A stretch of DNA of 52,245 nucleotides from a virus (lineage: Duplodnaviria; Caudoviricetes). The stretch lies in IMG/VR virus record IMGVR_UViG_3300030106_004934, positions 1-52,245 of that record; one strand, written 5' to 3'. The translations under genes were made by a program, and so were the position numbers. Position 1 is the stretch's first letter. Each line of letters begins with the position of its first letter. Below, piece by piece: positions 1 to 52,245 of this stretch. A model generated the notes under the pieces. The model did not search any database. It saw only the letters and a list, made by a program, of their open reading frames with translations, and had not been told where the DNA came from.

Positions 1-89
1 CTTTAAAGTATTCTTCTTGGTACTTGCCATCCAAGATGTAGGTTTGATATTTTTAAGCCAATCCTGAACTGTTGGAATGAATCCTAAAT
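1..89. repeat. Terminal direct repeat / circular assembly overlap, copy 1
   Basis: 1-89 matches 52157-52245 except at positions 8 (g/a) and 13 (c/t); 14-89 is identical. Confidence 0.95.
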
Positions 90-333
90 CCTCTCTTATA
101 TGTTGTTCTGCAATCGAACGTACTGGTATATTTTTACCATCAGAGTTATTGATTACTATTCCAAATTTCATTTCACACTCTTTAATACCTTGAGTATGAT
201 GCCTTAAAGCTCTATGCCTAATATCAGCATAATGATCTTTTGTTTCATCAAACCATGCATGTATTCGGTGATAGTCTCCGACCCTACCACCAAATAATTT
301 TACACTTGATTTACAATGATGAACTGACTTCAT
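1..333 (-). CDS. DUF6915-like protein; spans the circular junction, stop at 52139-52141
   Basis: Not in the ORF track. Manual translation MKSVHHCKSSVKLFGGRVGDYHRIHAWFDETK...RHRALRHH...EQHIREDLGFIPTVQDWL...W resembles DUF6915; ATGA overlap with upstream gene. Confidence 0.75.
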   Translation of the reverse strand, partial: MKSVHHCKSSVKLFGGRVGDYHRIHAWFDETKDHYADIRHRALRHHTQGIKECEMKFGIVINNSDGKNIPVRSIAEQHIREDLGFIPTVQDWLKNIKPTSWMASTKKNTLK

Positions 334-944
334 CTTTCATAAACCTCATCACCATACCAAGTTTTAGGATCTTTACCATCCATAAAGTATGTTTCTTTTA
401 CTTCTACAGCTGCATATCTGTTTTGCTCACCACTTACACGGAATTCTTCTTTCTCTAAATCCCATACAACTTCACCTTGTCCACCTTCATTATTATACCA
501 ATCATAATCTACAAGCTCTACAAGTTCCCAATGTAACTCAGAGTTTAAATTTTGATCAGGGTGATTCTTTCTAAATAAATTATAAGAATTTTCTAGATCT
601 TTCTGATTTCTAGTCATATCTTTCCATTCATCAAAATTTTCTTCTTTATTATGATTCCAAGGTTTAGATTCATATGTATCAGGCCAACAACCTCTATGAT
701 CTTTCTTTTCAAGATTTATTTCTTTTTTCCAACCTTCTGCATGAAAACATTCACCACTATCACCAGCTCCTTCATACCATACCCTTATATATTTATATCC
801 GAGATCTTTTAGATATGCGGCTAAATCTTTTAGCGATTGCGCTTTGCTCATTCTGTACACTTTTCTTTTGTGCATCCAATCTTTTACCCATTCTGGTGAC
901 CCAATTTCTGGTTCTGACGACTTTTCCACTGATTTTTCCATCAT
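330..944 (-). CDS. DUF6878-like protein
   Basis: Motifs YEGAGDSG and WYNNEGGQGEVVWD; AAGGAG SD; adjacent to DUF6915-like gene. Confidence 0.7.
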   Translation of the reverse strand: MMEKSVEKSSEPEIGSPEWVKDWMHKRKVYRMSKAQSLKDLAAYLKDLGYKYIRVWYEGAGDSGECFHAEGWKKEINLEKKDHRGCWPDTYESKPWNHNKEENFDEWKDMTRNQKDLENSYNLFRKNHPDQNLNSELHWELVELVDYDWYNNEGGQGEVVWDLEKEEFRVSGEQNRYAAVEVKETYFMDGKDPKTWYGDEVYER

Positions 945-1034
945 TTTCTCCTTTACTTTGACATTTTTTAGCCATTTTATTTTCTTTTATGCTGTTTTCT
1001 ATCCAAATATCTGCTTTTTCTTCCCAATAATCCA

Positions 1035-1376
1035 TTATTCCTCCAGCTTTGTTCTGAAAACAGCCATTTCTTTACATTTAGAACATAATCCGATAGCATT
1101 TTCTTCATAACTGATTTCACCTAAAGGATGTACTTCACAACAATTGCTATAATATTCATCTTCTTCAGGAAAACCACCTGTCCAATACTCTTCAGTGTCC
1201 ATTTTATGTATTTTGATAATTTCTCCTACACTTTTTATACCCGTAAGTTCTATAGGAATACCATATTTAAGTATTTCTTGCATATCTTTTATTTCTGGTA
1301 GATTATCTTCATGGTATCCTAAGTCATAACCACCATTATCTAGAAAATCTTGAGCATATTCTTTAATTTTACTCAT
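1035..1376 (-). CDS. Hypothetical protein with C-terminal Zn-ribbon-like SNCC...CSKCKE
   Basis: 113-aa ORF overlapping neighbours in a tight operon. Confidence 0.65.
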   Translation of the reverse strand: MSKIKEYAQDFLDNGGYDLGYHEDNLPEIKDMQEILKYGIPIELTGIKSVGEIIKIHKMDTEEYWTGGFPEEDEYYSNCCEVHPLGEISYEENAIGLCSKCKEMAVFRTKLEE

Positions 1377-1626
1377 CTTTTACACCTAATACAGGCAATA
1401 CTTCTTCTTTATTTTCTGTTAGACAAGTTAAAACACCACCATCGTTGCCTTCATCATCTTGCATAGTTATAACTCTTGTTCCATTATCTAATATGAAAGT
1501 AACAGGTCTTTTATACCACATATATTCATTACATTCTTCACTTGACATATACTCTACTTTTATAATTTTTCTTCCTAATAAAACATTTTCTGCTGTTTTA
1601 GTCCATTTTTTAGTTAAGTTTTTCAT
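1369..1626 (-). CDS. Hypothetical protein (DDEGNDGG motif)
   Basis: 85-aa ORF, AGGAG SD. Confidence 0.7.
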   Translation of the reverse strand: MKNLTKKWTKTAENVLLGRKIIKVEYMSSEECNEYMWYKRPVTFILDNGTRVITMQDDEGNDGGVLTCLTENKEEVLPVLGVKDE

Positions 1627-1765
1627 TATTTCTCCTGATTATTTTCCATTTTCCTAAAATGCATACTTGATCATAAAGTTTTAATGCAACACTTTTAAAA
1701 TCTATTTCACCATCTTCCCATAAATCTTCAGTAGGAACTTCTTCCCATTTGTCCATATTTTCCAT
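1610..1765 (-). CDS. Small hypothetical protein (51 aa)
   Basis: Manual translation MENMDKWEEVPTEDLWEDG...; TAATG overlap with upstream stop. Confidence 0.5.
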   Translation of the reverse strand: MENMDKWEEVPTEDLWEDGEIDFKSVALKLYDQVCILGKWKIIRRNNEKLN

Positions 1766-2040
1766 TATTTCTCCATCTTTCTTATCATTTCAAAAGGTAC
1801 ATTCCAACCTATATTCCCTACCATAACAACAGCTCTAGTTCTATTTACTTTTTCTATAATACCTTCTTCGATCTTATTTGAGCCTGTAATTTTTACTTTA
1901 TCGCCTTTAACTAATCCAAAAGCATTTTTTTGAGCTAAATATCTTCTTTGATTTGTAATTATGTCTTTAATAATATTTAAATCATCTATATTATCTACAT
2001 CTGACACCATATTTCGTATTCTTGTTATTAATTTACTCAT
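1765..2040 (-). CDS. Hypothetical protein with KOW/SH3-like C-terminus
   Basis: GDKVKI...GIIEKVNRTRAVV...W pattern; AAGGAG SD. Confidence 0.65.
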   Translation of the reverse strand: MSKLITRIRNMVSDVDNIDDLNIIKDIITNQRRYLAQKNAFGLVKGDKVKITGSNKIEEGIIEKVNRTRAVVMVGNIGWNVPFEMIRKMEK

Positions 2041-2619
2041 TGTTAAGTTCTCCTTGTTATTAAGTCTTTGGGGCGATCCATCTGTTATTTAGAGGTGTTT
2101 TTAGTGATCAGCCATGTCGTCCCCCGACCGTATTGATATAATGTTACGCAACTTCCACCAGGTTACTTTTTGAAAATATCTAGGTCATTATCCCTACCCT
2201 TACTCGGATTCCGAAGAGATCTTTCAGGTTGGACTAAGATTTGGCATACTTTGAAAGTGCACTGCAGTTGCTTTTAAACTTTCCTGTTAGGTATGCCAGC
2301 CAATTCATACAGGGTCTTAAGTATATTATATTAATAACCTGTATATATATAAACTAGTGTGTGGCGTAGTAATAGAAGGATATTTCCACACAAGTAGATT
2401 GTACTATTCATATGCGCAGTCGTTGACCACGTCTTTATTATTACTACTATATCGCCTTAAATACTCTTCCGCTTCAGATTATACGTAACAGCCTTTAGCT
2501 TTATTTCTTTCGCTTGATACATATCCTGTTATATATACTCCATAAGCCACTGACGCTGTGTATAGTCGACCTCAACTGCCGTTCAACCCGTCTGCATATA
2601 TAACTAAAACCACAATGAT

Positions 2620-2775
2620 CTATTGCGGTAATTCTTTTCTTGGTAATCCATATGATGGCAAGTTCTGATATAAATGTACTTTTCTATGTCTATCATACTG
2701 CCATACAATTTTATTATTAGGACAAAAATACAACATATCTATTTCGCCCCATTGTCTATGTTTTCCTTGTGGCAT
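2620..2775 (-). CDS. Small hypothetical protein (51 aa)
   Basis: MPQGKHRQWGEIDMLYFCPNNKIVWQ...; AAGGAG SD upstream of ATG. Confidence 0.6.
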   Translation of the reverse strand: MPQGKHRQWGEIDMLYFCPNNKIVWQYDRHRKVHLYQNLPSYGLPRKELPQ

Positions 2776-2790
2776 AATATCTCCTTACAA

Positions 2791-2877
2791 CTATTCTGTA
2801 ATTAATAAAATTAAACCAACAATTGAAAACATTACAACACTAATACTTAAACAAAGCATTAATATATAAACTATCAT
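2791..2877 (-). CDS. 28-aa single-transmembrane peptide
   Basis: MIVYILMLCLSISVVMFSIVGLILLITE; AAGGAG SD. Confidence 0.5.
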   Translation of the reverse strand: MIVYILMLCLSISVVMFSIVGLILLITE

Positions 2878-2962
2878 ATCATTTCTCCTTTAAATTGCAC
2901 TAGGATGCTATATGCATTGTCTTGTGTGTTTGCTTATCACATAACATCCTAGCTCTGGGTTA

Positions 2963-3112
2963 TCAGCGTAATTTCTTAAATTGCATATCTAAATCATTGA
3001 TAACTTTGTAAAGATCTGAATTCTCTACTTTAATCTCTTTGTCAGCTACTTTCTTCGCTGCTTTTGACCAGTCTATACCCAGTAGTATTACGCTTTTTGA
3101 TAAATTATTCAT
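2963..3112 (-). CDS. Small hypothetical protein (49 aa)
   Basis: MNNLSKSVILLGIDWSK...; GGAG SD; overlaps the upstream stop. Confidence 0.55.
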   Translation of the reverse strand: MNNLSKSVILLGIDWSKAAKKVADKEIKVENSDLYKVINDLDMQFKKLR

Positions 3113-3326
3113 CTATCTCTCCCTTTGTTGTTGCACTAATATATTCTAATGATCTTGTACGCTTAGTTTTAGCTTTTTCACTTAGTCTTTTAATGTGATG
3201 ATATTTTCTTACAAGTCTCATGTTAATATTCACATTTTCTTCTTCTAAAAAGTCCATTAATTCATCAATATATTCTACTATATTTAATGTTGTCCTGCTT
3301 TGTAAAATAGTTTCATCTAAATGCAT
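3105..3326 (-). CDS. Hypothetical protein
   Basis: 73-aa ORF, AAGGAG SD, TAATG coupling. Confidence 0.65.
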   Translation of the reverse strand: MHLDETILQSRTTLNIVEYIDELMDFLEEENVNINMRLVRKYHHIKRLSEKAKTKRTRSLEYISATTKGEIDE

Positions 3327-3535
3327 TATTCGTTCTCCTTTGTTAGATCAATTATATCATCTATATCTTCAATATTGTAATCACCACAATTACTGCAACA
3401 AGAAATAAAGAATGTAGGCTTACTGTCTTCATCTTCATCTATTACTATACAAGTATTACCATTGCTTATAGGCTGTGTTCCATCTGAAAACCACCAATCA
3501 TGTTTCAGTTTTTCTTTTAATGTTATAATTTTCAT
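3326..3535 (-). CDS. Hypothetical protein (CCSNC motif)
   Basis: 69-aa ORF, AAGGAG upstream. Confidence 0.65.
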   Translation of the reverse strand: MKIITLKEKLKHDWWFSDGTQPISNGNTCIVIDEDEDSKPTFFISCCSNCGDYNIEDIDDIIDLTKENE

Positions 3536-3567
3536 TACGCTTTATTCTCCTTAATTATAAAATGTTA

Positions 3568-3702
3568 TATATCCCACGAAACCTACTGATACCGTCACTG
3601 CTCAGGTGAACTGGAGTATACTCGATTCCTACTATTAAAGGTACAAAAGGGACCTAGTTTCAGCTAGACGTCAGCTTTCGATCAATAATAGATTGGGATA
3701 TA
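3568..3702 (-). ncRNA. Candidate structured RNA (multibranch with pseudoknot)
   Basis: Closing stem TATATCCCA/TGGGATATA; CGAAA/TTTCG and GCTGA/TCAGT; hairpins CTAG-CTGAAA-CTAG and TCAC-CTGAGCA-GTGA; crossing 10-bp pairing CTATTATTGA/TTAATAGTAG. Confidence 0.5.
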
Positions 3703-4237
3703 ATAATTAAAACTTGGGCTGATGAAGGATTTGAGATTACCTTCAAAATGATATACTCTTATGGGCTTTTGGCCTCACGACACACACAACAATGACTGTC
3801 ATCACTCTACTCATAATAGTTTTGTCTACTATTACATTGCAGGATCCCACTACAGGAATGTTATATTCTATACATCTCAGAGCTACGAGTTAGATTCATA
3901 GTATAGATTAATGCCGACATAAAATCTCTTGGGTATCATCCCATTCTCTTTTATGTTCTCGTTTACATTTACTCATATCTAAGCAGTTACACTCATATTA
4001 CTATCATTTGATAATAACATTAGACATCTCTTAGATACAATACCTGTGTACTTTTATGCAAAACACTTTCACAGGTTTATCATTTAACATATTAACTACA
4101 ATAACCAATCGTCATTGATTATCTCATTAAATATGTACCAAAGCTTTAAATCTTCTGCTATATAAGTGGCTTGGTTAATTCTTACGTCATAATGACTGCC
4201 AATATCTTTATAAGTTATTCACTTACATAGTCTTTTG

Positions 4238-4310
4238 TTGCGGAAACTGGAGTCGAACCAGATGTCTCTTGGTTATGAGCCAAGCGTTTAAACCGTTTTA
4301 CCCTTCCGCC
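4238..4310 (-). tRNA. tRNA-Met(CAU), initiator-like, atypical D arm
   Basis: GGCGGAA/TTCCGCA acceptor stem, CTTGG-CTCATAA-CCAAG anticodon arm, CTGG-TTCGACT-CCAG T arm; followed by CAA rather than CCA. Confidence 0.8.
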
Positions 4311-4771
4311 ATTAAATCTTTTGATTGCTATCTAATAATGTAATACTTATCATTTACATAGCTAAAGGTTACAGCTAACAATAACCTATCTATTATAACA
4401 CCCGATGTAGGGTTGCCTTTTCTTCTGCTAATCATCACATGTAAATGACTAGAGAATGGGTGAAGCATAACCGATTCTTCAGTTGCTCATCCATAGTTAG
4501 CTATCACTATAGATATTATTATTAACGCCTTGTAATTTAATACTATGCGCTCTATGGTGGCTTTGAGATGCTATCTCTCAGGTTTTTGCATGTATTCCAC
4601 CTATTTAATAGGAACTTGTTAACCTCACCACCATATACTTTAAATCATATGTTTAGTATAAGTTGGTATATATATATTGTGTGCATATGTGTGTATTGGA
4701 GTTAGAATACCCCTAAATACCTTCCCTTTCGTAATATATACCTAATACTACTAAGAATAAATAATAATAGT

Positions 4772-4802
4772 AAAAAGGGGACATAATTAAACATCCCCTT
4801 TC
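4772..4802 (-). terminator. Intrinsic terminator
   Basis: AAAGGGGATG-loop-TGTCCCCTTTTT just after the stop of 4807..5163. Confidence 0.75.
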
Positions 4803-4806
4803 ATAA

Positions 4807-5163
4807 CTATTCGTCGTAAATATCTTCAGTCTTAGTATCCTGAAGCGTCCAACCATTAGATAACAAACTATCCATAGCTTTAGCATCAGCAACTTCAACA
4901 GTTTTCTTACCATTAGAGAGAATATATTTTTCTTCTCTACCAATAAGAACACGGCCTTGTGTACTGCTATCACTAGTAGTAACAGAGTTGAACAAAGTTA
5001 ATGCATTACCTACATCTTCCATAGTATTAGCACTCTTAAGAACTCTGATCATATTACCAGCCATTGCACTACCTAAAGGAGTAGCTATATCTATATTAGT
5101 TTTCCCTTCAGGCAATCTAACAGTTGATGTTCTATCCCATCCAGCTTTTAATCTTACACTCAT
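4807..5163 (-). CDS. Hypothetical protein; first gene of the leftward arm
   Basis: 118-aa ORF, GGAG SD, followed by a terminator. Confidence 0.75.
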   Translation of the reverse strand: MSVRLKAGWDRTSTVRLPEGKTNIDIATPLGSAMAGNMIRVLKSANTMEDVGNALTLFNSVTTSDSSTQGRVLIGREEKYILSNGKKTVEVADAKAMDSLLSNGWTLQDTKTEDIYDE

Positions 5164-5184
5164 TAGTATTTCTCCGTAGTTTCT

Positions 5185-5250
5185 AAAAATAACACAAAAA
5201 ATAAATCAAAAATAACCTAAAAACGATAGTCAAAATCCCCTGATAAGGGG
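5185..5250. promoter_or_regulatory. Phased A-tract repeats plus CCCCT-GATA-AGGGG hairpin at the strand divergence point
   Basis: A-tracts start at 5185, 5196, 5208, 5219 and 5232; hairpin at 5237-5250. Confidence 0.4.
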
Positions 5251-5302
5251 TGGCCAATATATAAAAGACCACACACCAAAATGCTACAATTTTTAAAACC
5301 TC

Positions 5303-5332
5303 TTGTTTATATTAAATATCTTTTGCTATATT
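5303..5332 (+). promoter_or_regulatory. Putative sigma70-type promoter of the rightward (structural) operon
   Basis: TTGTTT-18 bp-TATATT with extended -10 TGn. Confidence 0.4.
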
Positions 5333-5573
5333 TCAACATCGGTAATTACAGTTTTTTTTAATTATCACCCAGAAAGTACACGTGTGAATCGTTCTGCTTT
5401 AAGGGTCAGAAGTTGGGTTGCTCACCATATAGGATAATGAGTTTGTCCCCAATAACCGATAAAAAGGACTTGAATATAAATCTGAGTATGGGAGAGTATA
5501 ACTGGCTTAGAGGAAGTTTCACTGTTAAATTTTTTAAAACAATCTTGATTGTACAGGGGCTAACTATATCAAA

Positions 5574-5759
5574 ATGAAATTAAAAGAGTATAAGCTAATT
5601 ATTATGTTTGATCCAGATACAGGAGAAATTAAACATTTAGAAGAGTCTTGTAGTAGTAATTACAAATTTGCAATCAATGAAGAGATTTTAGAGATATCAG
5701 AAGAAATGGAAGAATATCTTGATAAATATTTAGATTGCGATATTTTAGGTTTTTCTTAA
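5574..5759 (+). CDS. Small acidic hypothetical protein
   Basis: 61-aa ORF; first gene on the + arm. Confidence 0.55.
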   Translation: MKLKEYKLIIMFDPDTGEIKHLEESCSSNYKFAINEEILEISEEMEEYLDKYLDCDILGFS

Positions 5760-5802
5760 TATATAGCCATCCAAACATCCTGGCGGAGTTTGGGGTATTA
5801 GA

Positions 5803-6537
5803 ATGAGACATTATAAAGTAAATAAAATTAATCACACAGTATTTGACACAATAGATGAAGTGCCATCAGATATAAGCTACCATGAGGATTGGAGGGATGG
5901 TCATATAACTGACTGGGTTAAAGCTGACGATGGTTGCGTTATTCAGATCCTTAGACAAGGAACAATGATGAAGCCAAAAGGAAAAGTGCGTCAGGTTAAA
6001 TATATTGGTACTTGTACAGGCACATTTGTTGTGTCAAAGAATTCAAAGATGGATACTTCTAAAAGAGTTAATATATATTCTTTTGGAGGTAACATAGACA
6101 GAGATCAAAGGTTAGAAGATCGGAAGGGTCTGTCTAGCCGTGAAGAGATTTTTGTCCAGTATATTGCATCTGGAATGGATGCTCGTATGGCGTATCTAAA
6201 GGCATTTCCGACAAATGACCCGCACTATGCAGGAATACGTGCTGGACAACTTACTAAAACAACAAGGATAAGGACTGCAATGAAAGAAGAGTTAAAGCCA
6301 GTATTAGAAGAATTGGGCATAAATGAAACAAGTATATTGAGGAATATATATACTATTGCTATGGCTTCTGAAAAGGATGAGACTAAGCTAAAGGCATTAT
6401 TTAAGTTAGCTGATATAATGGATCTTGAAGATAAAAGCAAAACTTCAGTTACTCAAATATCAGGTGCAGTATTTCAAGGGTTTGATGAAAAAGTAATTGC
6501 AGGAGCTAAAAGACCTAAAGAAATTAGCTCAGAATAA
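5803..6537 (+). CDS. Terminase small subunit (putative)
   Basis: HTH-like LSSREEIFVQYIASGMDARMAYLKAF, then KLKALFKLA helix; upstream of TerL. Confidence 0.6.
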   Translation: MRHYKVNKINHTVFDTIDEVPSDISYHEDWRDGHITDWVKADDGCVIQILRQGTMMKPKGKVRQVKYIGTCTGTFVVSKNSKMDTSKRVNIYSFGGNIDRDQRLEDRKGLSSREEIFVQYIASGMDARMAYLKAFPTNDPHYAGIRAGQLTKTTRIRTAMKEELKPVLEELGINETSILRNIYTIAMASEKDETKLKALFKLADIMDLEDKSKTSVTQISGAVFQGFDEKVIAGAKRPKEISSE

Positions 6538-6546
6538 AAGGGGACT

Positions 6547-6867
6547 ATGAATAACGATAATATAACATTACAACAATGGTTTGCAGAAGTAGCAGCAGCC
6601 TTAGGCTTGCATAAAGATATTAACCATCCTTCAAACAGAGATTATGATTATATAAATGCTTACTATAAAGGAGTATCTATTCCTAAACCAGGAGAAGAGC
6701 TTCCTTCTGAATTTAAAGGAGATTTAAACAGCACTAGATATATTAATCTTGACGGAGAAGGAGATTACTATGATACTAAAACAAATCAAGTTGTAGGTGT
6801 GCAAGATAAAATGATTCAAGATGTAAGAAGACAAGAAAGGCGAGAGAATTTTTTAGATCAAGAATGA
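6547..6867 (+). CDS. Hypothetical protein
   Basis: 106-aa ORF with SD; DYDY...P.EFK motif. Confidence 0.65.
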   Translation: MNNDNITLQQWFAEVAAALGLHKDINHPSNRDYDYINAYYKGVSIPKPGEELPSEFKGDLNSTRYINLDGEGDYYDTKTNQVVGVQDKMIQDVRRQERRENFLDQE

Positions 6868-7151
6868 AAAGTTTTCAATGTTCTAAATGTACAGCCTGTT
6901 GCTATTTACAAGCTGAAATGGGGATTGTTCCAATGGGAAAAAATGGAGCATGTATTTATTTAACAGAAGAAGGTGAGTGCGGAGTATATGAAGATAGACC
7001 ACTGGAATGTAACGTTGGGAGGATGGCTAAAGCCACTAATACTCCTGAAAAAGAATATTATTCAGCAGTTGCGAAATCTTGCAATAAACTTATGGATATA
7101 TATGAGGTAGATAAGGAATATAGATTAGATCCTAAAATATACGATGAGTAA
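6864..7151 (+). CDS. YkgJ-family CxxCxxCC cysteine-cluster protein
   Basis: CSKCTACC...CIYL...CGVYEDRPLEC. Confidence 0.85.
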   Translation: MKSFQCSKCTACCYLQAEMGIVPMGKNGACIYLTEEGECGVYEDRPLECNVGRMAKATNTPEKEYYSAVAKSCNKLMDIYEVDKEYRLDPKIYDE

Positions 7152-8697
7152 TATTAATCTCCATAATGTGTCAAAAGAAGAAGAAGCTTTTATGCTAGCA
7201 AAGAATGATTTAATTGCTTTTGGGAAACTATTTCTTCCTGATGACTTTATGCGTTCTGAATCTCCTTTTTTTCATTATCAAGTTGCAGATGCTTTAAATG
7301 ATTTTAGCTATAGACAGTTAGCTGTAATACTTCCTAGAGGGCATGGAAAAACAGTATTAACTAAATGCAGTATTTTGCATGATTTTTTATTTACTAACGA
7401 ACCTTTATTTTACGGCTGGGTTGCTGCCTCGTCTAAAATATCAGTACCTAATTTAGATTATATAAAATATCACTTGGAATATAACGAAAAAATTTCTTAT
7501 TATTTCGGTAGCTTAAAGGGTAAAAAATGGACAGAAGATGATATCGAGCTTTCAAACGGCTGTAAACTTATTAGTAAGTCTAATCTGTCTGGTATTCGTG
7601 GTGGTGCCAAGTTACATAAGCGTTATGATCTTATTGTACTTGATGACTTTGAAGACGAAAACAATACAGTTACATCAGAGTCAAGAGCAAAGATTTCCAA
7701 CCTCGTTACCGCAGTGGTATTTCCTGCCCTGGAACCGAAAACTGGAAGACTTAGAATAAATGGAACACCTGTTCATTTTGATGCATTTATACAAAAGATT
7801 TTAATGGGCTATGAACAAGCTAAAAAAGAAGACGTAGATTACAGCTGGAAAGTAATTACCTATAAAGCTTTACAAGAAGATGGTACGCCTTTATGGCCTT
7901 CGTGGTTTGGTCATAAGGAAATGGAAAGAAAGAAAAAGTTTTATCAAGATTCTGGAACTCCACAAAAATTCTATCAAGAGTATATGATGGAAGTTCAATC
8001 AGAAGAAGATTCTATTTTTAATAGAGAGCATATACAATACTGGGATGGAAAATTTACAAATGACAGGGAAAGCGGAATTACATATGTTATTCCTAATGGC
8101 GAAGATGCCAAGCCTTGTAATATTTTTGTTGGCGTTGATCCCGCAACTGATTCTGCAAGGCGTAATTCGGATTTCTCTGTTATTATTGCTGTGGCAGTCG
8201 CCCCAGATAATAGTATTTATGTTCTTGATTATATTAGGGACAGGAGTTTGCCAGTATTGGGTGTCCCTGGGACAGATAAAAAAGGGATAGTGGATTATAT
8301 ATTTCAATACGCTAAATTTTATAATCCAACGCTTTTTACAATAGAAGACACGACAATGTCTAAACCTATATTTCAAGCTATTAGAGCTGAAATGAGAAGA
8401 AGGAATCAGTTTATAATTCCATTTAAAGAAGAAAAGCCTGGTAATAGAATGAGTAAAAGAGACAGAATACAAGAAATATTAGCACAAAGATTTTCAGTAG
8501 GTCAAGTGCACATAAAGAAAACACAGTACGATCTACATAGAGAGATAATGACATTTGGCCCTCGTATGGCACATGATGATACAATTGATGCTTTAGCTTA
8601 CGCATGTAAGTACGCACATCCACCGCAAGGCATGAGTAAAAATAAGGGTGGGTGGTATAAGAAAAAAAGGAAGGCAAAAAGCTGGGTTACAGCATAG
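7144..8697 (+). CDS. terL: Terminase large subunit
   Basis: Walker A PRGHGKT, Walker B LIVLDDFE, GTP coupling motif, nuclease motifs VGVDPA and HDDTIDAL. Confidence 0.95.
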   Translation: MSNINLHNVSKEEEAFMLAKNDLIAFGKLFLPDDFMRSESPFFHYQVADALNDFSYRQLAVILPRGHGKTVLTKCSILHDFLFTNEPLFYGWVAASSKISVPNLDYIKYHLEYNEKISYYFGSLKGKKWTEDDIELSNGCKLISKSNLSGIRGGAKLHKRYDLIVLDDFEDENNTVTSESRAKISNLVTAVVFPALEPKTGRLRINGTPVHFDAFIQKILMGYEQAKKEDVDYSWKVITYKALQEDGTPLWPSWFGHKEMERKKKFYQDSGTPQKFYQEYMMEVQSEEDSIFNREHIQYWDGKFTNDRESGITYVIPNGEDAKPCNIFVGVDPATDSARRNSDFSVIIAVAVAPDNSIYVLDYIRDRSLPVLGVPGTDKKGIVDYIFQYAKFYNPTLFTIEDTTMSKPIFQAIRAEMRRRNQFIIPFKEEKPGNRMSKRDRIQEILAQRFSVGQVHIKKTQYDLHREIMTFGPRMAHDDTIDALAYACKYAHPPQGMSKNKGGWYKKKRKAKSWVTA

Positions 8698-8705
8698 GAG
8701 ATATA

Positions 8706-9359
8706 ATGACGAGTTTTAAGGAACATAGAGAACAATTAGCTGCAGACAAAGCAAAATTTGCAGAAGAAGAAGTAGAGATTCCTGTTAAGCAAAAACAAGA
8801 TTTAAAACGTTTAGAACAACAAGCGCAAAGATGGGAAGATTTCAAAACAAATAAATTAATTAGTCCTGAATCTATGGTTGATGCTATAAATTTTAAATTA
8901 CAACAATCTGTTGATGTTGGACACATAACACCAGAAGAAAAAGATCAGTTAAGACATTATTATGGAATGATAAAAATAGCAGAAAAATATGGTTCAAATA
9001 TAGCCTTTGTTTTAGGGCAATTAAACGAAGAAGCTTGGGGAGGAAATCAGGCAGCATATGATGCAGGCGGAGGTTTAGAAAATACATATCAAAAAAAAAT
9101 AGATAAGTTAAATAATGAAGAAGCTTTAAAAGATTTTGATTCAGGCAATTATAAAGCATTATCAGATAGTACTACTATAGAAGAAATGAGAGAAATAATT
9201 GATAGAACTTTCACTCCTCCTAGTATAGAATTGTCTTTTGATCAGCAAAAAATTTATACTGAAGAAGAAGTATATAAAAAATCAGGTGGTGGTGATCCAG
9301 TAAATAGACAAGTTTTTGATATGCTTGAAAAAGAAAAAGGGATTATGGAGGATGAATAA
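8706..9359 (+). CDS. Hypothetical protein with a DUF6973/SAA-like segment
   Basis: DQLRHYYG...A..LG..NE...DKLNN pattern; SD present. Confidence 0.5.
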   Translation: MTSFKEHREQLAADKAKFAEEEVEIPVKQKQDLKRLEQQAQRWEDFKTNKLISPESMVDAINFKLQQSVDVGHITPEEKDQLRHYYGMIKIAEKYGSNIAFVLGQLNEEAWGGNQAAYDAGGGLENTYQKKIDKLNNEEALKDFDSGNYKALSDSTTIEEMREIIDRTFTPPSIELSFDQQKIYTEEEVYKKSGGGDPVNRQVFDMLEKEKGIMEDE

Positions 9360-9754
9360 TGGCTAGTTTTGGAAAAAGTTCAAAAAAAAGACTTGCAACT
9401 TGTCACGAAGACTTACAAAAAGTATTTAACGAAGTAATTAAATATGTAGATTGTTCTGTATTGGAGGGGCATAGAAGTGAAGAAAGGCAAAATAAATTAT
9501 TTGAAGAAGGAAAAACTAAAGTTAAATATCCAAAAGGTCGTCACAATAGTAGTCCTAGTTTGGCTGTTGATGTTACCCCTTATCCTGTTGACTGGGATGA
9601 TCGGGAGCGGCAAACTTTATTCGCTGGGTTTGTGCTTGGCATTGCTAGGTCTATGGACATCCGATTAAGATGGGGTGGAGATTGGGATATGGATTTTGAA
9701 GTTATGGATAATCGTTTTGACGATTTCCCACATTTTGAATTAAGGAGTAAATAA
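9359..9754 (+). CDS. Endolysin, M15 family (L-Ala-D-Glu peptidase-like)
   Basis: EGHRSEERQ, H...AVD, RWGGDW, DFPHFEL. Confidence 0.9.
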   Translation: MASFGKSSKKRLATCHEDLQKVFNEVIKYVDCSVLEGHRSEERQNKLFEEGKTKVKYPKGRHNSSPSLAVDVTPYPVDWDDRERQTLFAGFVLGIARSMDIRLRWGGDWDMDFEVMDNRFDDFPHFELRSK

Positions 9755-9882
9755 TGGCTATATATAAAAAAAAGAAAGTATCAAAAGCTAAAGCTACACC
9801 TAAAAAGAGAGTTGTTAAAGCTAGAAAAAAAAGAGTTAAGACTAATGGAAAGGCTGCAAGAATAAAAAGATCGTACAAATAA
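9754..9882 (+). CDS. 42-aa Lys/Arg-rich peptide
   Basis: MAIYKKKKVSKAKATPKKRVVKARKKRVKTNGKAARIKRSYK; AAGGAG SD, TAATG coupling. Confidence 0.65.
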   Translation: MAIYKKKKVSKAKATPKKRVVKARKKRVKTNGKAARIKRSYK

Positions 9883-9893
9883 AGGAATAAATA

Positions 9894-12194
9894 ATGGCTA
9901 AAAAGAAAGCAGATATTATAAGAAATTTATTTAACTTGTCTAATAATTGGACAAGGCAACAATGGGAAAGTATAAATCAAAAAGGATATGAATTTGCTCA
10001 TGATGAACAATTAACAGATGAAGAGCAAACAGCTTTAGAAGATCAAGGCATGCCTACTTTTACTATTAATAGAATTTTACCAGTTGTTGAAATGTTGAAT
10101 TTTTACGCTACTGCAAATAATCCTAGATGGCAAGCTATAGCAGCAGAAGGAAGTGATTCTGATGTAGCAGCAGTAGCTTCAGATTTATCTGATTATGTTT
10201 GGCACAATTCAAAAGGGCAAACTTTATATGCAAATGCTATAAATGATTGTATTACAAAAAGTATTGGTTATTTATTAATATCAGTAGACAAAGATGCTGA
10301 TAATGGAATGGGAGAAGTTATAGTTCAACAGCCTGAACCTTTTGATGTTTATGTTGATCCTAAATCTAGAGATATGTTATTTAAAGATGCTGCATATATC
10401 ATGGTTAGAAAAGTTTTACCTAAAAATCACTTAATGCAGTTATTTCCAGATTTTAAAAGAAAAATATCTCAAGCAAGCAGTGATGAAAACTATCAAAGAA
10501 CATTTTCTTTAAGAAGAATGGGAGATAGAGATCAGAAACTTTTTACATTTAACGATGCTGCTGATGGAGCTTCTCAAGGAGTTACTCCTGAAGGTGAAAT
10601 GGATAATTTATTAGAATTTTTTGAAGTATATGAAAAAATTAAAGTAAAATATATAAATATGTTTTACAGGATTCCTCCAAATCCTGAAGCAATGAAACAG
10701 TTAAAAAAACAGCTAAATGTAATGGTAAAAGAAATGCAAGCTGAAATAGAAGTAGAATTAATGGAAAAAGAACAGCAAATGCAACAAGCTGTTCAAAACG
10801 GAGGAATGCTTCCAGAGAGATTTGAGCTAGAAATGAAAAGAGCCCAAGATGAAGCAATGCAACAATTAGAAGCTTACTCTAAAGAAGTTATGAGTAAATT
10901 ACAAAATGAAGCTTCAAAAATAGAAAATAATATTATAACTGAAAAAGAATACAAAATCTTTTTAAACGATGAAGAATTTGCTAAAAATATAATTGAAGCT
11001 GTAGAATTTTACAGTAACAGAATAAAGCAAACTTGTGTAGCAGGAGATAAAATATTATATGAAAACATTCTACCTGAAACTGTTAAAGAATATCCTATAG
11101 TACCATTTCATTTTAAATGGACAGGAACTCCTTATCCAATAAGTGCTGTAGCACCATTAATTGGAAAACAAAAAGAAATAAATAAAGCTCATCAAATTAT
11201 GGTTCATAATGCTTCATTGGGAAGTAGTTTAAGATGGATGTATGAAGAAGGCAGTGTTGATCCAGATGTGTGGGAAAAATATGCTTCTAGCCCAGGCGCT
11301 TTATTACCTATTAGGCCAGGAGTTGAACGACCTACACCTGTAATGCCAGCACCATTATCAAATGCATTTTTTCAAATTGTTCAACAAGGAAAAAGTGATA
11401 TGGAGTATTTAGCAGGTATATATAGCTCTATGATGGGAGATTCTGCAGGATCAGCAGAAACATATAGAGGTATGTTAGCTTTAGATGAATATGGAACTAG
11501 AAGAATTAAACAATGGATGTCTAATTGTATTGAACCAGCATTAAGACAATTAGGAGAAGTTATTTTAGAATTTTCTCAAGCAACATATACTGCTAATAAA
11601 AAGTTTAGAATTATACAGCCTAGTGCTATACAAGAAGGCAAAACTCAAGAAATAAATGTTCCTGTTTACAATGATATGGGACAAGCTATAGGAAAATCAA
11701 TGGATATTGCAACATTAAGATTTGATATACGAGTAATTTCGGGTTCAACAATGCCTGTAAATAGATGGGCATATTTAGAAGAATTAAAACAATTAATGCA
11801 ATTAGGTGTAGTAGATGATATAGCTGTATTAGCTGAAACTGATTTAAAGAATAAAGAAAAAATAGTTCAAAGAAAATCTTTATATTCTCAATTACAAGGA
11901 CAGTTAGGCCAATTGCAAGAAGCTATAAAAGATAAAGACGGAACTATAGAAACATTAGAAAGACAATTAGTTCAAGCAGGAATTAAACAAAAAGTAATGC
12001 AAGCTGATGTAGAAATCAACAAACAAAAAGAACAAGTCAAATCTAAACTTGGTAAACAACTCACTCAAACTGAGGGAGAGCAAAAATTATTGAGGGGGAC
12101 AATGGCTAATCATGCTGAACTTACAAGGATGAGAAATGAAGATATGTTAAAAGAAAGAAAAAAAGACTTGCAAAATACAGATAATTCTGAATAA
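9894..12194 (+). CDS. Portal protein (P22/podovirus-like)
   Basis: TINRILPVV, FDVYVDP, YPIVPF and QKEINK motifs; C-terminal coiled-coil; lies after TerL. Confidence 0.9.
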   Translation: MAKKKADIIRNLFNLSNNWTRQQWESINQKGYEFAHDEQLTDEEQTALEDQGMPTFTINRILPVVEMLNFYATANNPRWQAIAAEGSDSDVAAVASDLSDYVWHNSKGQTLYANAINDCITKSIGYLLISVDKDADNGMGEVIVQQPEPFDVYVDPKSRDMLFKDAAYIMVRKVLPKNHLMQLFPDFKRKISQASSDENYQRTFSLRRMGDRDQKLFTFNDAADGASQGVTPEGEMDNLLEFFEVYEKIKVKYINMFYRIPPNPEAMKQLKKQLNVMVKEMQAEIEVELMEKEQQMQQAVQNGGMLPERFELEMKRAQDEAMQQLEAYSKEVMSKLQNEASKIENNIITEKEYKIFLNDEEFAKNIIEAVEFYSNRIKQTCVAGDKILYENILPETVKEYPIVPFHFKWTGTPYPISAVAPLIGKQKEINKAHQIMVHNASLGSSLRWMYEEGSVDPDVWEKYASSPGALLPIRPGVERPTPVMPAPLSNAFFQIVQQGKSDMEYLAGIYSSMMGDSAGSAETYRGMLALDEYGTRRIKQWMSNCIEPALRQLGEVILEFSQATYTANKKFRIIQPSAIQEGKTQEINVPVYNDMGQAIGKSMDIATLRFDIRVISGSTMPVNRWAYLEELKQLMQLGVVDDIAVLAETDLKNKEKIVQRKSLYSQLQGQLGQLQEAIKDKDGTIETLERQLVQAGIKQKVMQADVEINKQKEQVKSKLGKQLTQTEGEQKLLRGTMANHAELTRMRNEDMLKERKKDLQNTDNSE

Positions 12195-12197
12195 ACT
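12168..12197 (+). promoter_or_regulatory. Possible internal promoter before scaffold/capsid genes
   Basis: TTGCAA-18 bp-TAAACT. Confidence 0.3.
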
Positions 12198-12234
12198 ACA
12201 ACAATAATTTTATTCACAAAAAGGAGGGAACAAT

Positions 12235-13194
12235 ATGAGTTCTCAAGAAATAAATCAAGGTAACCCTGAAATTGGAATGAAAGAAAGCTCATTGGAAGCA
12301 GCATCTGAATCTTACGGAAGAGGAGAGCATCCTAATTCAAAAGCTAACTTACAACCATTCACTTCAGGCTCTGATGATTTTTTCAATACACTCGATCAAG
12401 AGGTAAATGGAGGAATAAGAGATAGAAGCCCTGAGGTAACCCAGGATCAAAACAGTGGCCCCGAACAGGTAACCCACGCCAATAACGATACTGGCTCCAA
12501 CAAGCAAAAGAAACAATCTGCTAACAGCACAGATTGGGAGAAGCGCTACAAAGATAGTAGTAGGGAAGCTGTTAAGTGGAGAGAGGCATTTACAAAGGTA
12601 GAACCTTTTGTGCCAATTCTTGACGCATTGAAAAGTGATAGTGGACTAGTAAAACATGTTCAAGATTATTTTGAAGGTGGCGGAGCTCCAGCAAAAACTA
12701 TTCAAGACAAAATGGGACTTGATGAAGATTTTGTTTTTGATCAGCAAGAAGCAATGACCGATCCTCAATCAGACAGTGCAAGAGTTATGAATGCACATGT
12801 TGATTCTTTAGTTCAACAAAGAATGTCATCTATGATTGATAACGAAAAAAAGCGTGCTAATCAAATGAAATTAGAAGAGGCCAGAAAAACTCAAGAATCT
12901 GAGTTTATGAAAAAACATAATATGTCTGAAGAAGATTTTGCTAACTTCAAAGCTAAAGCAAAAAATCATAAAATGACATTAGATGATATTAATTATATCG
13001 TAAATAAAGATCAGATGCAATCAAATGTAGCTGCTTCTACTAAACAAGATATGATGAATCAAATGAAAAATGTTAGAAACATGCCTACGTCTGCTTCGGG
13101 AGCCAACAGTCAAAAAGTAGAAAAAAATCAAGACAGGGAAGTCTTTGAAAATATTCTAGGATTTGACGGTGGCGTTGATAATCTGTTTGGATAA
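12235..13194 (+). CDS. Capsid scaffolding protein (putative)
   Basis: Acidic and helical, DWEKRYKD motif; between portal and capsid genes. Confidence 0.7.
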   Translation: MSSQEINQGNPEIGMKESSLEAASESYGRGEHPNSKANLQPFTSGSDDFFNTLDQEVNGGIRDRSPEVTQDQNSGPEQVTHANNDTGSNKQKKQSANSTDWEKRYKDSSREAVKWREAFTKVEPFVPILDALKSDSGLVKHVQDYFEGGGAPAKTIQDKMGLDEDFVFDQQEAMTDPQSDSARVMNAHVDSLVQQRMSSMIDNEKKRANQMKLEEARKTQESEFMKKHNMSEEDFANFKAKAKNHKMTLDDINYIVNKDQMQSNVAASTKQDMMNQMKNVRNMPTSASGANSQKVEKNQDREVFENILGFDGGVDNLFG

Positions 13195-13259
13195 GGCGTA
13201 TAATTATTGAATTTTATGTCTGTCCAAGCTTAATAAAATAAGTTCAAAGGAGAGACAAA

Positions 13260-14843
13260 ATGTCTGATATTTTAAACGTAACTGGAAGTAATTATACTTC
13301 TGGTTCGATTGAAAGAGGCGAATCTTCTACCCAATTAAATACGGGTGCATTACGTAGAAAGTATAATTTCGGCGACTATGTATCTGAATTAGCATTGGCG
13401 CAAGATCCGTTCTTTCGATTCATTAGTATGGTTTCTAAAAAACCAACCGATGATCCTTCTTTCAAATTTACTGAAAAAAGATCGTCATACACTAAAAGGT
13501 ATGCATACCTAGCTGATTATGATACAGGTGCTGCAGCAATTCCAGCAACTGATGTTACACAAGCTACACCTAATCCAGCAGCAGGTGATGTATATTCTTT
13601 TGGTTTTTTTACTGATTATAATAGCAATGGAAATAATTCCAATATTTATGGTCAAACACACACATACCAAGAAGGTGTTGAAGGCACACAGCCTCAATTC
13701 TTTATTCCTGGTCAAATCATAAAGATACCTGTAGGGGCTACAAATACATTGAACAACCTTGCATCAGAGTTGACAGATTACACTCTATGGAAAGTTAATT
13801 CAGTAGATCTTACTACTCAAGGTGTTAATTCTTCATCTAGCGCAACAGTTAATAAAGCTATTGTTAATGCTACATGTTTAAAAGCACCTGCAACAAGTAA
13901 CTTTATGCAAGCAACAACTACAGGTGGTACAGCAGTTGATGGTGCAGCTAACTTAGGTTATGAATCTACACCATCTGGCAAAATGGCTAGTCAAGAAATT
14001 CTTGAAGCTTTTAAATGCTATGTAGTTGGTACTGCATTTGGTGCTGGTACTGGGTATCCTGAAACTTGGGCAGATCAGCCTTACTCTTCAGCTTATGGTC
14101 AAACTCAAATCTTCAAAACATCATGTGTGATGAATAATACTGATAGAGCTACAGTTCTTAAGTATGAAGGTAACGAGTGGGCTAGAATCTGGAAAGAAAA
14201 ACTGATCGAGCATAAGTGGGACATTGAAAGTGCTTTATTATTTGGAAATCAAAGTTCAACATACAACACTACTCAAGGTGCTGTAGACTATATTTCTACA
14301 TATGGTAATGCTTTTTCATTAGATGTTGCTACTAAATCACAAGATTCTTTCTTAGATGATATGTCAGCTTTATTAGATCCTAGATATAATAATGCTGGTT
14401 CAACTGTATTCTTCTGTTCTACAGCAGTATACAATTGGCTACATAAATTATCTGGATACTTTGCTAATAATATCGGTATGGTTGTTCCTGGTGGGACTAC
14501 TAACCCAGCTGCTGATGCTTCAGTAATGGGTAGAGCTGATTTTACAATGGCAGGTAAAAAGAAAGTATTTGGTATTGATGTTACTACTATTTCAACTATA
14601 TACGGTGATATGAACGTTGTTAGAAACGTGCATTTAGACGGTACTGCAGTTAAAATGATGGGTATCAATATGAAATATTGTGCTTATAGACCATTAGTAG
14701 GTAATGGTATTAATAGAGATACAGCGGTCTACGTTGGTGTGCAAACACTTGAAAACTCTGGGGTCGACAGAAGAGTAGATCAAATCTTAACAGAAGCTGG
14801 CATGGAATGGTGTTGTCCTGAGACACACGCCATCTGGTCATAA
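13260..14843 (+). CDS. Major capsid protein (DUF5309/SU10-like HK97 fold with insertion)
   Basis: QTQIFKT, EHKWDIESALLFG, TTQG and DQILTEAGME motifs; strong SD; synteny. Confidence 0.85.
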   Translation: MSDILNVTGSNYTSGSIERGESSTQLNTGALRRKYNFGDYVSELALAQDPFFRFISMVSKKPTDDPSFKFTEKRSSYTKRYAYLADYDTGAAAIPATDVTQATPNPAAGDVYSFGFFTDYNSNGNNSNIYGQTHTYQEGVEGTQPQFFIPGQIIKIPVGATNTLNNLASELTDYTLWKVNSVDLTTQGVNSSSSATVNKAIVNATCLKAPATSNFMQATTTGGTAVDGAANLGYESTPSGKMASQEILEAFKCYVVGTAFGAGTGYPETWADQPYSSAYGQTQIFKTSCVMNNTDRATVLKYEGNEWARIWKEKLIEHKWDIESALLFGNQSSTYNTTQGAVDYISTYGNAFSLDVATKSQDSFLDDMSALLDPRYNNAGSTVFFCSTAVYNWLHKLSGYFANNIGMVVPGGTTNPAADASVMGRADFTMAGKKKVFGIDVTTISTIYGDMNVVRNVHLDGTAVKMMGINMKYCAYRPLVGNGINRDTAVYVGVQTLENSGVDRRVDQILTEAGMEWCCPETHAIWS

Positions 14844-14854
14844 GGAGGTATATT

Positions 14855-15358
14855 ATGGGAAATCCAATGTATGGACAAAATAAGTTCGATAATGCTGTTG
14901 ATAATGCAACAGGTGAAATCAAACACGTAAAACCTTCAGCTGATGGAACTGGTGTTGCTGGTGCTGAGACTGTTATTTTAACATCAGCAGATGCAGGTAA
15001 CAGGTATTTTGTAAATGTTTCTGCTAACACTGCTTCATTTAGATTGCCATCTGCATATAGTAATAAAGGCATGGAAGTTCACTTTCACGCTGATATTGCT
15101 AGTGATGCAGAAGATGCAAAAGCTATAATAGTTTTTACTGATTCTACTGCTGAATTTGTTATAGGGACCTGTTTAGATGCAGGCGCTGTACATGATACTT
15201 CAGTAGCTGACGATCAAATAAAACTAGACGGTAGTGGTGGTGCATTAGCAGGTGGAGACAGAGTAAGTCTTGTTTGCGATGGTATTCACTGGTACATAAC
15301 TGAAGCTGTTTCTCTAACTGCTGCGACATGGGTTAGTGGGACAATTTCTAGAAGTTAA
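14855..15358 (+). CDS. Putative capsid decoration / minor virion protein
   Basis: Follows the capsid gene with AGGAGG SD; beta-rich, GDRVSLVCDG.HWY. Confidence 0.55.
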   Translation: MGNPMYGQNKFDNAVDNATGEIKHVKPSADGTGVAGAETVILTSADAGNRYFVNVSANTASFRLPSAYSNKGMEVHFHADIASDAEDAKAIIVFTDSTAEFVIGTCLDAGAVHDTSVADDQIKLDGSGGALAGGDRVSLVCDGIHWYITEAVSLTAATWVSGTISRS

Positions 15359-15383
15359 AACTGATAGTTAACTAAACTTGCCT

Positions 15384-15410
15384 GGGGAGAGGTGGTTGCT
15401 TCTCCCCTTG
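15384..15410 (+). terminator. GC-rich hairpin after capsid genes (weak terminator or stabiliser)
   Basis: GGGGAGAGGT...GCTTCTCCCC followed by only TTG. Confidence 0.45.
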
Positions 15411-15429
15411 TAAGCTAAACAGGAGAATA

Positions 15430-16152
15430 ATGGCAACATTTGAAGCACAGGTAGAAGGAATAACAGGCATAGCAATAGCAAGTAGCGGAACAAATCCTAC
15501 TCAAGCAGAATTGCATGAATTTTTAAGAGAAGGCGTTATAGATGTTACTAATAGAACTTTATCTTCAAATCCTAGAAGAGCTCAAGATTTTCAAAGAGAA
15601 TCTTCTGTTACTGATAGTCAAGGTCTTGATATAAAAGGAGCTAAAATTATCGGAGTAATGAGAGAAAGAAATGGTGATGGAAGTTCAGATGGAACAACTT
15701 TATGGGAAGAATGCAGATATATTCCTCCTACATTACAATCTAGAGTTGTTGATGTGAATAGTTTGCACTATGCTTCTATGTATAATCCTGTTTATATGAT
15801 TGATGGAGATTCATTAATTAATGTATATCCAGTTCCAAGTAGCAATAATGGATATAGAGCATTTTACGTAAATAATATTCCAACTGCATCAGATGATGCG
15901 ACTACTAATTTTCATACTAAAGATGGATGGAAATATTTTCCAAATGAATTAGAGCCTTTAGTAGTAATATATGCTTCAATTAAAACATTAGAAAATACTT
16001 TAGCTAATTGGATACAAGAAGAAGAAGATTTAGAATTAACACAAGCAACCAATGTACATTTAACACAATTAAAACAACAATATGACAATGCGTTTATAAT
16101 GGCTGCTCAAGGAACAGCTCAGCAAGCAGAAGCTAGTCAGCAAATGGAGTAA
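15430..16152 (+). CDS. Putative head-tail adaptor
   Basis: INVYPVP and FPNELEPLVVIYA motifs; synteny. Confidence 0.55.
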   Translation: MATFEAQVEGITGIAIASSGTNPTQAELHEFLREGVIDVTNRTLSSNPRRAQDFQRESSVTDSQGLDIKGAKIIGVMRERNGDGSSDGTTLWEECRYIPPTLQSRVVDVNSLHYASMYNPVYMIDGDSLINVYPVPSSNNGYRAFYVNNIPTASDDATTNFHTKDGWKYFPNELEPLVVIYASIKTLENTLANWIQEEEDLELTQATNVHLTQLKQQYDNAFIMAAQGTAQQAEASQQME

Positions 16153-16154
16153 TA

Positions 16155-16436
16155 ATGAAAGTTAAAGAATTAATGGAAAGAGCAGGTATAAAAGAAACTG
16201 GTAGAGCTTTAGCATACATAAAAGATGCACTAGAAGAAATTAACACTTTATCAGAAACTCACGTAACTACTTCTAGAATAGATTTAGAGAAAGATAAAAG
16301 ATTTTACAATATTCCAAAAGAAACACTTAAAATTACAGATATTAGAGCTAAAAATCATTTAAATAGCAAGGATGAATACAGATCTATTCCAAGAATGGTT
16401 TATGAGCCTATAAATAAAGATGGAGACGGCATTTAA
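16155..16436 (+). CDS. Putative adaptor-like protein (N-terminal-type half)
   Basis: YIKDALEEI...FYNIPKETLKITDI. Confidence 0.5.
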   Translation: MKVKELMERAGIKETGRALAYIKDALEEINTLSETHVTTSRIDLEKDKRFYNIPKETLKITDIRAKNHLNSKDEYRSIPRMVYEPINKDGDGI

Positions 16437-16438
16437 TT

Positions 16439-17494
16439 ATGGCTACACCTAAAGAATATGCCTATTATATAAAAGGTAATAAAATAGCATTAGTAGAAAG
16501 AAATACTGCTTTTGACAATGATCCTAATTCAAGAAACTATGGGCCAGGTACTAAAGATATACAATGGGAAAGCCCTTTAACTTCAGTTACAGATGCTTTA
16601 GAAATTGAATATACACATGTTCCTAATTACAGAATAAATACATCATCTACATTAGAAGTAAATAAATTTTATGTAAATGGATGGACTGTTATTGATGGTT
16701 ATTTAGCATTTGTAAGAGCTCATAGTGCTACTGCAGGCCCTGCTAATTGGACAGCTGCTCCTTACAGTACTGTTGGAGTTGATGAATATATAGCTATAGA
16801 AGGCAGTGAAAGATGGAATGGAATTCATAAAATAAAAGCTAGAGCTAATACAGGAATATTAACGACTTATACTAGAGTTAATTCTAATCCTACTATAATC
16901 ACAGGAAGTAGTAATATAAATATTGGCGGCGAATCAGGTGGAAAAGCTAAAATACACGCTAATAATAACAGTAATATATACTTTAGTGAATTGTTTTCTG
17001 CTGGAGATTATATATTTATATCTGGATCTGGTACTGCTCACAATAATATTATGTGGGAAATACACTCTGTTGAAGTTACTGCAGATGGCTCAGGAGAAGA
17101 AGATTCGGCAATATATGTAGCTAATAGCTATAGATGTGCAGAAGATATAAGCGCTAATGCTGTTGTAGGAGTTTTAAATACAGAGCAAATAGACACTACT
17201 CCTAATACTACGGCTGAAGCAAGTGCAAGTATAACAGTACACAAAGTATTTAGAGATTTCTGTACTATTCAATCAGATATAACTGCAATGTTAGACGAAG
17301 ATTTTGAATTAGATTTACCAAGATACTTAAATAGAGCTATAGTTTTTTATTTAAAGGCAAAACAATTAGAAGATGTTATGGAAGTAGAGGGCTCTGAATA
17401 TTTTATGGCTAAATTTAGAAAATTAGTAGAAGAAGATAATTCTAATAAAAAAGGCAAGCATAGAGTAATGCAAGGGCATTGGAATTTACTGTGA
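16439..17494 (+). CDS. Virion structural protein (adaptor-like C-terminus with beta-rich insertion)
   Basis: LEIEY...DLPRYLNRAIVFYLKAK...FMAKF. Confidence 0.5.
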   Translation: MATPKEYAYYIKGNKIALVERNTAFDNDPNSRNYGPGTKDIQWESPLTSVTDALEIEYTHVPNYRINTSSTLEVNKFYVNGWTVIDGYLAFVRAHSATAGPANWTAAPYSTVGVDEYIAIEGSERWNGIHKIKARANTGILTTYTRVNSNPTIITGSSNINIGGESGGKAKIHANNNSNIYFSELFSAGDYIFISGSGTAHNNIMWEIHSVEVTADGSGEEDSAIYVANSYRCAEDISANAVVGVLNTEQIDTTPNTTAEASASITVHKVFRDFCTIQSDITAMLDEDFELDLPRYLNRAIVFYLKAKQLEDVMEVEGSEYFMAKFRKLVEEDNSNKKGKHRVMQGHWNLL

Positions 17495-17613
17495 TGGAGT
17501 CAATCTTGTTAGAATTAAATATAATGGAAAATTTTAGAGATATATTATATTTTATGGCAGGATTTTTTACAACATTTTGTTTAGGTTATATGATGCATAA
17601 AGGAGATGAATAA
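17494..17613 (+). CDS. Small membrane protein (39 aa)
   Basis: MESILLELNIMENFRDILYFMAGFFTTFCLGYMMHKGDE; coupled at both ends. Confidence 0.45.
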   Translation: MESILLELNIMENFRDILYFMAGFFTTFCLGYMMHKGDE

Positions 17614-17864
17614 TGGTTTTACAAACAATGGTAGTTAAATTAATATTCAAAGCTATAATGGAAAAAATTAATGAAAAGCATAATCTTAATAAAATAGATC
17701 GATATGTAAATCAAGATAATGAACTTGATATTAAAGTTAAGTCATTAGAAAAAAAATTAAAAAAATTAGAAAAGGATTCACATCCTAGAGCTGATTGGAT
17801 ATGTATGGATTGTGGATGTAAGGCTAAAAAAATAGAAAAAATTAAAACAAAGAAGAAAAAATGA
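17613..17864 (+). CDS. Hypothetical coiled-coil protein
   Basis: 83-aa ORF, AAGGAG SD. Confidence 0.65.
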   Translation: MVLQTMVVKLIFKAIMEKINEKHNLNKIDRYVNQDNELDIKVKSLEKKLKKLEKDSHPRADWICMDCGCKAKKIEKIKTKKKK

Positions 17865-17983
17865 GTAAAAAAGTAAGCTGGCTATGGGGTGGCAAAAGAT
17901 ATTATGGGACATTTATAAGAGAAACTAAAACACATAAGTTTGCTAGAACTCATAACGGAAAAGTAAAAAAGATTAAAAAATGA
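17861..17983 (+). CDS. Small basic protein (40 aa)
   Basis: MSKKVSWLWGGKRYYGTFIRETKTHKFARTHNGKVKKIKK; ATGA overlap. Confidence 0.55.
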   Translation: MSKKVSWLWGGKRYYGTFIRETKTHKFARTHNGKVKKIKK

Positions 17984-17999
17984 AAATAGGAAATAAATA

Positions 18000-18347
18000 A
18001 TGGCAGCAAGAACAAATCCTGGGCTTAAAGGCTATACAACTGAAGAATGTCAAAATATAGCTTTAGGACAATGTGGCTCTGTGTTTATTAGTGATACTAC
18101 TGAAAATACAGCTCCAAATGGCTTGTTTTATATAGCTATAACTGTAGTTAATGATTGTAAATTTGAAACATTAACTCAGGCAGATAATACTGTATGTTTT
18201 GGTGATGGAGGAACTGCTAGTGATGCTGGCCCTCCAGGAGATCTTGTAGCTAATACAATAGCATTTCCATCTGGACTAACTATATTTGGAAGATGGACAA
18301 CTATTGATTTAGCTCAAGGTAAAGTAATAGCATATTTAGGACAATAA
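18000..18347 (+). CDS. Virion protein, paralogue 1 of 3
   Basis: ALGQ.G...IFG.W...IAYLG pattern shared with 19377 and 19869. Confidence 0.65.
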   Translation: MAARTNPGLKGYTTEECQNIALGQCGSVFISDTTENTAPNGLFYIAITVVNDCKFETLTQADNTVCFGDGGTASDAGPPGDLVANTIAFPSGLTIFGRWTTIDLAQGKVIAYLGQ

Positions 18348-19159
18348 TGGCTTTAGGTTTAGGAATTAGTACAGGAGTGATGGATAGCGGTGGAAATGGA
18401 AAAGATATTCGCCCACCAAGTTTAAATCTTGATGGAGTTGATGATCTTGTTCACGGAACTGCAGGAGATTCAGAATTTGACAGTTGGAGCGATTTTACAA
18501 TTGTTATGTTTATAGAAAATAATAAACATCCTTATTTAGAAAGCAATCATTTAATATCGCTAGGAGATTCGTTTTCCTATAAAAAAGGATTTGATTTATA
18601 TTTTTATAGTGGAAATTTAATAGGATCTTTAGGAGATGGAAGCAGCGGAAGCGATACAGCTATTGTAAATTTAAATCTTGCTTTAAATCATCCTAAAGGA
18701 AGAAATCAAAGAATTCTTGTAGGTTTTAAAGGTGATGCTAGTGAAAATGAAATAACAGCTTTTGGCTATACAATTGTTAAAGGTTACGAAGAAACTACAA
18801 CTTCATTTACATATTCAAATTGGGGAGATGTAGGAGCAAATGTTTCTTTAGTAGTAGGCGGCAAAGATTCAAATGCAGGAACTAGTTTAGCTATTACTGA
18901 AGATTGGGGTGGTGGAGGAATCCATAATGTAGCAATGTGGAAATCTGTTTTAACTGAAGCTAATGTAACATCTCTTTGGAATGGTGGTATTCCTATGGAT
19001 TATGAAGGAATTTTAGGTTCAGCTCCTGATCATTATTGGAAAATGAATAATGACGATGCTAGATTAGGTTATCCAAAAGATCGAGGAAGTGCAACAGCAA
19101 AAAATTTAGCTTTTGCAGGATCCTCAAAAATATCAAAACTTCAGGAGTTAAATCCGTGA
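18347..19159 (+). CDS. LamG/concanavalin-A-like lectin domain protein (tail or receptor binding)
   Basis: SLNLDGVDDLV, FTIVMFI, IHNVAMWKSVLT...LWNGG, HYWKMN. Confidence 0.75.
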   Translation: MALGLGISTGVMDSGGNGKDIRPPSLNLDGVDDLVHGTAGDSEFDSWSDFTIVMFIENNKHPYLESNHLISLGDSFSYKKGFDLYFYSGNLIGSLGDGSSGSDTAIVNLNLALNHPKGRNQRILVGFKGDASENEITAFGYTIVKGYEETTTSFTYSNWGDVGANVSLVVGGKDSNAGTSLAITEDWGGGGIHNVAMWKSVLTEANVTSLWNGGIPMDYEGILGSAPDHYWKMNNDDARLGYPKDRGSATAKNLAFAGSSKISKLQELNP

Positions 19160-19380
19160 TTTATATTATAAAAGATACATCAGATGTAACACAAGAAATG
19201 TTGAATTTAAGCTTGTCTAATAGAAAAACATTAGATGGATCTAAGACTGTTTTAAAATGGAGTGGAAATACTCCTGAAATATTTAAAAATGAAACTTTTT
19301 ATAATGTAGCTGAAATAGGTGCTATAATGAATAAAAATGATGGTGTATGGAATAAAATAAAAGATGAGAGTATTTTATGA
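19156..19380 (+). CDS. Small protein coupled to the LamG gene
   Basis: GTGA overlap; RKTLDGSKTVLKW. Confidence 0.6.
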   Translation: MIYIIKDTSDVTQEMLNLSLSNRKTLDGSKTVLKWSGNTPEIFKNETFYNVAEIGAIMNKNDGVWNKIKDESIL

Positions 19381-19859
19381 GTTTAAGAAATTTAACACCA
19401 CTTACAAAAACAGCTTTATTATTTAATCAAGCTGGAACAGAGTTAGTAGTTTTTGATAATAACAATACTACAGGGCATGCTAGAGGGCATAGCGGCTCAG
19501 GTTCTCAAATATATACAGAAATTATTTTTGGAAATGAATGTGGAAAATTTACTAGTGCTCACAATACAACGGGTACTTATTTTTTCCCACATATAGAATA
19601 TGCAACTTGTATAAAAGGGCTTACCATTCATTCTAGTTTAATAAATGTAGCTCATACTAGAACAGAAGCTAAAAGCTTAACAGGTGATCATTTAGGAAAA
19701 GATGCTATTTATGATCCAGATGCATCAACTTTGCAAAATATAGGTATAGAGAACGGAGATGAAGTTTATGGAAAATTTACAAGAATAGCATTTGAACAAA
19801 CAAGTAGCTCGTCATATTTAGGAAGAGCGTTAATAACATTTGGGCCCAGTCTAAATTAA
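19377..19859 (+). CDS. Virion protein, paralogue 2 of 3 (divergent)
   Basis: LFNQAG...GDEVYGKFTRI. Confidence 0.6.
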   Translation: MSLRNLTPLTKTALLFNQAGTELVVFDNNNTTGHARGHSGSGSQIYTEIIFGNECGKFTSAHNTTGTYFFPHIEYATCIKGLTIHSSLINVAHTRTEAKSLTGDHLGKDAIYDPDASTLQNIGIENGDEVYGKFTRIAFEQTSSSSYLGRALITFGPSLN

Positions 19860-19868
19860 GGAGAAAAA

Positions 19869-20213
19869 ATGGGAAGAATTGTACATAGAGGTGTAAGAGA
19901 ATTTACAGGAGAAGAGCTTTCTGGTGTAGCTTTAGGGCAAAATGGATTTAAAATAATATCAGGAGCAGAAGTGGAATGCGGTGTTACTTCAGGATATGAA
20001 AATATTGCTTATTTTGTAGCTTTAAAAGCTATAGATGTAGATACTGAAGTAGAAGCAAGAAGTATTGCCGCAGGAGACGATTTAACTACTAATAGTGGTG
20101 TATACAATGGAAGTAGTCCTGTAACAGTATTGCAAGGAGATATTATATATGGAGCATTTGATAAGGTAGAGGTTGCTGCAAGTGATTATATAATAGCTTA
20201 TATTGGCAGATAA
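19869..20213 (+). CDS. Virion protein, paralogue 3 of 3
   Basis: ALGQNG...GDIIYGAFDKV...IIAYIG; AAGGAG SD. Confidence 0.65.
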   Translation: MGRIVHRGVREFTGEELSGVALGQNGFKIISGAEVECGVTSGYENIAYFVALKAIDVDTEVEARSIAAGDDLTTNSGVYNGSSPVTVLQGDIIYGAFDKVEVAASDYIIAYIGR

Positions 20214-20228
20214 TAACAAGGAGAAAAC

Positions 20229-20438
20229 ATGGCAAGAAAAAAAAGAATGTCAGGTAAAAAATACGGAGCTGGAAAAGGTGCTCCTAAAATGGCTGGGAAA
20301 CCAGCAATATTATCTCTATCTAGAGTAACAGGAAAAGTTGCTCCTAGTGTAAAAAGAGGTAAAATTACAGTTAGAGGCAAAAGTGTAGCTAGGAAAGCTA
20401 CTTCAGCTGGAAAGAAAAGAGGCAGAGGTTACAGATAA
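20229..20438 (+). CDS. 69-aa Lys/Arg/Gly-rich basic protein
   Basis: No acidic residues; AAGGAG SD. Confidence 0.7.
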   Translation: MARKKRMSGKKYGAGKGAPKMAGKPAILSLSRVTGKVAPSVKRGKITVRGKSVARKATSAGKKRGRGYR

Positions 20439-20585
20439 ATGCAAGATACATTAAAAACAGCGGGAGTAGGTTTAGGTGGATCTTGGGTAGGTTTTATGAA
20501 TTGGTTTCCCGAGGTTATTAGTGTATGTGTTGCAGTAGTAACCTTGATATATATGTGTATCAAGGTATATAAAGAACTAAAGTAG
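20439..20585 (+). CDS. Small membrane protein, holin candidate (48 aa)
   Basis: MQDTLKTAGVGLGGSWVGFMNWFPEVISVCVAVVTLIYMCIKVYKELK. Confidence 0.5.
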   Translation: MQDTLKTAGVGLGGSWVGFMNWFPEVISVCVAVVTLIYMCIKVYKELK

Positions 20586-20595
20586 GGGAGGCTAT

Positions 20596-21375
20596 ATGCC
20601 TAAAGGGGATAAAGGTGTAATTAAACGAGTAATAGTTACACCTGACAAACATTTCCCAATACATGATCAGAAAGCGATTAATGTAGTTTGTAAAGGGATT
20701 GAACTTGTAAAGCCTGATGCTTATGTTGATTTAGGCGATACGGGAGAATGGGAACATTTTAGCACACATTACTGGAAAGGTAGGTTTGCTAAACCAATGG
20801 AAGATTTAATACCATTATTAAATAAAGATGTAAAGGCTGTTAATAAAGGTATGGATCAAATTGATAGATCTTTGAATAAAGTAGGATGTAATGAAAGGCA
20901 TTTTGTGCAAGGCAATCATGAAGTATGGTTAGATAAGTTTGTAACAAGATATCCTTATTTAGATGAATACATGACCTACAATGCTTTAAAGTTAAAAGAA
21001 AGAGGGTATAATTACCATCCTTATAATAAACAAAAAGGTTTAAAAATAGGGAAACTTAATTTTACTCATGGTAAATTTACTTCTAAGTATCATTCTTTTA
21101 AACATTTAGATGTATATGGTGAGAGTATTATGTATGGACATACTCACGATCTACAAAGGCATACTAAAACTCATAGAGGTGGAACAATAAGTGCTTGGAG
21201 CTTAGGATGTTTAAAGGATATTGAAGCAGATGAAGATTGGTTAAGAGGTAGTTTAACTAATTGGAATCACGGATTTGCTATTGTAGATTTTTTTAAAAAT
21301 GGTAATTTCAATGTGCAAGTTGTTGAAATAATAAAAGGGAAAACAAGTCTCTGGGGAGAATTGTTAGAAGGATAA
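20596..21375 (+). CDS. Calcineurin-like metallophosphoesterase
   Basis: DKH, LGD, GNHE, HG and GHTH motifs. Confidence 0.9.
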   Translation: MPKGDKGVIKRVIVTPDKHFPIHDQKAINVVCKGIELVKPDAYVDLGDTGEWEHFSTHYWKGRFAKPMEDLIPLLNKDVKAVNKGMDQIDRSLNKVGCNERHFVQGNHEVWLDKFVTRYPYLDEYMTYNALKLKERGYNYHPYNKQKGLKIGKLNFTHGKFTSKYHSFKHLDVYGESIMYGHTHDLQRHTKTHRGGTISAWSLGCLKDIEADEDWLRGSLTNWNHGFAIVDFFKNGNFNVQVVEIIKGKTSLWGELLEG

Positions 21376-21377
21376 AA

Positions 21378-21686
21378 ATGGATTGGTTTGAATTGTTAGA
21401 ACGATATGGTGTTCCATTAGTAGTAGCTGTAGCATTTTGGCTTTTTATACAGAAACAAAACAAATTTATTCAAGATGAATTGCAAAAAGAATTAAGAGAA
21501 TCCTTTACTCGTGTTGAGGGAATTATTATTAAACTAATAGATAATAGTAAAAAACAACAATTAGAGCAAAAAGGTATAGAGAATAGCTTTAAAACACTAG
21601 TTACTATAATAGCTGAATTAAGTGGCAATGGATTAAAGGATAAATTCCTCAGAATGCAAGAAAAAAATGAAAATAAAAGGTATTAA
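21378..21686 (+). CDS. Membrane protein, holin-like (1 TM plus coiled coil)
   Basis: YGVPLVVAVAFWLFI followed by coiled coil. Confidence 0.55.
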   Translation: MDWFELLERYGVPLVVAVAFWLFIQKQNKFIQDELQKELRESFTRVEGIIIKLIDNSKKQQLEQKGIENSFKTLVTIIAELSGNGLKDKFLRMQEKNENKRY

Positions 21687-21688
21687 TT

Positions 21689-22324
21689 ATGGTAGAACCA
21701 AAAGGTATGTTAAGATATTTAGAAGACGGAAAAGGCAATAGTGAATTATACTATGATGAAACTGGTCAAATCTGGAGTAAAAATCTAAAAACTGATAAAT
21801 ATACAAAAATGAAGGGTAAGTTTGACAGAATGCAAATGGAAACAGCTAATAAGCAATATTGGGAAAGTCAAAAAAAATCTGTAGATAGAAATGTTGCCGA
21901 TTATTGGAATCAAAGCAAAATGCCCGTAGATACAAATGCAGATATTTTTAGCAAAATAGATTACAGACAATTAAATCAGCCAAATGAAGTGGATGCAAAT
22001 TTAGACGTATATAGCAAAACAGATTTTAGGGATTTAAGTCAAGCAAATAAAGTAAATCCAGATTTAGACGTATATGGAAAAACTGACTTTAGAAAAACAG
22101 CTATGGCTAATGAAGTAGATGCAGCTGTAGATGTGTACGGGAAAACTGATTTTAGAGAAATGACTACAGGAGATTCTGCTACTGATGCAGGTGTTGAAGA
22201 TTATTGGAGCAAGCAACGAGTTCCTGTAGATGAAGATATTCCAAAAAGAGCAACAATTGAACAACTGTTAACTAATTATCTAAATACATTAGATGAGATA
22301 GAAGGTTTCGATATTAATAAATAA
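21689..22324 (+). CDS. Hypothetical protein with 21-aa tandem repeats
   Basis: 211-aa ORF with four degenerate V(D/N)xxxD(V/I)(Y/F)xKxD(F/Y)R units. Confidence 0.7.
   Translation: MVEPKGMLRYLEDGKGNSELYYDETGQIWSKNLKTDKYTKMKGKFDRMQMETANKQYWESQKKSVDRNVADYWNQSKMPVDTNADIFSKIDYRQLNQPNEVDANLDVYSKTDFRDLSQANKVNPDLDVYGKTDFRKTAMANEVDAAVDVYGKTDFREMTTGDSATDAGVEDYWSKQRVPVDEDIPKRATIEQLLTNYLNTLDEIEGFDINK
21926..22177 (+). repeat. Four degenerate 63-bp in-frame tandem repeats
   Basis: Units start at 21926, 21989, 22052 and 22115. Confidence 0.85.
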
Positions 22325-22335
22325 AAGGAGAACGC

Positions 22336-22614
22336 ATGGAGTTCATAACAAATCACTTAATGGGTATAATAATTAGCGGAGTATCTGCTTTAGCTTTATG
22401 GGGCTTAAAAAAGATACCTAACGAAGCTATATATTCAAAAGTAGAATCAGTAGGTTTTTGGGCTGGATCTGCTTTAACATTAGGATTAAGTAAGTGGAAA
22501 TTAACTAAAGATATATGGAATAAAACTGTAGAACCTTACTTTGTAGATTTAGTAGATAATACAGCAGGAGCAGCTGTAAAAGGCTTTATTAAAGGATTAA
22601 GAAGTGATTCTTAA
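22336..22614 (+). CDS. Small membrane protein
   Basis: Hydrophobic N-terminus; AAGGAG SD. Confidence 0.65.
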   Translation: MEFITNHLMGIIISGVSALALWGLKKIPNEAIYSKVESVGFWAGSALTLGLSKWKLTKDIWNKTVEPYFVDLVDNTAGAAVKGFIKGLRSDS

Positions 22615-22739
22615 AGGATACATAGAAATACCTGAAGATTTTTGGGAGAGTTCTTACAGCACCCCCCTAATTTCCGACTCTTCGGAAAGTGCATACATAG
22701 TTACTCACGTTCAAAGCTCTCCCAAAATTAAGGATAAAG

Positions 22740-25700
22740 ATGCCTAAAAGAACGCTTACATTAAATGGGTTTGGAGGGGGAATAAATTTAGATGCAGATA
22801 CTGCGGATATACCTGCTGTTGGAAGTAGTGTAGAAGATGAATGCGCAAGATCAAAGAATTTATTTTTAGATAGACAAGGTAAAATAATAGCTGAATATCC
22901 TACTTCTTCATCTGCGACTGGTGTAGCTACAATAAGCAGTGTTAGTACGCCTGGAGATTGGACAAATGGCACATATGCTACACCCTTTACTGCTAGTGGT
23001 GGAGATGGTACTGGTATTTTATTAACATGTGTTGTTACAGGTACAAATCCTACATTTACCATTGTTCATGGTGGAGAAGGCTATACGGTAGGTAATACAT
23101 TGACAGTTGCAACATCTAGTATTAGTGGTACTAGCGGTACTAGTTGCACATTCAATGTAGCAAGTATTAATTCAAGTATAACAGGTGTTACTGAAGATAG
23201 CACAATATACGATTCATCTGCAGAAAGAGTTCTGCTTTATAATGATATATTATATAGAGCTGAAGGTGTGTATAAGCACGGGGAAGTTATATTATATAAT
23301 AAATATGTTGATTATATGTCTTTTGGGCCTACTACTGGAACATTAGGAGCTTTAGCACCAGCAGCACAAACAGATGGAATAGATTTATGGTTTAGACCAG
23401 ATAGAAGACCTGTAGAAGATACTAATGTTGATGGAACTAATACTTGGCCAGGCAAGGGAGCTAAAGGATCTATTAATATATTTTTAGGTACAGGATGCAG
23501 AGGATGGGGTAGTCAAAGCGTAAATAATGGAGCTGTATTGTTTGATAAGCAAATAATTTATGGCCCAGCTAGATATGTTAGATTTACTGAGAAATTAGCT
23601 GGAGGTAGCGGAGTCACAACTGGAACTTTAGGCGCTGCTACTGAAAGAGCAGAATTATGGCACATCACAAATACCATAGGAGACTTTCAAATGAATGAAC
23701 CTGCTCAATATTCAGCAAGTCCTTATTATGGTTCTTTTGAAACTTACCCTCAACATCCTTCAACTGAACATGGTTTGGAAGTATCTGGCGGAGTACAAGT
23801 TGTAGCAACTGGATCTACAGCCTTTACTTTTTCAAATGAAAACACAGATGATGAAGATAATGAATTAATAGACCTTGCTCACAAAGGCTTTGACAATACA
23901 GAGGCAGAGGCAGAGTCTTTAGATGACGCTAAAGCTTTTCATTTAGATACTTTATATTTAGACACTTTAGATTGCGTTCATTCTCAAGCTTCTAATAATG
24001 ATGTTAATGGAGTAGAAAATACATCTTTAAGAGATTTTTTATTTTGCAAAATGCATGGAGAAGGGACTGATTATACAGCCTGGGGTTCAGAGAATGGTGA
24101 AGAAAGTACTGGAGAAGAATATTTTCCTCCTAGTGAAAGAACTGCTGAAAAGGCATGGGCTACTGCCCCTGTCTTATGGTTTGGAGTAGGGAAATGGGAT
24201 CCTAATGCAATAGGTGGTGGAGATGGTTATTATGGACAATATTGCCCCACAATAGAAGGAAAAATAATGCGTCTTCAAATTAAAGTTTTTACTGGAGGTA
24301 TGGTTGTAGGAGATGGAATAGAAGGTATTTATGTAGTAGCTCATACAGGCTCTGAACAAAATTTAAACACTATATCAGATAATGCTGCTTCGTCATATTC
24401 TAAAACTTGGTATATTAGTAGAAGCACTTTAATGAATAACAGAAATGAAAATGATGGAAATTCAGGTTGGTCTGAAGTAGAAATACCTGTATCTAATCAT
24501 TTATATCAAGGCAGTAATTATGAAGGAGATGATAAAATACATTCATTTTTAATATGGCCTAAATTAACATATTCTGATGTAAATGAATTAGCGGCAGATA
24601 AAATATTAATGAAATTAAGAGAATTTAGTTTTGTAGATGAAATTACTAGCGGATGGGCTGCTTATGATTATGTTAAACTTTTTCAAACTAAAATAGCTAA
24701 TGGTATAGAATCTTTGCCTGTGGCTTATACTACTACAAATCAAGAAGACGGAGTAGATTGCCCTGATATACATAAAATAAGAACAGATTCTCAAGAAATG
24801 TTTTTAAGAAAACCTCATGCTAATACTACTTGTAAAAAAGGAAAGATATATTTTCAAGGATGCGATGAAAAAGGAGTTGTATTTGGAGAAAAATATTTAT
24901 TAGCAGAATACGACTATTTAGAAGGAGTTAGATGGGCTGGAACTCAAGACCAAGGATATCAAGCTTGGGCTGCTACTTTAGAAGTTCCTTTTGGGATGAA
25001 TCCTCAAGGAGATACAAGCGCTATTTCGCAAGTTTATAGATTTGAAGATCCTCCTGTTGAGTCTACATTTAGTTTAGAAACAGGTTATCCAGATGGAGCA
25101 GAGACAATAAATGCTTTATTTAAAACAGCAGCAGTGGTTGGCAGACAAGTATTTATAGGGAATGTTGCAAAACAAAAACCTAATGATTCTTCTGATGCAA
25201 AAAAAGCACAGCCATTTATTACAGGCACTACATCTGCTGATGATGATTTTGTTTGGGGCGATAGTTATGTAAGATGGGGTACTAATTCAGGAGATACTGA
25301 ATGGGCTGATCATGGATATAGTGAAGGAGACAGTTTTGTTGTAACTGGAGGAGAAACTTCAGGAACTAATGCTAATTATAATAAAGTATTTACGATTACT
25401 AGTATTAGTAATTATCAAGCTAATATAACGCCTACACCTACAAGTGGTACTGACGATACTGCTAAAACTATTTTTGGATTTGAAGGATACGATCCTTCAT
25501 TATTATTAAAAACTCCAGCAGGACAAGCGTCTGGATTTCCAGATAATTTATATATTGATTTAGAATTTGGAGGAGATGAAATAACTGTATTAGAATCTAC
25601 AGCAGATAGATTGCTTGTATTTTCTAAACATAAGTTAACTATTATTAATGTTGCTCAAGATGTAGAATTTGTTGAAGCGACTATGGATTTTATGGGAATT

Positions 25701-26501
25701 GAAAAACATAGGCAAATTGTAAAAGTTGGAGAAGGTTTTGCTTGGGTTAATTCTTCTGGAGTTTTTCATTTTGATGGACAACAAGTAAATCCTATTTCAG
25801 GTTTAAAACTGAGCGCTATATCTAATATCGATGATTATTCTGATGGCTGGAATGATTCTACTAGTGCTATTGCTTATGATCCATCAAGAGATTTGTTGTG
25901 GGTTTGGATAAATAATGAAAAGATTTTTTATTTTTGCTTTATTACAAGATCGTGGGTAGGGTTTAGTAATATTACAAGTCCTACTGATTTTTATGACGTT
26001 CCTACTACTAATGTTGTAGCAGGTCCTTTGGGTTATGCACACTATGCAAAAGGCTCTACTGCTAATAGAAGGCAATATTTCCTTGGTGTTAATACTAATT
26101 TAGATGTACCTTTAGACCGAGATTTCCTTTGGGAATCAGGCAAAATCCATTGTGGAAGCATGGGAGTTAATAAAAGATTTTATGATGTTTATATTACTAC
26201 TAAAGATGCTGCTAATGCGGTACAACTACAATGGTCTACAGATGGAACAAATTTTTATACTGCATATGTTGATGGATACAAGGGGCAATCAACTAATGAT
26301 AATGATGGCTTAATAGACAGCACTGTCAATGCAGGATTTGGATACGGAACTACAAGATGTGGTTTATCAAATCAAGGAGCGGCTCCTAAAGCTGTAGGTA
26401 AATACATTATATTAAGAATAATTGATATAGGTAATGCTGCAAAATCATCATTTGAAATAGGGGACATGTCAATAATTTTTAGAGAAAAAACGGTAAAATA
26501 A
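22740..26501 (+). CDS. Tail nozzle / stabilisation protein (beta-propeller, podovirus type)
   Basis: N-terminal LNGFGGGIN; C-terminal DRLLVF...GFAWVNSSGVFHFDG...YDP repeats; 1253 aa. Confidence 0.7.
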   Translation: MPKRTLTLNGFGGGINLDADTADIPAVGSSVEDECARSKNLFLDRQGKIIAEYPTSSSATGVATISSVSTPGDWTNGTYATPFTASGGDGTGILLTCVVTGTNPTFTIVHGGEGYTVGNTLTVATSSISGTSGTSCTFNVASINSSITGVTEDSTIYDSSAERVLLYNDILYRAEGVYKHGEVILYNKYVDYMSFGPTTGTLGALAPAAQTDGIDLWFRPDRRPVEDTNVDGTNTWPGKGAKGSINIFLGTGCRGWGSQSVNNGAVLFDKQIIYGPARYVRFTEKLAGGSGVTTGTLGAATERAELWHITNTIGDFQMNEPAQYSASPYYGSFETYPQHPSTEHGLEVSGGVQVVATGSTAFTFSNENTDDEDNELIDLAHKGFDNTEAEAESLDDAKAFHLDTLYLDTLDCVHSQASNNDVNGVENTSLRDFLFCKMHGEGTDYTAWGSENGEESTGEEYFPPSERTAEKAWATAPVLWFGVGKWDPNAIGGGDGYYGQYCPTIEGKIMRLQIKVFTGGMVVGDGIEGIYVVAHTGSEQNLNTISDNAASSYSKTWYISRSTLMNNRNENDGNSGWSEVEIPVSNHLYQGSNYEGDDKIHSFLIWPKLTYSDVNELAADKILMKLREFSFVDEITSGWAAYDYVKLFQTKIANGIESLPVAYTTTNQEDGVDCPDIHKIRTDSQEMFLRKPHANTTCKKGKIYFQGCDEKGVVFGEKYLLAEYDYLEGVRWAGTQDQGYQAWAATLEVPFGMNPQGDTSAISQVYRFEDPPVESTFSLETGYPDGAETINALFKTAAVVGRQVFIGNVAKQKPNDSSDAKKAQPFITGTTSADDDFVWGDSYVRWGTNSGDTEWADHGYSEGDSFVVTGGETSGTNANYNKVFTITSISNYQANITPTPTSGTDDTAKTIFGFEGYDPSLLLKTPAGQASGFPDNLYIDLEFGGDEITVLESTADRLLVFSKHKLTIINVAQDVEFVEATMDFMGIEKHRQIVKVGEGFAWVNSSGVFHFDGQQVNPISGLKLSAISNIDDYSDGWNDSTSAIAYDPSRDLLWVWINNEKIFYFCFITRSWVGFSNITSPTDFYDVPTTNVVAGPLGYAHYAKGSTANRRQYFLGVNTNLDVPLDRDFLWESGKIHCGSMGVNKRFYDVYITTKDAANAVQLQWSTDGTNFYTAYVDGYKGQSTNDNDGLIDSTVNAGFGYGTTRCGLSNQGAAPKAVGKYIILRIIDIGNAAKSSFEIGDMSIIFREKTVK

Positions 26502-26502
26502 T

Positions 26503-26682
26503 ATGAGAACAAAAGCAGAAAGAAGATTGGTACATACAAGTCAATTAAAAACTGTATCAAATAATAACGTAACTAACACAGGCTCAAATAGAGAACGTAT
26601 TGTTGCTAGAAAAGGCAAGGTTCACAAAATTGTTAAATCTGGCGGAAAACAGTACTTTGTAGAGCTTAAAAAGACAAGATAA
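26503..26682 (+). CDS. Small basic protein (59 aa)
   Basis: MRTKAERRLVHTSQ...GGKQYFVELKKTR; fills the intergenic gap exactly. Confidence 0.55.
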   Translation: MRTKAERRLVHTSQLKTVSNNNVTNTGSNRERIVARKGKVHKIVKSGGKQYFVELKKTR

Positions 26683-26685
26683 TTT

Positions 26686-28665
26686 ATGGCTACATTTTTA
26701 GATATATTTAATAAAAAAACAGCTATTGAAAAACAAGCTTCAGATGCTGAATTTGCATATGAAGAAACAAAATTACAGGATACTTTAGCAAAACAAAAAG
26801 GTTGGGCAGATGTAGCAAGAATGGCTGTAAGCGCAGGTAAAATGGGCGCAGAAGCATCAGCAACAGCAAAAGCTGAACAGCAAACAATAGAAGATACAGG
26901 AGCTGTGAAAGTAGAAACTCCTCAAACATTTCCAGGCGGAAGAGAAAAACCATTTGCAAAAGACGTATCTTACTCTATAGAGCACGGGGAAAGTGGGCAA
27001 GTAGTTTCTGGCTTAAGTATGGCTGACTTAAAAGCTATATCCCAAGAAGCAAAAATTAATCCTGACATTAAATCTACTTCAGATTTATTATTCCAACAAG
27101 ATGATGCTACTAAAGAATGGAGCATAAGAGATGCTTGGAAAACAGATACAGATAGTATGGGTGGGATTGAACAAAGAATGGCTTCACTTGAAGCTGTATT
27201 ATCACAAGATAAATACAAAGGAGTATCGGGAGTAGGTGTTGATGCTTGGACTGATGCACAAGGTTATGGTGTTGACCCTACGTATTCATCTCAAGAAAAC
27301 ATTATAGGCTCTCAATTAAAAGAAGAAAGACAATATTTAGGAGATATAAAAAGAGGTTACGAAACAGCTGGCGATATTTTAGGAAAAGATCAATATACAG
27401 TTGGAGATATTAAAAGTTTATATGAAGGAACTCAAGGGGCTGATTACGATATGACAGATAGGTTTGAGTATCTTAAGGCAATGAAAACAATGGATGAATC
27501 TGACCCTACATATGCAGCGATAAGAGGATCTGATTACAAAGAAGAATATGGAGATGTAAGTAGTTTATTAGCGTTATCTGATAAAAGTCTAGGAGCATTT
27601 CAAGACTTAAATGTAGATCCTAAGCAATTTGATCCTAGTGCAAGAAGAGTAGGAGGCGAAGGTGCTCCGCCAACTATGCCTGTAGAAGGAGAAGATGAAT
27701 TTTACGATGAACCAATAGATGTAGATATGGGAGATGATTGGCAAGCTCCTGCTCCTAGTGTAAGTGCTCCTGGAACTTTGGAAGAATTTGAACAATTAAA
27801 ATCAAATATAGCATTTGATCAAAGTGCATGGGATGCTATGGATAGTTCTCAGAAATTTGACATGCTGCAAAGTGGTGAAGTATTTGTTCCAGATAGTCCA
27901 AGACAATCGTTTTTACGATCTGAGACTATGAAAAAATTAGGAGGAGAAACAGGGCAATTATCCGTTATGGATGCGGTTGATCAAGATGCTTCATCATTTG
28001 CAAGTGATATCGTTACAAAATTATTAGGAGCAGAAGAACTTTCAAAAGACTGGGCTCAATCATTAGGCTATAGTAGAGCTCCTGGAGATTCACCTTTATT
28101 TGACGAAAAATATGGAGCTACTGCAGATGTAGATGCAATGTTGAAAGGTAGCACAGAAGTAGTTGGAGGTGGAGGTATGGCTGATTATAGAGAAAGAACA
28201 GATAAAGAATATGCAGATTATAGAAAAATAATGAATACTAAAATGGATATAGAAGACCCTTCTGCATTAGCACAAGATATAGGCGCAAGTCCAATAGACC
28301 GATATTTGCAAGGAGATAAAATTCCAGCACCTATAAAACAATATGAAGAAGAATTTAAAGCACATGAATTTGATCTTAGCAAGCCTTTAGAAGCAGTTGA
28401 AACTCAATCACAACATATACCTGATATGACTCAAAAAAGAAATTATGGACCAAATGATTGGAGTGCTTATTTTAATAAATATGGTATTTCACAAAACGAT
28501 TACCATAATGCTTATAAAGCTGGATGGAGGCCTACAGAACTTCAGAAATTAGAATATCAAAATAATTCAAAAGGTGTAGGAGAAGGTTATAAAAAAATGC
28601 CTGGTTATAATTATTGGAAAAGTATATATGGAGAAAAAGAGGCTAAAAGCATTTTAGGTTTTTAA
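26686..28665 (+). CDS. Putative internal virion / ejection protein
   Basis: 659 aa, acidic and helical; after tail genes. Confidence 0.55.
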   Translation: MATFLDIFNKKTAIEKQASDAEFAYEETKLQDTLAKQKGWADVARMAVSAGKMGAEASATAKAEQQTIEDTGAVKVETPQTFPGGREKPFAKDVSYSIEHGESGQVVSGLSMADLKAISQEAKINPDIKSTSDLLFQQDDATKEWSIRDAWKTDTDSMGGIEQRMASLEAVLSQDKYKGVSGVGVDAWTDAQGYGVDPTYSSQENIIGSQLKEERQYLGDIKRGYETAGDILGKDQYTVGDIKSLYEGTQGADYDMTDRFEYLKAMKTMDESDPTYAAIRGSDYKEEYGDVSSLLALSDKSLGAFQDLNVDPKQFDPSARRVGGEGAPPTMPVEGEDEFYDEPIDVDMGDDWQAPAPSVSAPGTLEEFEQLKSNIAFDQSAWDAMDSSQKFDMLQSGEVFVPDSPRQSFLRSETMKKLGGETGQLSVMDAVDQDASSFASDIVTKLLGAEELSKDWAQSLGYSRAPGDSPLFDEKYGATADVDAMLKGSTEVVGGGGMADYRERTDKEYADYRKIMNTKMDIEDPSALAQDIGASPIDRYLQGDKIPAPIKQYEEEFKAHEFDLSKPLEAVETQSQHIPDMTQKRNYGPNDWSAYFNKYGISQNDYHNAYKAGWRPTELQKLEYQNNSKGVGEGYKKMPGYNYWKSIYGEKEAKSILGF

Positions 28666-28676
28666 CAAGGAAGATT

Positions 28677-29453
28677 ATGATAAAAGGTATAATAAAAAAG
28701 TTACTAAAAAAGAAAAACCCTAACAAATATTTAGAAACTCATAATAGGTTAAAATCTATTTTAGCATCTTATGGTAACGATATTGATAATGAAATATGGA
28801 TAAGTTCTAATAAAAAGGTTATGCATGTTACAGAATCTGAGTTAAGTATACTTAAAAGCTCTAGTATGTTAGGTTTTAGAAAAGAAGGTGAGCAAGTAAT
28901 ACAAATGCTTGGTTCTGGAAAATCTAGCGAAATAGGCACTAAATACGAGCCTATTACTGCAACTTTACTAGCTATAGCAATAGCTGAAAAAGCTGGAGGG
29001 GTGGCTGCTAAAACAGCTAAATTTAGAGCTCAAAAATATGACACTAGAAGAAAGATAAAAGCTTTTGGAGAAAAATTTGAAAGTATGTCTGAAAGCGCTG
29101 CTAAAGATTATACTAATTTGCAAGAACAATATCAAAATCAATTGCAATCTATGACAATGACAATTGGTAGTCAATATGATGAATTAGGAAATACTTTGCA
29201 AGATTTAACTAAAAAACAGGGTGGTTTAAAAACTGGAATGAGAGATCAAATGAAAGAAGCTGGACAAGAAAGAGCTCAAGAAATGTCAAAACTTTCATTA
29301 GAAAAAGCTGAATTTGGATATGAAGATACTTTGGAAAAATACACAGGACAATTAGAAAATTCAAGAATGCAATTAAACAATCAATTAGATGATTTAAAGA
29401 GAAAATATCAAAGAGCTAAAAGACATGATAGATGGTATGAGAATATTGGATAA
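28677..29453 (+). CDS. Putative internal virion / ejection protein
   Basis: Hydrophobic Ala/Gly segment followed by coiled coil. Confidence 0.55.
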   Translation: MIKGIIKKLLKKKNPNKYLETHNRLKSILASYGNDIDNEIWISSNKKVMHVTESELSILKSSSMLGFRKEGEQVIQMLGSGKSSEIGTKYEPITATLLAIAIAEKAGGVAAKTAKFRAQKYDTRRKIKAFGEKFESMSESAAKDYTNLQEQYQNQLQSMTMTIGSQYDELGNTLQDLTKKQGGLKTGMRDQMKEAGQERAQEMSKLSLEKAEFGYEDTLEKYTGQLENSRMQLNNQLDDLKRKYQRAKRHDRWYENIG

Positions 29454-29464
29454 CGGGAGACATT

Positions 29465-30778
29465 ATGAGTGATATAGCAGCACTAATACAACAATTAAAT
29501 AGAAAAGACATTGTAGAAGATGAAAGAGAGTTTCAAATTGCTTTAGCAAGAGTTAGGGCTATATCTACTCAAAAAAGAGACGAAATAAGTGCTAAAAGAG
29601 GCGAGTTAAGAGATTTAAAGAAAACTATTAATTTAGCATTAGAAAGTTCTAAAGAAAAGTTAGAATTAAGAGAAGATAATTTTCGTAAATTATGGGGATT
29701 AGATCCTTTATATAGTAGTGAAATTTCAAAACAAATATATCAAAATATAGAAAGTCAAGATGATTACAATATTGCAACTTTAACTAAAAACAAAGCCTAT
29801 TTAAAAAGTAAAAGCGATGAATTAAGCAAACTGAATCAAAGGTTTATAAAGCAACAAAAAGAATTAGATTTAGCTATTGCTAGTGATCCTGATTATTTTT
29901 CTCCAGCTGAATTTAAAGGCTTTATGAGTAAATATAGCAATGTTGGCCCTGATGGGATTGCAGGCACTGCAGATGATTTAAAGCCAGAAGACAAAGGTTA
30001 TACCGATCCAAATCTTGTTGCTGGATATCAAAAAGCTTGGATTGATTATACTCAAAAACAGCAAGGCGCAGACATTAGGAATATGATTAATTTAGAAAAT
30101 TTAAAATCTAAAGATACTTCAATGAATAAAGCTAATTTAAAATTAGGCGGCTATTTAGAAAGAGCAAAGAAAACTAGTTTTTATAATATTATTGACGGAA
30201 TTACTGTTAACTTAGCAAACAATCCTATTGATGATGATTCTACTCAAGAAGCAAAAGATGAATATGCAAGAAATGTAGCAACTAGAGACTCTTACAAGAT
30301 ACAACTTGGTATTGATTATTTAAATTTATTTTCAAATAATAAAGTTAAAAAAGAGAATGATTTACTTAAATATGGTCAAAAAGAAGCTGCTAGAGAAATT
30401 GATAAAGCTAATCAAGCATATTATGATTATGATAATATACTTAGAATTGCAGAACCAGTATATGAGACAGGAGTAGGATTAAAAGCTGCTCCTGATTATA
30501 GTGCTTATTTTGTAAAAGTGAAAGAATCTTATTCGTATTACATTACTCTTAATGCAGAAGAGAAAAAAATTCACGATCAAATAGGTGGAAGGATATTTGG
30601 ATATGAGCCTAGTTTAATGACTTTTGGTGAATTTGCTCAAGATTTTAAATCTCAATATTCAAAATATACTTTAAATGCAGTTGATTTTCCAGATGCTCAA
30701 GGCAGTATGAATTTAGATATAGAATACAACGAACAAGATCAAGAGTTGATAGAACTTTTTGAAGATGACGAGGGTTAA
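29465..30778 (+). CDS. Putative internal virion protein
   Basis: 437 aa, coiled-coil rich; GGAG SD. Confidence 0.55.
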   Translation: MSDIAALIQQLNRKDIVEDEREFQIALARVRAISTQKRDEISAKRGELRDLKKTINLALESSKEKLELREDNFRKLWGLDPLYSSEISKQIYQNIESQDDYNIATLTKNKAYLKSKSDELSKLNQRFIKQQKELDLAIASDPDYFSPAEFKGFMSKYSNVGPDGIAGTADDLKPEDKGYTDPNLVAGYQKAWIDYTQKQQGADIRNMINLENLKSKDTSMNKANLKLGGYLERAKKTSFYNIIDGITVNLANNPIDDDSTQEAKDEYARNVATRDSYKIQLGIDYLNLFSNNKVKKENDLLKYGQKEAAREIDKANQAYYDYDNILRIAEPVYETGVGLKAAPDYSAYFVKVKESYSYYITLNAEEKKIHDQIGGRIFGYEPSLMTFGEFAQDFKSQYSKYTLNAVDFPDAQGSMNLDIEYNEQDQELIELFEDDEG

Positions 30779-30780
30779 AA

Positions 30781-31902
30781 ATGATTGAATTAAAAGGCAA
30801 ACAAAAGTTATGGTATAAATATATATTAGAACAAGTTGATAAACAGGACAGCTATGAAGACAAGATGCATGCTTTGGATACTTATAAATTTGTAAATCCA
30901 AAAGATCAAAGCAATACTAAAAGTATACAAGAATTATTTAATCAATATCCTGATGTAAAATCAAATGTTCAAAATTATTTATTAAAAAATTTAGTTTTAG
31001 ATTTAGGGAATCCAGATGCAAAAGGCTTTACCTTTTCTAAAGCAATTCCTGATCAAGAAGTAATTATAAATTTAAGAGCTATTGAAGAATCTAAAAAGAA
31101 TCTTTTAGGAGATTCATATAAAGTAGAAGGCATACTAACACATAATCCAGAAGAATATGATCAAGGAGAATATTATCAAAGATTAATGGAAGATGCAGAC
31201 CAAGCATTAAATAAAAAATCTAATTTAGATAAACAAATAGGCAATATACAATCTGCTATTAAAGCTAGTAGAGCTTATTTTGACCAAAGAGCAAATACAA
31301 ATATACTTTCTCAAGGATTAGGTACAGACAAACCTATAGATTTAGATTGGTATGCTTCAATATTCCCTCCTTTTGGGGCACTTAAATTGCAAACAAAAAT
31401 TAAAGATATGATTAAAGGGACTAATACAAAAGTTTTTACAGACAAAACAGCATATAATCCATTAGAGGCTGTTACAGATGCAGTAAGTTTAGGTATTAAA
31501 GGGCTAATGCAAGCAGGAGCTGGTTGGGTAGATTGGTTTAAAGAGGAAGGTCAGGAAGTAGTTGAAAATAGAAAATTAAATTATTCTGATGAATTAGAAA
31601 TGTCTGGTTCTGCTTGGGAACGAGAAAATATTGCTCCTAATCAAGCAATTTTAGATTCATTAATGAATGAAAAAGAGGAATTAATGAATACAGATTTATT
31701 ACCTGAAACAAGTTTAAATTATAGCAATGTTACAAATAAAATAGAAGAATATCGTAATGAAAAAGATTTAAATCAAACACGTTTAGATAAAATTAATGAA
31801 ACAGGTTTTGATGAAGCTTTAAGATTAATCAATCCAAAAGCAGGCAATGTTCAGGAATTGTATGACGAAGTATTAAGAAGTTTAGATAATTTACAGGAGT
31901 AA
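30781..31902 (+). CDS. Putative internal virion protein
   Basis: 373 aa, helical; directly precedes the giant gene. Confidence 0.55.
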   Translation: MIELKGKQKLWYKYILEQVDKQDSYEDKMHALDTYKFVNPKDQSNTKSIQELFNQYPDVKSNVQNYLLKNLVLDLGNPDAKGFTFSKAIPDQEVIINLRAIEESKKNLLGDSYKVEGILTHNPEEYDQGEYYQRLMEDADQALNKKSNLDKQIGNIQSAIKASRAYFDQRANTNILSQGLGTDKPIDLDWYASIFPPFGALKLQTKIKDMIKGTNTKVFTDKTAYNPLEAVTDAVSLGIKGLMQAGAGWVDWFKEEGQEVVENRKLNYSDELEMSGSAWERENIAPNQAILDSLMNEKEELMNTDLLPETSLNYSNVTNKIEEYRNEKDLNQTRLDKINETGFDEALRLINPKAGNVQELYDEVLRSLDNLQE

Positions 31903-31907
31903 CTATA

Positions 31908-34900
31908 ATGAGAAATAGTTTTGATCAATCAGCATATTTGCAACGTTTAGCCCAGCAAGAAGAAGAACAACGTTATAGATATGGAGGAGCACCTGAGGAG
32001 CAAGAAAAAGTAACTACAGGAAATGCTGCTTGGGATTTTTTTGGACAAATGCTTTGGGGAGGAGCAGAGTCTTTAACATGGTCAGGATTAGCTGCTGCAG
32101 ATGTATTTGGAGAAGCTCAAGCTGAAAGAAGAGGCGAAGAATATACTAGTTGGCAAGAAACTTTATCAGGTGTTGATGCTGATTGGGACGAACTTACTGG
32201 ATGGGGTAAAGCTGGATATTCAGTAGGTACGGCTGTAGGTATGATCCCTAGTTTTGGGGTTGGTAAAACTGTGGGTGTAGGAGCTGTAAAAAGTCTTGAA
32301 AAATTAGTAGCACAAAAAGCGTTTGGTTCTGGAGCTCCTAAAATGGTAGCTAAAAAATCTGCTAAAGAATTAACAGAAAAAGTTGGTGAAATCGGATTAA
32401 AGAAAAACGGTACACAGGTTGTTGAAACTTTAGATTTAGATGCTAATACTACTAAAGAAATAATTGAAGAAGGCTATGCAACATTGCAGGCAGCCAAGGC
32501 AGCTAAATTATATGCAGACGATGCTTTAAAAGAAGTATACGAAGCTAATATGGCTAGTAGTTTAAAAGGAAAAATTTCTAGTATTGCTAAACTTCCAGAT
32601 GATCAAGCAAGCGAATTATCTAAAGAAGTTATTAAAATTGTTACAAGAAATAATCCTGATGACGCTATGACTATGATTCAAATGTATGCTCAAAATACAC
32701 CAGGATTAAAAAGATTAATTGGAGGCGAAAGCACTTCAAGAATTGTTTCGGCTATGGGTTATGATGCAGCTATTGGTATTGGTATGGGTTTCCAAAAAGT
32801 TGCAGCTGATGAAATTTATAAGCAACTATGGGGAGTTGAAAGAAATGAAGATACTCACCAGTTTGATTATACAAATAATTATGATTTTGATATGAATGAA
32901 ACTGGTATGAATTTCTTAAAAGAAGCGGGAACTTCTGCATGGCATTTTGCTCTTATTGGTCCAGTAAAATTTATTAAAGGCGGTACAGCAGGACAGCATC
33001 GTCAAAGATTAACTCAAATTATTGGTCAAAATTTTAAATCTGTAAAACCTGTAAATAATATGAATAATGAATCTCTTAGAGCTCAAATTACAGCTATTGA
33101 TCAAATTAGTGGAGGTTGGCTACATAAAACATTTTCTAGGACTAATAACAAATATCCAAAAAACGCTAGGTGGTGGGAAACAAAAACAGGTGAATTTGGT
33201 CCAGATGGAAAAGAAATATTTAGCTCTAAAGACAATGAATTACTAAGAAATTTCTTAAAAGATCTTAGAAGTGATTTTCTTAAAAAAGCCCCTATGGCTT
33301 GGGTTAAAGAATTTAAAACAGATGTTTTCAGATCTCTTCCTAGAATGAGCGCAGGTGTTGTTGCAATGAATACTCCTGGAATGATAGATAGTTTTTATAA
33401 TTTAGGCTTTACTAGACAAGCATTAAACTCAGCTTTTGGAGAATCTCCACAAGAAGTTGTAGCCAATGTAATGACTGCTGCTTGGTTTACAAGAAGACCT
33501 CACAGTTTTAATACTGAAGCAACAGGACCTATGTTTAAATCAATGATAGAAACAGGCACTATAGATGCTTACATAAATGCAAAACATAGTAAATTAAGAA
33601 AAGTTATGGGCGGATTGCAAACATATGGAAAAAACAATGAAGCATTATGGGGAGCTATAAGACAATATGGAGATCCTACATCAAATCAAAATGTAGCTAA
33701 AACAATACAAAGCAATGCTGATACAGCTATTAAAAAATACTTTGATACTACTGCAGAATTTGAAACTATAAGAAAAGCATTTGAAAATATACCTAAAAAT
33801 GAAGCGGGTGGTGTTGATATAGAAACTGCTTATAAAAAGAAAATTAACGAAATGCTTAGAAATGGAGATATTAGTATTGAGGAAGCTCAAAGATACAGAG
33901 ATAATTTATCTGTTTCTTCAGAAATTTTAAAATTATATCGTGAAAATTCTGGAGAATCTCTTGCTAGTGATTTGTTTACTCCTGAATCAGCATTTACTGT
34001 TATTAATAATATAGCTGGTATGCAATTTAATGGAAAGCTTTTAACAGCTAGAAATATTGGGCCTGAATTAGATGTATATAGAGAAACTTCTATAGCCAAA
34101 GCTACTCTTCCACATACTAATATTTTAAAACAATTTGTTATAGATACTTACGAAGCTTTAGGACTTGGAGATAGAATTGAAATAGAACCTAATACAGGTG
34201 CTTTAAAAATTCCTGAAATTATTGGTAAGGGAATAATTAAATTTCCTAGCACTGATATGGAAACAAGTCTTGCTACTGTAATTGAGGGAGGAAGAAAAAA
34301 TGGATGGATTCAAAGTAAATTAGGAAGAACTCCTTCTCAATCTGAGCTTTTTTATGATCAAAAAATATTAAATAAAACAACAGAAGTTTACAATGAAGCT
34401 GTAGATAGAATGATGAGTTCTGTATGGGGTCAAAATTGGAAAGAACAAAAAATTGAAAGAGATATTTTAATATTAGAGAATCCAGTATGGGAAATTACTT
34501 ATAATGACTTTATTCAAAATAGAAGAAGATCTAATGCTTATCAAATTTTAACTGGAGGGAAAAATCATACCTTAAATCCTACAGAAGCTAACCAAGCAAT
34601 AGATGTTTTAAATCAACTTCTTAGATATAAAAATAGAAGAGAAGTTGCAAAACAAGGAGAAAATGAAAAATACAAACCTACATATGAACATGGCGAAGTA
34701 GAACAATTTATTAATAGACTTCATAAAAATATAAAACTTTTAAACCCTGGCATATCAGCTGTTAAAAATGTTCCTTTAACTTTTACAGAAGCGCATAATT
34801 TAATGGAAATGATTTCAGGCAAAAATAAACGAGGAGGCTTGTTAGGAGATATATTTACCAGTACTCAAGAAGCAATGAATTTTGAAGCATATGTTTTAAG

Positions 34901-37900
34901 AAAAGCTATACACAGATTAACAGCTATGGATCATAAAATCAATGTAGATATAGCTGCAAGTTTATTACAATTAATAGAAAATCCTGTTTTCGATTTTTCA
35001 AAAGAAGGCAAGGATATAGTTTTACCTGATTTAGCTAGAGTGAAAAATGCTTTAAATGCAGATAAAAGTATTAGTCCAGAAACAACACAAGAATTAATAA
35101 CTTTTTACACTGATATAACTCAAGCTGTTAAAGATAGTAATTTCCCTGTAAGATTTGAACCAAGTGTAGGTGAGCGAAGCAAGGGAGATTTCGCACAATC
35201 TTTAATTGCAGCTAGAGCTGTAGGTAGAAACCAAATGGAAAGATTGTCACTTGATACGTCAGAACAATTAAAATCTGCATTAGAAAATCAATCAACGAAA
35301 TTATCTGATCAAGTATTATGGTTAGATGTAGGTTTAGATGCTACTGATACTAAAATTAGAAGACAATATGAATTAGAGCTTAGAGAGCTTACACAAGCAA
35401 GAGAAAGTACTGAACAACTTATAAAATATATTAACGATGGGTTAACTCTCAAAAACCCTTATACTTTATCAGCTATTAGTAGTAGAAGAGGAGATATTAA
35501 TAACGCTATTCAAATGTTAAACAGTGGTCCTATACAGTCTACTAGGGCTAAATATGCTACTGAATTGTTAAGAATACAAAGAGAAATTGACGCACAAAGA
35601 TCTAGGGAAGCTTTAAATGAAATGACTTTAAATGATTTGATGAAAGAACAAATAGCTAGCTATAAAATAGGCGATAAAGATGTGCAAGAAAAATCATTAA
35701 GAATTACAGTTGAGCAATTTCAAATTAAATATGAAGTTAAAGGAGCTGATTTAAATAGAATATTTGAATTTGATCAAGTTGGCCAAAGGAGTAAAAAAGA
35801 TACAGAATCCTTTGTTAGAGACCTTTTAAGAGAATTTTATGATTCTCCTGCAGAAGTTTTAAATAAAGACAATATTGCTACAATTAATAAAATAAAAAAC
35901 AATATTCTAAATTCACCTGATATGCTTTCTTTTGACCCTAATACATCTGAAGGTAAGGTTAATTTTACAAATTTTATTGTTGAGCCTATAAAAGCTATGC
36001 AAAAAGAAGGGATAGAATTATTAAAAGAAAAAGCAGCAGCAGATCCTAAAATTAAAATACCTACAGAAGCCGAGCAATTTACAGACTTATACACGGTAAC
36101 TTCTAATTACTTTTCTAAAAAAGTTATAAAAACTTTAAAAATTGATGCAAGGTCTGGAGTAAATAGATTAATACAATCTGAAAAGAAAATAGGAGACAAG
36201 GCTACAGGCTTTGGAGGAATATTAAAATATTTAGATCCATTTCAGCAATATATTTATATGGCAGAAACTTCAGCTTCAGATTTTAAAGGTAGATTAATAA
36301 GAAATATATTAGGAGATTCTTTAGATAAATTAAATGCAGAATTAAGTTCAGGTAATTATACTATACATCATGTTAGCGGAAAGCAACATTTTTATAATTA
36401 TTCAGATCTTACTACAATGAAAAGTGTAAATAGACAACCTGGAATTACAGGTCAAAGATTTACTATTGTTCCTATTAATGAATCTACTCCATTAATTATA
36501 CGAGTTGATAGAACTGGAAAAGGAGAATCAATTCATTCTGAAATTAAATCTCAATTTAGACCTTCTGATAAAAAGACTGGAGACAAAGGTGGGGAATTGT
36601 TTCAAATTCTTGAAGCTATATATGATGGAGATATTTATAAGCAAAATAGTCCTAAACATGAAGCTATAAGAAATTTATTAAGACAAGTTCAAGATTCTAA
36701 AACAGCAGAAGATGCTGCTACAGCTGTAAAATTAACCAGACTGCTTTTAAATATGCCTGATTTTGTAGAAAAAGCTGTTCGTAATAACACTCTTGATTTA
36801 GATATTGCTGAAATAAAAAATAGACAAAAAAGAGATAAATTAGCTGAAACAAAAAATGGATTTATACCTACAAAAGAAAATCTTATAAGAGCAGCGTCAA
36901 TGTATAAAGATTCAGGCTCTTTGTTGCACGAGACTGCTTATAAGAATATTAAAAAATGGATTGAGCCTCAAGCAAATGGTAAATATAGGAAAATGAAAGT
37001 TGTTTCAATTGATGATGAAGGAAAAACTTACAGCCCTGATGGAAGAGAGTTAACAAATGTTTTTGATGCTATGAAAAGGCATGAAATAGAATTGGAATCA
37101 AGACTTGCTAAGGGAGAAATTACTCCAAATGAATTTAACATGAATAAAGAAATGTTTTCAAAGGCTTACAAATCAATTGCTGATGGAGAATTTTTTGTTT
37201 CTAAGGATTTATATTTAGCAAGTATATCTTTAATAGGACTACATCCAGATCACGTTCAAACTAGTAAATATAAATTACCTGATGGAAGTACTGGAATGTC
37301 AATTAATGGTTTTCATTCAGGTGGAGTAAAGCCTACTATAGCTCATTCTAAAGTAAATTTAGAGACTGGTAGAGTGGAAGTGTTTTTTGGAAAAACTGCT
37401 TTAAAATACAACCCTTTAATGGATAATTTGCTGAATAATTTAGGTGTAGATGCTATAACGTTTAAAAGTGCAAATAAAATTAACAGTTTAAAAAAAGGAT
37501 TTAATGAAGACTTTAGCCAACCTTATTCTGAAGTAAAAGGTTTAGAACCAAAAGATCCAAAATTATTAAATTTAGACTGGACTAGTTATGTAAAAGGAAA
37601 AGATAACTTTAGAGAATTTCAAACTATTGAAGTTCCTTTAGAAGCAATAGCTTTAAGAACAATTTCTAAAGGACAGCATGATCCTTTAGTAGGGCAAAAT
37701 GCAGGAGTGCATATGTCTGCAGATAATGGTATAGTTGAATGGATTGGATTAGATGCAAAGCTAAATACATATTATACTAATTTAGCTGGTATGCAAAAAG
37801 ACCCAATGCATAGAACAGCTTTAGCTCAAAGGGTATTAGGAAAAAGAGCAGAAGAAGGCGACCCCTCAGTTGTTAATAGTGCTATTAGCTCTATATTAAA

Positions 37901-40900
37901 TAGCAATGGAATGATATTAGAACCTTGGGCAAAAGCTCAGATGGAGCAAAATTTAGTTGGTTATTATTTAAATAATGGGGCTATTGCTGGAGGAAAAGTT
38001 AAAGAAGGTTCTTTAGATATTATGAGCATGGATATGGGTTATTTAAAACCTACTATTAGGTCTAATAGGTCTGACCATGCATTAGGTGTTACTGAAATTC
38101 AAAACTCTGTAAAATTTTTCGGAGAGTTTATACAATCTTATCACGCCTCAACAAAAGATTTTGTTAAGATGGGACAACAAGGCAATGGAGTTCATAGTGT
38201 ATTAATTCAAAAATTAAAATATATGAGCGAAAGAGAGCTTAGAGACAAAGAAACAAACAAATTACAAGCAAGTGAAGCAGATGGATTTTTGGTGCAAGTA
38301 GGCAATGAAGTTTTTCTTCAAATTGAAGGCAGATATATGGATAATGCTGGTTACATAAGAGATATAAATAGTTCTAAAAGCCTCCCAATAAGCAGTGAAG
38401 CAATTGCTTTTAATAAGAATGTTTTTGCAAAAGCATTAGAAACTCAAAATTTAATTTATAAACAAATATCACCAAATGCTAGCATTGGAGATGTTATGCA
38501 TCTAATTAAAAACGGATCGCATTTAAAAACAGGGATGTGGGGGCCAACTATTTCGATAGGAGCTTTAAATAGTAGACAGCCTAGAAATATGATGGGAGAT
38601 ATAGTAATAAGCAGATTAGCATTTAATAGAGATGGTAGTGCTTATGTGAATAGAAAGGCTGGAAATGTAAGCAGAATGAATTATTTAGATGCTATAAAAC
38701 CTCAAGATGCTGATTACGATTTTGATAAATCATTTAATTATAACGCTGCTCCTGGTAAGTTTTGGAGAGAAGCTAATAAATTAGCAGGTTATATTACTAC
38801 TGGAAAAGAAGCATCTAGAGAAATTGATCGTATTTTTGATGTAAATCAAAACGATACTTTTTCTAAATACGTAGCTGACAAAGCTGGACCTGATCACAGT
38901 TATGAAAAAAATCAAAATATTATTGACAATGCAAAAGGAACTTTTATTAAAATGCATCAAACTGCTACTTATTTAGTAAATATGTTTAGAAATGACCCTT
39001 TAATTGCAAATATAGAATATAGTACTGCAAGAAATGCTAGAGCTACTTTTAGGGTAGTTTTATCTGAACAAGGTAAACAAATTACAACAGTTGATAATAT
39101 ATCAAAGATGGCTACTAAATTTATTGATATATATAAAAATTTACCAAGCGACAAAGAGTATCAACAAAATAGACAAAAAATTCAAAATGACATTTGGTTT
39201 GGAGAAAATGGTTTATTTGAAATTGAATCATTTGATCCTACAAAAAGGTCAGGAAGTCAATATCAAAAACAACCTTCACTTCGTTTAAGTGATTCAGAAT
39301 TTGTTGATGTTACTAATTTTATGAATAGAAGAATTATAATGCCTGTAAATGAATATCTGCAATTAAATAAAGGGAGTATGACTGATCCTGCTGGAATGAG
39401 ATCAAAAGCATTACTTGGAGATTATTCTAGGGCTTATGAAAAACTGTTAATGGATTTAGATCCACTCAGCAATCAATGGAAAAAAGGAATGATATTACAA
39501 ACTCCTGGTTTAAATACAGCTGCAAACTTTTTAGCTACATCTAAGCTTCCATTTGATTTTGCTATGAGAGAAATGCATAAAATACATAGAGATGTAGTTG
39601 AATTGCAACAAAGAGACAAAATTGGAAAAGGAGCATCAGAGGCGCAAGAATTTATTAATTATATAGAAGGAGGATTAGATGCTATAAAACGTCCTAATGA
39701 ATCAAGAGATGCAGCATATAATAGAATGTTTAACAAAGCCTTACAAGAATACGTTTTAGAAGAAGGTAAAATAATAAGGTTAACTGATCTTGATTATCAA
39801 ATTAAATCAGTAACTTATGAAATAGAGCGTAGAAAACCTTATGAAGGTAAAAATCCTCAGCAAAAAACACTAGACCTTGAAGCTAAAAAAACTCGCTTAA
39901 CAGATATGAGAGAAATGCTATTAGAATCAATTTCTTATAAATTTGATAATAAGTTTATTCCTGGAAAATCTGAATTTTCAAATGAAGTAGCTCTTAATAA
40001 AGTAGTTAAAACTAATATTGAAAGAAATAAAGAAACATATTACGCAACAAAAAATAGTGTCGTTGTTGATAAAAGCGGTAAAATTAAAGAAGTTATTTTA
40101 AAAAATCGAGTAAATCGTCAGAAGATTTTTAAAAGCGATAAAATTATTGAAAATGGTAGAAGATTTGCTATGGACAATGCATCAATGCAAACTGATTTAG
40201 CTATATTGTATCAAGCTTATTCAGGAAATGCTAGAATAAAATTAGGTAAAGGTAAAAGTGCTAAATGGGAATATATAGATACTTATGAAAGCAATAAATA
40301 TATTAACCAATTGTATGTAGATTTGCAAAGAGAACTAATTAAATTACATCAAAATAGCAATAAAGATAATAGAAGAAAAAATATATATGATATTATTGAT
40401 TATAGTGCTGAACAAAAACAGTTAATATATGACCATTTATTTAATATGGATCTTAATCCAGCTACTCAAAAAGCTTTAATGCTTAGAATGCTTACACCTA
40501 ATATTTCGGATAAGGTTGTATCTGTAAGATCAACAACAGGGCTATCTCAAGGAGTGCAATATGATTATATGTATATGCAGAATATGATGAGTAAGCCTTT
40601 AATGACTATTTTGTCAGAAATTGTATCGGGAAAAAAGAAAGGTGGAAATAAAGAGTTTGCAGAAGAATTTATCAATGATTTAAATGTTTTAAAAAATGCT
40701 GCATTTCTCCAATCTAAAGATCCTAATCTTGATTTTGAATTAAGCAAAGTAAAAATGTACACAGAAGCAGCTAGTTTAGACGGCTTTTTAACAAGCGAAA
40801 AGATACTAAATCCTGAGGTTTTTCAAAAAAGCAGAAGTGAAGATGTTGTAATGAAACGTGCCGCAAAATTAATGATTGATTATGCGCAAGGGAAGGGTTT

Positions 40901-41147
40901 AGTAGATCCAGTTCTTTTATATAAAGCTTCAATTAGACTTAGGGAAGCTGGAATACCAGTTGATCAACAATGGGGAAGAATGAAACATCTTGTAAATGAG
41001 GATGGAACTTTACGAAATTATGGTCACGATAAAATATTTATTAGTGAGAAAGATGCATTAAAACGTGCAAATGAACTGGGTGAAAAAGGTGGAAAGGAAC
41101 AATCTACTACAGAATTTTTAGAAGAAACTATAGGATGCTATAAATAG
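31908..41147 (+). CDS. Giant virion protein, probable single-chain double-psi-barrel RNA polymerase (crAss gp66-like)
   Basis: 3079 aa; IADG (~aa 1759), FKSANK (~aa 1852), SRQP (~aa 2223), DADYDFDK (aa 2267-2274); AGGAG SD. Confidence 0.7.
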   Translation: MRNSFDQSAYLQRLAQQEEEQRYRYGGAPEEQEKVTTGNAAWDFFGQMLWGGAESLTWSGLAAADVFGEAQAERRGEEYTSWQETLSGVDADWDELTGWGKAGYSVGTAVGMIPSFGVGKTVGVGAVKSLEKLVAQKAFGSGAPKMVAKKSAKELTEKVGEIGLKKNGTQVVETLDLDANTTKEIIEEGYATLQAAKAAKLYADDALKEVYEANMASSLKGKISSIAKLPDDQASELSKEVIKIVTRNNPDDAMTMIQMYAQNTPGLKRLIGGESTSRIVSAMGYDAAIGIGMGFQKVAADEIYKQLWGVERNEDTHQFDYTNNYDFDMNETGMNFLKEAGTSAWHFALIGPVKFIKGGTAGQHRQRLTQIIGQNFKSVKPVNNMNNESLRAQITAIDQISGGWLHKTFSRTNNKYPKNARWWETKTGEFGPDGKEIFSSKDNELLRNFLKDLRSDFLKKAPMAWVKEFKTDVFRSLPRMSAGVVAMNTPGMIDSFYNLGFTRQALNSAFGESPQEVVANVMTAAWFTRRPHSFNTEATGPMFKSMIETGTIDAYINAKHSKLRKVMGGLQTYGKNNEALWGAIRQYGDPTSNQNVAKTIQSNADTAIKKYFDTTAEFETIRKAFENIPKNEAGGVDIETAYKKKINEMLRNGDISIEEAQRYRDNLSVSSEILKLYRENSGESLASDLFTPESAFTVINNIAGMQFNGKLLTARNIGPELDVYRETSIAKATLPHTNILKQFVIDTYEALGLGDRIEIEPNTGALKIPEIIGKGIIKFPSTDMETSLATVIEGGRKNGWIQSKLGRTPSQSELFYDQKILNKTTEVYNEAVDRMMSSVWGQNWKEQKIERDILILENPVWEITYNDFIQNRRRSNAYQILTGGKNHTLNPTEANQAIDVLNQLLRYKNRREVAKQGENEKYKPTYEHGEVEQFINRLHKNIKLLNPGISAVKNVPLTFTEAHNLMEMISGKNKRGGLLGDIFTSTQEAMNFEAYVLRKAIHRLTAMDHKINVDIAASLLQLIENPVFDFSKEGKDIVLPDLARVKNALNADKSISPETTQELITFYTDITQAVKDSNFPVRFEPSVGERSKGDFAQSLIAARAVGRNQMERLSLDTSEQLKSALENQSTKLSDQVLWLDVGLDATDTKIRRQYELELRELTQARESTEQLIKYINDGLTLKNPYTLSAISSRRGDINNAIQMLNSGPIQSTRAKYATELLRIQREIDAQRSREALNEMTLNDLMKEQIASYKIGDKDVQEKSLRITVEQFQIKYEVKGADLNRIFEFDQVGQRSKKDTESFVRDLLREFYDSPAEVLNKDNIATINKIKNNILNSPDMLSFDPNTSEGKVNFTNFIVEPIKAMQKEGIELLKEKAAADPKIKIPTEAEQFTDLYTVTSNYFSKKVIKTLKIDARSGVNRLIQSEKKIGDKATGFGGILKYLDPFQQYIYMAETSASDFKGRLIRNILGDSLDKLNAELSSGNYTIHHVSGKQHFYNYSDLTTMKSVNRQPGITGQRFTIVPINESTPLIIRVDRTGKGESIHSEIKSQFRPSDKKTGDKGGELFQILEAIYDGDIYKQNSPKHEAIRNLLRQVQDSKTAEDAATAVKLTRLLLNMPDFVEKAVRNNTLDLDIAEIKNRQKRDKLAETKNGFIPTKENLIRAASMYKDSGSLLHETAYKNIKKWIEPQANGKYRKMKVVSIDDEGKTYSPDGRELTNVFDAMKRHEIELESRLAKGEITPNEFNMNKEMFSKAYKSIADGEFFVSKDLYLASISLIGLHPDHVQTSKYKLPDGSTGMSINGFHSGGVKPTIAHSKVNLETGRVEVFFGKTALKYNPLMDNLLNNLGVDAITFKSANKINSLKKGFNEDFSQPYSEVKGLEPKDPKLLNLDWTSYVKGKDNFREFQTIEVPLEAIALRTISKGQHDPLVGQNAGVHMSADNGIVEWIGLDAKLNTYYTNLAGMQKDPMHRTALAQRVLGKRAEEGDPSVVNSAISSILNSNGMILEPWAKAQMEQNLVGYYLNNGAIAGGKVKEGSLDIMSMDMGYLKPTIRSNRSDHALGVTEIQNSVKFFGEFIQSYHASTKDFVKMGQQGNGVHSVLIQKLKYMSERELRDKETNKLQASEADGFLVQVGNEVFLQIEGRYMDNAGYIRDINSSKSLPISSEAIAFNKNVFAKALETQNLIYKQISPNASIGDVMHLIKNGSHLKTGMWGPTISIGALNSRQPRNMMGDIVISRLAFNRDGSAYVNRKAGNVSRMNYLDAIKPQDADYDFDKSFNYNAAPGKFWREANKLAGYITTGKEASREIDRIFDVNQNDTFSKYVADKAGPDHSYEKNQNIIDNAKGTFIKMHQTATYLVNMFRNDPLIANIEYSTARNARATFRVVLSEQGKQITTVDNISKMATKFIDIYKNLPSDKEYQQNRQKIQNDIWFGENGLFEIESFDPTKRSGSQYQKQPSLRLSDSEFVDVTNFMNRRIIMPVNEYLQLNKGSMTDPAGMRSKALLGDYSRAYEKLLMDLDPLSNQWKKGMILQTPGLNTAANFLATSKLPFDFAMREMHKIHRDVVELQQRDKIGKGASEAQEFINYIEGGLDAIKRPNESRDAAYNRMFNKALQEYVLEEGKIIRLTDLDYQIKSVTYEIERRKPYEGKNPQQKTLDLEAKKTRLTDMREMLLESISYKFDNKFIPGKSEFSNEVALNKVVKTNIERNKETYYATKNSVVVDKSGKIKEVILKNRVNRQKIFKSDKIIENGRRFAMDNASMQTDLAILYQAYSGNARIKLGKGKSAKWEYIDTYESNKYINQLYVDLQRELIKLHQNSNKDNRRKNIYDIIDYSAEQKQLIYDHLFNMDLNPATQKALMLRMLTPNISDKVVSVRSTTGLSQGVQYDYMYMQNMMSKPLMTILSEIVSGKKKGGNKEFAEEFINDLNVLKNAAFLQSKDPNLDFELSKVKMYTEAASLDGFLTSEKILNPEVFQKSRSEDVVMKRAAKLMIDYAQGKGLVDPVLLYKASIRLREAGIPVDQQWGRMKHLVNEDGTLRNYGHDKIFISEKDALKRANELGEKGGKEQSTTEFLEETIGCYK

Positions 41148-41155
41148 GAGAACAT

Positions 41156-44100
41156 ATGGCTAACGGCTTAATATGCAAATCAAAACAATTTTTTAGAAAA
41201 ATGGAACCTGCCTCTAAAAAGGTTCAACAAAATGTATATAAAAATATGATGAAGCTTGGTAAAAACTGGCAAGAAGGCAACGGATATGATAATGTCAGAG
41301 ATTTAAAATACAACAACCTTGAAACATTTAAATGGCTTTATGAAAAATATACGTTTAAACCATTTGACGCTGTAGAATTTCCTATAAATAACAAAGATGT
41401 AAGAAAATTAGAATTAGGACTTAATTATTATAATCAAAAACTAGCTAAAAAAGAAGGTTATTTTGCAGCTAAATTCCATGTTCCAAGACAAGCTATGAAA
41501 AACTTTCCTGAATTAATGAAATTTGAAAAAGAATTAAGTAATCAAACTAGTTTTTTTAGATCATTTACAAATGAAACTGCTGGACCTGTTAATGATATAC
41601 TGAGCACATTTAAAAAATATACTGCAAGTTTTGGGAATGGGGTGTCTAAATATTTTATAAATATGGCAGGAAAGGGAGAAAAAGAGCTAGCAAAGTATCA
41701 AAATAGGTATGAAAATCTTTTAGAACAAATAACAGTTGCTAAAAATAAAGGTAATTTAAACCAATTAAGTAATGAAATTAGAATTGTTACAAAGAAAATA
41801 TCAAAATTTTATGAATCAGGAGCAGGGGAAGCTTTAAATTCTTTTTTAAGTGTACTAGAAGGCGCTAATCCTGAAACTGTTACTAGCCGTGATGGCAAAC
41901 CTTTAACTTCAAGGCAAAAAAGTCAGTTAAAAGATATGCAAAAAAACTATTATAAAATTAGAAATAAAGGTGCTTCAGCATTAATTAGAGGATTATTAAA
42001 AGTAGAAAAGATTGCTAAAGAAAGAAATTTAGAATGGGCTGAATCTACTAGCACTAAAATTAAGGGATTAATAAAAGCTATTGAATTTCAAAACACTAAA
42101 GATAATAATGGTCAAATATTAGATTATATAGATTTACAGCCAGCAAGAGATTTTAGAAAATTAGGGTGGTCTCAATCTGAAATGGAAGTTATTGGAGTCA
42201 ATAGTCAAACTCCAGTAGCTTTTTCTAAGCATTATATGTCTCATTATACTTTAGGTTTATTAAAGACTATTAAAGATTTTTCAAATGATGTAAATGAAAG
42301 AAAACTTAATCCTTCTGAAAAACTTAATAGAGATTTAGACAAATGGGAGTCTATTGTAAATGTTGCAAAAGGAAGAGATGATATATCTCATCCAGTTTAT
42401 AATGCTAATCCGTTTTTCTTTCTTAAAAAATATATTAGTGATGTAGGAATGTTTAATTACAGAACTCACGTTACAGATATATTTCAAAAAACTAGAAATA
42501 AATTAGTAAATGAACATTTAAAACCAGCTGAATTAACAGGAAATAAAAAATTATATGAAAGTATAATGTCAATTATTAAGCTAGCTGAAGATGTTGAAAG
42601 AGATATATCAATAGCAGATTTCTCAAAAGAAGGCGTATTGACAGATGTTAGAAGAGGATTAACAGCTTTAACTTATTTTAGATTAATGGGAGGAAATTTA
42701 AGATCTGCTGGAAGAAACTGGACTCAAAGATTATATGAATTATATGATTTTGGTGTAGGGGCTACATTTGAATCAAGGCAATGGTATAAAACTGGCAGAG
42801 GCACGGAAAACACAGATGCTTTAAACAGACAATTAAATAGATTTGGATTGCAATGGTTTGATGGAAAAAGTGTAACATCTAATTTACTAAATAAATTCAG
42901 ATCTCAAAATCAAATAGATAACAGAACTGAGGGTGCTATTGAACAAAGCCATGTAATGGGCAGAAATCTTTACATTAATGAAAAAGGTGAATTAACTATT
43001 AATGAGGGTGCTAGACCAACTGCTCAAATAGTTTCTGGAATAAGCGAATTATCTAGATCTACAGGTATGTTGCATAGAATAGTAGAAGATGCTAATAGAT
43101 CTGGAACATTTAAAACAGCGTTTGCTTTAGCAATGAAAAACTTAGATGCTACATCTGAATCATTTCAAACAAGAAAATTACTTGACAAATTAGGCTTAAC
43201 TAGCGAAATTAAAAAAGCCAAAGGTGAAGGCTATCAAATTGAATATAAGGATTTGGTTGAAAAATTTGGCACAAGAAAAGCTCAAGAAAAATTACAAAAC
43301 TGGAGAGAAACAGAATCTGGTCAAATGGCATACAATTCTGTGCTAGATTTGCATTTTGAATATGCTAAATGGGGCAAGCCTGATATTATAAAAGCTACTG
43401 CTGATGATAATCCTTATATAGGTCTTGCAAAAGCTGGTATAGGGCAATTTCAACATTATAAATTCAATGTATTTTCATTATTAAACCAATGGATTAAAGA
43501 GGCTAATATATCGTATAGAGCTGGTGATTTTAGGAGTGAACAGGCTATAAAACCATTAAGATATGCTTTATTGCAAGGAACTATAGCGGCTGCTACTATT
43601 GCAGGGAAAGTAGAGATAGGGAAATTAGCAAGTAATGATGTAGCAGATTTTAGTAAAGCTATGTATAATTATCTTTCCTTTAACAGGGAATACTATGTTG
43701 ATGGTGAAGTTACAATGGAAACAGCAAAAGCATTGCATAAGTCAACTTATGGACAGGGTGGAGCGTATTTCCTTGGACCTAACGCAGGTCTTGCAATGGA
43801 TATTTTTGAATGGATAGCATTGGATAAATCATTAGCTAGTCCAGAATCTTTAATGGAACGTGGTAAGTGGATGGAGTTAGTGGAAAAAAGTATTAATAAA
43901 GATGATCGTAGAATGCTATATGATCAATTAGCTGTATTTAATGCTCAAGCAGCTAGGTTTGGTGCATATACTCTTCCTTTATTAAAATCAGGAGGAGGAG
44001 TTATAGATGCTTTACAATTAGAACTTGGCTTATTTCCTTCAAAACACACAAGAAAATGGAATGATAAAATGTGGGGAAGGAAAAAGAAAAAACGTAAATC

Positions 44101-44167
44101 TGCTAAAAAAGATTATGATTATCAAGAAAGACGTAATATATTATCAGCGTTAAGAAGAATAACATAA
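41156..44167 (+). CDS. Large internal virion protein
   Basis: 1003 aa helical; VEDANRSGTF...LHFEYAKWGKP...GQFQHY resembles podovirus ejection proteins. Confidence 0.6.
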   Translation: MANGLICKSKQFFRKMEPASKKVQQNVYKNMMKLGKNWQEGNGYDNVRDLKYNNLETFKWLYEKYTFKPFDAVEFPINNKDVRKLELGLNYYNQKLAKKEGYFAAKFHVPRQAMKNFPELMKFEKELSNQTSFFRSFTNETAGPVNDILSTFKKYTASFGNGVSKYFINMAGKGEKELAKYQNRYENLLEQITVAKNKGNLNQLSNEIRIVTKKISKFYESGAGEALNSFLSVLEGANPETVTSRDGKPLTSRQKSQLKDMQKNYYKIRNKGASALIRGLLKVEKIAKERNLEWAESTSTKIKGLIKAIEFQNTKDNNGQILDYIDLQPARDFRKLGWSQSEMEVIGVNSQTPVAFSKHYMSHYTLGLLKTIKDFSNDVNERKLNPSEKLNRDLDKWESIVNVAKGRDDISHPVYNANPFFFLKKYISDVGMFNYRTHVTDIFQKTRNKLVNEHLKPAELTGNKKLYESIMSIIKLAEDVERDISIADFSKEGVLTDVRRGLTALTYFRLMGGNLRSAGRNWTQRLYELYDFGVGATFESRQWYKTGRGTENTDALNRQLNRFGLQWFDGKSVTSNLLNKFRSQNQIDNRTEGAIEQSHVMGRNLYINEKGELTINEGARPTAQIVSGISELSRSTGMLHRIVEDANRSGTFKTAFALAMKNLDATSESFQTRKLLDKLGLTSEIKKAKGEGYQIEYKDLVEKFGTRKAQEKLQNWRETESGQMAYNSVLDLHFEYAKWGKPDIIKATADDNPYIGLAKAGIGQFQHYKFNVFSLLNQWIKEANISYRAGDFRSEQAIKPLRYALLQGTIAAATIAGKVEIGKLASNDVADFSKAMYNYLSFNREYYVDGEVTMETAKALHKSTYGQGGAYFLGPNAGLAMDIFEWIALDKSLASPESLMERGKWMELVEKSINKDDRRMLYDQLAVFNAQAARFGAYTLPLLKSGGGVIDALQLELGLFPSKHTRKWNDKMWGRKKKKRKSAKKDYDYQERRNILSALRRIT

Positions 44168-44173
44168 CTGTGT

Positions 44174-44869
44174 ATGCTAATAGAAAAAGATATTATTGCA
44201 GCTGATCAATGGGATGGCATTGAAAGGCTTTTTAAAAACTTAGAACCTATAGATGGAAAAACTACTGCTGGCCATCAAATTAAACATTTAAAACAAAGCT
44301 CTATATTTACAGATAAACATATTTCTCCAACAATATTTACTAAAGAAGTCGTAAGAGTTTTAGCTACTGCATTACATGGATTTAAAAATGCTAATATTAG
44401 ATTAAGCACTTATAAAAAGGGCGATTTTTATGATTGGCATGTTGATGCGCAACATAATAAAAGCCACAATAGCCCTATAGAAAGCAATGTATTTTCTTTA
44501 TCTTATACTATTTTTTTAAACGATCCTAAGAACTACACTGGAGGAGAATTGGATGTTAGAACTGAAAATGGTATGCAAACTTTTAAATTGAATAAAGGTG
44601 ATATGGTTTTATATCCATCAGATTATTTGCATAGAGTTAGAAAAATTACAAAAGGTAAAAGAAAAGTAGCTTTAGGATGGATTCAGCCGATTATACCAAA
44701 TGAAAAAGATAGATTTACTTTAACTGAATTGCATAAATCTCAAGAATTATTGAAAGGCGTGGAACAAGTTTTAGAAGATTGTAAAGAAAAAGATGATTTA
44801 GTTAAAGCATATACAAAGCTACATTTTATCAGAACACAATTTATGAGAAAGTGTTATCATAACCTGTAA
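44174..44869 (+). CDS. PKHD-type 2OG-Fe(II) oxygenase (YbiX/PiuC-like)
   Basis: YDWHVD, LSYTIFLNDP.NYTGGEL, LYPS..LHRV...G.R. Confidence 0.9.
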   Translation: MLIEKDIIAADQWDGIERLFKNLEPIDGKTTAGHQIKHLKQSSIFTDKHISPTIFTKEVVRVLATALHGFKNANIRLSTYKKGDFYDWHVDAQHNKSHNSPIESNVFSLSYTIFLNDPKNYTGGELDVRTENGMQTFKLNKGDMVLYPSDYLHRVRKITKGKRKVALGWIQPIIPNEKDRFTLTELHKSQELLKGVEQVLEDCKEKDDLVKAYTKLHFIRTQFMRKCYHNL

Positions 44870-44890
44870 ATTAATACAGGCTATGACAAC
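44853..44890. terminator. Inverted repeat at the convergence of the two arms
   Basis: GTTATCATAACCTGTA/TACAGGCTATGACAAC. Confidence 0.55.
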
Positions 44891-44898
44891 TTTAGAAA

Positions 44899-45036
44899 CT
44901 ACTTCCTAAGAAAGCTATAGACTAAATCTGTTATTTTATTTAGTTTTCTTTCTATTCTTTCTAAGGCGTAACGGTCATATTTATTCATATTACCATTATC
45001 TTTGTTTTTGTTATAGTGTTTAAATACTACAGGCAT
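44899..45036 (-). CDS. Small hypothetical protein (45 aa)
   Basis: MPVVFKHYNKNKDNG...; TAATG coupling. Confidence 0.45.
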   Translation of the reverse strand: MPVVFKHYNKNKDNGNMNKYDRYALERIERKLNKITDLVYSFLRK

Positions 45037-45398
45037 TATTCCATCTCCCTTATTTGTTCTTCAAGATCAGAAGCATGATTGCTATATTTGTGCAAATCAA
45101 GTATCATTTTTAGAAAATCAGGGTATCTTATAACTACTAATGTTTCTTCCCTGTCCTCTTTAATTAAAGCTATATCACAACTTTCAGGAGGTTTCATAAA
45201 AGACGCAATCTTTTTACGCATTTTACATTGACCTTTTAATCCATCTATTTTAACATCTACATCTTCAGCTTCTCCTAAAGACATTCCATTACTGGCATAT
45301 GCACGAATAGCTTTAATTCCTAACTCTTTAGCTTGATTGACTACTAATCTTTCAAGCCTGTTTCCTCTTGCTTTGTTTTTGCTCGGCATATTTTTCAA
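45036..45398 (-). CDS. Holliday junction resolvase-like PD-(D/E)xK nuclease
   Basis: KNKARGNRLER...DV...QCK; likely true start at MPSK. Confidence 0.75.
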   Translation of the reverse strand: MKNMPSKNKARGNRLERLVVNQAKELGIKAIRAYASNGMSLGEAEDVDVKIDGLKGQCKMRKKIASFMKPPESCDIALIKEDREETLVVIRYPDFLKMILDLHKYSNHASDLEEQIREME

Positions 45399-45648
45399 TC
45401 TCCTTTCTTAGTTTTTGATTATATCTTTTTAAAGCTTCATTAGATTCCTTGATCATAGCTTCAAGTCTATACAATCCAGTTTCTTTTTCTGCTGTAGGAA
45501 TTTTAGTTTTTACACTATCCATCTCCTCATTTAATAATTGTATAGACCTTTCTTGCTTACTAATAACTTCTAAAAGCTCTTGTTTTTCTTCTGTCAATCT
45601 TTTTACTTCAGTCAATGCTTCTTCAAACACTTCAAGACTTGGTGTCAT
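45352..45648 (-). CDS. Coiled-coil hypothetical protein
   Basis: 98-aa ORF in an overlapping operon. Confidence 0.6.
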   Translation of the reverse strand: MTPSLEVFEEALTEVKRLTEEKQELLEVISKQERSIQLLNEEMDSVKTKIPTAEKETGLYRLEAMIKESNEALKRYNQKLRKEIEKYAEQKQSKRKQA

Positions 45649-45889
45649 CTTTTGCTCTCTCCTTTGCTTGTTTTTTTAGCTCTTTTTCTACCCATTTTTT
45701 CCATTTATCACCGTCACCTTTGAATTCTATATAAGAAGATAATGCTCCATCTAAACTTCTTATAGCACCTTCCATAGCTTCTAAGTTTTTGCTAAGACTT
45801 TCAAACATTCCTTCAACTACTTTTAATAGTGGTGGTGTTATTTTGTTTGGTTTGACTTTAGGTTTTTTATTTGCATGTTTTTTAGCCAT
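45632..45889 (-). CDS. Hypothetical protein
   Basis: 85-aa ORF, TAATG coupling. Confidence 0.6.
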   Translation of the reverse strand: MAKKHANKKPKVKPNKITPPLLKVVEGMFESLSKNLEAMEGAIRSLDGALSSYIEFKGDGDKWKKWVEKELKKQAKERAKDDTKS

Positions 45890-46083
45890 TATTCTAACCC
45901 CAATCTATCCATAGCTTTACCTAATTGAGCAGATATTAGATTAATTGCATTTGAATGTTCGTTTATAACATCAGTCAATTCATTTAATCTAGTTAGTATA
46001 TCAGATATTACTGCTTCATCTCTATTTTCAACTACTTTTTTATCAGCAGCTTTTTTATTTTTTCTTCTTGTTGTATCAGCCAT
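45889..46083 (-). CDS. Hypothetical protein
   Basis: 64-aa ORF, AGGAGG SD. Confidence 0.65.
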   Translation of the reverse strand: MADTTRRKNKKAADKKVVENRDEAVISDILTRLNELTDVINEHSNAINLISAQLGKAMDRLGLE

Positions 46084-46092
46084 TACGACCTC

Positions 46093-46254
46093 CTATTTTA
46101 CTGGTTCTTTACCTTTTAGTTTACATTGATATAGGTATCTTTGCCTTTTATGCACTGTCCAAGGACTAAAATAATAATAGTCCATAGGCTTAGGATTTGC
46201 AGCCATACCTATATCAGTTCTTGTTACGAAATCAAAATACTCACTTAGTCTCAT
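46093..46254 (-). CDS. Small hypothetical protein (53 aa)
   Basis: MRLSEYFDFVTRTDIG...; AGGAG SD. Confidence 0.55.
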   Translation of the reverse strand: MRLSEYFDFVTRTDIGMAANPKPMDYYYFSPWTVHKRQRYLYQCKLKGKEPVK

Positions 46255-46600
46255 CGACTCTCCTGTAATAATGTTTTGATTTTCCTGGATAGTTTTCTTT
46301 TTGAGATTGAATCATACCCCATAATATACATAAATATACGATAGCATCTGTTAATCTTCCTGTGACATCTTCTCTTTGAGATCTGTGTCCTTTTAAATAC
46401 GATGCTATACCATCTACGTGTTTCATAAAGTATACCCATAATATAGTCTCACGATCCATATCCATTTGTGTTGCTATTCTTTCAAAGTTTGCAAATACAT
46501 TATCTTCGTCCATAGCATATTCTTTTTGACCTTCAGTATGTATTTCTTTTACTTGCAAGAATATTTTTCTAATTAATTCCATCATTTGTTTATGTTTCAT
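46241..46600 (-). CDS. Nucleotide-modification-associated domain 1 (DUF1599)-like protein
   Basis: KEYA...FANF...K...D.IVY pattern; AAGGAG SD. Confidence 0.55.
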   Translation of the reverse strand: MKHKQMMELIRKIFLQVKEIHTEGQKEYAMDEDNVFANFERIATQMDMDRETILWVYFMKHVDGIASYLKGHRSQREDVTGRLTDAIVYLCILWGMIQSQKENYPGKSKHYYRRVDETK

Positions 46601-46609
46601 TTTTTCTCC

Positions 46610-47470
46610 TTAAAATATATATCTTATTTGTTGCCAAGGTAATATATGTTTATGTAATGTTTCAAATCCTGATATACATTTATATTTATAATCGTATTTA
46701 TAGCGTATATTTGTATTACCATATTGAGAAACTTTTGTTTCTTGTATATTAGGTTTCCATAACAATTCCTCTGCACTTTTATCATTATCAAGATTATATT
46801 CATGCATTTCTTTATTATGAGTAAGAAATATAACTTCACATTTAACTTTCTCTTTAATACTATCATCAACATATTTATCTACATCTTCAAATAATTTAGT
46901 ATACATTTTATTTGCTTTATCATGAACAATTACTGGAGAATAATTAAGATGAACATCGTACCCAGCCTTATAAAAATCATTAACAGCTTTAATTCTGTCT
47001 ATAATTTTAGATGTGCCAGGTTCTAGTTTATCTGATAGATCTTGAGGCATAAGACTAAATCTTATTCTAATCTTTCTATCAGCATCATAATCCAATAACT
47101 TTTTATTTACATATTTAGTAGCAGCAGTTCCTAATGCTTTTTCATGATACTTAAAATAATCAAATACTAAACGCCAATTGTGATATCTTGAGTGTAATAT
47201 AAAATCTTCATTACAACTAAAGTCATATGTGTAATATTCATTATGCGTTTGATTTGGTGTTTTAGGCCATGAAAGATCTTCACTGTGGTTTTCTATTGCT
47301 ATTAATATATCTTCTGGATTTTGTGCTATTGTAAGTCCGTGTGGTACATGCCTACGCATATAACAATATGAACATTTATACAAGCATCCAAAACCAAAAC
47401 TAGGTGTAATATAATCACTACTACGTCCAGATTTTCTAATAATCATAGACTTTCTATTTACATATTTCAT
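46610..47470 (-). CDS. Spore photoproduct lyase-like radical SAM protein
   Basis: GCLYKCSYCY, FSCNED, TKY, RFSL, EPGTS...RI.A; start placed at ATG 47470 after AAGGGGG. Confidence 0.85.
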   Translation of the reverse strand: MKYVNRKSMIIRKSGRSSDYITPSFGFGCLYKCSYCYMRRHVPHGLTIAQNPEDILIAIENHSEDLSWPKTPNQTHNEYYTYDFSCNEDFILHSRYHNWRLVFDYFKYHEKALGTAATKYVNKKLLDYDADRKIRIRFSLMPQDLSDKLEPGTSKIIDRIKAVNDFYKAGYDVHLNYSPVIVHDKANKMYTKLFEDVDKYVDDSIKEKVKCEVIFLTHNKEMHEYNLDNDKSAEELLWKPNIQETKVSQYGNTNIRYKYDYKYKCISGFETLHKHILPWQQIRYIF

Positions 47471-47487
47471 TTTTCCCCCTTTTGTCA

Positions 47488-47579
47488 ATTAGAGAGCCTC
47501 ACATATTCCTTTGCCTAACAGGGCACCTGAAAAGGTTATCGTAGTTAGGGCTTACAGGACCAGTTATTGACTCTCTAAT
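47488..47579 (-). ncRNA. Candidate cis-regulatory RNA upstream of the SPL-like gene
   Basis: 11-bp basal stem ATTAGAGAGTC/GGCTCTCTAAT with nested TCCT/AGGA, CCTAAC/GTTAGG and ACCT/AGGT. Confidence 0.5.
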
Positions 47580-47604
47580 CTCCTCCGACTGTCATCCGCT
47601 TTGC

Positions 47605-48417
47605 TTAAGCGCAAATTGCGTTAATTAAACCGTCTGTTATAGTTGCATTTTGATTATATGATGCTAATGTTGGTTTCTTTTTATGCCACAATACATCTGT
47701 AGCAGAATTGAGTAATCCCCAACCATTAGTATCTGAGTAATATTTGCCATTAGGATCTAGGAATTTATCAGTTATTTCACCCCATACACCTGTTGGTATA
47801 TCTTTAAGGAAATTGTGTCTAATATTACCTAAATTCTTTGACGTAACTCTATAATCATTTAACTCTCTAATGCCTTTAATCATAGTATTAACATTATCAT
47901 TATCACCATCTTGAGTAAAGTTTATCATATGAACCATAGATTCTAATTGTTTATCCCAGTCCTCAGATCCAGGATTGTGTCTAAATCTATAGTTTTGTAG
48001 ATACTGTTTACTCATCATTCCATTAGTGCATATTAATCTATAAAGCATTAATGAAAATCCAAATGATCTTGAACCATCATAACTATTCCAAAATTGTATG
48101 CCTAAGTTTAATTTATCTAGTTGATCGTCTTCTACAGTATAATCTACACTTGCTATACTATCTACTGCTTTATATGCTAACATAAAATTCTTACCATTAA
48201 AGAATTCTTTATCTAATTCAAAGTTAACAGCAGAACTACTCAATAAATCTTCTGCTATATCTTTAACATCTTGATTAGGTAATAATAGATAGTTTTGCCC
48301 TACTACACCAGCTTCTTTCCATCCTTTATCTTCATCGTATCTTTGGACAGCATAAGCTGATGATTGTATACCACTATAATCAAGCGGTACTTTTCTTATT
48401 TCTTGATATGGATTCAT
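47605..48417 (-). CDS. DUF932-family protein
   Basis: GVVG.NY..L.N, WNSYDGS, RLICTNGM, RH, WGLLNSAT. Confidence 0.85.
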   Translation of the reverse strand: MNPYQEIRKVPLDYSGIQSSAYAVQRYDEDKGWKEAGVVGQNYLLLPNQDVKDIAEDLLSSSAVNFELDKEFFNGKNFMLAYKAVDSIASVDYTVEDDQLDKLNLGIQFWNSYDGSRSFGFSLMLYRLICTNGMMSKQYLQNYRFRHNPGSEDWDKQLESMVHMINFTQDGDNDNVNTMIKGIRELNDYRVTSKNLGNIRHNFLKDIPTGVWGEITDKFLDPNGKYYSDTNGWGLLNSATDVLWHKKKPTLASYNQNATITDGLINAICA

Positions 48418-48436
48418 AATCCCCCCTTAAGTTTAG

Positions 48437-48499
48437 TAGAGAGTTAAGCGTTAAGTATGTACGGCGTACACTGCCTTTCACCGCTCACCTAACTCTCTA
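48437..48499 (-). promoter_or_regulatory. Intergenic stem-loop
   Basis: TAGAGAGTTA/TAACTCTCTA stem enclosing AGCG/CGCT and TGTACG/CGTACA. Confidence 0.5.
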
Positions 48500-48504
48500 A
48501 TTGT

Positions 48505-50238
48505 TTATCCTATTACTGAATTATTTACTGGTAATTGCAGATCAAGGTTTTCTCTTTCTCTATTAGCTGTACATTCTAACTTTAAAGATTTGATTAAATT
48601 GTCATCATCTTTAAATGGAGTTAGCGATAATACTTTATTAGCATTATATGCAACTCTAAATGAGCCTTTAGAAGAAGCTATATTCATACCTTCTGTAAAA
48701 GCTGATTTAGTTATTTCTGATACAGCAAAGACAATAATATTATTTTGTACAGCAAGTTCCATCAATGCTTGAGAAACTTCTTCTACTTTCATATTATTAT
48801 CGTGTTTTTGAGATTTAAATAGACCCATATGATCTACAACAACTATTTCAGGTTTTCGAGGTAACATTAATATTCTTTTATGTAATTCTTGAGGATAACA
48901 AGTACTATAATCTACAGTTAACCATTCAAAATCCTTACTTATACCATTTGCATATTTGCTATAGTATTCTTTTAGTTGTTCTTCTGACCATTTGTTTTCT
49001 ATCATTACAAATCTCATCCACATTTGTCTTGGACTCATTTCCATTTCCATAAAATATGTATTACGTTTGAATCTATTAACTAAATTCTGTAATAACATTG
49101 TTTTCATAGATTTAGGTGGAGCTTGTAATATAACTACTTCACCAGGATATACAGGAAATGTTTGTCCCCATGGCTCACCAATATCTATAGGATTATGATT
49201 AGTGCTTAAGAAATCTACTAATTCTTTTTCCATAGATTTAGCATCCATAGTATTTTGTGATACTTTTGATTTATATAATCTGCAAGTTGATTGACAATGT
49301 TTATCCATATGAACGTCACTACATCCGTAATTATAACCATTACCATTATGACCTTCATAACAATCGGTAACTATTTTATCCATCTCAGCTTTACTAAATG
49401 GATGTGATGCAATATCTACTCTTTGTCGCCAATCTTCCATTACCAGTCTTACAACATGTTCTGGATATCTCCATCTTAGAAACGCACCAATACGCAATGC
49501 TATTTGATGCCTTGAACCTTGAGCACTGCCTTCCATCATCTTTTGAATACACGGATACCACACAGGATCAGGATTTTTTCCTAATGATATTGATTCAAAC
49601 TTCTTATCACTTGCTTTACTTTTTCTTTCTAATACATCAAATACAGGCTCACATTCCAATGTAGTCCATTTATTAGTTACTCTTTTTGTTTTAGCTAACT
49701 CTTGTATTTCTTCTACAGGTCTATGTAATTCTTCTAAACTTATAGGTATTTTCCATAATTTAGATTTACTATTCAATGTATTTACAACTCTGATGATTCT
49801 AGTTTTATCAGAAACTGATGGATCTGCATATTCATATATACCTCTAGCCTTTAATTCATCCTTGACTTTTAAATGCAAGTCTGGACATGGCTTCCATCTG
49901 AAAGCATCGCCTGGTATTCCTAAATGAAACCCTGTTCCTGAAAAGTATATACGATAAGGTATACATAAATCATCTAACTCTATAGTCAGTGCTATAGTTT
50001 TATCTTTAGCTTGTTTAGGATTAACACCATCAACATCTAAGATAAATTCATCTGGCATATATAGCATACCATCATATCCAGATAGACTTTCTTTTTCTTT
50101 TACATAATCAACTACATGAGAATCATAATCCCACAAAGACATAAATGTATCTTGAGCCATACCTGCGTATTTCTCAACATCACTTACATCTCCAAAATGA
50201 TGTCTATTAGCTAATCCAAATGCATACTCTTTAATCAT
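48505..50238 (-). CDS. AEP primase(-polymerase) / helicase fusion
   Basis: LDVD, FSGTGFH, RIIRV.NT; Cys-rich middle domain; APPKSMKT and VVVDH helicase motifs. Confidence 0.85.
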   Translation of the reverse strand: MIKEYAFGLANRHHFGDVSDVEKYAGMAQDTFMSLWDYDSHVVDYVKEKESLSGYDGMLYMPDEFILDVDGVNPKQAKDKTIALTIELDDLCIPYRIYFSGTGFHLGIPGDAFRWKPCPDLHLKVKDELKARGIYEYADPSVSDKTRIIRVVNTLNSKSKLWKIPISLEELHRPVEEIQELAKTKRVTNKWTTLECEPVFDVLERKSKASDKKFESISLGKNPDPVWYPCIQKMMEGSAQGSRHQIALRIGAFLRWRYPEHVVRLVMEDWRQRVDIASHPFSKAEMDKIVTDCYEGHNGNGYNYGCSDVHMDKHCQSTCRLYKSKVSQNTMDAKSMEKELVDFLSTNHNPIDIGEPWGQTFPVYPGEVVILQAPPKSMKTMLLQNLVNRFKRNTYFMEMEMSPRQMWMRFVMIENKWSEEQLKEYYSKYANGISKDFEWLTVDYSTCYPQELHKRILMLPRKPEIVVVDHMGLFKSQKHDNNMKVEEVSQALMELAVQNNIIVFAVSEITKSAFTEGMNIASSKGSFRVAYNANKVLSLTPFKDDDNLIKSLKLECTANRERENLDLQLPVNNSVIG

Positions 50239-50247
50239 ATTATCTCC

Positions 50248-50553
50248 TTAAAATGGTATATCTTCGTCAGTAAACTCTTTATACATTTTACCCATTTCAC
50301 CATTTGTAGGTCTAATCTGACTTAATTTCCAAGTCTGCTGTCTATTTTTTCTAGCAAGTTTTTCTACTACTATTATACCATCAGTTCTCATTCTTCTAAA
50401 CTCTCTAGTATATGTTTCTGTACTTCCTAGAAATTTTCCAAACTCAGCTTTACCTTCAAACGATAATCCCTGTATATCTGATGTTTTGAATGTCCTAACT
50501 GGGGAATGCTCTAAAGTTTCTAACTTTCTTGTAATATGCTCTCTAACTGTCAT
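50248..50553 (-). CDS. Putative winged-helix DNA-binding protein
   Basis: ETYTREFRRMR..G...W pattern; acidic DEDIPF tail; SD. Confidence 0.55.
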   Translation of the reverse strand: MTVREHITRKLETLEHSPVRTFKTSDIQGLSFEGKAEFGKFLGSTETYTREFRRMRTDGIIVVEKLARKNRQQTWKLSQIRPTNGEMGKMYKEFTDEDIPF

Positions 50554-50674
50554 AATTTCTCCTTTAATTTTACCTATTTATTCCGACACGACACCCGTGT
50601 TGCGTTACCCGCATCTCCTAAGATTCCCAACAGAATATTTAGGATATTAGTAAACCCGACTAATCCAGGTCATC

Positions 50675-51220
50675 CTAAAATTGGTTAGCAAACGGTTCAT
50701 TGTTTACACCATTAGGCGTAGGTATTGCTGCTAATTTTGCTTTTAAGCTTTTATCAGCACTATTCTTAATAGAATCTACATCACCTGGTGTAAAAGACAA
50801 GTGTTCTCCAACTTGAGCAATAGGCGCTATTCTATCTAATACTCTATTATATTTTGGATTTTTTGGATCTTTATATAATAATATATTAATAGTTTTGCCT
50901 ATTAATCCTTTTGGATCATCATCATATTGAATGATTGGATGCTTTCCATTAGGATCTTTTAGCACACTTACTATACCAGCAGCAGCATATTTGAATACAT
51001 TAGCTACATTGAACTCTTCTTTAGTAGTCTTATTAAATACTTCATAGACTCTTAAGTTCATACTATCAGGATAATCATTAAACCATACATCTATAAAGTT
51101 TTTTGTATCTCCTGTTGGGGCTTCATAAACACCATATTCTGCTTTAGATATAGTTACTTCATGCCACCCTTCTTCAAAACTACTCCCACCAGTGGAAGCT
51201 GACATTGTTTTAATTGCCAT
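50675..51220 (-). CDS. Putative ssDNA-binding protein (DUF669-like)
   Basis: EGWHEVTISKAE...LIGK; lies between ERF and primase genes. Confidence 0.55.
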   Translation of the reverse strand: MAIKTMSASTGGSSFEEGWHEVTISKAEYGVYEAPTGDTKNFIDVWFNDYPDSMNLRVYEVFNKTTKEEFNVANVFKYAAAGIVSVLKDPNGKHPIIQYDDDPKGLIGKTINILLYKDPKNPKYNRVLDRIAPIAQVGEHLSFTPGDVDSIKNSADKSLKAKLAAIPTPNGVNNEPFANQF

Positions 51221-51232
51221 AGTTTCTCCTTA

Positions 51233-51703
51233 TTATTTATCAGTTAACTGTATTGAATTACCATCATCGTCTGTTTGTGCTATACCTATCATTGCAGATA
51301 AAGCAAATCTTCTAGCATAAGTGATTGTTGCACCTACACCTTGAGCATCAGGCTTAGTAATGGGCATTTTCAATTTTGATTTAATCCATTGACCCGAATG
51401 ATGTAATAACATAGTAGTTACATAAAACGAACCATTCTCATCAGTATCATTTCCTTGAATAACAGAAATTCCCTGTGCATTCAAATGTGGTAATGATGAC
51501 TCTATTACTGTATGCAAATCAGCATAATTAGATTTAAAGAAAGGATTAACAGAATTCTTTTTAGCGCCTTTCATTTTAGATTGTGCTATTGCTAATGATT
51601 TTCCTAATTGATCTATTTCTTTTGATTTCCATGATTCCTGTCTTCTTTCATTAAACACAGGTTTAGGGACAGTTATCCCATCTTTTTTATTACTTTCTTC
51701 CAT
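51233..51703 (-). CDS. erf: ERF-family ssDNA annealing protein
   Basis: NPFFKSNYADL, H.SGQW, Q.VGATITYARRFALSAMIGI...DDDG; start placed at ATG 51703 after AAGGAG. Confidence 0.9.
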   Translation of the reverse strand: MEESNKKDGITVPKPVFNERRQESWKSKEIDQLGKSLAIAQSKMKGAKKNSVNPFFKSNYADLHTVIESSLPHLNAQGISVIQGNDTDENGSFYVTTMLLHHSGQWIKSKLKMPITKPDAQGVGATITYARRFALSAMIGIAQTDDDGNSIQLTDK

Positions 51704-51729
51704 TAATTTCTCCTTTTTGAGGGGTTTAT

Positions 51730-51758
51730 AATTTACTAAAAGCGGGCAAATATTCCAA
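51730..51758 (-). promoter_or_regulatory. Putative sigma70-type promoter of the replication operon
   Basis: TTGGAA-17 bp-TAAATT upstream of erf. Confidence 0.45.
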
Positions 51759-51841
51759 GCTATAATGATGAGAACTTGCACATTTTGTCATCCAAGACTC
51801 CTACAAGCTCCCACCATTAAGTTTATACAAGCTTTTTTTTC

Positions 51842-51935
51842 GTTTAATAGTAGTGCTCATACCTTGTGCGAACAATTATGAGTTCCTGGAATAAACTTAG
51901 TGTAACTTCTCAGGACTGCTACTAAACTAGTTACA
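51842..51935 (-). ncRNA. Candidate pseudoknotted RNA
   Basis: TGTAACT/AGTTACA crosses GTTTAGTAGCAGT/ACTACTATTAAAC; plus TCCTG/CAGGA and CTCATA/TATGAG. Confidence 0.45.
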
Positions 51936-52156
51936 TACTTGTAATTATATAATATTGGGGAGTGACCTTTTCCTATACATTGTATAATGCCTTCGTGTCT
52001 TCTAACATTATACTTCTCTGTTACACACACTCAATAGTATAGTGTTATTCAAGCATATAACACCCACTCCCTCCGCTTATTTGATGTATGTCCCTTGCCT
52101 AATTGTTAAAGGTATTAAGCTAGCCTTAGGCCCGTCATTTACATCAAAGTGTGTTT

Positions 52157-52245
52157 CTTTAAAATATTTTTCTTGGTACTTGCCATCCAAGATGTAGGTT
52201 TGATATTTTTAAGCCAATCCTGAACTGTTGGAATGAATCCTAAAT
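52157..52245. repeat. Terminal direct repeat / circular assembly overlap, copy 2
   Basis: Matches 1-89 with 2 mismatches. Confidence 0.95.

Follow-up and report, generated by a model that had tools for sequence, protein, structure and literature searches.

A bounded 135-nt element between a large structured RNA and the first leftward gene of an uncultured marine phage, tentatively read as a shuffled 5' leader cassette

What is a compact stretch of 135 nt, closed by its own inverted repeat, doing directly before the ribosome-binding site of a phage gene? A preliminary description of this locus had pictured it as a multibranched RNA with a pseudoknot and two CUGA-loop hairpins. The window analyzed here is an entire IMG/VR virus record of 52,245 bases with an estimated completeness of 98%. 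Its source is an uncultured marine phage: the locus is present in many marine metagenomes, and among the tblastn matches listed TerL was at most ~25–26% identical to that of any isolate. A blastn search against phage records matched the window at its tRNA only, and when 10 neighboring proteins were compared with PHROGs only terS received a name. The leftward genes (below position ~5200) are located on the minus strand, and therefore the candidate is read on the minus strand, from 3702 to 3568. It is placed inside some 1.2 kb of non-coding sequence (4772..3536), which begins after a terminator-like hairpin (4802..4773) and also harbors a tRNA with anticodon CAU. The features of the candidate and of the gene behind it are as follows.

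3568..3702, minus strand: the candidate, a 135-nt non-coding element with a 9-bp perfect inverted repeat at its ends (from sequence, fold, GC content and the relative).
3694..3702, minus strand: closing stem, 5' arm, UAUAUCCCA (pair probabilities 0.66–1.0).
3568..3576, minus strand: closing stem, 3' arm, UGGGAUAUA (pairs with 3702-3694).
3682..3691, minus strand: 5' strand of a 10-bp A/U-rich stem whose partner is 3629-3638, nested (MFE fold; ensemble probability 0.15–0.18).
3629..3638, minus strand: 3' strand of the predicted 10-bp stem.
3547..3552, minus strand: Shine-Dalgarno (SD) sequence AAGGAG of the first leftward gene (from sequence; accompanies the unit in other contexts).
3326..3535, minus strand: downstream 69-aa ORFan gene without a PHROG family (PHROG search; its homologues are without the leader).

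The GC content of the candidate was 0.407 versus 0.322 for the genome, which corresponds to the 95th percentile of 135-nt windows. A small ORF (3660..3746, 28 aa, TTG start) was dismissed: it overlaps the end of the neighboring large RNA and is unsupported. Further along the record, between divergent operons, there is a 410-nt stretch (5164-5573) without a convincing ORF. Its identity with the L085 contig is 98.8%, and blastn matched parts of 5177-5582 in 48 of 83 loci at 70–93% identity. Possible roles for this stretch are a divergent promoter region, a packaging site or a further RNA.

We could confirm the outer part of the proposed structure. The perfect 9-bp closing stem is present on the minus strand (3702-3694 with 3576-3568) and ends, as described before, 15 nt upstream of the SD sequence (3552..3547) of gene 3535..3326. 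For the interior the picture is different. The 10-bp pairing between 3691-3682 and 3629-3638 does exist (8 Watson-Crick and 2 G-U pairs), but in the MFE fold it is nested round the CUGAAA hairpin, so that the crossing helices of an H-type pseudoknot are not formed. Both small hairpins, CUAG-CUGAAA-CUAG and UCAC-CUGAGCA-GUGA, can be drawn and both CUGA loops occur in the window, yet in the Boltzmann ensemble the first hairpin reached a probability of 0.24 and the second 0.02–0.04; the closing stem alone was robust (0.66–1.0). The two main helices of the element are no more than what is expected at chance frequency for a genome of 32% GC. Perfect 9-bp inverted repeats spaced by 80–160 nt were found 34 times in the window versus 35.8 ± 5.9 times in 100 Markov simulations, and in random 135-nt windows (n = 600, G-U pairs allowed) a contiguous helix of at least 10 bp was observed in 24% and one of at least 9 bp in 47%. 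The MFE z-score of the candidate was -1.07 (28 of 200 shuffles were as good), and -1.13 in a repeat run (46 of 300). These z-scores are uninformative here because the window's own true tRNA (-1.02) and the covarying 3' domain of the neighboring large RNA (-0.42) scored just as poorly. The fold of the candidate given above is a predicted one.

Also, the earlier statement that the element belongs to no assignable family was borne out. Rfam 15, applied to the whole window at gathering score, gave the tRNA at 4238-4310 as the sole match, and at E<=10 over 3300-4800 there was nothing over 3568-3702 on the minus strand; a SNORD45 match on the plus strand (E = 4.1) was considered noise. ARAGORN detected 0 tRNA genes and RF00005 had no match on the element, in which an acceptor-like closing stem is the one tRNA-like trait present.

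Contigs of four public runs were aligned to positions 3250-4850. This comparison showed that the element is NEVERTHELESS a unit, discrete and bounded, which was assembled by itself in the marine DNA run X8, a run that may be the window's own source sample.

3565..3703, no strand assigned: the unit as delimited in nature, a 139-nt stand-alone contig (DNA run X8, marine; zero differences).

The edges of this unit are only 1 and 3 nt away from those of the closing stem. The X8 contigs that flank it (3250-3594 and 3674-4154) are separate, each overlapping the unit by 30 nt; the unit branches at both ends, and the loose ends at 3703 and 3545 lead into other contexts. Contig depth was 155.7 for the unit versus 13.4 and 62.5 for the flanks, a weak measure with a single figure per contig. 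Loose ends at 3545 were observed in X8 as well as in the RNA run X17. They have 10 letters beside 3545 in common, including the complement of a start codon, and beyond these letters the X8 and X17 ends diverge from each other and from the window. Because of this divergence at the start codon, the unit with its SD sequence precedes at least three different first genes. At the other side, we read in the loose end at 3703 a hairpin with a loop matching that of the terminal hairpin of the upstream large RNA, and judged by this match the loose end would be a diverged version of the same upstream neighbor. No contig of the RNA runs X14 and X17 lay over 3602-3711, a contig gap which is no evidence of absence; nearer to the gene, the cover by X17/X14 is a 57-nt piece (3545-3601) derived from a variant.

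Relatives were gathered through the small terminase gene (the best 80 of 150) and through the 69-aa gene (3 viral and 5 metagenome loci). Altogether, homologues were sought in ~1.1 Mb of DNA from related phages, in 25 related records and, by k-mers, in three collections. The element was detected in one other contig only (L002/L082/L085/L086), with 2 differences in 135 positions (98.5% identity). This near-identical contig alone was recovered by nhmmer on 83 loci. The same held for R1, a covariance model built from the element, when it was run over 83 sources (759 kb), where the remaining matches had E >= 1. With R1, 1 of 25 whole related records was matched (0 of 16 among those at least 90% complete), 5 metagenome loci searched with filters off yielded nothing (best E = 0.69), and the same was true for 39 further loci (best E = 1.2). 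Three 19–21-mers of the element were found in IMG/VR viral contigs in the near-identical contig alone, one 19-mer had 0 matches in metagenome contigs and another had 0 matches in GTDB genomes. Besides, none of the 7 homologues of the 69-aa gene (L083, L084, L087–L091) had the element upstream; their upstream regions contained other genes, a tRNA or unrelated spacers. The two substitutions in the relative (L082) have different consequences: the first changes A-U to G-U and keeps the pair of the MFE model, and the second turns the loop CUGAGCA into CUAAGCA and would disrupt one pair in the MFE hairpin that competes with it. Since the sole homologue is 98.5% identical, the comparison lends no support to any fold. 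In the same comparison with the L085 contig, the ORFs were 92.5–94.9% identical and the aligned 4.2 kb ~94%, and the excess conservation of the element, as estimated from this one pairwise comparison, had a binomial P of 0.019, or 0.011 against the ORF rate.

These data bear on the preliminary proposal of a riboswitch-, ribozyme- or scaffold-like RNA, under which the element, as a novel RNA, would sense a ligand, cleave itself or form a T-loop tertiary scaffold and so control the gene behind it. Its position 15 nt upstream of the SD sequence and its lack of a known family are in line with such a role, and the loop UGAAA agrees with the T-loop consensus, U-G-N-R-A. The first SD bases could also be reached by an A/U helix formed outside the element (3712-3703 with 3559-3550); however, this helix is not retained in the alternative upstream context represented by the contigs. 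An aptamer should recur before one functional class of genes, whereas this leader is missing before all 7 homologues of the 69-aa gene and stands before at least three different first genes, which is unexpected for a gene-specific sensor. Moreover, the supposed pseudoknot is a nested stem, the inner stems are weak, the second CUGA loop is mutated to CUAA in the only relative, and motif searches found no self-cleaving ribozyme family scoring at E<=10 in the element. We therefore regard this proposal as highly improbable, and a riboswitch or ribozyme identity of the element is not supported.

The non-coding tract also contains the upstream neighbor of the element, which we designated RNA-400.

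3712..4130, minus strand: RNA-400, a conserved, covarying large structured RNA of ~400–420 nt (nhmmer, alignment A4, covariation and RNA-run contigs).
4238..4310, minus strand: tRNA with anticodon CAU, upstream of RNA-400 and in the same orientation (Infernal RF00005, 40.6 bits; missed by ARAGORN).

The 3' end of RNA-400 is 10 nt from the candidate, and tRNA(CAU), which has a G1-A72 mismatch (4310..4238), is located 107 nt upstream of RNA-400. The RNA-400 region has no ORF longer than 35 aa. By nhmmer, 12 distinct contigs were identified as carrying it (the window, the L085 contig, L009, L014, L016, L018, L072, L087, L092, L096, L097 and L101), and at least 12 contigs of marine phages have it downstream of tRNA-Met. 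RNAalifold on the 10-sequence A4 alignment predicted 86 pairs in 14 helices, three of them long-range, and 54 pairs showed compensatory changes. In a counting control, 93.3% of cells were paired versus 38–47% with slid partners, the 54 double-change pairs compared with 9–18 in the slid versions, and 0 of 500 shuffles reached any of the measures. Identical contigs covering 3712-4101 were present in RNA run X17, and a ~92% alike variant (3764-4672) in X14, a poly(A) RNA run from a different study. RNA-400 matched no Rfam family at gathering score or at E<=10, a manA match (12 bits, E = 3.8) being rejected as noise, and its core pattern was absent from GTDB genomes. A full-text literature search found nothing specific on marine phage RNAs resembling it, which is a thin basis for calling it unreported.

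GOLLD and ROOL are described as large structured phage-encoded RNAs of unknown function that occur near tRNAs; one marine GOLLD is downstream of tRNA-Met, and tRNAs may sit within GOLLD loci (bioRxiv 10.1101/2024.12.08.627333). RNA-400 has the features of this class in that it has a large covariation-supported fold, is phage-encoded and has a tRNA adjacent. It also resembles GOLLD in its place downstream of tRNA-Met and in size, the Rfam GOLLD model having 416 positions. Membership of GOLLD proper was rejected by RF02032 (gathering score 150 bits), with which no part of the window matched at E<=10 among 9 candidates scored. RNA-400 is a candidate for a new large phage RNA of the GOLLD/ROOL kind.

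Several other observations were made in and around RNA-400. In X17, a 233-nt contig joins position 3914 back to 3712 (plus strand), giving a 203-nt cycle over the RNA-400 3' domain. This puzzling head-to-tail joint could stem from an RNA that is circular or in tandem, from reverse transcriptase reading through a branch, or from an assembly artefact. A 17-nt segment of RNA-400 (3925-3941) matches the tRNA in its anticodon-arm region (4265-4281) at 82% identity, a likeness which hints that a variable RNA-400 hairpin may have been derived from a tRNA. In L087, an 82-nt tmRNA-like, tRNA-like domain (1789-1870) is located directly 5' of RNA-400 (RF00023, E = 4.7e-13; its 41.1 bits are below the gathering score of 47). 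A G3:U70 pair is present in its acceptor stem and a UUCGAUU loop in its T arm, and the D and anticodon arms are replaced by a single long hairpin. A DUF2815 match in the same contig (15 bits) was noise. In another related phage, ARAGORN reported an 89-nt tRNA with anticodon UUA ('tRNA-Stop'; L073:1743-1831, minus strand) ~340 nt from tRNA-Met, a possible ochre suppressor tRNA. As for the surrounding sequence, the 107-nt spacer between tRNA and RNA-400 (4131-4237, minus strand) is 99.1% identical to L085, and its positions 4155-4236 are 92.7% identical to L023. Within the fast-evolving segment 4311-4806 (88.9% versus L085), a short block at 4641-4705 shows 78–100% identity in 17 relatives and may be a promoter or the 5' end of the tRNA/RNA-400 transcript.

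We compared the slot between RNA-400 and the next SD sequence in the 12 distinct contigs and found that its content was variable. The candidate occupied it in two (the window and the L085 contig), tRNA(CAU) in one (L096, 74 nt) and unrelated inserts in two, and the slot was empty in the remaining seven (L009, L016, L018, L087, L092, L097 and L101), where the SD sequence follows RNA-400 after ~25–60 nt. The insert of L014 has 141 nt and an 8-bp closing stem. That of L072 (~350 nt) consists of several stem-closed modules, and ~145 nt of it recur in L006 in another context and with sharp edges. Viewed together, L072:3341-3693, L006:2667-2811 and L014:3699-3901 (all minus strand) are non-coding modules closed by 8–9-bp stems, and the stretch common to L072 and L006 includes a 74-nt unit with z = -2.4. 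The empty slots are too short for a separate promoter, and therefore the downstream genes are probably read through from RNA-400. As 7 of 12 RNA-400 loci are without an insert, the cassette is dispensable for the RNA-400-to-gene arrangement. A consensus scan of 3568-3702 detected no sigma-70-like site on either strand.

One interpretation of this slot is that the element encodes a small stable RNA of its own in a tRNA-type position. Such an RNA would be excised from the tRNA/RNA-400 precursor like a tRNA, with the closing stem in the role of acceptor stem. The presence of a 74-nt tRNA in the identical slot of L096 is consistent with this idea, as are the raised GC content, which the tRNA shares, the match between unit edges and closing stem, and the 74–141-nt inserts with 8–9-bp closing stems in the L014 and L072 slots, one of them common to L006 with sharp edges. 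A parallel may be drawn with phage T4, whose RNAC and RNAD have ~120–140 nt and are located in the tRNA region. These two are described as small RNAs of unknown function (PMC9697503). Likened by description, they share with the candidate a phage origin and an association with a tRNA region, although the candidate is known from DNA contigs and not as a discrete stable RNA. Against this interpretation, the element has no tRNA-like T arm or other tRNA feature by ARAGORN and RF00005, its inner fold is ill-defined, and the closing stem was adopted as a criterion post hoc and is of a kind that chance often produces. Besides, the sequence shared in other contexts extends through the SD, which fits a leader better. 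On balance we consider an independent small RNA gene unlikely.

A broader version is that the candidate belongs to a group of small structured RNAs that replace one another directly 3' of the new GOLLD/ROOL-like RNA-400, within an island of tRNA, large RNA and small RNA. The group would comprise the L096 tRNA, the 135-nt unit, the 141-nt L014 insert and the 74–145-nt units of L072/L006, and its small members would be clients or partners of RNA-400 (for example, cargo, processing substrates or decoys) traded as cassettes between marine phages. This is a speculative extension, to which we give a rather small chance.

The element may also have no function of its own, being leftover or filler moved by recombination between close phages, with a structure that is the chance fold of A/T-rich sequence. 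Its helices at chance level, the z-score of about -1.1 and the diffuse ensemble would all be expected in that case. So would its scarcity: it was found in 0 of 16 near-complete related genomes, was missing at 7 of 12 RNA-400 loci, and had no homologue elsewhere in the collections searched. However, the element is more conserved than the neighboring ORFs (P about 0.01–0.02), has sharp edges with differing flanks on both sides and stands at the 95th percentile in GC content, and 135 nt of junk directly before an SD sequence would rarely be kept by compact phage genomes. A functionless filler is somewhat unlikely in our view, but recent recombination without function could account for the identical unit in several contexts.

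Bacterial MITEs, for example those of IS630/Tc1 type, are 100–150 bp long and have terminal inverted repeats and a TA duplication. A MITE-like miniature inverted-repeat transposable element, inserted at a TA of the A/T-rich spacer, would agree with the perfect 9-bp terminal repeats of the element, its length of 135–139 bp, the unit edges at the repeats, the TA/TATA on both sides and the apparent insertion relative to the 7 empty sites. The TA/TATA at the two flanks is palindromic and part of the repeat, so a target duplication is not callable. On the other hand, the repeats have just 9 bp, the element is single-copy in its own genome, and no family members were found: the k-mers mentioned above led to the near-identical contig only in IMG/VR, and to none in metagenome contigs or GTDB. 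A scan for the terminal-repeat pattern returned 33 stretches, with ~33 roughly estimated from chance, and the interior of the element was absent from 32 of 32 other viral contigs carrying the same repeat pair 100–130 nt apart (best 12.8 bits, E = 1.2). Such a mobile element is therefore improbable.

The reading that we prefer, tentatively, is that the element is a lineage-restricted, horizontally shuffled 5' leader cassette (3565-3703 plus the SD sequence) residing in the variable slot between RNA-400 and the first ORFan gene; it has a reasonable, although less than even, chance of being correct. The closest described things are the promoter-early stem-loop (PeSL) cassettes of T4-type phages, which carry a strong sigma-70 promoter and occur in many copies per genome (Arbiol et al. 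2010, PMC2839356). PeSLs and the candidate are alike in being short intergenic cassettes with a stem-loop and an SD sequence at the end, placed before variable ORFan genes and associated with gene exchange. In contrast, the two defining PeSL features, promoter and copy number, are lacking in the candidate, which has no promoter-like site and is present once in its genome. A PeSL is a single G/C-rich stem-loop, whereas the candidate is longer (135 nt) and multi-branched in the predicted fold.

Under the leader cassette model, tRNA(CAU), RNA-400, the cassette and the genes would form one minus-strand transcript, from which RNA-400 would be freed as a stable RNA while the cassette would remain at the mRNA 5' end. 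Its one robust helix, the 9-bp closing stem, might then serve together with the loosely folded interior as a structured 5' cap and spacer. In this way the cassette may insulate the folding of RNA-400 from translation initiation, and it could act in RNase processing or in mRNA stability. Its conservation might also make it a recombination linker at which first genes get swapped. Co-transcription and a processing or stabilising role are inferred, since contigs cannot show RNA ends.

The clearly structured RNA of the locus is RNA-400 and not the candidate, and the larger value lies there: RNA-400 is a further candidate for the few large phage RNAs located near tRNAs (GOLLD, ROOL). The element, for its part a modest case, shows how first-gene cassettes can be exchanged behind a constant leader.
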